Origin: Dialister sp.
Lineage (GTDB): Bacteria; Bacillota; Negativicutes; Veillonellales; Dialisteraceae
NCBI GenBank assembly: GCA_003447275.1
Contig: DLZS01000082.1
Coordinates: forward strand, 1-49,026
Direction: 5' to 3'
DNA: 49,026 nucleotides
Shown: piece after piece, positions 1-49,026 of the stretch
Layout: every line of letters starts with the position of its first letter
How positions within the stretch are numbered: position 1 is the stretch's first letter
Notes under the pieces: generated by a model
Told to the model about the DNA's origin: nothing
The model's database searches: none
What the model saw: the letters and a program-made list of their open reading frames with translations, nothing else
Made by a program: the position numbers and the translations under genes

Positions 1-51
1 TCCAACACTTTCATGCAATACCGCTACGTAGCCCCCTCAGCCCTTCGCGCA

Positions 52-190
52 GCTCCCCCGATGGGGAGCCAAGAACGTTCTGCCGCTTAACTTAATAGCA
101 TTGCAGGCGAGCGCAGCGAGACGGGGTTGGCCTCGCGTATGTTGAATAAGCGGAAAGCAGGTCGTACAAAAAATCTGACGTCTGACATCT
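52..190. repeat. REP/MITE-like repeat cluster (hairpin 52-69; 40-bp unit 103-142 shared with 1821-1860)
   Basis: GCTCCCC-cgat-GGGGAGC hairpin; 103-142 matches 1821-1860 at 35/40 positions by eye. Confidence 0.6.
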
Positions 191-225
191 CCAAGTCTCT
201 CAGTCTCTTAGTCTCCAGCCCCAAC

Positions 226-252
226 AAAAAAAGCAGCCCGATGGCTGCTTTT
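226..252 (-). terminator. Intrinsic terminator after ABC ATPase
   Basis: AAAAGCAGCC-cgat-GGCTGCTTTT stem with a 7-T tail on the minus strand. Confidence 0.75.
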
Positions 253-263
253 CATTTTTCCTA

Positions 264-1001
264 TTACAATACCTGCGAAAGGAAAGCTTTCGTACGTTCC
301 TCTTTCGTATGCTCGAAGACATCCAGCGGGCGACCTTCTTCGACGATGACGCCGCCATCAATGAAGAGGACGCGGGAGCCGACTTCTCTGGCGAATCCCA
401 TTTCATGTGTCACGACGACCATGGTCATGCCCTCTTCTGCGACTTCACGCATGACATCCAAGACTTCATGCACCATTTCCGGGTCTAGCGCCGAGGTCGG
501 TTCATCGAAGAGGAGCGCTTTCGGCTTCATCGCGAGCGCGCGGGCGATAGCGACACGCTGCTGCTGCCCACCGGAGAGCTGCGGAGGCTTGTAGTCTGCC
601 TTGTCTTCCATCCCGACTTTTTTGAGGAGCTGCATACCGCGGTCATAGGCTTCCTTCTTGGAGATCTTTCTGACCTTCATCGGCGCGAGCATCAGATTCT
701 GAATGACACTCATATGCGGAAAAAGGTTAAATCGCTGAAAGACCATGCCGACTTCCGTGCGGACTTCATTGATATTCTTTTCCCCATTGACAGGCACCCC
801 GTCGAATGTGATGGATCCCGTCGTCGGTGTTTCAAGCCCATTGATGCAGCGCAGCAACGTACTCTTCCCCGAGCCGGAAGGTCCGATGATGACGACGACT
901 TCCTTCTCCTTGACTTTGACGCTGATGTCTTTCAAGACCGTCAGATCGCCGAATTTTTTGCTGATGTGGGTGATTTCTATCAGATTCTTTTCTTCTGCCA
1001 T
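264..1001 (-). CDS. Polar amino-acid ABC transporter ATP-binding protein (GlnQ/ArtR family)
   Basis: Walker [11 protein letters not shown]-loop [10 protein letters not shown], signature [15 protein letters not shown], Walker [13 protein letters not shown]-loop VTHE. Confidence 0.95.
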
Positions 1002-1640
1002 TTATTTTTTCTCCAACATTGCTACCACTCTGGAAATCGCCAGCGTCATGATGAGGTACAGGACAGCGACGGTGGACCATATCTCAAAGGAGCCATAGGT
1101 CTGCGCGATGATGAGCTGTCCGCGGCGGGTCAGTTCTTCGAAGCCGATGACGGAAACCAGTGAGGAATCCTTCAGCATTGCGATGAATTCATTGCCGAGC
1201 GGCGGCAGGATATTTCGTACAGCCTGCGGCAGGATGATATAGTACATGGTCTGCCACCAGGAAAGGCCGAGCGAGCGGCCCGCTTCCATCTGCCCCACAT
1301 CGATCGCCTGGATGCCGGCGCGGAAAATTTCAGATACATACGCGCCGCTATTGATCCCGCAGGCAGCGACGGCCGCTACGAATGGCTCCACGCGATGCCC
1401 CGTCACGATCGGGAGCGCGAAATAGATCAGGAAGATCTGCACCAGAAGTGGCGTACCACGGATACAGTCTGCATAGATCGCAGCCAGGATGCGCAGCACC
1501 TTCACCTTGCAGATACGCGCGATACCGACAAAAAGGCCGATGCAGAAGCCGATGAAAACACTGACCGCTGTGATCTCGATAGTGACGCCCGCACCCAAGA
1601 GAAGGATAGGCAGTGCTTTTTCGATAAGTTCAAAATCCAT
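1002..1640 (-). CDS. Polar amino-acid ABC transporter permease (HisM/GlnP family)
   Basis: RGTPLLVQ, AYVSEIFRAGIQAIDVGQMEAGRSLG (EAA loop), NEFIAMLKDSSL; RBS AAGGAG; abuts the ATPase. Confidence 0.95.
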   Translation of the reverse strand: MDFELIEKALPILLLGAGVTIEITAVSVFIGFCIGLFVGIARICKVKVLRILAAIYADCIRGTPLLVQIFLIYFALPIVTGHRVEPFVAAVAACGINSGAYVSEIFRAGIQAIDVGQMEAGRSLGLSWWQTMYYIILPQAVRNILPPLGNEFIAMLKDSSLVSVIGFEELTRRGQLIIAQTYGSFEIWSTVAVLYLIMTLAISRVVAMLEKK

Positions 1641-1694
1641 GTTTCATTCTCCTTACTATATATGCATGCATCATGCATGCTTCCATTTCGTTTT

Positions 1695-1724
1695 ATTGTA
1701 CAATTTTACGGAGAGGATAGTCAA
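1695..1724 (-). promoter_or_regulatory. Putative sigma-A promoter of the ABC operon
   Basis: TTGACT (1724-1719), 18-bp spacer, TACAAT (1700-1695). Confidence 0.55.
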
Positions 1725-1740
1725 TAGGAATCCGGATTTT

Positions 1741-1758
1741 ATTGTATAAAAATACAAA
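1741..1758. promoter_or_regulatory. Putative ArgR/AhrC (ARG) box
   Basis: atTGTATaaaaATACAaa fits the TGnAT-N4-ATnCA palindrome, just upstream of the -35. Confidence 0.45.
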
Positions 1759-1803
1759 AACTGGAAGCAGGAAAACGGACATCCGCGCGCTGTAACCGCT
1801 AGT

Positions 1804-1910
1804 CCCTTCCCTTGGAGGGGGCAGGCGAGCGAAGCGAGCTGGGGTTGGCTTCACGTATGTCGGAAAGGCGGGAAAGAGATACGATGGAAACATATCAGAT
1901 GTCTGATGTC
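1804..1910. repeat. REP-like repeat copy
   Basis: CCCTTCC-ctt-GGAGGGG hairpin followed by gcaggcgagcgaagcgagctggggttggc, similar to 103-142. Confidence 0.6.
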
Positions 1911-1961
1911 ATTCCGCCTTCCCTGGTCACCAACCTTCGCCCCTCAAGCCATGCACGCAGC

Positions 1962-1993
1962 AAAAAAGACGCCGCGATTTCTCGCAGCGCCTT
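1962..1993 (-). terminator. Intrinsic terminator after ndk
   Basis: Minus strand AAGGCGCUGCGA-GAAA-UCGCGGCGUCUU followed by a U run; the G-U pairs define the strand. Confidence 0.8.
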
Positions 1994-2004
1994 CCTATGC
2001 CGAA

Positions 2005-2424
2005 TTATTTGGACAGTTCTGGGAACCAGAGACCGATCTCTCTCTGTGCGGTTTCTACTGCATCGGAAGCATGGATAACATTTTCATCGATGGAAGTAGC
2101 GAAGTCGCCGCGGATGGAGCCAGGAACAGCTTCGAGCGGGTTGGTAGCGCCGTTGATCTGACGAACAGCTGCGACAGCGTTTTCACCTTCGATGACCATA
2201 GCCAGTACCGGACCGGAAGTGATGAAGTCGATGAGAGCTTTGAAGAAACCTTTGCCTTTGTGTTCAGCATAGTGTTCTTCAGCGAGTTCTACCGGGACCT
2301 GAATCATTTTGATCGCATGAATGGACAGACCTTTTCTTTCGAAGCGGGAGATCACCTCGCCGCAGATGTGTTTCTTCACGCCGTCCGGCTTTACGAGTAC
2401 GAGAGTTTTTTCAATGTTAGCCAT
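2005..2424 (-). CDS. ndk: Nucleoside diphosphate kinase
   Basis: EKTLVLVKPDGV, FITSGPV, PGSIRGDF, NVIHASD catalytic His; start moved to ATG 2424 behind a GGAGG RBS. Confidence 0.97.
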   Translation of the reverse strand: MANIEKTLVLVKPDGVKKHICGEVISRFERKGLSIHAIKMIQVPVELAEEHYAEHKGKGFFKALIDFITSGPVLAMVIEGENAVAAVRQINGATNPLEAVPGSIRGDFATSIDENVIHASDAVETAQREIGLWFPELSK

Positions 2425-2434
2425 AATAGCCTCC

Positions 2435-3298
2435 TTAAAAAGAATGCATTTCTGCTGCGATTTCACGCAGCTTTTTTACACGCTCCTCCGTGGAAGGATG
2501 CGTAGAAAACAGATTGGCCACGCCGCCGACTCCGGCAAGCGGATTGATGATGAAAAGGCCGCTGGTCGCTGGCTTTGCATCGGGGATGACACGATGATGG
2601 GCATAGTCATCGAGCTTCAAGAGTGCGCTGGCAAGAGCCAGAGGCTTCCCGCAGATCCTTGCACCTGAAGCATCCGCCATGTATTCGCGGGAACGCGACA
2701 GGGCGAACTGGATGAGAGAAGCTGCAAGCGGCGCGATGACGATGGTCACGATAAGGGCGATCGGATTCGACCGGTTGCCGTCTTCATCTCTGGCCGTACC
2801 AAAGATCGCTGCCCACTGCGCTATATTTGCGATGTAGGAGATCGCGGTCGCTATCGACGCCGATAGCGTCATGATGAGCGTATCACGATGTTTGACATGG
2901 GATAATTCGTGGCTGATGACCCCCGCTAGCTCATCGCGGTTCAGCATGGAAAGGATGCCCTCCGTCACTGCGACAGCCGCATGTTCCGGATCTCGTCCCG
3001 TAGCAAAAGCATTCGGCACATCGGTCGGAATGACATAGAGACGCGGCATCGGAAGCTCCGCCTTCCGGCAAAGCTCTCGCACCAGCTCATAGAGCTCGGG
3101 CACCTGCGATTCGGACAAAGGCTGGGCATTGTAAGCACGAAGCGCCATCTTGTCTGAATTCCAGTATGTGTAGAAATTGATTGCCAGAGAAATGAGAAAC
3201 ATGGTCATCGCGCCGTTCTGACCACCTACGACACCGCCGATAGCCATCAGGATCAAGCTGAGCAGTGTCAGAAGCATGACTGATTTGACTCTGTTCAT
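2435..3298 (-). CDS. htpX: Zinc metalloprotease HtpX (M48)
   Basis: PNAFATG, HELSH (HExxH), SRSREYMAD, FSTHPSTEERV; N-terminal TM helices. Confidence 0.95.
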   Translation of the reverse strand: MNRVKSVMLLTLLSLILMAIGGVVGGQNGAMTMFLISLAINFYTYWNSDKMALRAYNAQPLSESQVPELYELVRELCRKAELPMPRLYVIPTDVPNAFATGRDPEHAAVAVTEGILSMLNRDELAGVISHELSHVKHRDTLIMTLSASIATAISYIANIAQWAAIFGTARDEDGNRSNPIALIVTIVIAPLAASLIQFALSRSREYMADASGARICGKPLALASALLKLDDYAHHRVIPDAKPATSGLFIINPLAGVGGVANLFSTHPSTEERVKKLREIAAEMHSF

Positions 3299-3349
3299 AC
3301 AGAAGACCTCACTTTATAGAATTTTATGAATGTACGTGAAAATAAAAAA

Positions 3350-3426
3350 TGGTCGGAACGACATGATTCGAACATGCGACCTCTACCACCCCAAGGTAGC
3401 GCTCTACCAAGCTGAGCTACGTCCCG
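3350..3426 (-). tRNA. tRNA-Pro (anticodon GGG), CCA encoded
   Basis: CGGGACGTAGCTCAGCTTGGTAGAGCG-CTACC-TT-GGG-GT-GGTAG-AGGTCGCATGTTCGAATCATGTCGTTCCGACCA cloverleaf, 77 nt. Confidence 0.97.
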
Positions 3427-3444
3427 ACGATTACTACATGAAAT

Positions 3445-3473
3445 AGGATACACAATTTGGACGGATTTGTCAA
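3445..3473 (-). promoter_or_regulatory. Putative promoter of tRNA-Pro
   Basis: TTGACA (3473-3468), 17 bp, TATCCT (3450-3445). Confidence 0.55.
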
Positions 3474-3553
3474 GGTGGACGGGATGAGAGGTTCAAGGCT
3501 TGCCCTCTTGGGAGATGTCCTGCGTTCTTCAAATGACGCATCTCTCCTCATCC

Positions 3554-3574
3554 GCCTTCCCCACCGGGGAAGGC
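3554..3574. repeat. REP-like GC hairpin downstream of the mutase gene
   Basis: GCCTTCCCC-acc-GGGGAAGGC perfect stem, same style as the hairpins at 52-69 and 1804-1820. Confidence 0.5.
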
Positions 3575-3619
3575 TTCGAAAGAAGAGTACCGCAAGCGTG
3601 ATCCCCCGCCGTCGGCGGC

Positions 3620-5269
3620 CTACAATCCCAGTGCGCTCTCCCATCTTGCCTTGAAGTCAGCAAATGCGCCCCGAGCCTCTTTTTCGTTTTTCCCTTTGAG
3701 GGAATAGTAGATCTTGATCTTCGGCTCCGTGCCGCTCGGGCGTACGGCCATCCAGCCGCCTGTCTTTACCTTATATTTCAGGACATTTTCCTTCGGCAGG
3801 TCACCAATGCCGGCTTCAAAGTCCGTGACGGAGTCGATCTCCGGGAATATCTCCTTCACATCGATGTCCCGGAGATGCTTCATGATGCCGCGGATCTTTG
3901 CAAGGCCTTCGATCCCTTTCAGGGTATAGGATGTGGTCTTGTCGTAGTAGTAGCCGAAGTCGGTATAGAGCTCATCGAGCACATCGGAAAGTGTCTTTCC
4001 CACATTCTTGAAGTAAGCCGCCATTTCACAGATAAGCATGGCAGAAACGACCGCATCTTTATCCTGTGCGTGCGTCCCGGCAAGGTAGCCGTAGCTTTCT
4101 TCATAGCCGAAGAAGAAGTCATGCGCGGGATCCTTTTCCCACTGGGAGATCTTTTCTCCAATATACTTGAAGCCGGTCAGCGTTTCTACGACCTTCAGGC
4201 CATAGCGGCGTCCGATTTCTGCACCAAGCTCGCCGGTCACGACCGTCTTCACCATGGTGGATACCGGTGTCAGCGTCTCTTTTCGGGTGAGGCAGAGGAA
4301 GTATGTCAGGAGTGCGCCCATCTGATTTCCGGAAATCAGGACAAAGTCCTCCCCTTTTCGTACTGCGCTGCCGATGCGGTCACTGTCCGGGTCAGTCCCG
4401 ATGACGATATCTGCGCCCACTTCTTTGGCGAGGGCGATTCCCATCGAGAGAGCATCTTCATTCTCCGGATTTGGCGCAGAGACGGTTGGGAAGTCGCCAT
4501 CCGGCAGCTCCTGCTCCTTCACGATATGCACATCGCTGAAGCCTGCTTCCGACAGAATGGCCCGGACGGGCTTTGCCCCGCTGCCGTGAAGCGGTGTGTA
4601 GACAATGGAGAGCGGCGGCGGATCTCCCTGATACAGGGACTGCCGGAAGATCGCGGTCAGAAAGCGGGTGACAGTTTTATGTCCCAGCCAGTTCATGAGG
4701 GCATCATTTCCCTCATCTTCGATATGCGAAAGATCTGTCACCGCTTCGACATAAGCCGTCAGGACGTCTGCATCCTTCGGCACCAGCTGCGCGCCATTGG
4801 CACCATAGACCTTGTATCCATTGTATTCTGCCGGATTGTGGCTCGCTGTCACGACCACACCGGCCGCGGCATGGAAATATTTGACCGCAAAAGAAAGGAC
4901 AGGAATCGGTTCGAGTTCTTCGAAAATGCGGACGGGGATCCCGGCCGATGTCAACACACGAGCGGCTTCTTTCGCAAAGTCATCGGAATGATTTCTGGAA
5001 TCATAGGCAATGACCACGCCCTGTGAAAAAGTCTTCGGATGCTCCTTTTTCAGATAATCAGCAAGCCCTCTTGTCGCTTTGGCGACCGTATAGCGATTCA
5101 TGCGGTTCGTGCCCGCGCCCATGATACCGCGCAGCCCGGCTGTACCAAATTCCAGATCCTTATAAAAACGGTCTTCGATCTCTTTTTCATCCGTCAGACG
5201 CAGGAGCTCTTCCTTCGTCTCTTCATCCGCCCATGTCAGCCAGTCTTTATATGTTTCTTGATAGCTCAT
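3620..5269 (-). CDS. pgm: Phosphoglucomutase/phosphomannomutase (alpha-D-phosphohexomutase)
   Basis: FGTAGLRG, catalytic TASHNP, metal loop DPDSDR, GYEESYG, RPSGTEPKIKIY. Confidence 0.92.
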   Translation of the reverse strand: MSYQETYKDWLTWADEETKEELLRLTDEKEIEDRFYKDLEFGTAGLRGIMGAGTNRMNRYTVAKATRGLADYLKKEHPKTFSQGVVIAYDSRNHSDDFAKEAARVLTSAGIPVRIFEELEPIPVLSFAVKYFHAAAGVVVTASHNPAEYNGYKVYGANGAQLVPKDADVLTAYVEAVTDLSHIEDEGNDALMNWLGHKTVTRFLTAIFRQSLYQGDPPPLSIVYTPLHGSGAKPVRAILSEAGFSDVHIVKEQELPDGDFPTVSAPNPENEDALSMGIALAKEVGADIVIGTDPDSDRIGSAVRKGEDFVLISGNQMGALLTYFLCLTRKETLTPVSTMVKTVVTGELGAEIGRRYGLKVVETLTGFKYIGEKISQWEKDPAHDFFFGYEESYGYLAGTHAQDKDAVVSAMLICEMAAYFKNVGKTLSDVLDELYTDFGYYYDKTTSYTLKGIEGLAKIRGIMKHLRDIDVKEIFPEIDSVTDFEAGIGDLPKENVLKYKVKTGGWMAVRPSGTEPKIKIYYSLKGKNEKEARGAFADFKARWESALGL

Positions 5270-5416
5270 TCGTATCCTCCTTCATAGAAATCAGTGAAGT
5301 CATATTTTCATTATTATAATGTATACCGAAATGGATTACCAATGGAAATAGCAGAAGCCGCTCATTGGTTTTATTATAAAAGAATGCAGTATTTTTTTAC
5401 AAACAAGGATTCTGAT

Positions 5417-5454
5417 AAACAAATGTTTCTATTTTCTCTCGAATAAGGTATAAT
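5417..5454 (+). promoter_or_regulatory. lexA promoter with overlapping putative SOS box
   Basis: AAAC-aaat-GTTT (5417-5428), a variant of the Firmicute GAAC-N4-GTTY box, overlaps the -35 position; TATAAT at 5449-5454. Confidence 0.55.
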
Positions 5455-5496
5455 AGAGACAAGTTGAGAGCAAGAAATCAAAGAAAGGACCTTCCC

Positions 5497-6123
5497 ATGA
5501 GAAAAAAAAACAACCCGAATGAACTGACCACACGCGAAAAATCGATCCTTGAATTTATCCGTCAGAAGATCTGGGACAGCGGCTTCCCCCCGACTGTCCG
5601 CGAGATCGGAGAAGCGGTCGGTCTGCGCTCGACATCCACCGTGCACAATTATCTGAAGCGTCTGGAACTTAAGGGCGCGATCCGCAAGAATCCTGACTCT
5701 TCGCGCGCGATCGAAGTCGTGGCCGATACCTGGCGCCGCAAGAAGATGATCCCGATGCCGCTCGTCGGAGCCGTCCGTGCAGGCGAACCGATCACCGCAG
5801 ATGAACACACGGAGTCCGTCTATCCCCTGCCGGCCGAACTCATCGGCAAGGATAACAACTGCTTCATGCTCATCGTCCGCGGCGACAGCATGATCAATGC
5901 AGGCATCCATGAAGGCGACTACCTCATCGTTTCCGAGCAGGATGACGCGCAGGATGGCGACATCGTAGTCGCACTCATTGGCAATGAAGATGCGACCGTC
6001 AAGCGCTTCTACAAAGAGGAAGATCACATCCGTCTGCAGCCGGAAAATGATGAGTACCAGCCGATCATTGCCAAAGAAGTCATCATCCGCGGCAAAGTCA
6101 TCGGCCTCTATCGCCACATGTGA
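5497..6123 (+). CDS. lexA: SOS repressor LexA
   Basis: wHTH PPTVREIGEAVGLRSTSTVH, Ala-Gly cleavage site VRAGEP, catalytic Ser GDSM and Lys ATVKR; ATG 5497 behind GAAAGGA. Confidence 0.97.
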   Translation: MRKKNNPNELTTREKSILEFIRQKIWDSGFPPTVREIGEAVGLRSTSTVHNYLKRLELKGAIRKNPDSSRAIEVVADTWRRKKMIPMPLVGAVRAGEPITADEHTESVYPLPAELIGKDNNCFMLIVRGDSMINAGIHEGDYLIVSEQDDAQDGDIVVALIGNEDATVKRFYKEEDHIRLQPENDEYQPIIAKEVIIRGKVIGLYRHM

Positions 6124-6198
6124 TTGCTGGGTGACTTGGAAAGGCGGACATGAGGAACGTCATTCCGCTTTCCGCCCCATCATTGGCTTTTATTCCGT

Positions 6199-6246
6199 AA
6201 AAAAAGACCATTGAGCCTATCGCGATGCGATACTCAATGGTCTTTT
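6199..6246. terminator. Bidirectional terminator between the convergent lexA and flippase genes
   Basis: AAAAGACCATTGAG ... CTCAATGGTCTTTT 14-bp inverted repeat. Confidence 0.75.
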
Positions 6247-6291
6247 GATTTCTAAAAAGCAGGATGCGGAATGCTGATCCCCGGCTGCCGG

Positions 6292-7893
6292 CTACTTCCC
6301 AAAGCTCATGCGGGAAACCATCGCTGCGAGCTTGGGGCCGATCTTCGGCACGCCCTGTACGTCTTCCGGCTTTACCGCACGGATGACGACGATGGCCACG
6401 AGGTAGACCACGCCGCCGACAGCAATGGAGGCGAGTGTCGAAAGGGTATTGCTGTGGATCAGGGTAAACGCCGCATGATACACCCCGAGCACGACTGCGC
6501 CCATGATGCCTGCTGCGATGAAAAGCTTCACGGTATGAAGAATATCCATCGTATAGCGTCTGTATTTATAGAGGAAAATCAGATTCAGAACAGCCGCCAC
6601 GCCGAAGTCCGCATTCGTCGCCCATGCTGCGCCGAGCACGCCCCACGCCGGGATGGCGGTGAGATTCCAGGAGAGGAAGACCTTCACACACGCCGAAACA
6701 ACCATGTTCAGGAACGGGATCGCGGTCTTACCCATCCCCTGCAGCACGCCTGTCGTGACCTGCTGCACGCCGAGCAGGAATACGCCGAAGCTCATGACGG
6801 CGATACACGGACCGGCATCGCGGGTCGCGTACAGCATATCGGAGATCGGAGTCGCGATGACACACATCCCGATGAAAGCAGGTATCGTGATGAGATTGGC
6901 CAGACGCATCGCCGTGTCTGTACGCGTCATAACGACATCATCCTTCTTCTGCGCGATGGCTTCCGAAATGACAGGCACCAGACTGGCCGCCAAAGACGCC
7001 GTCACGATAGTCGGCATATTGACGAGCGCCGTCGCCATGCCTGTCAGATAGCCGAAGAGTGTCGTCGCTTCTTCGACAGCAAATCCTGCCACTTCCAGAC
7101 GACGCGGCACGATCAGCAGATCGATATTCGAAACGATCGGCAGCATGATATTTGCCAGAGAGACCGGAATCGCGAGGACCAGCAGTCTTTTGATGATCGA
7201 CATCGCACTCTGCGGTTTGATAGAGGTATCCTGCTCAGAGGCTAGCTCCTTACGCCAGTTTCTTGTCATGTAATAGAATCCGATCAGGACAAGGATCCCC
7301 ATAAAAGCACCCGGTGCTGCCCCCAGCGTAGCACCCGCGGCTCCGAACTCCAGACCATACGGCAGCAGGATGACCGCAAAAGCGATCATCGTCACGACAC
7401 GGACGACCTGCTCTAAGATCTGCGAGACCGCCGTCGGCGTCATCAGCTGCAGCCCTTGGAAATACCCGCGCAGCGTCGCGAGCAGCGTCGCGCAGAAAAC
7501 CGCCGGAGAGAGGGCCAAGAGCGACCAGTACGCTCTCTGGTCACGCACGATGCCGGTATCGACCAGCCACTGTGCGCCGAAGAAGAGCAGTCCGCTGAAG
7601 AGGACTCCCGTCATGATGAGTGCGATCATGGAAATACGGAAGACCTTCTGCCCGCCGAAATAGTCATTCACCGCATTTCTTTCTGCGACCATGATGGAGA
7701 TCGCGACCGGCAGTCCCGCAGAAGAAACAGAAAGACAGAGCAGATAGATCGGATATGCCATCTGATACAGTCCGATCCCTTCCCCGCCGAGCAGGCGCGA
7801 GAGGTAAATGCGGCTGAAAGCACCGATGAATTTGACAATAATCCCGGCAATGGTCAGGATCAATGCCCCTTGAATAAAAGAATTTTTACGCAT
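6292..7893 (-). CDS. SpoVB/MurJ(YtgP)-like MOP-superfamily flippase
   Basis: About 14 hydrophobic segments; GEGIGLYQMAYPIY, SSAGLPVAIS, RGYFQG..PTAVSQILEQ motifs. Confidence 0.88.
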   Translation of the reverse strand: MRKNSFIQGALILTIAGIIVKFIGAFSRIYLSRLLGGEGIGLYQMAYPIYLLCLSVSSAGLPVAISIMVAERNAVNDYFGGQKVFRISMIALIMTGVLFSGLLFFGAQWLVDTGIVRDQRAYWSLLALSPAVFCATLLATLRGYFQGLQLMTPTAVSQILEQVVRVVTMIAFAVILLPYGLEFGAAGATLGAAPGAFMGILVLIGFYYMTRNWRKELASEQDTSIKPQSAMSIIKRLLVLAIPVSLANIMLPIVSNIDLLIVPRRLEVAGFAVEEATTLFGYLTGMATALVNMPTIVTASLAASLVPVISEAIAQKKDDVVMTRTDTAMRLANLITIPAFIGMCVIATPISDMLYATRDAGPCIAVMSFGVFLLGVQQVTTGVLQGMGKTAIPFLNMVVSACVKVFLSWNLTAIPAWGVLGAAWATNADFGVAAVLNLIFLYKYRRYTMDILHTVKLFIAAGIMGAVVLGVYHAAFTLIHSNTLSTLASIAVGGVVYLVAIVVIRAVKPEDVQGVPKIGPKLAAMVSRMSFGK

Positions 7894-7920
7894 GTTTCAC
7901 CTTTTTGCAACATATGACTC

Positions 7921-7976
7921 CCTGCGAGATCGACTCTCGCAGGCGTTACTATATAGTCATATCAGATTTAAGCGAA
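7921..7976 (-). promoter_or_regulatory. Putative promoter plus 5' hairpin of the flippase gene
   Basis: TTCGCT, 17 bp, TATAGT (7953-7948); CCTGCGAGA-5-TCTCGCAGG hairpin (7921-7943) at the predicted mRNA 5' end. Confidence 0.4.
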
Positions 7977-8059
7977 ATTGTAAAGGTCAATTCGTTTCAT
8001 GGAATATGTTCGGAGACAAAGCTGTCTGAAAGACGTCAGCGAAACAGATCCGGTCATGG

Positions 8060-11000
8060 TCATTGTTTCCCTGTTTCCCTTTTCAGCTCATCCATAAAGT
8101 CAGCCATCCAGTCTGTCATTGTCCCTTTGATAAGTGCCTTATGGATACGGAGCTTGGCTGGAGATCCCGGAAGGAATTTCAGATATGGGAGCCATGTCTT
8201 TGGAAGCTTCATCGGATCCCACCCATGCATGAAGCTTTCATCAGCCCAGGTGACAAGGAGGCTGTCCCCCTCGTCGATGATGCTTCCAATCCCCAGATGA
8301 CGTGCTTTCACACGGATCTCCGAGATACGGAAGAGCTTCTCCGCCGGCTGGCTTGGCGTACCGAAGCGATCGATCACCTCATCGATGAGATCGGTGAGTG
8401 TTTTCTCATCTTCGATCGCCGCAAGGCGTCGATAGATCTCCATCTTCTGTTCCTGATTTGCGATATATCCGCTGTCAAGATACGCATCCTGACGGAACTC
8501 GATCGTGGTATTCGGCAGCTTCTTCGGTACAGGCCGGTTCTCACGGACGGCGCGCAGTCGCTCCACCGCTTCCTCAAGCATGGAGCAGTATGCCGCAAAG
8601 CCGATGCTGGCGATATTACCATGCTGCTCTCTCCCGAGAAGATTTCCGGCACCGCGGATCTCCAGATCCCGCATGGCGACTTTGAAGCCGCTTCCGAGCT
8701 CGGTGAATTCACGGATCGTATCCAGTCGTTTTTCTGCCACCTCGGAAAGCACCTTCCCCCGCCGGTAGAAGAACCACGCCCGTGCGATCTTTTCTGAACG
8801 ACCGACGCGCCCTCGCATCTGATAGATCTGTGAAAGCCCCAAGCGGTCAGCATCATAGACAAGCATGGTATTCGCATTCGGCTGGTCCAGACCATTCTCG
8901 ATGAGCGTCGTGCAGAGAAGGACATCATACTTTCCCTGATAGAAATCGAGCATGACTTTTTCGAGCTGCCGCCCTTCCATGCGCCCATAGGCGATGCCGA
9001 TGGTCACATCTTCGGGAAGAATGCTTCGCAAATGGTCAGCCATCGCACCGATCGTTTCGATGCGATTGTAGACGAAGAACGTCTGCCCGCCTCGCTCTTT
9101 CTCACGGAGAATCGCATCTTTGACGATATGGTCGTCGTACTCCGTCACATACGTCTGGATCGCATGGCGATTCGATGGCGGCGTCGTGATCGTCACCATA
9201 TCGCGGACGCCGGTGAGACTCATGTGAAGGGTACGAGGGATCGGTGTCGCAGACAGTGTCAGCACATCGATGCCGGATGCCAGAGATTTCCACTTCTCCT
9301 TCTGCACGACACCGAAGCGCTGCTCTTCATCGACGACGAGAAGCCCTAGCTTCTTCGGATGCACCTTCTTATTGAGCACCGCATGGGTACCGATGACCAC
9401 ATCCAGCGTGCCGCTTTCCATCTCCTGATAGATGCGGTTCTTTTCCTTGGCTGTCGTGAAACGGTTCAGTACTGCCAGACGGACACCGAAGCTTTCCATC
9501 CGTTCCTTGAAATTCTTATAATGCTGCTCCGCGAGGACCGTCGTCGGACAAAGGACGAAAGCCTGATAGCCGGACATGATGCATTTGAAGACAGCTCGCA
9601 TCGCGACTTCCGTCTTGCCAAAGCCCACATCTCCGCATAGGAGCATATCCATCGGCATCGGTTTCTCCATGGCTTTTTTGATGGCGTCGATCGCCAGCAG
9701 CTGATCTGTCGTTTCCACATAGGGGAATGTGTCTTCGAATTCACGCTGTTCGGCCGTATCCGGAGCAAAAGCAATGCCCTGCGTGATCTCACGCTTCGCA
9801 TAGACGGCAAGCAGCTTCTCTGCCAGTTCCTCGATGGACTTTTTGGCCTTCGCCCGCGCCTTCGTCCACGCGCTGCTCCCCATGTCATGGAGCTTCGGCG
9901 TTTCCCCTTCCGGGCCGATATATTTTTCCAACGACGAGATCTTTTCGACAGGAAGATAGAGCTTGTCATTGCCCGCATACTGGATCGTGATATAGTCCCT
10001 GTGAATACCGGAAAGCTCGATGGTACGGATCCCGAGGTACTTACCGATGCCATGCGTGGCCTGTACGACATAGTCGCCGGGATTCAGATCTGAGAAATAG
10101 CGGATCTGCTTCCCCTTTGGACCGGAACGCACGCGGCGCACCTTCTGCTTCCCCAGTACATCTCCCGCTGTAATGACAGCCAGTGTATCATCGGTAAGCT
10201 CAAAGCCCTCCGACAGAAGGCCATGGATCAGCGTGACCTTCCCCGCCTCCAGTGTGCGGCTCTCTGGGATATGGAAATCCGAAAAAAGCGCGGAAAGCTC
10301 CCTTTCCTCCGAGGGCCGGGGAGCGAGAGAGAGGACTTTCCATCCTTTTGCGAGCAGATTTTTGAGATCCTCCATGAAGATCGGGATCTGCCGCTGGTAG
10401 TTCGTCATGGTGTGACCTTGCCACGCCACATCCCGCTCCGTATCAAAGCCTGTCAGCTTTCGCTTGAGCAGAGTGCATACGATTTCCTTATTCTTCGCCT
10501 TGCGCGCCTGTCCGATGACCTCTTTCCAGGATAGCGCCGCCTTTTTATGCGCGGCATCCTCCTTGAAGTATCGTTTCAGCGATTCTTCGCACCGCTGCGG
10601 TTCATCATAAAAGACAAGCGCCTTCGAAAGGTATGAGAAGACAAGCGCCTCTCCCACGCCCTTACCGTGAAGTGGCAGGAAAACCTGCGACTTTCTGTCT
10701 TCGATCGAGCGCTGCGTATCTTCGTCAAAAAGCCGCACGCTGTCGACCTCGTCATCGAAAAGCTCGATGCGGACGGGATGCTCTTCATTGATAGGGAAAA
10801 TGTCGATGATATCACCGCGCACCGCAAAATGACCGCAGCGCTCGACCTGATCCACCCGTTCATAGCCGGCAGACGTCAGTTTCTCCTGCAAAGCGTCCCA
10901 TCCGATTTCCTCTCCGCTAGAAACCTGAAATGCACTCTCCTCCAGCTGCGATGGGCTGACCACCTTCTGCGCCGCTTCCACGGCTGTAGCTAGGATAATG

Positions 11001-11416
11001 CCCTGTCTTCCTGTCAGCATGGCTCCCAACGTCCGCATCCGGTCACGCAACCGCTCCGTACTGGAGAATGTCACCTGAAAGCCAGTCTCTTCGACGAGTG
11101 GAAAGGAATAAATAGGCGTCTCCGGCAGGAAGAAAGCGAGGTCTTCTTCCCAGCGGAAAATATCCTTCTGCTCTGGCACAACGACGATGGCCGTCCCGAA
11201 AGACTGCATGGCCGCCGAGAGCGCCAGCGCCTTCTGCGAACTTGCGATCCCCGTCAGGACCGTCGGAGAAGAAGCGGAATCCATCTCCCAGGAATGAGAT
11301 AGCCGCGCCGCGCACTCTTTCGCAAGCTGTGGCCCCATCGCGGTATCCATCACAAAAGGCGGAAGCGCTGCCGCAGCAGCACGCACATCTGCGATCATCG
11401 GGATCTTTTCAGTCAT
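8060..11416 (-). CDS. mfd: Transcription-repair coupling factor
   Basis: UvrB-like module, CarD/RID (PGDYVVQATHGIG), GDVGFGKTEVA, DEEQRFG, SATPIPRT, QMRGRVGR, TRCF C-terminus; start at MTEKIP overlaps the folK stop. Confidence 0.97.
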   Translation of the reverse strand: MTEKIPMIADVRAAAAALPPFVMDTAMGPQLAKECAARLSHSWEMDSASSPTVLTGIASSQKALALSAAMQSFGTAIVVVPEQKDIFRWEEDLAFFLPETPIYSFPLVEETGFQVTFSSTERLRDRMRTLGAMLTGRQGIILATAVEAAQKVVSPSQLEESAFQVSSGEEIGWDALQEKLTSAGYERVDQVERCGHFAVRGDIIDIFPINEEHPVRIELFDDEVDSVRLFDEDTQRSIEDRKSQVFLPLHGKGVGEALVFSYLSKALVFYDEPQRCEESLKRYFKEDAAHKKAALSWKEVIGQARKAKNKEIVCTLLKRKLTGFDTERDVAWQGHTMTNYQRQIPIFMEDLKNLLAKGWKVLSLAPRPSEERELSALFSDFHIPESRTLEAGKVTLIHGLLSEGFELTDDTLAVITAGDVLGKQKVRRVRSGPKGKQIRYFSDLNPGDYVVQATHGIGKYLGIRTIELSGIHRDYITIQYAGNDKLYLPVEKISSLEKYIGPEGETPKLHDMGSSAWTKARAKAKKSIEELAEKLLAVYAKREITQGIAFAPDTAEQREFEDTFPYVETTDQLLAIDAIKKAMEKPMPMDMLLCGDVGFGKTEVAMRAVFKCIMSGYQAFVLCPTTVLAEQHYKNFKERMESFGVRLAVLNRFTTAKEKNRIYQEMESGTLDVVIGTHAVLNKKVHPKKLGLLVVDEEQRFGVVQKEKWKSLASGIDVLTLSATPIPRTLHMSLTGVRDMVTITTPPSNRHAIQTYVTEYDDHIVKDAILREKERGGQTFFVYNRIETIGAMADHLRSILPEDVTIGIAYGRMEGRQLEKVMLDFYQGKYDVLLCTTLIENGLDQPNANTMLVYDADRLGLSQIYQMRGRVGRSEKIARAWFFYRRGKVLSEVAEKRLDTIREFTELGSGFKVAMRDLEIRGAGNLLGREQHGNIASIGFAAYCSMLEEAVERLRAVRENRPVPKKLPNTTIEFRQDAYLDSGYIANQEQKMEIYRRLAAIEDEKTLTDLIDEVIDRFGTPSQPAEKLFRISEIRVKARHLGIGSIIDEGDSLLVTWADESFMHGWDPMKLPKTWLPYLKFLPGSPAKLRIHKALIKGTMTDWMADFMDELKRETGKQ

Positions 11417-11916
11417 TCTTCTCCCTCCCAACCATACGCTGTCCGCTTGACCTCTTTCTCTCCATGAAGTGTCCGGATGCGAGATAGGATGGATGTCCCC
11501 TGATACATGAAATCCGGGCAGACATCCGCCATCGGGACCAGCACAAAAGGCCGCTCCCAGAAATAGGGATGCGGCAAATGAAGAAATGGGGTATCACTGT
11601 GGATGCCGTCACTGTAAATCAGATCCAGATCCAGCGTCCTCGGCCCCCAATGCACGTCTCGGGTGCGTCCGAACTGTTTTTCGACAGACAGCAAAAGCGC
11701 CATCAAATCTTCGGCAGGCCCTTCCCAGCTGATCTCCATGACAGCATTCAGAAAGACGGGCTGGTCGGTTTTGCCCCAAGGCAGCGTCTCATAGATGGAA
11801 GACTTCTTCTCGATATGAAGCCCCTCTGCCGCCTCGAGCGTTGCGGCCGCCTGCCTCAGAATGGCCAGCGAGTTCCCCTGATTGGACCCAAGGGAAATGA
11901 TATATTTTTGATTCAT
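11413..11916 (-). CDS. folK: 6-hydroxymethyl-7,8-dihydropterin pyrophosphokinase
   Basis: ISLGSNQG, SSIYET, FLNAV, WGPRTLDLDLI, LPHP. Confidence 0.96.
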   Translation of the reverse strand: MNQKYIISLGSNQGNSLAILRQAAATLEAAEGLHIEKKSSIYETLPWGKTDQPVFLNAVMEISWEGPAEDLMALLLSVEKQFGRTRDVHWGPRTLDLDLIYSDGIHSDTPFLHLPHPYFWERPFVLVPMADVCPDFMYQGTSILSRIRTLHGEKEVKRTAYGWEGEE

Positions 11917-12278
11917 TTTTCTCTCTTTTTGGTCAGTGTCACTGATACATCGTCCAGAATCCCAGGAATGGGAGAACCTGGTTTGTGAACCGTGGTCGTA
12001 ATCTCATCTACCAGCGGAAAAGCAGCGAGAACATCTGCATTGATGACGCCGGCGAGGCGTTCCAGCAGCTTGTACGGACCGCCCTCCGCCCGTTCTTTCA
12101 CCATCTGGTACACCGCTACATAATTAACAGAGTCTTCGAGGCAGTCCGTCTCCCCGACCTTGGATAAATCAAGATGCAGCTCCACATCAATATAAAAACG
12201 CTGTCCTAATTTCGTCTCCTCCGGCTCATCACCGTGATAGCCGAAAAAGGCCATGCGAGTCAGTTTGATCGTATCCAT
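11913..12278 (-). CDS. folB: Dihydroneopterin aldolase
   Basis: FFGYHG..PEE..LGQRFYIDVEL, SVNY, LLERLA, VHKP. Confidence 0.95.
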   Translation of the reverse strand: MDTIKLTRMAFFGYHGDEPEETKLGQRFYIDVELHLDLSKVGETDCLEDSVNYVAVYQMVKERAEGGPYKLLERLAGVINADVLAAFPLVDEITTTVHKPGSPIPGILDDVSVTLTKKREK

Positions 12279-12363
12279 GCGTATCCCTCATTCGTTATAA
12301 AAGATCAATGCCCAGCAGCAGAAGCCTCACGCCCTCCCCGGGAGCGACGCCCCAAGGAAACCG

Positions 12364-13521
12364 TCAGCTCCCGGCGGACAGTACTTCGATCGCCTTCTGA
12401 TAGACAGAGTCGGTGGAGGGATCGAAAGGAAATCCTGTCTGCGAAACTTCAATATCCGGATGGATGCCCACCTTGTCGATCGTCTTCCCAGAAGGCGTCC
12501 GATACTCTGCGATAGAGATCTTGAGTGCCTTCTGCTCGCCGGCGTCAAAGACCGCCTGCACCGTCCCTTTGCCATAGGAATTTTCTCCAATGATGATCCC
12601 TTCCTGTTTATCCTGCACCGCACCGGCCAGGATCTCAGAAGCACTGGCACTATTCTTATCGATCAGGACAACCATCGGCAAAGGATCCTCTATTCCCTCG
12701 ATATCATAGGACTCTGACTCGCCATTCTTGGTGTGATAGCTCACGACCGTTCCCTTAGTGAGTATCTGATTCGCCACATCAGTCACTGCATAGATCATCC
12801 CGCCCGGATTCATGCGAACGTCAATGATCAGTTTCTTGGCTCCGGCGATCTTCAAAGAAGCGAGCTGGTCACGGAAATCATCGGCGGTGTGCTTCCCGAA
12901 GGAGAAAATATGAATGTAGCCAATATCATCACCGGCCATCGCACTCTGCACCGTCAGCATGGAGATCTCTGACCGTTCCACGGTAAAATGCATGGTTTCG
13001 CCATTGCGTTCGACATCGATCTCTACCGTCGTTCCTTTTTCTCCGCGGACAGCCGATGCCGTCCCTGTAAGACCGAGTGCATCCGTTTCTTTGCCATCGA
13101 TGGCGAGAAGTACATCTCCGGCATCAAGCCCCGCATCATGTGCTGTACCACGATCGAAAACCTTCAAAATGACCGGCCTGCTGTTCTCTCCCTGCCCCAT
13201 AACGATGCCGATCCCGCCATATTCTCCCGTAGCACTCTGCATGAAGGATTCATACGCATCCCCGGAAAGTACCATGGTATAAGGATCGCCGACAGAGGCA
13301 AACATCCCCTGCGATGCTCCGGCAAAGAGCGTCTTATCCTCTATCGGACGGAAGTAGTTCTGCTTGATCTCCTGAAAATCCAGCAGGAATGTAATGAGTG
13401 CCCTCGGATCATCCGTAAAGTGGAATACCGCACCTCCAGCCAAAGATGCGGTACATACCACCCCCAGCACAAAGCCGGGCGCATAGTTTTTGAAAGAATA
13501 CCAGATTTGTTTTTTCATCAT
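12364..13521 (-). CDS. S41 carboxyl-terminal processing protease (PDZ)
   Basis: DPYT, GIG PDZ loop, DVRMNPGG, SASASE (Ser), SYGKGTVQ (Lys), TPSG..IDKVGIHPD. Confidence 0.92.
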   Translation of the reverse strand: MMKKQIWYSFKNYAPGFVLGVVCTASLAGGAVFHFTDDPRALITFLLDFQEIKQNYFRPIEDKTLFAGASQGMFASVGDPYTMVLSGDAYESFMQSATGEYGGIGIVMGQGENSRPVILKVFDRGTAHDAGLDAGDVLLAIDGKETDALGLTGTASAVRGEKGTTVEIDVERNGETMHFTVERSEISMLTVQSAMAGDDIGYIHIFSFGKHTADDFRDQLASLKIAGAKKLIIDVRMNPGGMIYAVTDVANQILTKGTVVSYHTKNGESESYDIEGIEDPLPMVVLIDKNSASASEILAGAVQDKQEGIIIGENSYGKGTVQAVFDAGEQKALKISIAEYRTPSGKTIDKVGIHPDIEVSQTGFPFDPSTDSVYQKAIEVLSAGS

Positions 13522-14684
13522 AAATATCCCATAGGATCGACAGCCTGCCCATTGATTTCCACTTCGAAATGGCAGTGCGGCCCCGTCGAGTTTCCGGTCG
13601 AGCCAGCAAAGGCAATGACGTCTCCTTTTGACACGGACTGCCCTTCCGATACATTGAGAGACTGGTTGTGCCCATACAGCGTCTGCATACCGCCGCCATG
13701 ATCAATGATGACGGCATTGCCGTAGCCGCTGATCCAACCGGAATAAATGACAGTCCCGCTGTCTGCTGCATGGATCGGCGTACCATAGTCGACACCGATA
13801 TCCATCCCCGAGTGATAGATGGTACGCCCAAAAATCGGATGGGTACGATATCCGTAGGGAGACGTGATGACACCGCTGCATGGCCAGGAAAGCTGTCCCG
13901 TGCCCTGCACATAGTTATCATCACTGCCGCCGCTTTCTTCCTGCTGCGCCTGCCTTGCGGCTTCAGCCTGACGGATGCGCTCCTGAATGAGGTCTTTGAC
14001 CGCATTGGAACGGGCAATGAGATCCTGCTCCATCTGTGCTGCTGCCGCCTTATTGGCTTTCGCATTATCGAGGACTCTCTGCTGCTCGGCTTTCTTCTTC
14101 GCGACCTCTGCCTGTACCTTCTTCGCTTCTTCTGCCAATGCATCGAGCCGTGCCCGATCCTGCTCCAATTCGGCTTTCTTTGCTTCGATTTTTGCCTTCT
14201 GATCCTGGATCTCCAGAATCAGGCTATAGTCAGACTGGATGATGCGTTTCAAAAGTTCCAGTCGGTTCGCAAAATCGCTGAAGCTTTTCGCCCCCATAAT
14301 GACTTCCAGATAATTCAGCTGACCAAATTTATAGATCGAACGCACACGAAGATTCAGCACCTTTTGGCGCTGCTCCAGATAGGCCTGCGCTTTGCGGATC
14401 TCTTCCTCCGTCTGGCGGATCTCCGCATTCACTTTCGCCTGCTCGTCCTGAATGCTCTTCAGACGGGCATTCGCCGCATCAAGGTCTGCCTGAATGGCTT
14501 TCAACTTGACAGCGACATCTTCGATGACCTGCTGCCAGCTCTCCTGCGAAGAACGTGACTCATCGATCTGCCCCTGAATATCCTGCAGCTCATCCTCCAG
14601 ATCGTCTGCAATCGAGGGAACCACCGCCCCTGTCAGCAGCAAAGAGGCGATCGCTGCCGAAAGTATCTTCTGATGTGTTTTCAT
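13518..14684 (-). CDS. Coiled-coil plus M23 peptidase (EnvC-like FtsEX partner)
   Basis: Signal peptide, long coiled coil, intact M23 motifs HSGMD and HCH. Confidence 0.9.
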   Translation of the reverse strand: MKTHQKILSAAIASLLLTGAVVPSIADDLEDELQDIQGQIDESRSSQESWQQVIEDVAVKLKAIQADLDAANARLKSIQDEQAKVNAEIRQTEEEIRKAQAYLEQRQKVLNLRVRSIYKFGQLNYLEVIMGAKSFSDFANRLELLKRIIQSDYSLILEIQDQKAKIEAKKAELEQDRARLDALAEEAKKVQAEVAKKKAEQQRVLDNAKANKAAAAQMEQDLIARSNAVKDLIQERIRQAEAARQAQQEESGGSDDNYVQGTGQLSWPCSGVITSPYGYRTHPIFGRTIYHSGMDIGVDYGTPIHAADSGTVIYSGWISGYGNAVIIDHGGGMQTLYGHNQSLNVSEGQSVSKGDVIAFAGSTGNSTGPHCHFEVEINGQAVDPMGYL

Positions 14685-14686
14685 GA

Positions 14687-15571
14687 TTACACCTTCATAT
14701 ACTTACGGAGCGAAATGGCACTCCCCATGACACCGATCACAATGCCTGCCGCCAAAATAATGAGAGTGGTATATCCCATAAATGGCCAGAGCGGAATCAT
14801 CGGAATGAAGATAAGACCAGCTGCTGCCATTTCGGAGACGACCGTTTTATAGCCTTCCCACAGAATGAGCGAAGCAAATCCGGATCCTAAAAACCCGATG
14901 ACCATGCCTTCGAAAAGGAAAGGCCAGCGAATGAAGCCATTGGAGGCACCGACGTACTTCATGATCTGGATCTCTCTTCTTCTGGCAAAAACCGTAAGGC
15001 GGATGGTATTAGAAATGATAAAGAGCTCGGCACCGGCCAAGAAGATGATGAGTACGATTCCCGAGAGACGGATGACCTGTGCAACTTTATAAAGCTGTTC
15101 GATGATATCCTTCCCATACTGGACAGTCTCGACACCCTGATACTTGGCGACAACTTCCGCCGCTGTTTTCAGCTGCTCCGGCGTCTGGAAGGACATCTGG
15201 TACGATGCGGGGAGAGGATTGCCATTGATAGCATCGAGAAGCCCCTGCTGATCCCCCATGCGTTCACGGAAATCCTTCATCGCCTGGTCTTTGTTTGTGA
15301 ATTTGATCTCCTTCATGCCGGGCTGTGCTTTCAGATACTTGCCGATACCCATGACCTGATCGGTCGTGAGTCCGTCCTTCAGATAAACCGTCATCTCGAC
15401 CTGATTTTCAAGGTAAGACGCCATGTGGTTGATATTCAGCACGGCTGAAAGAAAGACGCCCAAGATAAACATAGATAATGTCACGGTCAAGACGGAAGCG
15501 ATGGCCATAAAGCGATTTCTGAAAAGGGAACGGAATGTTTCACCCCAGAAATAGGATAATGAACTAAACAT
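14687..15571 (-). CDS. ftsX: Cell division permease-like protein FtsX
   Basis: NPLPAS, ISNTIRLTVFARRREIQIMKYVGAS..FIRWPFLFEG. Confidence 0.96.
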   Translation of the reverse strand: MFSSLSYFWGETFRSLFRNRFMAIASVLTVTLSMFILGVFLSAVLNINHMASYLENQVEMTVYLKDGLTTDQVMGIGKYLKAQPGMKEIKFTNKDQAMKDFRERMGDQQGLLDAINGNPLPASYQMSFQTPEQLKTAAEVVAKYQGVETVQYGKDIIEQLYKVAQVIRLSGIVLIIFLAGAELFIISNTIRLTVFARRREIQIMKYVGASNGFIRWPFLFEGMVIGFLGSGFASLILWEGYKTVVSEMAAAGLIFIPMIPLWPFMGYTTLIILAAGIVIGVMGSAISLRKYMKV

Positions 15572-16250
15572 TCAGGTCATAGCCTCCCTTTTTTACATCA
15601 TTCACAATATGCCCTTCTTCGATCATGACGACACGTTTATGCATCGCATTGACCAGATCCTTGTTATGAGTGACCATGATGATGGTCGTTCCCATGTGGT
15701 TGATCTCGTTGAACAGCTTCATGATATCTTCCGACGTATTCGGATCCAGATTTCCTGTCGGTTCGTCCGCGATGAGAAGGATCGGCTGGTTCACCAGAGC
15801 ACGGGCAATCGCCACGCGCTGCTGTTCACCGCCCGAGAGCTTGGAAGGAAGCTCCTTCTCCTTTCCGCGCAGTCCGACCAGATCCAGCACACGCTGTACC
15901 TTCGGCTTGATCTCACGGCTCTTTGCCCCCGTAACGCGAAGAACAAAGGCAATATTTTCGTATACGGTCTTTTCGGAGAGCAGTCTGAAATCCTGAAATA
16001 CAATTCCCAGCGTACGCCGATAGTATGGGATCTTTCTGGATTTCAGCTTATTGATCGTAAGACCATTGACAACGACTGTGCCCTGTTCCGGCACCAGCTC
16101 ATGCGTCAAAATTTTAACAAATGTCGATTTACCGGCGCCGGAAGGGCCCACGATAAAAACGAACTCTCCTTTATCGATATGAATATTAATGTTACTGAGC
16201 GCGGTGTGTTTTGCATCGTACTGCAGGGACACCTGATCAAACGTAATCAT
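15564..16250 (-). CDS. ftsE: Cell division ATP-binding protein FtsE
   Basis: [40 protein letters not shown]; overlaps ftsX. Confidence 0.96.
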
Positions 16251-16257
16251 TAAATCC

Positions 16258-17193
16258 TCACTTCCTGGCGATCAATGCGGCTGCTTCTTCCGCAATGTGT
16301 TCTGCGGTGAGACCATATTTTTCAAGCAGATCATCAGCTGTGCCGGATTCACCGAAGGTATCTTCCGTTCCGATCATAGCCATCGGCACCGGTTTATGAA
16401 GACAGAGCACTTCTGCCACAGCACCGCCAAGCCCACCTTTTACCGTATGTTCTTCACAGGTCAGGATCGCACCAGTCTCTTCTGCCGCTTTCAAGATGGC
16501 TTTCTCATCGATCGGTTTGATGGAGCTCATGTTGATCACACGCGCAGAAATTCCTTTTTCTTTCAAAAGCTCTGCTGCTTTCACGGCTTTAGCGACCATG
16601 ATACCGCAGGCGATGATGGTCACATCACTGCCGGAAACCGCTTCATAAGAAACGCCCGGAGTGAAGGTATAATCCTCTGGACAGATATCATCGCATTTCG
16701 CGCGGCCCATACGGATATACACCGGACCATGGTAGTCCGCTGCCCACTTGATCACAGCTTTCGTCTCAGCGGCATCAGCCGGAACGACAACCGTCATATT
16801 CGGCAGCGCACGCATGAGTGTAATGTCTTCGAGCATCTGGTGGGTCGCACCATCTTCACCGACCGTCAGGCCGGAATGAGTGACCGCCACTTTGACATTC
16901 AGTTTCGGGTAGCAGATGGAGTTTCTGATCTGTTCATACGCTCTGCCCGCACCGAAAACAGCAAATGTCGAAGCGAATGGAATCTTGCCAGCCGCAGCAA
17001 GACCCGCTGCCACGCCCATCATATTTCCTTCAGCAATGCCAGTATCGAAGAAACGATCCGGATATGCTTTGGCAAAAACCTGCGTCTTGGTGGATGCAGA
17101 GAGGTCAGCATCCAAAACTACGATATCAGGATTTACAGCACCGAGTTCTTTCAGTGCTTCACCGTATGCGTCACGAGTTGCCTTACCCATCAT
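16258..17193 (-). CDS. Transketolase, C-terminal (pyrimidine-binding) subunit
   Basis: DADLSAST, GIAEGNMMGVAAG, GEDGATHQ, PVYIR, EEH..GGLG. Confidence 0.92.
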   Translation of the reverse strand: MMGKATRDAYGEALKELGAVNPDIVVLDADLSASTKTQVFAKAYPDRFFDTGIAEGNMMGVAAGLAAAGKIPFASTFAVFGAGRAYEQIRNSICYPKLNVKVAVTHSGLTVGEDGATHQMLEDITLMRALPNMTVVVPADAAETKAVIKWAADYHGPVYIRMGRAKCDDICPEDYTFTPGVSYEAVSGSDVTIIACGIMVAKAVKAAELLKEKGISARVINMSSIKPIDEKAILKAAEETGAILTCEEHTVKGGLGGAVAEVLCLHKPVPMAMIGTEDTFGESGTADDLLEKYGLTAEHIAEEAAALIARK

Positions 17194-18023
17194 TCTGCCT
17201 CCACTACTTTAATAAATCTTTCACATTCTTCTTTGCTTGGTGCCTTGCCATGCCAGCCGACCTGGTTTTCAATTTCCGGTACGCCTTTGCCCTTGACCGT
17301 CTTCATGACGATCATGGTCGGTTTGCCGGAAATGGTCTTTGCCTCTTCAATGGCATCATGAAGTTTTTCCATATCATGCCCATCGGTTTCAATGACATGC
17401 CAGCCAAAAGCCTGGAATTTTTCTCCGATAGGAAGTGCGGACATAACCTCTGTGATCGGTCCATCGATCTGCAGCCCGTTGTTATCTACGAAAGCCGTCA
17501 GATGGTCGAGCTTGTAATGCGCCGCATACATGGCTGCCTCCCAGACCTGTCCTTCTTCGAGTTCGCCATCCCCCAGGATCGCATACACTCTCCAGTCAGC
17601 CTTGTCCATCTTGGAAGCAAGCGCCATACCGCAGGCAGCACTGATGCCCTGCCCCAGAGAACCGGTTGTCATGTCGACACCCGGTGTATGTTTCATGTCC
17701 GGATGCCCCTGCAGCATATGACCTGCCTGACGAAGTGTATCCAGCTCTTCTTTGGGGAAATATCCTTTTTCTGCCAGTACGGCATAGAGGGCCGGTGCTG
17801 CATGGCCTTTGGAGAGGACCAGACGGTCACGGTCAGCCTTTTTCGGATCTTTGGGATCTACCTTCATTTCATGGAAAAACAGTAAGGTCAGGATGTCCGC
17901 GGCGGAAAGAGAACCACCCGTATGACCGGAGTTGGCTTTGGTGATCATTTTCAAAATGTTGATGCGTACATCTTTTGCCTTGCTTTTGAGAGCAGTAAGC
18001 TCTTCTGCTGTCAGCTGACTCAT
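17190..18023 (-). CDS. Transketolase, N-terminal (TPP-binding) subunit
   Basis: SGHTGGSLS, LSKGHAAPALY, TGSLGQG, GDGELEEG..N TPP motif. Confidence 0.93.
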   Translation of the reverse strand: MSQLTAEELTALKSKAKDVRINILKMITKANSGHTGGSLSAADILTLLFFHEMKVDPKDPKKADRDRLVLSKGHAAPALYAVLAEKGYFPKEELDTLRQAGHMLQGHPDMKHTPGVDMTTGSLGQGISAACGMALASKMDKADWRVYAILGDGELEEGQVWEAAMYAAHYKLDHLTAFVDNNGLQIDGPITEVMSALPIGEKFQAFGWHVIETDGHDMEKLHDAIEEAKTISGKPTMIVMKTVKGKGVPEIENQVGWHGKAPSKEECERFIKVVEAE

Positions 18024-19120
18024 TTGTTTTCCTCCTTGTGATTCACTAAAGATTTCAATATTTTTACATTCTCACAAGCCTGTTTTCTCAGCTCGTCGAC
18101 CTGCTTCCATTCTTCTGGCGAGGCCGGCGCATCCAGGAAACGGCAAGTATCCTTGTACAATGTTTCAGCATCCATATGATGAATCGAGCAGGATGCTTTT
18201 CTATGAATCAGTGCCAAGAAATTATCAATTTTCGGATCATAAGAGATACCCAGAAAAGGGACATGCATCAAAGCAGAGAAGATCATGGCATGCAACCGCA
18301 TACCCACGACGACATCCATATTTCCCATGAGTGAAATGAGCTCTTCAATGCTGTAGGATTCCTTTAGCACATGGACTCTGTCGCTCTCTTCGATCTCTGT
18401 TTCCGCTGCACGCTTGTCTTCTGGAAACTGCATCGGAATCAAGACGACCGAGCAGTCCTTCTCCCGGGTGAGCCGCTCGATATAAATACGAAGCGGCTTC
18501 ATCCAGCGAGAAGTATCCGCCCAGCTGCGTATGGCGATACCGACCCGTTTCTTCGAAGGGTCCACATGATTCCTTGCGAGGATTTCCTTCCCTTTCTCCA
18601 AAGAAACAGGATCAAGAGAAAGTACAGCGTCCGCCGTCGTATAAATGGTGCGATGTACCCCGAGTCGCTGAAGAAATCCCTTCGATTCACTGTCACGCAC
18701 CGTGATGGCATCCACATGGTTTAATACATGCTTCAGTATAATACGGATGATGCGGTAACGCACAGGACCGATCCCTTGCGAATAGAGGAAGACCTGTTTC
18801 CGGAAAAGCACACCAACAATGATGATGGTGAGATAATAGATCATGCTTTTCCAGCTGGTCACATCCTGCAGCAGGCTCCCGCCGCCACTGATCAGCAGAT
18901 CTGTACGAAAAAGAGACGAGAGGATCGGCAGGATGCCGAAGCGAGGCACAGCCTTCACTCCGAATGTTCTTGCCGTATCCGAAGGATTTCCCGAGATCAC
19001 AGTGATAGAGGGCGCGTTGAAGGTCTTCCGAAGCGCCTGTAGTATGGCAAGCAGCATCGCTTCATCCCCGGCATTATGAAATCCATAATAACCGGAGATC
19101 ACAATATTATACTTTGCCAT
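18020..19120 (-). CDS. csaB: Polysaccharide pyruvyl transferase CsaB
   Basis: SGYYGFHNAGDEAML, SGGGSLLQDVTS, QGIGP, VRD..S, GMRLH, YDPK; ATG 19120 behind GGAG. Confidence 0.9.
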   Translation of the reverse strand: MAKYNIVISGYYGFHNAGDEAMLLAILQALRKTFNAPSITVISGNPSDTARTFGVKAVPRFGILPILSSLFRTDLLISGGGSLLQDVTSWKSMIYYLTIIIVGVLFRKQVFLYSQGIGPVRYRIIRIILKHVLNHVDAITVRDSESKGFLQRLGVHRTIYTTADAVLSLDPVSLEKGKEILARNHVDPSKKRVGIAIRSWADTSRWMKPLRIYIERLTREKDCSVVLIPMQFPEDKRAAETEIEESDRVHVLKESYSIEELISLMGNMDVVVGMRLHAMIFSALMHVPFLGISYDPKIDNFLALIHRKASCSIHHMDAETLYKDTCRFLDAPASPEEWKQVDELRKQACENVKILKSLVNHKEENK

Positions 19121-21149
19121 ATCGTTCTCCAAAGAACTTCGTCAGACGGACAAGGATCATGACTGCAAGAAGTGCGCCCACCATAGAGAGCGTACCGGCG
19201 GCCAGACCATCCAGTCCACGAATAAAGCTAAGAATAAACGGACTCCTCATGTGTGCGAAAGTTTCCACCATAGATCCCTGCCCGATCGTCACAGCGACGA
19301 TCAGAAAATAGTGCAGGAGCTGCGGCCATTTCCGATAGAGCGCAGCAAGAGAGACAAGCACAGCAGGATGTCCGAAGAGGAATTCCTTCTCTCTGGGGCG
19401 TGCATACATCACATCTTCGAGGAAACGGCGAAGCGCGATCTCAAACTGCGGAACAGGAGCCCCATTGTTACCACTGCGTCCAATAAAGACAAAGCCGACG
19501 ATGGCCAGAATGCCAAGTCCTACAAGAAGTCCCAGACGAATCTGGATCGAGCAGAATTTCTTGACAAAGGAAACAAAATCCTTATCAGATGTCACAGTTT
19601 TTCCGAAGAATGGGAATTTCTGGATGTAGACAACGGAAATCAGAACCAGCGGCAACACAAAAGTCGCTTTGACGCCACGGAAATATTCCATTTCCAGAAA
19701 GAAACGGATATCACTCAGAAGACCGCTGACGAAGCAGGCTCCGATCAGCGAAAGGATCCCACAACCCCAAAGGATCATGACTGACTCACCGAAGAGACGT
19801 CCCCAGCCGACCTCCGAGAAAGCCGTATCTTTCTTTTTTAAGCAATACTGAAGGAAGAGCGACACAACGACAACAGGCGTACAGACCGCCGCTCCAAGCG
19901 CCAGAAGCTGCAGAAGGATATTCACATGGAGGAGCCAGTAAAGCGCTTCTGCCACGATGAGCCCCACCGCTTCTATTACCATTCCATACCGGGAAAGCTG
20001 CGGAATGAGTAAAAGCAAGGTCAGCACGATAAGAGATACCGCACCTGCCATAGCGACAGCGCGAAGCGGTTTCTCCGGGAAATAGGCATCCATCACAGAG
20101 GCTTTGCCGACAGAAAAGCCATGATTTTCTAGACGATCCCTGACGCCGGCGATGTATGCCGCATTCGTCTCAGAGAGCGTTTTTCCATCAAGTGCAAACT
20201 TATACGATGGGAAAAGATTCATACGGATATTTCTTTCGATATCCGAAATATAGAATCGAGCCGCGGCTTCTTTCTGATTCAGCTTGATCAGCTCATCCTT
20301 GGACATCGCATAGAGACGCACCAGATGGTAATCCGAATGACGCGCCATATACAGCAGCCCTGCCTGTGGTTCAAAGCCGAGCTGACTCTGCGCTTCGATC
20401 ATGACGATCGGGATGCGACGCTGATTGAGCCCCTGAGAGACTTCTTTCTGATATTCCTTGTAGCCGAAAACTTCTTTTCCCTGGAAAATGACACCGCTGA
20501 CTTTATCCGAAGCATCGACCGCGTGGAAAAAATCATCGATGAAGGCCTTGGGCACATGCGCCACATTAGCCGGACGAAGGACAACATAAAAGCCATGCGA
20601 TCCGGCGCGTTTGACCGTATTTGTGAAAATGCCAAGCGGCATCGTCATGAATTTATCATAGACGCCAGAGACTTCAAGAGCTTCTACCCCATTTTCTGAA
20701 ATCGCCTTGACCTCATCCCTGCTGTAAAGAAGCGAGAGATGGTCAGCCATTTCCTTAAAATAGGTACTTCCATCCGCTGTATCCACCGGCTGGATATAGA
20801 TCTTATCTGGCAGGATGCCCGAGATCTCCGGATGCCGCGCCTGAAATTCATAACCACGATATACACGAATGAAATTGTGATTCACGAGCTTTTCCGGGGT
20901 TTCATCATAGACCGCAAGCGAAGTCACACCATTTTTACGATACAGCTCAAAAAGCGCATCTGTGGTGGTTCGCTCGACAGCTGCACTATCCAGGATATTG
21001 TTATAATCGTAGACCATTTCAACGGTCTGGGCAGCCGCTTCTACATGGTAACGCTGCCAGGAAATCCAGGCTCCCGCCATGGCTCCGATCAGAATCAGAA
21101 CGGCTAGCAGTTTGAAGACGGTCTGTTGTAAACCTTTCATTCTATCCAT
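19107..21149 (-). CDS. Large membrane protein, DUF5693-like (alternative start 21140)
   Basis: N-terminal TM, large extracytoplasmic domain with ERNIR, multi-TM C-terminus with FRGVK, RPREKEFLFGHP, SMVETFAH; overlaps csaB. Confidence 0.75.
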   Translation of the reverse strand: MDRMKGLQQTVFKLLAVLILIGAMAGAWISWQRYHVEAAAQTVEMVYDYNNILDSAAVERTTTDALFELYRKNGVTSLAVYDETPEKLVNHNFIRVYRGYEFQARHPEISGILPDKIYIQPVDTADGSTYFKEMADHLSLLYSRDEVKAISENGVEALEVSGVYDKFMTMPLGIFTNTVKRAGSHGFYVVLRPANVAHVPKAFIDDFFHAVDASDKVSGVIFQGKEVFGYKEYQKEVSQGLNQRRIPIVMIEAQSQLGFEPQAGLLYMARHSDYHLVRLYAMSKDELIKLNQKEAAARFYISDIERNIRMNLFPSYKFALDGKTLSETNAAYIAGVRDRLENHGFSVGKASVMDAYFPEKPLRAVAMAGAVSLIVLTLLLLIPQLSRYGMVIEAVGLIVAEALYWLLHVNILLQLLALGAAVCTPVVVVSLFLQYCLKKKDTAFSEVGWGRLFGESVMILWGCGILSLIGACFVSGLLSDIRFFLEMEYFRGVKATFVLPLVLISVVYIQKFPFFGKTVTSDKDFVSFVKKFCSIQIRLGLLVGLGILAIVGFVFIGRSGNNGAPVPQFEIALRRFLEDVMYARPREKEFLFGHPAVLVSLAALYRKWPQLLHYFLIVAVTIGQGSMVETFAHMRSPFILSFIRGLDGLAAGTLSMVGALLAVMILVRLTKFFGERYGKV

Positions 21150-21153
21150 CCTT

Positions 21154-22267
21154 TTACTTTGCTTTGATGTTGAACTTGTTCTGTTTCAGGAAGCCTTCAA
21201 TGAAAGGATTCAGATCCCCATCCATGACGCCCTGGATATTGCCCGTTTCAATGCCCGTCCGGTTATCCTTGACAAGGGTATACGGCTGGAATACATAGGA
21301 ACGGATCTGGCTGCCCCATTCGATCGCCTGCTGCTCTCCTTCGATGTCTTTGGTCATCTGTTCGCGTTTCTTGAGTTCGAGTTCATACAGCTTGGCACGG
21401 AGAAGACGAAGACACTGTTCCTTATTCTGGAACTGGGAGCGTTCATTCTGGCAGGCGGCGACGATCCCCGTAGGAATATGAGTCATTCGGACAGCCGAGC
21501 TCGTCTTATTGATATGCTGTCCGCCGGCACCGCTGGAACGATAATAATCCACACGGACATCTGCCATGTTCAGATCGACTTCGACATCATCACTGATTTC
21601 CGGCATGACATCCACGGCGGAGAAAGACGTATGACGACGTTTCGCTGCATCAAACGGAGAAATACGGACAAGACGGTGGACCCCTTTTTCGGATTTCAGG
21701 AATCCGTAGGCGTACTTGCCTTTGACCATGTATTCCGCACTCTTGATACCGGCTTCATCGCCCGGAAGCATATTCAGCTCCTCGATAGCAAAGCCTTCCG
21801 CTTCAGCCCATTTGATATACATACGGATCAGCATCTCGGTCCAGTCCTGGGCTTCGGTACCGCCTGCCCCGGCATGGAACGTGATAATGGCATTGTTCGC
21901 ATCATAGGGTTCGCTCAGAAGAAGCTCGATCTCCTTTTTATCAAGGATCTCTTTCAGCTCATCAAGCTCTGCCTTGATTTCCGGCTCCATCCCCTGATCA
22001 TCTTCTTCGATGGCAAGGTCCAGAAGATCCTTCAGGCCTTCCGCTCTGTCAAAGAGGCGGGTGTATGTATCATAGGCATCCTTGGCTTCTGTTGCTGCCT
22101 GTGAGATCTCACGGGCTTTATCTGCATCATCCCAGAATGTCGGATCACTCATCTGAATATCGTAACTTGCGATTCTTTCTTTCAGCTGAGGTAAGTCAAA
22201 GTGAATCCCTTATTTCTTTTTCATGATTCAGCAGGTCTGTCAAGGTTTTTTTCAAATCTTCCAACAT
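21154..22267 (-). CDS. prfB: Peptide chain release factor 2, programmed +1 frameshift at 22201-22195 (about 370 aa)
   Basis: ATG 22267 gives MLEDLKKTLTDLLNHEKEIRDSL then CTT TGA C; the +1 frame reads DLPQLKERIASYDIQMSDP into the ORF carrying SPF and GGQ motifs. Confidence 0.96.
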
Positions 22268-22315
22268 CTGATAGTCATCTCGCTTTCTGTTTTGTGATTA
22301 TTTTTTAATACTATA

Positions 22316-22373
22316 AAATAAAACAGCAAATCATCAGGCTGCCAGGTGACAGACTGATGAATAACATTTGCTG
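22316..22373 (-). terminator. Long bulged hairpin with U-tract between secA and prfB
   Basis: Nested stems CAGCAAAT/ATTTGCTG, TCATCAG/CTGATGA, followed by TTTTATTTT on the minus strand. Confidence 0.5.
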
Positions 22374-22446
22374 GATTATACAAACTAAATATAGCGGATC
22401 CTGATCAAGGTCCTATCCTAGATCATAGAAAAACTGCTATTCGTGC

Positions 22447-24939
22447 TTATTTTTTCTCTTCAGCCGCTTCGGTCTCCGCATCTCCATTGTCGTCGACATA
22501 GTGCTCTTCGGCTTCCTTCAAATGATCCTCAGCTGCCGGAGCTTCCGGTTTTTCAAGGTGCGCCCCTTCTTCCGGATCTGTTGTAAAGCGGATCTGGATG
22601 TGATAGAGGTAAAGGATGATGGTTTCCATCATAGCCTGCTGCATTTCCTCGAAAATATCGAATGCTTCAACCTTGTATTCTACGATCGGATTTCTCTGAC
22701 CATAGGAACGCAGGCTGATACCTTCCTTCAGCATATCCATGTCATCTAAGTGTTCCATCCACTTAGAATCGACGACTTTCAGCATGACCGCTTTTTCAAG
22801 TTCGCGCATCATAGGAGACCCAATGGATTCTTCTCTCGCATTGTAGGTCTCATGAGCCATGGTTTTCAGCTTATCTTCGACTTCTTCACGACTCATGTCT
22901 TCGATTTCTTCAAGCTTCAGGTCGCCCGGAGCCAGGAAAAATTTTTCCGCATACTTCAACAGGCCGGCGAAATCCCATTCTTCCGGATACAGCTTCGGAT
23001 CAGCATAGGTCTCCATCCCCTTCTCGATGATGTTATCCACCATAGAAAGGATCTGGTCTTTCATGTCTTCGCCTTCAAGGATCTTTCGGCGCTGGTCATA
23101 GACGACTTTACGCTGCTGGTTCATGACATCATCGTATTCCAGGACGTACTTACGAATATCAAAGTTGCGTGCTTCGACACGTTTCTGTGCTTTCTGAATG
23201 GCATTTGAAACCATGCGGCTGTTGATCGGTTCATCTTCTTCAAGGCCCATCTTTTCCATAAAGCTCTTGATGTTATCCCCGCCAAAGATACGAAGCAGGT
23301 CATCTTCCAAAGACAGGAAGAACTGGCTGGAACCCGGATCCCCCTGACGGCCGGCACGTCCACGGAGCTGGTTATCGATACGGCGGCTTTCATGTCGTTC
23401 CGTACCGATGATGGCAAGCCCGCCAAGTTCTGCGACGCCTTCACCCAGAGAAATATCGGTGCCTCGGCCTGCCATGTTCGTCGCGATCGTGACCGCGCCC
23501 TTCTGACCAGCCAGCGCAACAATGGCAGCTTCTCGTTCATGATACTTCGCATTCAGGACAGAGTGCGGAATGTTCGCCTGATCAAGCATATGCGAAAGTT
23601 CTTCAGACTGCTCGATAGATGTCGTGCCGATCAGCATTGGCTGCCCCGTCGCATGACGGCGCTCTACTTCTCTGACGACCGCTTTATACTTACCGCGTTT
23701 GTTCTTGAAAATGACATCCGGCAGATCCTTACGCTGGATCGGCTTGTTCGTCGGTACCTGAAGGACTGGCAGCCCATAAATTTTAATGAATTCCTGTTCT
23801 TCCGTCTTCGCCGTACCGGTCATACCTGCCAGCTTGTCATACATACGGAAATAGTTCTGGAAAGTGATCGTCGCTAGCGTCTGGCTTTCACGCTGTACTT
23901 CAAGCCCTTCCTTGGCTTCGATCGCCTGATGCAGACCATCGGAATAGCGGCGGCCATACATGAGACGGCCGGTGAATTCATCAACGATAACGACTTCCCC
24001 GTCCTTGACTACATAGTCTTTATCGCGGGTCATCATGGTCTGTGCACGGAGTGCCTGGACAAAGAGATGATTCAGCTCCAGATTCTCTGCATCATAGAGG
24101 TTCTCTACATGCAGCAGCTTTTCCATCTTTGCCACACCGGCTTCGGTCGGTGCTACCGTCTTCTGCTTCTCATCGATGGTGTAGTCTTCCTCTTTTTTCA
24201 GCTGTGGGACGAGTTTGGCGACGGTGTAGTAGTCATCTGTCGATTTCTGCCCCGGACCGGAAATGATCAGCGGTGTACGAGCTTCATCGATCAGGATGGA
24301 GTCCACTTCATCGATCAGGCAGTAGTGCAACGGACGCTGTACCATCTGATCGAGGGAAGTGACCATGTTATCACGCAGGTAATCAAAACCGAATTCATTA
24401 TTTGTTCCGTAGGTGATATCTGAATTGTATGCGATTTTTCTCTGGTTGAAATCCAGATCATGAATAATAAGGCCGACGGAGAGACCCAGAAATTTGTATA
24501 CCTGTCCCATCCATTCGCTGTCTCGTTTCGCCAGATAATCATTGACGGTAATAACGTGGACGCCCTTTCCTTCCAGCGCATTCAGATAGACCGGTGCCGT
24601 AGCAACCAGCGTCTTGCCTTCACCGGTACACATCTCAGCGATGTTTCCACGATGCAGAATAATACCGCCAATCAGCTGGGTATCGAAGTGACGCATCCCC
24701 AGCACGCGGCGAGAGGCTTCACGAATGACCGCAAAAGCCTCCGGTAGGATATCATCCAGTGTCTCACCCTTGGCAAGACGTACTTTGAATTCATTGGTTT
24801 TGTTCGCCAGAGAAGAATCGCTCAGCTTCTTCAGACCATCCTCCAAAGGATTGATCTGTTGCTCTACAATTTTACGGATCTTTTTGATTTCCTTCTCATT
24901 GGATCCATTGAAGAGTCTGTCAAAAAACTTATCAAACAT
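22447..24939 (-). CDS. secA: Preprotein translocase ATPase SecA
   Basis: [62 protein letters not shown] 24939 behind AAGGAG. Confidence 0.98.
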
Positions 24940-25089
24940 GGACACAGCTCCTTTTATAGTACAAGCGTTGTAAAAGTGATGGTAAAAGAAATCAGGAAGG
25001 AGCCCCCGATACAAGCATGACCGAGTAAACTCACAAGAATATTCATTTCTTTTTATACCATCAGTAATTCTATACCTACATACTATTTC

Positions 25090-25118
25090 ATTTTAACAAA
25101 CTCGTAGGCTATAGTCAA
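25090..25118 (-). promoter_or_regulatory. Putative secA promoter
   Basis: TTGACT, 17 bp, extended -10 TGt-TAAAAT. Confidence 0.6.
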
Positions 25119-25148
25119 AAAAGGAGCGGAAATTTCCGCTCCTTTTTT
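25117..25148 (-). terminator. hpf terminator (perfect 32-bp palindrome)
   Basis: AAAAAAGGAGCGGAAA/TTTCCGCTCCTTTTTT. Confidence 0.85.
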
Positions 25149-25166
25149 ATAAAAAATCAACTTTTC

Positions 25167-25706
25167 TTATTTTTCAGCATCGATCAGGCCATATTTGCCA
25201 TCATCTCTGCGATATACGACAGCCATCGCTTCCGTATCCGAATTGAAGAACATGAAGAAGTTGTGTCCCAGAAGATTCATCTGCAGAATGGCTTCTTCCG
25301 GCGACATCGGGCTGATATTGAAGTGCTTCGTCTTCACGATCTCAAAATCAGCATCCGCCTGTGCAGCGATCGGTTCTTTTTCCAGAACAAACTGACGGGA
25401 CAATGTATTCTTTTCTTTGAATTTCTTTGCCAGACGAGTCTTATATTTATGAATCTGACGTTCCACCTTGTCGAAAACGAGATCGATAGATTTGTACATA
25501 TCATCAGATTTTTCGACACCACGAAGAATGACGCCGTCTACGAAAACTGTAGTTTCACAAGTTTTGGTCATATTGGAAATACGGAGTAATACATTAATCT
25601 TTATCGGTTTATCGAAGTACCTCTGGATCTTACCTGTATGCTTTTCTACATAGGAATGCAGCGCATCGGTCATTTCAAGATTCTTGCCTCTAACTGTTAA
25701 TTCCAT
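25167..25706 (-). CDS. hpf: Long ribosome hibernation promoting factor (HPF/RaiA)
   Basis: VRGKNLEMTDAL, DMYKSID..ERQIHKYKTRL, MSPEEAILQMNLLGHNFF..VVYRRDDGKYGLI; RBS GGAGG. Confidence 0.95.
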   Translation of the reverse strand: MELTVRGKNLEMTDALHSYVEKHTGKIQRYFDKPIKINVLLRISNMTKTCETTVFVDGVILRGVEKSDDMYKSIDLVFDKVERQIHKYKTRLAKKFKEKNTLSRQFVLEKEPIAAQADADFEIVKTKHFNISPMSPEEAILQMNLLGHNFFMFFNSDTEAMAVVYRRDDGKYGLIDAEK

Positions 25707-26040
25707 AATGAAATCCTCCTTTCGTGAATAAGCTCTTGCTTATCCTTCTATGTATATTATACATGATATCTCATTTTTATCAAATCAAAAAATTCTATAG
25801 GACTCGACGAAAAGTCATGGATTGACAGAATAGGGTTTATACGAACGTGTGAATAATGTGTATAAAAGGGAAAATTCGAGATCTGGATCTGGCGACGATC
25901 GTCAGAAAAGCGGAAAAATCAGAATCCTTCAAACGCAAAGCGAAGGCAGATCCAACAGGCTGCAAAGATACAACATTCACCGATTTCCCCTCTTGCGTCT
26001 CAAGGCCCAAAATCTTCATCAGTAAACCTTGAAATCATTT

Positions 26041-26078
26041 AAAAAGCAGCACCCCATTCCCATGAGGTACTGCTTTTT
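26041..26078 (-). terminator. Terminator of cbiL-cbiA-cobO
   Basis: Minus strand AGCAGUACCUCA/UGGGGUGCUGCU plus a U run; pairing is complete only on the minus strand. Confidence 0.8.
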
Positions 26079-26116
26079 ATTGAGGAAGCACTGTTCAAAT
26101 CGTTATCCGCGTTTCC

Positions 26117-26671
26117 TTAAAACTCTATTCCTTTTCTTGCACGGATGCCTTTCTGGAAAGCATGCTTCACAAGCGTCATCTCAGTCACTGTATCTGCAAG
26201 ATCGATAAGCTGCTGCTCAGCATAGCGTCCCGTCAGGATCATATTGAGGCGCTCCGGTCTTTTCTGAATAAGCTCCGCTACTTCACCTGCAGAAATCATG
26301 CCAAAGTGAATGGCATAATTGATCTCATCTAAAACAATAAGATCCCATGCATCACTCATGACTTCTTTTTCGACCATCTGCCAAGCTTCCTTAGCCAGTG
26401 CCGTTTTCCGCCGGAATTCTTCTTCACTTTCTTTATCCTTATTATGGAAGACGAAGCCGTCCCCCATCGGCCGGATCTGGATGCGGTCATTTCCCTCACC
26501 CAAAGTCTCAACGGCTTTCAGCTCACCATACTTCCAAGCTCCCTTGATGAATTGAAGGATCAACACCTTCTGGCCATCTCCCCAGGCGCGGATCGCTGTC
26601 CCCAGGGCCGCCGTAGTTTTTCCTTTACCGGTCCCTGTATTGATCAGAACCAGTCCTTTTTGTACAGTCAT
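26117..26671 (-). CDS. cobO: Corrinoid adenosyltransferase (CobO/BtuR type)
   Basis: TGTGKGKTTAALG, QFIKG, LDEINYA, LTGR, KHAFQKGIRARKGIEF. Confidence 0.93.
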   Translation of the reverse strand: MTVQKGLVLINTGTGKGKTTAALGTAIRAWGDGQKVLILQFIKGAWKYGELKAVETLGEGNDRIQIRPMGDGFVFHNKDKESEEEFRRKTALAKEAWQMVEKEVMSDAWDLIVLDEINYAIHFGMISAGEVAELIQKRPERLNMILTGRYAEQQLIDLADTVTEMTLVKHAFQKGIRARKGIEF

Positions 26672-26775
26672 AGATTTGCCCTCATATAAAGCATACAGGA
26701 TACATCAGCTTCTGCGGTTCCACCGGAAAAGTACCATGCCCAATCGTAAACTGCGTACTTCTCGATGAAACCATC

Positions 26776-28149
26776 CTATTTGCGGCTCTTCTTAAAGGTC
26801 TCACACGATGCGATCCATTTTTCTGCAGCTGTTGGATTTCCATCAAAGGAAAGGTGCAGATAGCTTGCCAGTACATTGTCCTTTGCATAGCCCTCGATGT
26901 GCCCTGCCTTCTGCCGTGTCCCCTGAAGAGTATATGCCCAGGGGAAATCCTCTCCGCAGGAAAGGGTGGAAAAATGAAACTCATGCCCCTTCAGAAGATC
27001 CCCTTGATCTGCGATAACGCTCTTTCTAAGAGCCTTGCCAGTCACATAGCCCACACGCTGGAGTTTCTTCTGCATCTCGCAAACTCCGGGGACAAGGCCG
27101 ACCATCTCATAGGAGTCTCCGTCAAAGCCTTGGATCTTCTCGCAAAGGTACATCAACCCGCCGCATTCTGCATAGATTGGCATGCCGCATGCAGCCGCTT
27201 CCCGAATAGATGCTTTCATAGCCGTGTTTCCGACCAACTCATGAAGAAACATCTCTGGAAAACCACCGCCGAAGATCAGACCATCGACGTCAGGAATGCT
27301 GGAATCCCGGAGCGGACTAAAATCGACAAGCTCTGCGCCTTGCCGTTCGAGCGCTTCGAGACTGGCCGGGTAATAAAAAGAAAAAGCTTCATCCCGCGCC
27401 ACGCCGATGCGTACTTTTTTAACCTTGAGTTTTGTTTCGCTTTTCTCGACTTCCAGCAGAGGAGCCTGCCTTGCCACGTCCAAGACTGCCTCTGTATCTA
27501 CCCATTTCCCAGCAGCTTCTCCCATGTGCTCAATGAGCGCCTGCGTTTCAATTTCCGTCACAGGAGTAAGGCCCAAATGACGCTCCGGTGTCTGCAATGC
27601 ATCATCCCGGTGGAAAGCCCCCAGTACAGGCATGTGGATCTTCTCCATGACCTCGCGCACCATCGCTTCATGTCGGTCTGTGCCCAGACGATTCAGGATG
27701 ACCCCTGCGATATGGACATCCGGATCATATTCCCTAAAGCCAAGCGCCGTCGCAGCGATGCTGTAACCAACCGATTTGCAGTCGAGTACAAGCACCACAG
27801 GTGCCTTGAGTTTCTTTGCGATATCCGCAGTCGAGCTGATGCCATTCGCACCACCATCATAGAGCCCCATGACTCCTTCGATAATGGAAATATCCGCCCC
27901 TTTCGACAACGAGGCAAATGTCGGTACCAATCGATCCGGCGGTGTCATCCAGGTATCCAAATTATAGGAATTTCGCCCGGCCGCCTTTCCATGAAATCCG
28001 GGATCAATATAGTCCGGACCTACTTTAAAAGGCTGTACAGCATATCCCTTGGAATGAAAATAAGCTAAGAGTCCGGTCACGATGGTCGTCTTTCCGACAC
28101 CGCTGTTCGTACCGGCGATCACAATCCTTGGACGAGCGATAGATTCCAT
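26776..28149 (-). CDS. cbiA: Cobyrinate a,c-diamide synthase (CbiA/CobB)
   Basis: SGVGKTT, FKVGPDYIDP, IEGVMGLYDG, PERHLGL, AFSFYY, AECGG, GHEFH, SYLH. Confidence 0.95.
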   Translation of the reverse strand: MESIARPRIVIAGTNSGVGKTTIVTGLLAYFHSKGYAVQPFKVGPDYIDPGFHGKAAGRNSYNLDTWMTPPDRLVPTFASLSKGADISIIEGVMGLYDGGANGISSTADIAKKLKAPVVLVLDCKSVGYSIAATALGFREYDPDVHIAGVILNRLGTDRHEAMVREVMEKIHMPVLGAFHRDDALQTPERHLGLTPVTEIETQALIEHMGEAAGKWVDTEAVLDVARQAPLLEVEKSETKLKVKKVRIGVARDEAFSFYYPASLEALERQGAELVDFSPLRDSSIPDVDGLIFGGGFPEMFLHELVGNTAMKASIREAAACGMPIYAECGGLMYLCEKIQGFDGDSYEMVGLVPGVCEMQKKLQRVGYVTGKALRKSVIADQGDLLKGHEFHFSTLSCGEDFPWAYTLQGTRQKAGHIEGYAKDNVLASYLHLSFDGNPTAAEKWIASCETFKKSRK

Positions 28150-28151
28150 AT

Positions 28152-28862
28152 TTATTTATCCTTTTTGGCAATGATGGTAGACAGATAATTGGGCTTATAA
28201 TCTGCCGGAAGTCCGCCGATATCACGAATGACGATCTCATCAGGAAGTCCTGCGCGCGATACCATGACAGAACGCTCAAGCATGTGATGCTTTCTAAGCT
28301 CTTCCTGCACGAAAGCAAAGCTCTTGTATACTTTCATGATCACCGCATTATCGCAGGCAGCCAGTGCCTGATCAAATTTCTTCGGGTCGCAGGTCGCCGG
28401 AATGATGAGAACATTTTCCTCCCATTCTGTCACAGGCAGCCCGATATAGGATGCAATGCCGAGAAAAGCAGGGATCCCCGGAATCGTCTCGACTTCATAT
28501 TCTTCAGAGTCTTTGAACTCATTGAAAATATACATATATGTGCTGTAGAGCATCGGATCACCCAGAGTCAGGAAAACCAGATTCTTCCCTTCGTCCAATT
28601 TTTCCTGAATCAGCTTGCGGTTGATTTCCCACTGCTTATTCACAGCCTCCATGTCAGTATTCATCTGGAAGACCATCGGGAAAATTTCAACGGTATCCGG
28701 GATATAGGGCTTTGCGATATTAAAAGCAACAGACCCTTCCTTTTTCTCCGTCTTTGGTGTGATGATCATATCTGCCTGCTCGATAGCTTCGACCGCCTTG
28801 ACAGTCAGAAGTTTTGAATCTCCCGGACCTACACCGATGCCATATAATTTACCTTTTTTCAT
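28152..28862 (-). CDS. cbiL: Precorrin-2/cobalt-factor II C20-methyltransferase (CbiL/CobI)
   Basis: GKLYGIGVGPGD..LLTVKAV, FLTLGDPMLYST, IPGI, IMKV, YLSTII; start placed behind GGAGG. Confidence 0.9.
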   Translation of the reverse strand: MKKGKLYGIGVGPGDSKLLTVKAVEAIEQADMIITPKTEKKEGSVAFNIAKPYIPDTVEIFPMVFQMNTDMEAVNKQWEINRKLIQEKLDEGKNLVFLTLGDPMLYSTYMYIFNEFKDSEEYEVETIPGIPAFLGIASYIGLPVTEWEENVLIIPATCDPKKFDQALAACDNAVIMKVYKSFAFVQEELRKHHMLERSVMVSRAGLPDEIVIRDIGGLPADYKPNYLSTIIAKKDK

Positions 28863-29140
28863 CATAAACCTCCTCAAAATGATTATGAAACAGTTATAGG
28901 GAAAGGGTTCCCCTTAAAAATTGCTGTTATGCACCATTTTATTGTACCATATTTTGTTAGAAATTGATATGAAAGCGCACAGAGGCTCGCGAATTGTCAA
29001 GTTCTGCAGAATATAGAAACTTCATGACTGCCCGATTCCGCTTGTGTATCGTCATGATATCGCAGAAATCTCCATTTACAAAAAGTGATATAAATGAAAA
29101 AACAAGTATTATATATTATGTTATTTATGAAGAAAAACTA

Positions 29141-29169
29141 TTGTATATGACATTCGAAACTGTTACCAT
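29141..29169 (+). promoter_or_regulatory. Putative promoter of the small membrane protein gene
   Basis: TTGTAT, 17 bp, extended -10 TGt-TACCAT. Confidence 0.45.
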
Positions 29170-29230
29170 GAAGAAAACATGAAATTCGTCAAAGCGCGGC
29201 ACTTCATAGCCGCACGCAAAGGAGCTTTCT

Positions 29231-29467
29231 ATGACAGCCTTTCTTATCAACTGGTACCCGCTGCTGTGCCTTCTTTTTATTGCCATCGGCTACGGGATTT
29301 CTTTTTGGAAAAAGAAATCCCCCTTCGCAGCCATTCTTCTGCTATACGCGATTCTCTTTTTCAGTCTTTATGCCTTTCTGCAGGTTCTTCACGCAGACAG
29401 CGTCGCACCCTTCTGCTTTACCGGTGTCATGCTCATCGATCTGCTCTTCTGGAATGAAAAAAGATGA
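29231..29467 (+). CDS. Small hypothetical membrane protein (78 aa, about 3 TM)
   Basis: AAGGAG RBS at correct spacing, upstream promoter, hydrophobic helices separated by a KKK loop. Confidence 0.65.
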   Translation: MTAFLINWYPLLCLLFIAIGYGISFWKKKSPFAAILLLYAILFFSLYAFLQVLHADSVAPFCFTGVMLIDLLFWNEKR

Positions 29468-29575
29468 TACAGGCAGGTGGACAGAAAATGCGTCTATGAG
29501 CATGCTCTCTCTTGACCCTTTATCCCATATGTTATACTAATAAGGTATTAAAATCAAAAGAATAAGGAGGCCTTT

Positions 29576-30568
29576 ATGAATATTCTTGTCACCGGTGGTG
29601 CCGGCTATATCGGTTCCCACACGGTCCGCGCACTGGCAGCTGCCGAAGGACTGACGCCAGTGGTTTTCGACAATCTCTCCACAGGGCATGCAGAGTCCGT
29701 GCCTGAAGGTGTGACACTCGTCAAAGGTGACATTCACGACATTGATTTCGTCGCTAAAACCCTCGAAACATATAAAATCGACGGTGTCATCCATTTCGCA
29801 GCCTATTCACTTGTCGGAGAATCCATGGTGGATCCTGCCAAGTATTATACAAATAACGTCGAAGGGACGCTCCACCTGCTTCTTGGCATGCAGAAAGCAG
29901 GCGTCTCCAAGATCGTATTCTCTTCCACGGCCGCGGTATACGGCGAACCCGAAAAAACGCCGATTGAAGAAGATTTCCCGCATAATCCGACCAATGTCTA
30001 TGGACGCACAAAGCTCGTCATAGAGCATATGATGCGCGATTTTACGAATGCCTACGGTCTCTCTTATGTGGCTCTGCGCTACTTCAATGCTGCCGGTGCT
30101 GCGCTGGACGGCACGATCGGGGAGGATCATAATCCGGAGTCTCACCTGATCCCTCTCATTCTGAAAACCGCACAGGGGGTGCGCGACCACATCGCAATCT
30201 ACGGCACGGACTACCCGACGCCAGACGGAACTTGCATTCGTGACTATATCCATGTCGTGGATCTTGCGGATGCACACATACTTGCCATGCAGTACCTCTT
30301 ACGGGGCGGCGAAAGCACCTATTTCAATCTTGGCAGTGAAAACGGCTTCTCTGTCCGCGATATCATCGACACTGCCAAAGAAGTGACAGGCATCGATTTC
30401 AAAGTGACAGAAGAAGCGCGCCGCAGAGGCGATCCCGCTGTACTTATCGCCTCTTCCAGAAAGTGTAAAGCTGTCCTCGGCTGGCATCCCACCCATTCTG
30501 ATACAAGGGAAATCATTGCTTCTGCCTGGAAATGGCATAAATCGCATCCCTATGGATATAAAAAGTAG
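29576..30568 (+). CDS. galE: UDP-glucose 4-epimerase
   Basis: TGGAGYIGSH, FSSTAAVYG, YGRTK (YxxxK), LRYFNAAG, DGTCIRDYIHV; extended -10 TGtTATACT upstream. Confidence 0.96.
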   Translation: MNILVTGGAGYIGSHTVRALAAAEGLTPVVFDNLSTGHAESVPEGVTLVKGDIHDIDFVAKTLETYKIDGVIHFAAYSLVGESMVDPAKYYTNNVEGTLHLLLGMQKAGVSKIVFSSTAAVYGEPEKTPIEEDFPHNPTNVYGRTKLVIEHMMRDFTNAYGLSYVALRYFNAAGAALDGTIGEDHNPESHLIPLILKTAQGVRDHIAIYGTDYPTPDGTCIRDYIHVVDLADAHILAMQYLLRGGESTYFNLGSENGFSVRDIIDTAKEVTGIDFKVTEEARRRGDPAVLIASSRKCKAVLGWHPTHSDTREIIASAWKWHKSHPYGYKK

Positions 30569-30633
30569 GAAATGATCCCCTTTTTATTCTTCTACGCACC
30601 TCAACTATAAAATTCATAAGAAGGAGAGTTATC

Positions 30634-31515
30634 ATGCAGAAAATCAGAAAAGCCGTCATTCCGGCCGCCGGCTTTGGCACCCGTTTCCTGCCGGAAACAA
30701 AAGCCATGCCGAAGGAAATGCTGCCTATCGTCGACAAACCGACCATCCAGTATATCGTCGAAGAGATCAAAGCAAGCGGCATTGAGCAGATCCTGATCAT
30801 TTCCGGTCACGCCAAGAGGGCTATCGAAGACCACTTCGACTCCTCCCCTGAACTCGAAGAGCATCTTTATGAATCCGGCAAAATGGATCTTCTGAAAGAA
30901 GTCCGCAAGGTCGCTTCCGTCAAGATCCACTACACCCGTCAGCCATATATGAGAGGCCTCGGCGATGCCATACTCTGTGCGAAGGATTTCATCGATGATG
31001 AACCATTCGGCGTCATTCTTGGTGATGATGTCGTGTACAATGGCAATGAAACCCCGGCACTGAAGCAGCTTATGGACCAGTACCAAAAGACAGGTGCCAC
31101 CATCATCGGCTGCCAGATCGTCCCCAAAAGCGCGGTCTCCTCTTATGGCATCGTAAACGGCGTACCAACAGAAGATCCGAATCTGGTTCACGTTAAGGAT
31201 ATGATCGAGAAACCGTCTATAGAGGAAGCACCGAGCCAGTTCGCAGCGCTCGGCCGTTACGTCATCACGCCTGATATTTTCGGAATTCTGGAACAGACGA
31301 AGCCCGGAAAGGGCGGAGAGATCCAGCTCACCGACGCCCTCCGCGTCATGGCACATGATGGTCATGTCTATGCCTACAATTTCACCGGTAAGCGTTATGA
31401 TACGGGAAATAAGCTCGGCTACCTCAAGGCGACCGTTGAATTCGCTCTTCGCAGGAAAGACCTCGGAGAAGATTTCAAGAACTATTTAAAAACACTGGTC
31501 GCAAACATGGACTAA
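30634..31515 (+). CDS. galU: UTP-glucose-1-phosphate uridylyltransferase
   Basis: KAVIPAAGFGTRFLP.TKAMPKEMLPIVDKP, GLGDAI, IEKP, GEIQLTDA. Confidence 0.96.
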   Translation: MQKIRKAVIPAAGFGTRFLPETKAMPKEMLPIVDKPTIQYIVEEIKASGIEQILIISGHAKRAIEDHFDSSPELEEHLYESGKMDLLKEVRKVASVKIHYTRQPYMRGLGDAILCAKDFIDDEPFGVILGDDVVYNGNETPALKQLMDQYQKTGATIIGCQIVPKSAVSSYGIVNGVPTEDPNLVHVKDMIEKPSIEEAPSQFAALGRYVITPDIFGILEQTKPGKGGEIQLTDALRVMAHDGHVYAYNFTGKRYDTGNKLGYLKATVEFALRRKDLGEDFKNYLKTLVANMD

Positions 31516-31559
31516 GAACGCATCGATTCGGTCGTTGTCTCCCTCCTTTTCTCTCCATA

Positions 31560-31619
31560 CACCCAAAAAGGAGCTGTGAAGAAATGAATCCTCATTTCTC
31601 AACAGCTCCTTTTTGGGTG
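31560..31619. repeat. Long palindrome (galU terminator and/or IS1182-type target/end palindrome)
   Basis: 18-bp perfect arms CACCCAAAAAGGAGCTGT/ACAGCTCCTTTTTGGGTG plus inner AGAAATGA/TCATTTCT. Confidence 0.7.
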
Positions 31620-32307
31620 GGAAACAGGAGTCACCGGGGATCGAGGATACATCCTCTTTGATTTGGTCCCATGCTTTCAGCGAAAGTGCCCCAGCGGAGG
31701 GGAGAAAGGACGGCGCTTCAGGCAGAACGCCCTCACGCAGCGGGTGGGAAAATCCGTGATATCATGGATGTGAGAGAGACGCTGATTTCTAAAAAATAAA
31801 CAATCGCGCCCATAATCCTTATTTTGCGCCATTGACATGGCTTGCCAACGATTCGATGGCATTGCCGCCCATGGAGTAGAAATAGTATATAAACATTCTT
31901 TCAGAATCTGTCTCTGCGATGGAATCCGTGTTTCCCAAATCCGCATTTCTAAAAAAGAGGGTCACTTTTCCCCTGCCTTCTCGATGCTATGTATAGAAGC
32001 AGGAGAGAGCTTCCCGGAGATATCTACTGACCGGATTTCCTTCATCCTAGGCAGAGGGAAGAAAGGACAACGGATATCATGCGGCTCTCGAGCGCTTCTC
32101 CCTTCGACGGTTCTGCCCGGGAGGAATCGGGGAAGGTGTGCAAGAACAGTAAGCCCATAAAAAGACAGGATGAAAATCCGAAGCCGAATAAAGTGGATCG
32201 CATTGACGACAAGATCAGGCTCGCCTCTAAGTGAGTAGAAGTCCTGGCTACGGCCAGGACGCCCTCGAAAGCTCTACGCCTCCCAGCCTGGCGCCCGATT
32301 CATTGGA

Positions 32308-32631
32308 TCAGACCATTCGATAGGATAAGCCTCCTGTCTTTTTTGCGTGGGGGAAATACGTCTCGAAAAGCGTGTTTTTGAAAACTTGTCCAGTCCCTTT
32401 TATGATTTCATCCATAAACCCGAACAGAACCGTTTTCAACATATTGACGGGATTATATCTGATTCTACCCAACTCATGAGCAGGGAGTTTGCTCAGATAT
32501 TTGCGTAAATCGATTTCCTCCATACATCTGTCAAACGTGAAAACCGGATCTGTGATATCCAGACACTCAGAAAAAAATGCTGGTGAAATTCCCTGCTTGG
32601 GATTATCATAATACACAGCTAGTTTTTTCAT
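32308..32631 (-). pseudogene. Truncated IS1182-family transposase (DUF772-like N-terminus only)
   Basis: DPVFTFDRCMEEIDLRKYL..GRIRYNPVNMLKTVLFGFM resembles IS1182 N-termini; no DDE domain follows. Confidence 0.7.
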
Positions 32632-32727
32632 TACACTTAAACTCTAACACAAAAAGGACTTTCGATTCGCAAAAATCGAAAGTCCTTTTTTGTGTTCATG
32701 GAGCTATTATTTCACAGCCCCTTTTTT
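32308..32727 (-). mobile_element. Internally deleted IS1182-like element remnant (left end plus transposase N-terminus)
   Basis: End motif GGGGCTGTGAA (32721-32711) resembling GGAGCTGTGAA at 31570; subterminal hairpin 32646-32696; truncated transposase ORF. Confidence 0.6.
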
Positions 32728-32790
32728 GATGCTTCATCAAAGAAAAGACGCCTATCATTGGATATAGCGCATGCCACGTCTTCTCTTCAT

Positions 32791-34704
32791 TTACATACAG
32801 CGCCAAATATGGAGAAGCTGGTCTTCTGTCATCTTATCGACCTGGAAATAGGAGGCCCCCATGGCTTTTGCGATCTTTTTCGCAAGTCCGAGACGGATAA
32901 AGCCAGACTCCGTATCAATGACAGCCACAGGAAGATGGCGGCGTCCTATACGTTTCGCTTCATCCATGGCATCGGTCACGGGATCGGTTCCTTCATTGAG
33001 CGGACTGGTCGCACGGCCATCCGTGATGAGAATGACAACGGGATCCTGCGCCGGATCCTGCCTGTAAAGCATATCGAGTACATCTTCCGCTTTGAGAAGA
33101 CCTTTCGCCAGCGGCGTCTTGCCGCCGGTCGGCATAGAGGCCAGTTTCTTCTGCGCGAAATCTACGCTTCTTGTGACAGGGAGAAGGACCTCCGCCTGCT
33201 TCTTACGGAAAGCGATCATACCGACGCGATCACGTTTCTGATACGCATCAAGGAGGATCTTGAAGATGACGCCTTTGACCGTTTTCATACGTTCCCGAGC
33301 GCCCATGGATCCGGAGGCATCGACGACGAAAAGGAAAATATTCCCCGTGCGTTTTTCACGCACTTTGCTGCGAAGGTCATCTTTTCTGATGACGACAGCG
33401 CATCCATTCGACGGGCGGGCCTTCTGATACGGAGCCGCCGCACGCAGCGTGGCATCGAAAGCGATGTCGCTGGTCTTTGCTTTCGGGATTTCCGCACGTA
33501 CATAGCGTCCCTGCATCAGGTCAGTCATGGTCAGGCTGCGCTTGCCGCTCCCTTTCTTCGGCTTTCTGTCCTTGGCAGGCTCGATCCACATCGGAGGCAG
33601 ATTGACATGGAGATTGGCCGCATCGACACGTTCACGGGAAGCCCCCTTCGGATTCGACATCTGGGCATTGGTATCATTTTGATTCTCATTGCCTTGACTG
33701 TCTTCCGTATCCGTCTGCTCGGGCTGCGGCTGCTCCGGTCTTGTAAAATCCTGATCACTCTGAGAAGGATCCTGCGGCTGATCCTTCGAAGGTGCCTCGC
33801 TATCCGGCGGCTGCGGCGGTGGATTCTCTGTATCCTCATGCCTATCTTCCTCTTCTTCCGCTTTTCTCATGCGGTGAGGCAGGATGAATTCTGCCGCCTT
33901 TTCAAGGTCTTTCGGAAGGACATATTTTCTTCCCGCCAATGCCGCTTCGGCTCTGGCGGCTTCGATGAGATAAATGTCCGCACGATGTCCCGCCACATGT
34001 GCCTTCAGTGTATAGACGGCGGCCAGCTGGATCATGGCCGGTGACACCTCGACATCTTTCAGTCTTTCTCTGGCCTTGGCGACCTGATCCCTCAGCGCTT
34101 CTGTCTCTTTCTCCCATTTCTTGCGGAAGGCAAGTCCGTCTTTTTCGAAATCCAGTACACGTCGAATGATTTCGATCCTGGTCTTATCATCTGCCTGAGG
34201 CTCTATCTGGGCAAAAAGGCCGAAACGGTCGAGCGAAGAAGAAGAAAGCGTACCGCTTTCCGGATTCATGACAGAAAGTACCGTGAAACGAGACTCTCTC
34301 TGCTCCGAGAGACCGTCACGCTCGAGGCGGTAGCCGCCTGCCTCGCGAATATTCAGAATGGCAGAAAGCAGATCGTCGCGCAGCAGATTCGCATCATCGA
34401 TATAGAGCAGTCCGTCATTCGCTTCATCGATAAGACCCGGCAGGAGCTTTTTGTGCCCGCTTCGAATGGCCTCTTCGGCATCGATAGCTCCGAAGAGACG
34501 GTCCTCTGTGATGCTGATCGGCACCTCTACCCACGGGGCGTCCAGAAGCTCTCTGGCGCTTCGGACGAGCGTAGATTTCCCTGTTCCCTTTTCACCAGAC
34601 AGGAGAAGTCCTCCGGCGTGCGGGTTGACCAGGGTGAGGAGGATCGCTTCCTTCGCCTTTTCTGCGCCGCAGATGGCAGCGAAAGGAAATCCGTTACGCT
34701 TCAT
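32791..34704 (-). CDS. Chelatase medium subunit, ChlD/BchD-like (AAA+, acidic/Pro linker, vWA)
   Basis: [36 protein letters not shown] linker, MIDAS DASGSM, GGKTPL, ITDGR. Confidence 0.9.
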
Positions 34705-35722
34705 CGTCGATGACCTTATCCACTTCGGACCAGTCCAGAGTCTGTTCTTCGAAAGGACGGCGTCTCATACGGTGCGGGAGCGCCAGACGGGAAGCCTCAC
34801 GGATATCTTCCTTCGTGACCTCAGTATGACCTTCTACGGCTGCGATGGTTTCTGCCGTCTTAATCAGCGTGATGTCTGCACGGTGACCATCGACGCCGAG
34901 CGTGATGGAGATCTTGGCAGCCAGCAGGAGAATGTCATTCGACACCGTGACCTGCGGGAGCAGCTTCATCGCACGCTCGATGCGGCGGACTTCTTTCTCC
35001 TGCTCATCCTTCCACGCTTCGAGGAAAGGCTGCGGATCTGCTTCATAAGCCAGACGGCGTTTGATGATTTCTGCTCTCTTTTCCGGATCCTGTTCACCGA
35101 CGACCTTGACAGAAAGGGCGAAACGGTCAAGAAGCTGCGGACGGATGTCCCCTTCTTCCGGATTCATCGTGCCGACCAGAGAGAAGCGCGCCGGATGGGA
35201 GTAGGAAATCCCTTCACGCTCTACAGTATTGATCCCCATAGCGGCCGAGTCAAGAAGTACATCGACGACATGGTCATCCAGCAGATTGATCTCATCGACA
35301 TAGAGAATGTTGCGGTTCGCATCTGCGAGAATACCTGTTTCGAAGGAACGCTTGCCTTCACGGATAGCCGCCTCGATATCCAGTGTGCCGACGACACGGT
35401 CTTCTGTCGCACTGACCGGAAGCTCGACCACCTTCATCGGCAGCATCTCTACGTCCGGTTCTGCATGGTCGTATTTTTCATGGCATTCATCACACCAGTT
35501 GGCTTTGTCATCCGGATCGTCATGGAAACGGCATCCCTTGATGCAGCGGCGCGGCGGAAGCAGGTCAGCAAGAGCACGCACTGCTGTCGACTTTGCCGTC
35601 CCTTTCTCGCCCTGAATGAGTACGCCGCCCAGCTTTGGATTGACGACATTCAGCACGAGTGCTCTTTTCATCGTATCCTGGCCGATAATAGCTGTAAATG
35701 GAAATGTTCCCTGTCTTTTCAT
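34694..35722 (-). CDS. Chelatase small AAA+ subunit, ChlI/BchI-like
   Basis: [68 protein letters not shown]. Confidence 0.93.
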
Positions 35723-35796
35723 GAATATCCTCCTTAAAATAAATGGATCTTATCGATAGAAAAAAGGTGCAGGAGAAACACAGGTTCTTTGCGGAA

Positions 35797-36849
35797 TCAG
35801 CATTTCCTCATATATCTTTTTATAAAAAACTGTTTCATCGCACATTCTGCTTCAGACTTTTTCACCGCTCCGTCCGAGCGAAGCCAGCGGGAGAAGCACC
35901 CTCCGCCGCATAGAGGGAAATAGGAGCAGTCGCGGCACTCCGCCATGGCCTTGTCGACAAAAGCAGCAACGGCTCTCACTTTTTCAGGATCACGCCCTTC
36001 GTGGACATTCCCCAGAAGATAGCGATCTCTTCCCATCAGCGAGGAGCAGGCATAGATATTCCCATGCACATCGACAAAAGCCGCTTCCCCGTGCATGGCA
36101 TAGCATTGCGGGAAATCGTAATCCTTGGTTTTTGCAAGACGAGCGGCTCGATCCTCCTGCGTGAAATGGATATGCCGTCCCGTCATCTGTTCCAAAAGGT
36201 CCATGCGCGCCGCCGTCTTTTCGAGCGCTTTTGTCATCGCCTCTGCGGAAGGCGCATGAAGAGCAGCCCCGCGCCCCTGCTCACGCAAGATATCAAAGCC
36301 GACCTGGTGAACATTTCCATAGAAATGCGCCATGTCTGCAATACCCGGAAGATCCTCTGTCATATCCTCTGTCACGACGCAGGTGATGCCCGTCCCGATG
36401 CCGGCAGACGCCAGATTCTTAAAGCCTTCTGACGCAGCCTGAAAGGACGAGCCGCCATCTTTTTTCCGGCGCGTGCGGTCCATGAGATCCTTGCGTCCGT
36501 CACAGGAAATACCGATCCCCACACCATGCCGGTAGAGCCATGTACCTATATCCTTGGTGAGGAGTGAGCCATTCGTCTGTATCTGCATCTGTGCATCATA
36601 ATGATTCCTCTCGGCGATTTCTACCAGTTTCCGTATGAGCGGAAATCGAAGCAGCGGCTCCCCGCCGGAAAACTGCAGGAGAAAGCGATTTCCTCCCCTT
36701 CCGGCAAGGTGCAATGCCGCAATGGCCGTCTCCTCCTTCATATCCACCTGATCAGCATCTGCTGCATAACAATACCGACAGGCAAAGTTGCAGCGGCCGG
36801 TCAGCGTGAGGACCAGCATACGGATCGGCGCAAGGTCAGTCGTCATCAT
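35797..36849 (-). CDS. Radical SAM protein with SPASM domain
   Basis: CNFACRYC, FSGGEPLL, QTNG, ISCDG; C-terminal C..GNIYAC..LGNV..CRDC-x5-C-GGG-C..C; overlaps the cobN stop. Confidence 0.9.
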   Translation of the reverse strand: MMTTDLAPIRMLVLTLTGRCNFACRYCYAADADQVDMKEETAIAALHLAGRGGNRFLLQFSGGEPLLRFPLIRKLVEIAERNHYDAQMQIQTNGSLLTKDIGTWLYRHGVGIGISCDGRKDLMDRTRRKKDGGSSFQAASEGFKNLASAGIGTGITCVVTEDMTEDLPGIADMAHFYGNVHQVGFDILREQGRGAALHAPSAEAMTKALEKTAARMDLLEQMTGRHIHFTQEDRAARLAKTKDYDFPQCYAMHGEAAFVDVHGNIYACSSLMGRDRYLLGNVHEGRDPEKVRAVAAFVDKAMAECRDCSYFPLCGGGCFSRWLRSDGAVKKSEAECAMKQFFIKRYMRKC

Positions 36850-39800
36850 CTTCGAGTTCCCCTTCGACAGAGAGGTAAAGCTCCTGCAGCTCCTCTTTCA
36901 TCTCATCGCTTGCGTGCCACATGTCACGCTGGTTTGCTTCAAGAAGCGTCTCTGCCATGCTCTGGAGCGCCCATGGATTGACCTTCTTCATCCATTTCTG
37001 CATCGCCGGATCTAAAGCATATTTCTGCGCATACTGTTCATACATCCAGTCATCCATGACACCGCTTGTCGCATCCCACTGAAAGGAAATCGAGAGACGG
37101 TTTGCGAGATCGGTCGCCCCTTTGTAGCCGTGTTTCATGAGCCCTTCGATGTACTTTGGATTCATAGATTCTGCACGGAAAACACGCTTCATTTCTTCCT
37201 GTACCGTCTTTACACCGACAGAAGACCGATTCGTACTGTCACCCACATAGGAAACAGGCGCTTTCCCGCCGAGGCTCTTGACCGCCGCGATCATCCCGCC
37301 ATGGAATGCATTGTAATCATCGGATGAAAGGATATTGCTCTCATGGTTTTCCTCATTCTTGACCGTGAGGTCGAGAGAAGCGAGACGCTTCTGGAACAGC
37401 TCCGGATGGAAGACGCCGCGTTTGCCGCCGCCGAAGACATGCCCGCCCCAGCGGACATACACATTCGCCAGATCCTCTTCCGTCTGCCAGTTCTTCGCAT
37501 CAAGCACCGTATTGACACCTGCACCGTAGGTTCCGGGCGCGTCGCCAAAGATGCGGAAAGCGGCATTTCTCCATGCCTCATCTCCATCGACACCGGCATC
37601 CTCCATGGATCTGGCATCTTCTTTCACATGCTTACGGATGAAATTATCCTCTTCAGATTCATCCAGCGCGGCCACAAGAAGTACCGCCTGATCCATCAGT
37701 TCAGCGAGCTGCGGAAGGGTATCGCGGAAAAGACCGGAGATACGTCCCGTCACGTCGATGCGCGGCCGTTTGAGTTCCGTAAGGGGTATCGCCTCGAGCC
37801 CTGTCACGCGCAGACTTCCCTTCTGCCAGACAGGACGGACCCCCAAGAGGTAAAGGAATTCGGCGATGTCCTGCCCCGAGGAGCGCATATTCGGCCCCGA
37901 CCACAGTACCATCCCGATATTTTCCGGATACTTGCCCTGGTCAGCGATGAATTTCTCTATCATGCGATCGCCCAGTTTCACACCGAGCTGCCATCCTGCC
38001 GGGGAGGGCATGGTGCGTGGATCCGTGCCATAGAAATTGCGTCCTGACGGAAGGAGCGAAACGCCGCCAGCATTCGGTGAGCCGGAAGGCCCCGGCTCCA
38101 CATAGCGGCCTGCCAGCGCATCCATCGTGTGCGTGAGTTCCTCTTTCACCCCCTGAATACGCGGCACCATCTCCTCGTTCACAAACGTGAGAAGTTTTTT
38201 CAGTGTCTTTCTCCATGCATCACTGCCCTGCGCCTCCGGAAGCGCCATGGCAGAGTCGATCGCTTCTGCCGTAAAGCGGCCGGAAGCCAGCGTCTCGATG
38301 ACCTGCTTCGCTTCTTTTCGGATTTGATCCATCAGCTGTCCGCCAGTGATCCCCTGCGTTTCCACCATGTCTCCCGCATGCTGCTGGATATCATCCAAGG
38401 TAACGCCGTATTTTTCAGCGAACAAATCATAAATGGAAGACACGTCTTCATTCGAAAGACGCAGCATCTGGAGAATGCCATCTACAAGAAGGGTGCCTGT
38501 CAACGGCTGTCCCAGGATATGCAGCCCCACGTGGACTTCGCTGTCTTTCAACTCTTCTATATAGTCATGCAGCGCAGCGACATAGTCTGCAAACGGCTTC
38601 TTTCCCTGATAAGGTACTTCTTCATCCAGCTTGGCTTTCACCGCCAATTTGCGAATCGGCTCCTCCATCGCAGAAACATCGCTCCCGTTTCCCTTGAGAG
38701 CGGCATACTCATCGATCGTTTTCTCCAGCTCGGCGATTTCATCGTAAGCACCTGCATCAGCGACAGGCGCCGGCATGTAACTGACCAGACAGCCAGCAGC
38801 GCGGCGCTTGGCGATCATACCTTCGCCGGTGATCGTCATATGGTATGGATAGATATTCGGGATATCCCCGAGGGCGATGTCCGGATAGCTTTCTTCATCC
38901 AGTCCGACACCTTTCCCCGGAAGCCATTCCAGATTTCCATGCGTCCCCATATGAATGACCGCATCCGCTTTCCACACATGACGCAGCCAGTAGTAGAAAG
39001 CAAGATACTGATGTGTCGGCGGGATCTTCGGATCATGATACGCCTTCGAAGGATCCATCCCGTACTGGCGCGATGGCTGCACCGTGAGGAAAAGATGTCC
39101 GTCCATCGTACCGGGAACGAGAATATCGCCTTTTTCTGAAATCATGACATCGCCCGGTGCCTCTCCCCAGGTATCCACCATGGATGCCTTCGCTTCTTTC
39201 CCGAGCTGTCGGAAGAAATCCAAGTACTCACGGCAGGAAAGCTTCTGGCAGGACTCCGCCTGCTCTTCCGTCATCATGGAAATATCATTCGTCGCATGGG
39301 ATGTCATGAGCCGGATGAAATCATCCGATGTTTCCGGGATGAAATCCATCTGATAGCCCGCTTTCTTCATTTCCTTCATGAGACGGATGGTACTCTCCAT
39401 CGTATCCAGACCGGAAGCACTCCCGATATTCGAATTCTTCGCCGGATAATTGTGGAAAATGATAGCGATCTTTTTATTTTCATTCTTCATCTGATGAAGG
39501 CTCGCCCATTTCCCTGCCTTTTTGACCATCTGCGTCACGCGCTCAGGAATCGGCACATAGGAGACACTGCCATCGACATCTTTTTTGCGACCTGCGATCG
39601 GCAGACCGGAAATCGCGCCGTCCAGCTCAGGAAGCGCGACCGCGATCGACGTTTCCACCGCATTCATCCCCTCTGGATTCTTGCGCCAGTCAGCCTCCGA
39701 TGTGAGAAGCGTATAGGCAGAGAGGATAGGCACCCCCAGCTTCTTCAAGACGGGAAGGCTCGTCTTTCCTGCGCCAAGCATAGAAAACTTCATCGTGGAC

Positions 39801-40549
39801 ACCAGCGCATCGATGACAGGCTGTCCGTCCTTCATGAAATACGTCTCCAGTACCTCCGATAACGACGGCATGCCTGCCGACTCATCGATGAACCCGTTTG
39901 CAAAGACAGGAAGCACCGCATAGCCTTCTTTGTCCGCTTCCTCCAGAAAAGCCTTCACATACGCGGTATCATCCCAGATCCACTCATCGCGGTAGAAAAG
40001 CAGCCCCAGTACAGGTCGATCTCCATAGGGATGCGCCGCCTCGTAATCCGAGAGCGTCTTCTGCAAGCGGCTCTCCACGCTCGGATCATAGATTCCCGCC
40101 CAGCTGTACTTCTCCGGCGGTTGTGCTTTTTCCGCCTTGTCGTCAAAGAGTCCGTTCGCATACAGCCAAAGATTTTTGAAATTGCTGAGGCCTCCATACA
40201 GACAGTACTTGCGGAATGTCTCGAGCACCTCGCCATCGATCGACGCACTGTGCTCTGCCATATCCCCATCAATGGCATCGACAAAGTATGCGATGTGATT
40301 CTGATCCAGAAAATTTTTACAGTCTTTCCAAAAGGAAGACTTCAGTGCATTCTTCATCAAGTGGATCATGACCAGAGAAGCACCGGATACTTTGCGCTCC
40401 CAATTTCTGCTCCAGTCACTCGTGCGTTCCACGCGCACAGAAATAGACAGGTCAGAAATCAGCCTCTTCTCCTGAAGCGCCTCACAGGCTTTCTTCATGG
40501 AGGCATACCGCCTGTCATGGTTCGTCATATATAGAATTTTGGGTTCCAT
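36836..40549 (-). CDS. cobN: Cobaltochelatase large subunit, CobN/ChlH family
   Basis: 1237 aa; ALPELDG, HMGTHGNLEWLPGK, GPSGSP..LPSGRNFY, RPRIDVTGRISGLFRD, NPKYIEGLMKHGYKG. Confidence 0.92.
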   Translation of the reverse strand: MEPKILYMTNHDRRYASMKKACEALQEKRLISDLSISVRVERTSDWSRNWERKVSGASLVMIHLMKNALKSSFWKDCKNFLDQNHIAYFVDAIDGDMAEHSASIDGEVLETFRKYCLYGGLSNFKNLWLYANGLFDDKAEKAQPPEKYSWAGIYDPSVESRLQKTLSDYEAAHPYGDRPVLGLLFYRDEWIWDDTAYVKAFLEEADKEGYAVLPVFANGFIDESAGMPSLSEVLETYFMKDGQPVIDALVSTMKFSMLGAGKTSLPVLKKLGVPILSAYTLLTSEADWRKNPEGMNAVETSIAVALPELDGAISGLPIAGRKKDVDGSVSYVPIPERVTQMVKKAGKWASLHQMKNENKKIAIIFHNYPAKNSNIGSASGLDTMESTIRLMKEMKKAGYQMDFIPETSDDFIRLMTSHATNDISMMTEEQAESCQKLSCREYLDFFRQLGKEAKASMVDTWGEAPGDVMISEKGDILVPGTMDGHLFLTVQPSRQYGMDPSKAYHDPKIPPTHQYLAFYYWLRHVWKADAVIHMGTHGNLEWLPGKGVGLDEESYPDIALGDIPNIYPYHMTITGEGMIAKRRAAGCLVSYMPAPVADAGAYDEIAELEKTIDEYAALKGNGSDVSAMEEPIRKLAVKAKLDEEVPYQGKKPFADYVAALHDYIEELKDSEVHVGLHILGQPLTGTLLVDGILQMLRLSNEDVSSIYDLFAEKYGVTLDDIQQHAGDMVETQGITGGQLMDQIRKEAKQVIETLASGRFTAEAIDSAMALPEAQGSDAWRKTLKKLLTFVNEEMVPRIQGVKEELTHTMDALAGRYVEPGPSGSPNAGGVSLLPSGRNFYGTDPRTMPSPAGWQLGVKLGDRMIEKFIADQGKYPENIGMVLWSGPNMRSSGQDIAEFLYLLGVRPVWQKGSLRVTGLEAIPLTELKRPRIDVTGRISGLFRDTLPQLAELMDQAVLLVAALDESEEDNFIRKHVKEDARSMEDAGVDGDEAWRNAAFRIFGDAPGTYGAGVNTVLDAKNWQTEEDLANVYVRWGGHVFGGGKRGVFHPELFQKRLASLDLTVKNEENHESNILSSDDYNAFHGGMIAAVKSLGGKAPVSYVGDSTNRSSVGVKTVQEEMKRVFRAESMNPKYIEGLMKHGYKGATDLANRLSISFQWDATSGVMDDWMYEQYAQKYALDPAMQKWMKKVNPWALQSMAETLLEANQRDMWHASDEMKEELQELYLSVEGELEDDDD

Positions 40550-40723
40550 AGCTCGCCTTTCTCTCGGTTCGTCCTAAAAATACGTACGGATACTTTTTGC
40601 TTCCCTAAGAAATCAAAATGATTCTCTTCATAGAAGACTATGGTTTACTCATTCATTATACTACAAACCCGCATCTTTTAAAGCAATTTGGCGACAATTC
40701 TAATTAAAACGTTAACTTGTGCA

Positions 40724-40763
40724 AATAAAAGCAGGACAACCATCAGAAAATGATTGTCCTGCC
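40724..40763 (-). terminator. Terminator after the binding-protein gene
   Basis: Minus strand GCAGGACAAUCAU/AUGGUUGUCCUGC followed by UUUUAUUU. Confidence 0.75.
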
Positions 40764-40854
40764 TCGTTATACTGTCATAATAAAATTATTAAGGAAACAC
40801 TGATTAAAGTATTTGTTCACTGGATGTCACTGCCTCAGCGAACAGCTGGCGTCA

Positions 40855-41883
40855 TCAGCCCTTAAAATTCTTTGCATCCATGACCGTGATTCCGGTATTT
40901 ACATCTCTTTCAGAAACGGCCTTTCCATTGGCAAGATCGGCCGCCGCCTTCACCGCTTCGTACCCCATCTTCTCCGGATTCTGTGCGATGGTCGCGAAAT
41001 GGTAGCTGCCATCTTTTAGAGCTGCCACAGCCGGTTCTGAAAGGTCGAAGCCCATGACAGAGAGATCCTTGCGTCCTTCCTTCATGACCGTAGCAATCGT
41101 GGCTTTCGTGGAGCTGTTGTTGCAGGCGATGATGCCCTTCACGCTCTGATCCTGAAGCGTCTTTTCCACCAGTTCACCCGCCGTCTGCTCATCGCCATAA
41201 TTGATCAGATATGCTTTGGAAATTTTCCAGTTTTTCGGTGCTACGTTGTACCAGTTGGCAATGGTGGAATCCAGACGTTCCGAGATCGTGCGGCTTGCGA
41301 GGTTGCTGACATGCATGACGACCTTGATTTCCTCCTCTTCCGATACCCCGCTTTCCTTCAGAAGCTCCACCATCTTCTTTGCCACTTCCGCACCAGCTGC
41401 CAGATTATTCGTCATGTAGGACGCATCATAGTCTTCCGTATTCATCATCGTATCGACCAGAACGACCGGCAGCTTATCGCCTCGAAGATTCTTCGCAGTC
41501 TCGGTCAGACGCATGCTGTCAGCCGCGCCGAGAATAATGGAATCCGCCTTTTTCGCCTGCGCATCAAGCAGCATGGCGCGCTGCAGCTCCCAGTTGCCAT
41601 CCTTATTCACGCCGCCTACATAGACATTGATCCCATTCTCTTCCCCTGCTTTTTTCATGCCGGCAATCACTTTTTTCCAATAGCTGCCATTTATGGCTTT
41701 CACGACAGCATAGACATTCTTCTGTCCGCTTTTCACGGAGGTGACTGCTTTGAAATCCTGCTTCGCCGGTGCCTCAGCGACCTTCTGCGTCACCGTTCCC
41801 TGCGGCTCGGCCTGAGTCCCACACCCAGCGACCCCACCTGCCAGAATACATGCAGAAATAAGAAGTGCCCACATTTTTTTCAT
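40855..41883 (-). CDS. Sugar ABC-type substrate-binding lipoprotein (RbsB/LacI-like fold), orphan
   Basis: Lipobox VAGC, YWKKVIAG, PVVLVD, TNNLAAG, VMGFD, IAQNPEKMGY; RBS AAGGAG. Confidence 0.85.
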   Translation of the reverse strand: MKKMWALLISACILAGGVAGCGTQAEPQGTVTQKVAEAPAKQDFKAVTSVKSGQKNVYAVVKAINGSYWKKVIAGMKKAGEENGINVYVGGVNKDGNWELQRAMLLDAQAKKADSIILGAADSMRLTETAKNLRGDKLPVVLVDTMMNTEDYDASYMTNNLAAGAEVAKKMVELLKESGVSEEEEIKVVMHVSNLASRTISERLDSTIANWYNVAPKNWKISKAYLINYGDEQTAGELVEKTLQDQSVKGIIACNNSSTKATIATVMKEGRKDLSVMGFDLSEPAVAALKDGSYHFATIAQNPEKMGYEAVKAAADLANGKAVSERDVNTGITVMDAKNFKG

Positions 41884-42045
41884 ATCGATTGCTCCTTTTC
41901 CACAGAAGTATCATCGTGGAAAAGAAATCTAACATATCCTTCACAGGCGGCCACCATGATCGCTTCCATCGTTAAATTATAGCTTTATTTTAAATGGTAT
42001 AGTATGGATTTTCAACTTGAAAAAATCAAGAGCTGATTAAGACGC

Positions 42046-42076
42046 AAAAACACTGCATGAGCATCAGCTCATGCAG
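42046..42076 (-). terminator. Terminator of the cobU-cobC operon
   Basis: CTGCATGAGC-4-GCTCATGCAG followed by TGTTTTT on the minus strand. Confidence 0.75.
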
Positions 42077-42138
42077 CATTTACAAGTATAAAATTGTAAA
42101 AATCAATGCATCAAAAAAACAAAGCTTTCAAACGGCTT

Positions 42139-42789
42139 TTATTTAGGCAGATGCGATGTCGCAGTATCTGCCAAATGAGCGATCTGATTCAAAGAAAAAA
42201 GCATATTCATATCATTCATGTTGTTTTCCCCGACAAAATGGCGGATCTCCGTGATGCTGGCATTGGATAGGCCCATATTCCATGAACGCGAGAGCGGAAT
42301 GTCGATCATCGCACAGATGATCGTGCGAAGGGCTGCACCATGACTGACGATGGCATAGCTTTTATGATCCCCGCGGGATAGAAGCTCCTTCATGAATGCC
42401 ATCGTCCGCACCTGACAGTCACGGAAAGACTCTCCGTGAGGGAGCCGCAGCTGGTCAGGATGGTGATACATCTCACTGATCATGCCCGGCCAGAGCTGAT
42501 CGATCTCACTGAAGGTCTTCCCCTCCCAGTCACCGAAACAGAGCTCCTGCAGCGCAGGCACAATTTCAAGCTCCATGCCATGTGACTTGGCGATGCCTTC
42601 CGCCGTGATTCGCGCGCGCTTCAGAGGACTCGTGATCACGCCGTCAAGAGGGATATCCTTGAAATAGGACGCTACTTTCTCCGCCTGCGCCATCCCCATA
42701 TCGGAGAGCGCAACGTCCGTCGAACCCTGATAACGCCCTGATTTATTCCATTCTGTCTCTCCATGGCGGATAAGATATAGTGTAATCAT
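42139..42789 (-). CDS. cobC: Alpha-ribazole phosphatase (histidine phosphatase family)
   Basis: RHGET, SPLKRA, E..FGDWEG, GES, SHG; cob operon context. Confidence 0.8.
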   Translation of the reverse strand: MITLYLIRHGETEWNKSGRYQGSTDVALSDMGMAQAEKVASYFKDIPLDGVITSPLKRARITAEGIAKSHGMELEIVPALQELCFGDWEGKTFSEIDQLWPGMISEMYHHPDQLRLPHGESFRDCQVRTMAFMKELLSRGDHKSYAIVSHGAALRTIICAMIDIPLSRSWNMGLSNASITEIRHFVGENNMNDMNMLFSLNQIAHLADTATSHLPK

Positions 42790-42835
42790 AGCTGTAATCT
42801 CCTTGTCTGATCTCTGAGAACGTCTGTCCCCCAGA

Positions 42836-43915
42836 TCAATCTTTTTCCACGGCGCGCAGTGCCTCTATGAGAATCCGATTTTCTTCTTCTGTCCGCACCG
42901 CGACACGGAAGTAAGTCTCATCGAGTCCTTCATAATTTCCACACTGCCGAATCAATATATGATACGGCATCAGTACCTCCTGCAGCTCCTGCCCCGTCTG
43001 ATATCTTCCTATGAGCCGGCAGAGAATGAAATTCACAGAGCCGGGCAGCACCTTGACGAAATCAAGAGCATCAAGTGCAGCCGAAAGTTTTTCTCTTTCC
43101 GCTTGACAGTACACCCTGCTATTCCTGATATAATCTATGTCTTGCGCTGCTGCCGTCATGTAGGACTGCGCAAGGCCATTCACATTCCACGGAATCAGCG
43201 TATCCTGCAATCTCTCCGCCAGCGTAGGGTGAAGATAAGCAGCACCTATGCGAAGCCCTGGCACTGCATAGAATTTTGTGAGAGACATCACGACCGCTCC
43301 GCAGGTTTCATTCACAAGAACGTGCCGATAGGATACATCATCCCCCACAAAATCAATGAAGGATTCATCAATGATGAGGAAGCTCTCTTTTTTCTTTGCC
43401 AAACGGAGAACGGCCTCGAAGTCCGATGGAGAAAGCAGCTGCCCGTCGGGATTATTGGGATGGCCGAGGTAGATCAAAGAATGCGGGAGGAGTTTCTTCT
43501 CGATCTCCTCTAAAGGAAGTGCAAATCCCTGATCCGCCTTGAGAAGAAAGCTGTCCACCGGGCAGCCTGCCGCCTCAGCAGAAAGGCGGTACTCCGAAAA
43601 GGATGGTGCCGGAACGATCACTTTCTTCGGATGAAGAAGCTCGAGGAGCTTGTACATGAGCTCGGTCGCACCATTTCCGAGTGCCATCGACTCTTCCGGG
43701 ATCCCATAACGGATGGAAAGGCTTTTCTTCAGCGCACGGCACTCCACATCCGGATAGCGGAGAGTCTCTTTTTCCCAGTGCGCAAGCAGTGCGGCTCTTC
43801 CCTTGGGAGACAGGCCGAGCGGATTGATATTAATACTGAAATCGAAGACTTTGTCCTGCTCCTCTTCGGAGAGTCCAAAGACATCGCCCCCATGGCGGGA
43901 TGATTTGATAGACAT
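42836..43915 (-). CDS. cobD: L-threonine-O-3-phosphate decarboxylase
   Basis: HGG, DFSININPLG, GNGATE, PNNPDG, IDESF, SLTKFYAVPGLRIG (PLP Lys). Confidence 0.92.
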   Translation of the reverse strand: MSIKSSRHGGDVFGLSEEEQDKVFDFSININPLGLSPKGRAALLAHWEKETLRYPDVECRALKKSLSIRYGIPEESMALGNGATELMYKLLELLHPKKVIVPAPSFSEYRLSAEAAGCPVDSFLLKADQGFALPLEEIEKKLLPHSLIYLGHPNNPDGQLLSPSDFEAVLRLAKKKESFLIIDESFIDFVGDDVSYRHVLVNETCGAVVMSLTKFYAVPGLRIGAAYLHPTLAERLQDTLIPWNVNGLAQSYMTAAAQDIDYIRNSRVYCQAEREKLSAALDALDFVKVLPGSVNFILCRLIGRYQTGQELQEVLMPYHILIRQCGNYEGLDETYFRVAVRTEEENRILIEALRAVEKD

Positions 43916-44000
43916 AGTAAAAGTCCTTTATCAATGGATTTTTCTTAAAAAGCACGGATTACATCGTTATCCGATCTCATCTGCGTTTTCTTAAATACAC

Positions 44001-44031
44001 AAAAGCACGAACTCTACCGAGTCCGTGCTTT
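44001..44031 (-). terminator. Internal terminator-like hairpin after pduX
   Basis: AAAGCACGGACUC-GGUA-GAGUUCGUGCUUUU on the minus strand. Confidence 0.55.
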
Positions 44032-44047
44032 CATTATAATGTATCAA

Positions 44048-44902
44048 TTAGATTTTTTCTACCTGCATACCACGATTGGTGAGGCTCACAAGATCGAGGA
44101 AGGTGATGCCTTCGACAGTGTCCTCCAGCTTTTCCCGAAGAGGCAAGGCCTCCATGCCCGGCGGCAGAATAAGTCCTAGGACAGTCCCGCTGTGCGCACA
44201 GATGACCCCTTTCCCGCCAAGAGAAAGGCCGATCCGATGAAAATCGGCAAGCTGCTTTTTATACAGGATCTTCTGGTTGCAGAATGCAGAGATAGAGGCA
44301 GCCTCGCCTATGAGGTCAATGGATTTTTCAGCGATGCCTTTCTCGAAGAGACGAAGAGCATGTGCGATATCCTTTTCATTGCTTTTCTGCAGAGCGATAA
44401 GATCTTCCCGCGAATTGAAAGACATCGTGTCGATCTCTCCCCCGCAGTCATAGATAAGAATATCCATCGCCGGTGAGAGCCCGAGAGAACGAATCGCTTT
44501 CCCTTCCCTGTAGTCAAATTGCACGATCCCCTCGAAGAAGGTCGCATCGCTTGGCTCTATAGAGAGCGCAATGTGAGCGATCTCCTCCATCGACAGCTTC
44601 CGCCCAAAGGAAAGTGCAACGGCCTCTGCAACGGCACTGATATCCGCCGTACTCGAAGCAAGTCCCTTTCCTTTCGGTATCGATGAGATAAGGCGCACGG
44701 ACGGCCGATCCGTCTCGCCAAGGTAAGCCAGCGTCTTTCTCAGCGCTTCCTCTGCTTTATCGGGAAGTGCATCCTCTGCCTTTTCATCGACCAGAGCCAT
44801 CGCATAGCGGTTGATGGGGCAGGTCACCATGAAGGAAGCCCCCTCAGCATAGCCCTGTATGAATTCGCCGCAGGAACCTGGCGAGCTAACTACATATGCC
44901 AT
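44048..44902 (-). CDS. pduX: L-threonine kinase (PduX/BluE-type GHMP kinase)
   Basis: PGSCGEFIQG, VTCPI, IPKGKGLASSTAD, IEPSD, AHSGTVLG; start moved to MAYVVSS, overlapping the cobS end. Confidence 0.85.
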   Translation of the reverse strand: MAYVVSSPGSCGEFIQGYAEGASFMVTCPINRYAMALVDEKAEDALPDKAEEALRKTLAYLGETDRPSVRLISSIPKGKGLASSTADISAVAEAVALSFGRKLSMEEIAHIALSIEPSDATFFEGIVQFDYREGKAIRSLGLSPAMDILIYDCGGEIDTMSFNSREDLIALQKSNEKDIAHALRLFEKGIAEKSIDLIGEAASISAFCNQKILYKKQLADFHRIGLSLGGKGVICAHSGTVLGLILPPGMEALPLREKLEDTVEGITFLDLVSLTNRGMQVEKI

Positions 44903-45639
44903 ACCTGCCCCCTTGTAAGAATGACGAAAAGCAGAGCCAGAAAGGCTTCTGTGAGCTCGGTGACAAATCCATATGTATCGCCTGTCGTGCCACCGATCTT
45001 CTTGACGATCCAGCGGTTCAGCTGCAGCCCGAGTACGATGGCAGCCCCCGCCAGCAGAAGGTAGGTCCATCCGAAGTAGAGGGCAGGCAGCAATGCCAGC
45101 ACAAAGGCTTTCTCCAGTGCATACTTCTCACGATAAGCGGCAAACGCTTTCCCCATGCCGTATGGCCGGGCATAGGGGTACTCGCAGATAGAGATCACCA
45201 TATTGAGCCGCCCCAGCGTCGGCATCGCCATAAGAACCAGATAGAGCGGCGCATCCGCCGAGCCAAGCGAGAGCGTTTCCACCAGCACAAAGATCAAAAT
45301 GGACAGCATACCGAAAGAACCGATAAGGCTATCCTTCATGATCTCCAGACAGCGCTCCTTTGAGCGGCCAGAAAACAGGCCGTCCGAAGAATCCATCAGC
45401 CCATCAGCGAGTGTCCCCCCGGTGAGGAAAAGCTCTCCCACCACCAGAAGGAATCCCGTCAAAAGCGGAACCCCCAGCGGCTTCATCAAGAAATAGATAA
45501 GGCACATAAAAGCGCCGATGATCCATCCTATCACAGGAAACCAAGTGACGCTTTTCCCGAATTCCTCATCATTCCATACGGTGCGGTCGGAAATATGGAT
45601 ACGGGTCAGAAACTGCAGACCCACTAAAAATGCATTCAT
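44890..45639 (-). CDS. cobS: Adenosylcobinamide-GDP ribazoletransferase
   Basis: LQFLTRI, DGLMDSSDG, IMKDSLIGSFG, GGTTGDTYG. Confidence 0.94.
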   Translation of the reverse strand: MNAFLVGLQFLTRIHISDRTVWNDEEFGKSVTWFPVIGWIIGAFMCLIYFLMKPLGVPLLTGFLLVVGELFLTGGTLADGLMDSSDGLFSGRSKERCLEIMKDSLIGSFGMLSILIFVLVETLSLGSADAPLYLVLMAMPTLGRLNMVISICEYPYARPYGMGKAFAAYREKYALEKAFVLALLPALYFGWTYLLLAGAAIVLGLQLNRWIVKKIGGTTGDTYGFVTELTEAFLALLFVILTRGQVWHM

Positions 45640-45643
45640 GAAA

Positions 45644-46624
45644 TCACCAGAAGATATAAATCAGCACCGTCTCAAGCGCAATGAAAAGAATCGTCGCACC
45701 GTACATCATCATGATCGAGGTCATGATATGGTCCGACTTCAGGGGTGTCTCGGCATCCCCCATGTATTCACGGAATTCCGGTTTCCCTTCATAGTAGTTA
45801 TACCCGCCGAGCTGCACATGCATCGCGCCGGCGACCGTCGCTTCCGCATAGCCGCCATTGGGACTCGGATGTTTCTTCGCATCACGCAGGCAGATCTCCA
45901 CAGCATGACGCCAGTCCAGACGCAGAAGGAAGGCCGCTGCTACAAAAAGCAGAAAGGTGATACGCGCCGGGATATAGTTCAGCACATCATCGAGGCGCGC
46001 TGCAAAGCGTCCGAAAAAGAGATAGCGGTCATTTTTATAGCCGAGCATAGAGTCCATCGTGTTTCCTGCGCGATAAACCATTGCTCCCACCGGACCGAAA
46101 AGCAGGAAATAAAAGAGTGGAGAAATGATCCCATCCGTCGTATTCTCTGCGATCGTCTCTATCGTGCCGCGCGCTATATTGCTTTCATCCAGATTCTCCG
46201 TATCCCGGCCGACGATCCAGCTCAGCCGTTTTCTTGCGGTCACGAGATCCTTATCATCTTTCAGAAGATGGTAGATTTCCAGACCGTCTCTGGCAAGCGA
46301 GCGCGGCGTCATCGTGAAATAAAGGACAACGGTGCTGATGGCTGCATAGAGCCACAGACCGCCAAGATGCCCTAAGTAAATCAGAAAAGCCGTCAGAAGA
46401 CCTACGGTAAGCAGCACGAGCAGCACTGTCAGCATCCCGCGAAGAAACATATTTCCATCGGACGTCTTTTTCTCCGGGTACAGGTGGTTCTCATAGAAGG
46501 AAATCAGATTTCCGATAAGTACCACCGGATGCCATTTCGAGCGCGGATCGCCATAGACCGTATCCACCACAAGAGCGGCGAAAGGGATCGCCGCCTCTGT
46601 GAGGGAAGCAAGAAGCCCGCTCAC
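45644..46624 (-). CDS. cbiB: Adenosylcobinamide-phosphate synthase
   Basis: GDP..HPVVLIG, IVGRDT, ETIAENTTDG, NTMDSMLGY, SPNGGYAEA. Confidence 0.95.
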   Translation of the reverse strand: MSGLLASLTEAAIPFAALVVDTVYGDPRSKWHPVVLIGNLISFYENHLYPEKKTSDGNMFLRGMLTVLLVLLTVGLLTAFLIYLGHLGGLWLYAAISTVVLYFTMTPRSLARDGLEIYHLLKDDKDLVTARKRLSWIVGRDTENLDESNIARGTIETIAENTTDGIISPLFYFLLFGPVGAMVYRAGNTMDSMLGYKNDRYLFFGRFAARLDDVLNYIPARITFLLFVAAAFLLRLDWRHAVEICLRDAKKHPSPNGGYAEATVAGAMHVQLGGYNYYEGKPEFREYMGDAETPLKSDHIMTSIMMMYGATILFIALETVLIYIFW

Positions 46625-48160
46625 TTATTCATTCTCCAGGATCTGATAGAAGGCGTCCATGTCAAAATTCTTTCTGACAGTATTCGCCAGACGGTCGAAT
46701 TCCGACTCCTTATACTTTCTGTAGCGGAACTGGATCGGCAGATCTTCCAGTCCTTTTCTCCGGCGGAGCGCATTGATGACAGCGCGGCGGATCTCATCAT
46801 TATCGAATATGCCATGGCAGTAGGTGCCAAAGACATTGTGTTTTTCATTGATGAATCCGTCCATCAGATCGACCGGCGCTTCGCTTCTCTGGGTGATATG
46901 GAAAAGGGACTGTGCCTCTTTGGTGAGCGTCGTCTCCCCCATATGGATCTCATACCCGCGCATGCCTTTGGCGGAGAATTTCATATCGAGGAAAGGCAGC
47001 TCCTCGCAGTCAAAGAGCACCTGATAGGTATTCTTTTTGCCATGCATCGAAGTTTCATAGGGCAGAAGGCCGAGCCCTTCGACTTCATCATTTTCACTTT
47101 CCACATGAAGCGGGTCACAGACCTTTTCACCGAGCATCTGGTAACCGCCGCAGATCCCGATGACAGGTACGCCCTCTGCTGCCAGCTCGCAGATCTCCTT
47201 CGCATAGCCCTGCCGCTTCAGGTACAGCAGGTCTTCCGTCGTATTCTTACTGCCCGGCAGCATGATGAGATCCGGATGACCGATCATATCCCCCTGCTGG
47301 ACAAAGCGGACATTCACATCCGGTTCATGATTGAGCGCATCGAAGTCGGTAAAATTCGAGATCTTCGGAGTCTGCATGACAGCGATGTGAATATCTCTCA
47401 TCACATGGTCGCTCGGCATATCCTGCAGGGAGACCGAGTCCTCGTCGTCGATACCCAGCTTGTCGAGGTAAGGAATGACACCCAGGACCGGGACACCTGT
47501 CCTTTCTTTGAGGAAGGTCAGCGCCGGTTCAAGCAGGGTGATATCTCCTCTGAACTTATTGATAATGAGCCCTTTCACGAGAGCTCTCTCATCCTCATCG
47601 AGCAGCATCAGCGTGCCGACGATCGAAGCGAGTGCACCGCCGCGGTCAATATCTGCGATCAGGAAAACCGGCGCATGGCATTCTTTCGCGATACGCATAT
47701 TGACGATATCATTTTTCTTCAGATTCACTTCCGCCGGACTGCCAGCCCCCTCGATGACCAGCGCATCATAGTGCGTCTCCATATAGGCGAGGGCTTCCTT
47801 CACACTCGCCCATGCCTGCTGGCTGTACTTGTTCTGGTAGTCAGAAGCACTGTAGTTACCAACCGACTGTCCCAGAAGAATGACCTGCGAGCAGGAATTG
47901 CCCGTCGGTTTCAAAAGGACCGGATTCATCTGTACGATCGGATCTGCCCCCGCCGCTTCCGCCTGCGCGACTGTCGAACGTCCGATTTCCCCGCCGGAAC
48001 GGGTGACATAGGAATTCAGCGCCATATTCTGCGCTTTGAATGGAGCGGTATTATACCCATCCTGCGTCAGAATGCGGCAAAACGCCGTACACAGGACGCT
48101 TTTCCCTACATGAGAACTGGTTCCCTGAAACATGACTCTTTTTGCGATTTTTGTCATCAT
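46625..48160 (-). CDS. cobQ: Cobyric acid synthase (CobQ/CbiP)
   Basis: GTSSHVGKS, PFKAQNMALNS, EGAGSPAEVN, INKFRGD, ISNFTDF, GICGGYQMLG, GYEIH. Confidence 0.96.
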   Translation of the reverse strand: MMTKIAKRVMFQGTSSHVGKSVLCTAFCRILTQDGYNTAPFKAQNMALNSYVTRSGGEIGRSTVAQAEAAGADPIVQMNPVLLKPTGNSCSQVILLGQSVGNYSASDYQNKYSQQAWASVKEALAYMETHYDALVIEGAGSPAEVNLKKNDIVNMRIAKECHAPVFLIADIDRGGALASIVGTLMLLDEDERALVKGLIINKFRGDITLLEPALTFLKERTGVPVLGVIPYLDKLGIDDEDSVSLQDMPSDHVMRDIHIAVMQTPKISNFTDFDALNHEPDVNVRFVQQGDMIGHPDLIMLPGSKNTTEDLLYLKRQGYAKEICELAAEGVPVIGICGGYQMLGEKVCDPLHVESENDEVEGLGLLPYETSMHGKKNTYQVLFDCEELPFLDMKFSAKGMRGYEIHMGETTLTKEAQSLFHITQRSEAPVDLMDGFINEKHNVFGTYCHGIFDNDEIRRAVINALRRRKGLEDLPIQFRYRKYKESEFDRLANTVRKNFDMDAFYQILENE

Positions 48161-48747
48161 AACTCCACTCCTCTTTCTTTGAGTTCAATGGTAATCCCTG
48201 CCACGGACAGATATACCTTGTCAGCACGCCTGGCGATATACTGATTCGCCAGACCGACAAGATCCCTGTATACCCGGCTCATGGCATTGGCCGGAACAAT
48301 GCCCATGCCCAGCTCATCGGAAACAAAAATGATCTCTTTATCAGTGACTTTGGAAATCGAATCAAACATACGATCCAGATCCTTCTCCAGTGCTTTCTGG
48401 AGCGTCGTCAGATCTTCCACCCCCAATGTCTCCACTGTGATCCCCTTCATATGATCCATCAGAAGGTTATTCACATACATGGTCAGGCAGTCGAAAAGAA
48501 TGTCATCAGCGCCTGCGAGGATTTCATCCATCATCGGCCCCGCCTCGTGCATGACCTCAAAAGTCTTCCAGTCAGCCGGCCGCCTCTCGCGATGAAGCAT
48601 GACACGATACTTCATCTCATCATCAAAGATCTGGCTGGTGGCGATGTATCCCTTCCTTTTCCCTGCGGAATGATACATCAGCTTCTCCGCAAATTCGCTT
48701 TTCCCGCTGCGCGCGCCGCCCAGAACCAGAAAAATTTGATTCTTCAT
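48157..48747 (-). CDS. cobU: Adenosylcobinamide kinase / cobinamide-phosphate guanylyltransferase
   Basis: GGARSGKS, YIAT, DCLT, VSDELGMGIVP, YRDLVG..NQ; ATG 48747 behind GAGGTG. Confidence 0.95.
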   Translation of the reverse strand: MKNQIFLVLGGARSGKSEFAEKLMYHSAGKRKGYIATSQIFDDEMKYRVMLHRERRPADWKTFEVMHEAGPMMDEILAGADDILFDCLTMYVNNLLMDHMKGITVETLGVEDLTTLQKALEKDLDRMFDSISKVTDKEIIFVSDELGMGIVPANAMSRVYRDLVGLANQYIARRADKVYLSVAGITIELKERGVEL

Positions 48748-48795
48748 TTTCCTCATCACCTCATTTTTTCGCCCACTCGAGGCATTTACCGTTTT

Positions 48796-48824
48796 ATTTT
48801 ACCATAGTCAGCGCTAGATAGCCA
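48796..48824 (-). promoter_or_regulatory. Putative cobU operon promoter
   Basis: TGGCTA, 17 bp, extended -10 TGg-TAAAAT. Confidence 0.45.
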
Positions 48825-49026
48825 CTTGCGTGAACGGGTCCCACGAAAGAAAAATATAATGAAGCCGGCCGTCAAGACCACATTTCAAAATAGTCAGCGC
48901 GATTCCATATAGTATTCGTTACATGCGAAAAAAGGTGTCCTTTTCTTAGAAAAAGGGCGCCTTTTCCATCACAAAGGCGCAGCAAGCTGCCTTGTCCATG
49001 GAGGCATTCCCTGCAATCTGGCACCA

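Follow-up and report, generated by a model that had tools for sequence, protein, structure and literature searches.

Class I chelatases such as CobNST and BchHID are textbook three-subunit machines, and we know of no radical enzyme in any characterised member of the class. A full-text literature search for a radical enzyme within a class I chelatase likewise found no paper on the topic. The locus described here, from the strict anaerobe Dialister sp. (Negativicutes), places a radical SAM/SPASM gene (rSAM) inside a chelatase gene set; the window analysed is an entire contig of 49,026 nucleotides. Like the aerobic, late-cobalt CobNST system it encodes a CobN-type large subunit within an ATP-dependent assembly of three subunits and lies among B12 genes, whereas its motor subunits are of the ChlI/ChlD type instead of CobS/CobT, its rSAM gene is translationally coupled to cobN, and its host carries CbiD/CbiG-type ring genes; a CobW-type gene was not noticed in the window. 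The ChlI/ChlD-type AAA+ and VWA subunits resemble those of BchHID/ChlHID. A second parallel is the nitrogenase-like reductase encoded nearby in many relatives, since in bacteriochlorophyll synthesis the Mg-chelatase step is followed by those of DPOR and COR. The Dialister large subunit, however, scores under the BchH and above the CobN cut-off, and its context is cobalamin, not chlorophyll.

Two further systems invite comparison. HmuS/BtuS of Bacteroidota are CobN homologues of gut anaerobes whose genes adjoin those for TonB-dependent uptake, a setting that recurs in relatives of the present locus and around the second CobN copy of the Dialister genome. HmuS is described as membrane-anchored, about 1469 aa long, furnished with a Met-rich insertion, NADH-dependent and ATP-independent (PMC12583661), in contrast to the soluble, 1237-aa Dialister CobN, which is encoded together with ATPase subunits. 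In Dehalobacter restrictus, operon-2 (Dehre_0281-0292) lies behind a cobalamin riboswitch and is annotated to encode fepB/C-type transport, two CbiZ, CobN, two ChlI/D-type proteins and a 347-aa radical SAM protein with an extra 4Fe4S-binding domain (PMC4285132). This set is similarly annotated to the Dialister module and is likened to it by annotation only; its order is cobN-chlD-chlI-rSAM, as against cobN-rSAM-chlI-chlD in Dialister. According to the same report, all operon-2 products are induced by corrinoid starvation, with proteome increases of 31-fold for CobN, 46- and 28-fold for the two ChlI/D-type proteins and 17-fold for the radical SAM protein (PMC4285132). The main text of that paper leaves the radical SAM gene unmentioned, the word 'radical' occurring 0 times.

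Layout of the cobN unit and identity of its chelatase subunits

The four genes constitute one minus-strand unit with overlapping reading frames (Table 1), situated between cobU-cbiP-cbiB-cobS-cobD-cobC and cbiL-cbiA-cobO in the window. The end of cobN and the start of the rSAM gene have 14 nt in common (36836-36849), the end of chlI and the start of chlD 11 nt (34694-34704), while 74 nt lie between rSAM and chlI. A promoter-like element, which is a consensus match alone, is located about 105 nt 5' of the cobN start. The hairpin upstream of it terminates the preceding binding-protein gene, whose product belongs to the sugar-type Peripla_BP_4 family and is not BtuF-type, and forms the upstream edge of the unit; for the hairpin beyond chlD, 0 of 200 shuffled sequences folded equally well. 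A simple terminator scan listed neither of the two. Reading frames and folding scores nevertheless agree with the initial annotation, which had proposed four co-oriented genes with terminator-like hairpins at both ends and overlaps at the cobN/rSAM and chlI/chlD junctions. All four proteins are devoid of signal peptides and membrane segments.

Table 1. Features of the cobN unit and its flanks (window positions)
Feature	Position	Strand	Description
Terminator-like hairpin with U-run, 3' of chlD	32640-32705	-	-30.9 kcal/mol, z -8.9
chlD-type AAA+/VWA subunit	32791-34704	-	637 aa
chlI-type AAA+ ATPase subunit	34694-35722	-	342 aa; Walker A GEKGTAKS
rSAM (radical SAM/SPASM)	35797-36849	-	350 aa; without RRE domain
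cobN	36836-40549	-	1237 aa; large subunit of class I chelatase; soluble
Promoter-like TTTAAA-16 nt-TATAAT	40655-40682	-	10/12 consensus matches
Terminator-like hairpin with U-run	40715-40775	-	-27.1 kcal/mol, z -7.2

CobN covers positions 2-1089 of the 1090 positions of PF02514 (1259 bits) and passes the CobN equivalog model TIGR02257 with 924.3 bits (cut-off 822.05). Identity as the BchH/ChlH subunit of magnesium chelatase was considered and rejected, as the protein reaches 810.2 bits with TIGR02025 (cut-off 829) and 642-724 bits with the other BchH models, whose cut-offs are 1166-1300. Among solved structures, CobN 7c6o is matched with 708.3 bits, ChlH 4zhj with 523.5 bits and HmuS 9d26 with 391.6 bits, the last of these in two separate stretches. 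Moreover, CobN contains no hydrophobic segment, its maximum 19-residue Kyte-Doolittle mean being 1.27. Measured against the defining features of HmuS/BtuS, as given in PMC12583661 and PMC6460266, identity as a heme de-chelatase was also rejected, because the nearest structure is a solved CobN and neither membrane anchoring nor periplasmic export is apparent. The HmuS/BtuS-like heme reading entertained in the initial annotation is consequently unsupported, and CobN is, as judged from its sequence, a soluble CobN-type protein. Its adjoining partners at the locus are ChlI/ChlD-type and not CobS/CobT by the TIGR02442, BchI and BchD models: ChlI matches TIGR02442 ('putative cobaltochelatase') best with 505.6 bits and BchI with 428.4 bits, and ChlD, which comprises AAA_5, AAA_lid_2 and VWA_2 domains, attains 627.6 bits with TIGR02442 and 446.9 bits with BchD, all four scores being under cut-off.

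The radical SAM/SPASM protein and its pairing with CobN

The rSAM protein exceeds the PF04055 cut-off of 29.5 with 55.1 bits. Across 19 sequences its CX3CX2C motif (C20, C24, C27) is invariant, as are the seven cysteines of a SPASM motif (C249-X13-G-X4-C268, C305-X2-C308-X5-C314-X3-C318, C336) and C157. The Pfam SPASM model PF13186 gives no score at E<=0.001, so that the SPASM label is based on the seven invariant cysteines in canonical spacing and on similarity of fold: the predicted structure (pLDDT 90.9) resembles CteB with TM 0.81-0.82 and anSME with TM 0.79-0.80. CteB, anSME, PapB and QhpD have both motifs in common with the Dialister protein. It differs from them, and from AhbC, AhbD and NirJ, in falling under every curated cut-off, and it has neither an RRE domain nor a discernible precursor peptide. 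The family to which the protein belongs is as yet unnamed. With AhbC, NirJ and NirJ1/2 models it obtains 67.9-70.7 bits (cut-offs 500-650), values which count against membership in these families only and leave a tetrapyrrole substrate possible.

The closest families and folds are thus those of peptide- or protein-modifying SPASM enzymes and not of tetrapyrrole enzymes, and the best NCBIfam matches are RiPP maturases, namely the nif11-type with 138.3 bits (cut-off 518.7) and PapB with 134.2 bits (cut-off 340). On these matches one might suppose that rSAM acts on a small peptide and that its cobN neighbourhood is incidental. All scores against curated RiPP-maturase families, however, remain far under the cut-offs of 340-519 bits, and the matches begin only at model position 72 and chain position 92, which indicates that an N-terminal domain is missing. 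In addition to the absent RRE domain, no conserved small open reading frame emerged from the nine rSAM-chlI gaps compared, the gap in the window being as short as described above, and the pairing with CobN persists over rSAM identities of 33-98%. A RiPP maturase is therefore a highly improbable explanation, close to refutation.

The initial annotation had staked its reading on rSAM lying next to cobN in relatives, and this adjacency is conserved: of 80 related loci, 57 have cobN within 100 bp of rSAM and 72 have it within 8 kb. One or more chelatase subunits are encoded in 77, and the remaining three loci are truncated on one or both sides by the end of a contig. Among 151 sampled Negativicutes genomes, 42 of the 43 that carry rSAM also carry CobN; conversely, rSAM is absent from 15 of the 57 CobN-positive genomes. 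CobN adjoins rSAM in 10 of 11 phylum-level loci, and a distant rSAM subfamily (33-34% identity) of other Bacillota is again encoded beside CobN, such that the pair extends over Negativicutes, Peptococcaceae, Desulfitobacteriaceae and other Bacillota. The many carriers include the gut, oral and rumen genera Dialister, Phascolarctobacterium and Selenomonas. Several CobN paralogues occur per genome, next to uptake genes.

Such near-obligate co-occurrence, together with the translational coupling to cobN, the kinship with peptide- or protein-modifying SPASM enzymes and the lack of an RRE domain, which anSME shares, would also suit an rSAM that modifies CobN or another subunit of an otherwise conventional chelatase, as anSME and QhpD modify proteins. 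Against this stands that no cysteine is invariant in 18 CobN sequences, 17 of them rSAM-linked, which makes a Cys-based thioether on CobN unlikely. Furthermore, the positions separating linked from unlinked CobN are dispersed and seem to reflect phylogeny, rSAM-adjacent CobNs do not form one clade, and more than a quarter of CobN-positive genomes manage without rSAM, as counted above. We regard a protein-maturase role as unlikely.

Corrinoid context and the source of cobalt insertion

In relatives, the surroundings of the module point to corrinoids. Of the 26 relatives' loci examined, 8 have a cobalamin riboswitch (RF00174) upstream of the operon and on its strand, and five more have one at another place in the locus; none was detected in positions 25000-49026 of the window, even at E<=1, or upstream of the module in the examined Dialister and Phascolarctobacterium loci. 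Same-strand neighbours in the 80 loci comprise a BtuF-type binding protein (55 loci), FecCD permease (34), NifD/K-like proteins (33-34), CbiZ (22), a nitrilase-family hydrolase (21) and a TonB receptor (20). The nitrogenase-like reductase is encoded beside CobN/rSAM in Dialister, Phascolarctobacterium and Selenomonas relatives, and its NifD/K-like components are only distantly similar to BchN/B, scoring 36-73 bits where the cut-offs are about 420-490. One genome that is 99% complete (G095) is devoid of CbiD and CbiC and has three TP_methylase matches where its congeners have seven, and in spite of lacking corrin-ring synthesis genes it retains rSAM and three CobN genes. Since CbiD is present in 41 of the 43 rSAM-positive genomes, the argument from non-producers rests on this good genome and a second one of 92% completeness.

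CbiD and CbiG are markers of the early-cobalt route, and characterised CobN acts late. A survey of the Dialister genome for cbiK and cbiX, suggested along with the initial annotation, retrieved a single CbiK homologue, which bears a Sec signal peptide and has a periplasmic binding protein as its neighbour; CbiX was not found. The genome also possesses anaerobic corrin-ring pathway genes, including CbiD/CbiG-type ones. With the sole CbiK secreted and CbiX not found, the module may serve here as the cell's own cobaltochelatase, CobN-ChlI-ChlD replacing the missing cytoplasmic enzyme in plain de novo synthesis and rSAM being accessory to cobalt insertion. The position of the operon among cob/cbi genes agrees with this, as does genome G121, where rSAM-chlI-chlD sits beside the cbi operon, at the site where G021, which has no CobN, encodes two cytoplasmic CbiK proteins. 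In G121, however, another CbiX/CbiK-like frame lies some 3 kb off, and a SirC/CysG-N-like protein exists in G000. Two genomes of family f2 (G002, G046) harbour CbiD and a single CbiK match, which in G002 has a signal peptide, and make do without CbiX, CobN and rSAM, so that another cobalt-insertion route must exist in the class. The retention of the module in the ring-less G095 and the early-cobalt character of CbiD/CbiG, as opposed to the late action of characterised CobN, also speak against de novo synthesis, which we consider possible but doubtful. The preference of the initial annotation for salvage or remodelling over plain de novo synthesis is supported for the relatives, by their uptake, CbiZ, hydrolase and riboswitch context and by G095, whereas in Dialister itself a de novo role would account for the module just as well.

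A further alternative is that the module operates in reverse and demetallates imported corrinoids or other metallo-tetrapyrroles, as the CobN homologue HmuS does with heme (PMC12583661). Linkage to TonB receptors, binding proteins and permeases, the several CobN paralogues adjoining uptake genes, and CbiZ and the amide hydrolase, which could strip the corrinoid ahead of metal removal, are compatible with this. On the other hand, the present CobN is CobN-like, cytoplasmic and accompanied by ATPase subunits, in contrast to the HmuS described in that source. Control by a B12 riboswitch in relatives, the reported induction upon starvation of a corrinoid auxotroph (PMC4285132) and retention in a non-producer oppose it as well, given that harvesting cobalt would be pointless in the latter two. 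Reverse chelation, in which rSAM and, where present, the nitrogenase-like proteins would provide the redox or ring chemistry that frees a tightly held metal, is quite unlikely.

A putative corrinoid-salvage chelatase with a radical partner

The explanation in which we place moderate confidence is a class I cobaltochelatase for corrinoid salvage or remodelling, equipped with a dedicated radical partner and serving corrinoid supply under shortage; it fits the uptake, CbiZ, hydrolase and riboswitch context of relatives better than plain de novo synthesis does. Under this explanation, the module would belong to the cobalamin regulon of strict anaerobes and the four genes would specify a class I chelatase of the cobalt (CobN) type, cytoplasmic and driven by ATP. 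A corrin-type macrocycle without correctly placed cobalt, imported or available in some other way, would be bound by CobN, ChlI/ChlD would drive metal insertion, and rSAM would perform a radical step independent of oxygen, either on the macrocycle while CobN holds it or in its hand-over, whereupon the product would join the ordinary late pathway (CobO, CbiP, CbiB, CobS). Of this, the gene set, the soluble CobN-type nature of the large subunit, its conserved pairing with rSAM, the riboswitches and the uptake and CbiZ genes of relatives and the retention in a non-producer are observed; that the metal is cobalt, which way the reaction runs, what the substrate is and all details of the radical chemistry are inferred. 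Counting against the explanation are the negative riboswitch result for the window, the sugar-type binding protein upstream of cobN and the action of the nearest rSAM relatives on peptides or proteins. Nor does the literature consulted document that metal-free corrinoids occur naturally in habitats of this kind.

A bolder version, which we put forward tentatively and deem rather improbable, unites CobN, rSAM and the nitrogenase-like reductase in an anaerobic rescue pathway for metal-free, wrongly metallated or damaged corrins. CobN would hold the imported macrocycle while radical and low-potential reductive reactions mend it; ATP-consuming insertion of cobalt would follow, and the product would go back to the cobamide pool. 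If true, this would be an enzymatic capability new for any corrinoid. Its boldest form, in which the reaction would be the first known case of an enzyme taking cobalt out of a corrin, is less favoured because of the non-producer and auxotroph data.

A CobN-rSAM pair that is conserved, controlled by B12 riboswitches in several lineages and induced by corrinoid starvation in one published proteome implies a missing reaction in the anaerobic corrinoid economy. Some of these gut, oral and rumen genera need B12 for propionate formation, and the step could bear on cobamide cross-feeding in microbiomes. Moreover, radical SAM enzymology would gain a new, directly testable substrate class. Taken together, the pairing of CobN with rSAM in many anaerobes points to an undescribed step in obtaining or recycling B12-like cofactors.

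Layout and conservation of the cobN-rSAM unit

The pairing of cobN with a radical SAM/SPASM gene (rSAM) is conserved among relatives. Of the best 80 genome loci encoding an rSAM relative, 57 have CobN within 100 bp of it and 72 within 8 kb; ChlI accompanies it in 53 and ChlD in 51. One or more chelatase subunits occur in 77, and the three loci devoid of any (L020, L043, L058) are each truncated by a contig end on one or both sides. The usual order is cobN-rSAM-chlI-chlD, with rSAM-chlI-chlD-cobN in Selenomonas. Of 151 evenly sampled Negativicutes genomes, 43 carry the rSAM gene and 57 CobN; all but one of the rSAM-bearing genomes (42/43, the exception being G013) also encode CobN, and 15 CobN-bearing genomes are devoid of the rSAM gene. 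Phylum-wide, an rSAM relative was detected in 16 of 401 genomes, and CobN is directly adjacent in 10 of 11 phylum-level loci from genomes other than the source genome, including a distant subfamily of 33-34% identity. Since the pairing is conserved across these surveys, the reservation entered in the initial annotation, namely that the rSAM gene might not be conserved next to cobN, does not apply. A further rSAM subfamily, with about 33% identity, is found in the same loci or genomes (L068:10308-11399 (+) in Syntrophaceticus schinkii; L137-L141), and elsewhere in Bacillota it is located directly 3' of a CobN gene, sometimes between two of them.

ORF analysis and hairpin folding confirmed four co-oriented genes bounded by hairpins. 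The cobN and rSAM ORFs share 14 nt, chlI and chlD share 11 nt, and 74 nt separate rSAM from chlI. The upstream gene ends in a hairpin with a 17-bp stem and U-run (-27.1 kcal/mol, z -7.2), and a further hairpin is located 3' of chlD (-30.9 kcal/mol, z -8.9). The unit is flanked by cobU-cbiP-cbiB-cobS-(GHMP kinase)-cobD-cobC-(binding protein) on one side and by cbiL-cbiA-cobO on the other. RNA-library contigs from one study match stretches of the operon (95-99% identity), a single 5037-nt contig covering chlI, rSAM and most of cobN; because such libraries can contain DNA, these matches are not counted as proof of transcription, and bins devoid of coverage carry no meaning. The contigs of a related strain part from the window at 40665 and 32727, the edges of the four-gene unit.

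Several flanking features were recorded as well. A sugar-type Peripla_BP_4 lipoprotein with a lipobox-like N-terminus is encoded between cobC and cobN, a position that it occupies 5' of cobN in the closest Dialister loci only. Just 3' of chlD, a 107-aa ORF bears a weak resemblance to IS1182-family transposases at their N-terminus (E 1.7e-4) and is possibly an IS remnant parting the unit from galU/galE and cbiL-cbiA. The GHMP-kinase ORF between cobS and cobD may, given its position, encode a PduX-like threonine kinase, and a misassigned start codon probably accounts for its overlap with cobS. For the prfB ORF, the match to the release factor 2 model (353 positions) begins only at position 31, which the programmed +1 frameshift common near the start of this gene would explain.

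Features of the unit, its surroundings and related loci of the source genome
Feature	Location	Position	Strand	Remarks
cobN	window	36836-40549	-	ORF, 1237 aa
rSAM gene	window	35797-36849	-	ORF, 350 aa
chlI	window	34694-35722	-	ORF, 342 aa
chlD	window	32791-34704	-	ORF, 637 aa
Promoter-like TTTAAA-16-TATAAT	window	40682-40655		after upstream-gene hairpin; consensus resemblance
Peripla_BP_4 lipoprotein	window	40855-41883	-	
107-aa ORF	window	32308-32631	-	
GHMP-kinase and cobS ORFs	window	44048-45070, 44890-45639	-	overlap about 180 nt as listed
prfB	window	21154-22152	-	
Second CobN and preceding uptake genes	contig C65, L083	2266-9007	+	CobN 1223 aa
SCIFF-type rSAM/SPASM gene	contig C65, L083	15851-17284	+	
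Nitrogenase-like genes	contig C94, L084	5073-8422	-	
Nitrogenase-like genes	contig C19, L085	5114-9921	+	
CbiK homologue and Peripla_BP_2 binding protein	contig C21, L086	9258-10247 and 8204-9133	-	

The chelatase subunits and their radical SAM partner

CobN aligns with the entire PF02514 model (1259 bits), passes the NCBI CobN equivalog (924 bits, cut-off 822) and falls narrowly below the cut-off of the BchH model (810 bits versus 829). Among solved structures it scores 708 bits against CobN 7c6o, 609 against CobN 9uk9 and 524 against ChlH. The initial annotation had drawn a parallel to HmuS/BtuS proteins, which are described as membrane-anchored in PMC12583661 and PMC6460266. In contrast to this type, the window CobN is soluble and reaches only 392 bits against the heme de-chelatase HmuS; since neither a signal peptide nor a hydrophobic segment was found in CobN or the other three unit proteins, the analogy is inapplicable. 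ChlI and ChlD feature intact Walker A motifs in an AAA/VWA layout, and their best match, TIGR02442 ('putative cobaltochelatase'), stays under its cut-off.

The rSAM protein carries a CX3CX2C motif, a seven-Cys SPASM motif and C157, all invariant across 19 family members. Its AlphaFold model (pLDDT 90.9) predicts a fold like that of CteB (TM 0.81-0.82) and anSME (TM 0.79-0.80), and the N-terminal peptide-recognition domain is absent. A role in RiPP formation is nearly excluded, as the protein scores far below every curated family cut-off (at best 138 versus 519 for nif11-type and 134 versus 340 for PapB), and no conserved precursor ORF was found in the rSAM-chlI gaps of nine relatives, which comprise variable, repeat-like spacers only. 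Scores against AhbC/NirJ are likewise far too low (about 68-71 bits, cut-offs 500-650). The 455 detectable relatives are devoid of an informative name, and a protein atlas search returned unnamed rSAM/SPASM clusters only. Alternatively, the enzyme may be a protein maturase, which we regard as distinctly unlikely: 18 CobN sequences (17 rSAM-linked) share no invariant Cys, so that a Cys-based cross-link on CobN is improbable. Co-folding of rSAM with the C-terminal half of CobN only (600-1237), run without controls, scored 0.00 and constitutes evidence neither way. The idea that the rSAM enzyme stands in for precorrin-2 dehydrogenase was abandoned, since the source genome and all four relatives checked, with and without the rSAM gene alike, carry a SirC/CysG-N-like gene. 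A separate rSAM/SPASM protein encoded on contig C65 scores above the cut-off of the SCIFF maturase model (610 versus 425 bits); it shares just 25% identity with the cobN-linked enzyme and is unrelated to it.

Paralogues, gene neighbourhood and cobalamin riboswitches

A FastTree was built from 101 CobNs after removal of five near-identical rows (L003-L007) and of frames shorter than 1050-1100 aa; in it, the rSAM-adjacent copies cluster (10 label changes versus 33.9 in shuffles). A single clade of rSAM-linked CobN was rejected, as paralogues interleave, and the positions differing between linked and unlinked proteins are scattered along the sequence. The second CobN of the source genome, 54% identical, groups with rSAM-adjacent CobNs from other Dialister; its gene follows those of a TonB-dependent receptor and a BtuF-type binding protein with neither chlI/chlD nor rSAM alongside, and the genome contains one chlI/chlD pair only.

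Counted on the same strand within 8 kb, the neighbours in the 80 loci comprise BtuF/FhuD-type binding proteins (55), FecCD permeases (34), CbiZ (22), a nitrilase-family hydrolase (21), TonB-dependent receptors (20), NifD/K-like pairs (33-34) and NifH-like proteins (16). The order binding protein-(permease)-cobN-rSAM-hydrolase-cbiZ is recurrent in Sporomusa, Desulfitobacteriaceae and Peptococcaceae. Of 26 loci scanned, eight (L047, L056, L053, L052, L057, L080, L077, L065) have a same-strand cobalamin riboswitch (83-117 bits) 5' of the rSAM operon, and five more have one elsewhere in the locus. It is missing in 13, including all Dialister and all but two Phascolarctobacterium loci, the latter two carrying it 3' of the operon. 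The window, which makes up the whole contig, yielded no riboswitch, and Rfam searches at E<=1 over 25000-49026 gave chance-level matches only.

The source genome also encodes a nitrogenase-like set, whose NifH-like protein scores 393 bits (nifH cut-off 394) and whose D/K-like proteins score just 86-127 bits with NifE. A shorter NifD/K-like pair, the second in the genome, is encoded behind genes for a TonB receptor and a binding protein. Genes of this kind directly precede cobN-rSAM in Phascolarctobacterium and in other Dialister. Among 12 of the 23 matching passages of a 2026 review on nitrogenase-like proteins (PMC13474568), none mentions a CobN-linked group.

De novo synthesis or corrinoid salvage

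The source genome harbors early-cobalt ring genes, with cbiC, cbiG, cbiD and several methylases on contig C103, cobA/hemD on C37 and cbiL in the window. Its single CbiK homologue (270 bits) starts with a Sec-type signal peptide and is encoded beside a periplasmic binding protein, and CbiX was not found; hence, CobN-ChlID could be the cytoplasmic cobaltochelatase of this genome. As a general answer, a de novo role for CobN-ChlID is nevertheless unlikely: two sampled genomes of family f2 (G002, G046) possess CbiD but no CobN, rSAM gene or CbiX, while G095 (99% complete) is devoid of CbiD and CbiC, with three tetrapyrrole-methylase matches versus seven in congeners, but still encodes the rSAM enzyme and three CobNs. 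The idea that CobN has simply displaced CbiK is also weakened, because G002 and G046 each have a single CbiK match, that of G002 with a signal peptide in its sequence, and because G121 carries a further CbiX/CbiK-like frame near the module. Pairs of secreted cbiK and binding-protein genes also adjoin the cbi operon in the relatives G121 and G021. In G121 (L128, G121:C1:394000-412000), rSAM-chlI-chlD lies beside such a pair and the cbi operon, some 600 kb from cobN; in G021 (L129, G021:C14:43000-57000), a genome without CobN, two cytoplasmic cbiK genes occupy the corresponding position.

In Dehalobacter restrictus, the operon-2 products that by annotation match the unit, namely CobN, two ChlI/D-type proteins and an rSAM protein, rose 31-, 46-, 28- and 17-fold under corrinoid starvation (Rupakula et al. 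2015, PMC4285132); the main text is silent on the rSAM gene (Dehre_0290), by its annotation a putative member of the window family. Together with G002/G046 and G095, these auxotroph data favour a role on imported corrinoids, albeit from few independent cases. The salvage or remodelling system suggested in the initial annotation is thus partly supported, with a de novo role possible in the source genome. A reverse, de-chelating reaction fits auxotrophs and non-producers poorly and is very unlikely. The reading as a corrinoid-salvage class I cobaltochelatase stands at an even balance of probability: CobN would bind a corrin-type macrocycle, ChlI/ChlD would drive cobalt insertion, and the rSAM enzyme may act on the CobN-bound macrocycle or on its transfer.

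A full-text literature search, with subscription journals outside its scope, found no paper on a CobN-associated radical SAM enzyme. Taken together, the unit is a real, conserved and essentially uncharacterised class I chelatase variant tied to the cobalamin regulon, and the reaction chemistry of its rSAM partner lends itself to direct testing.
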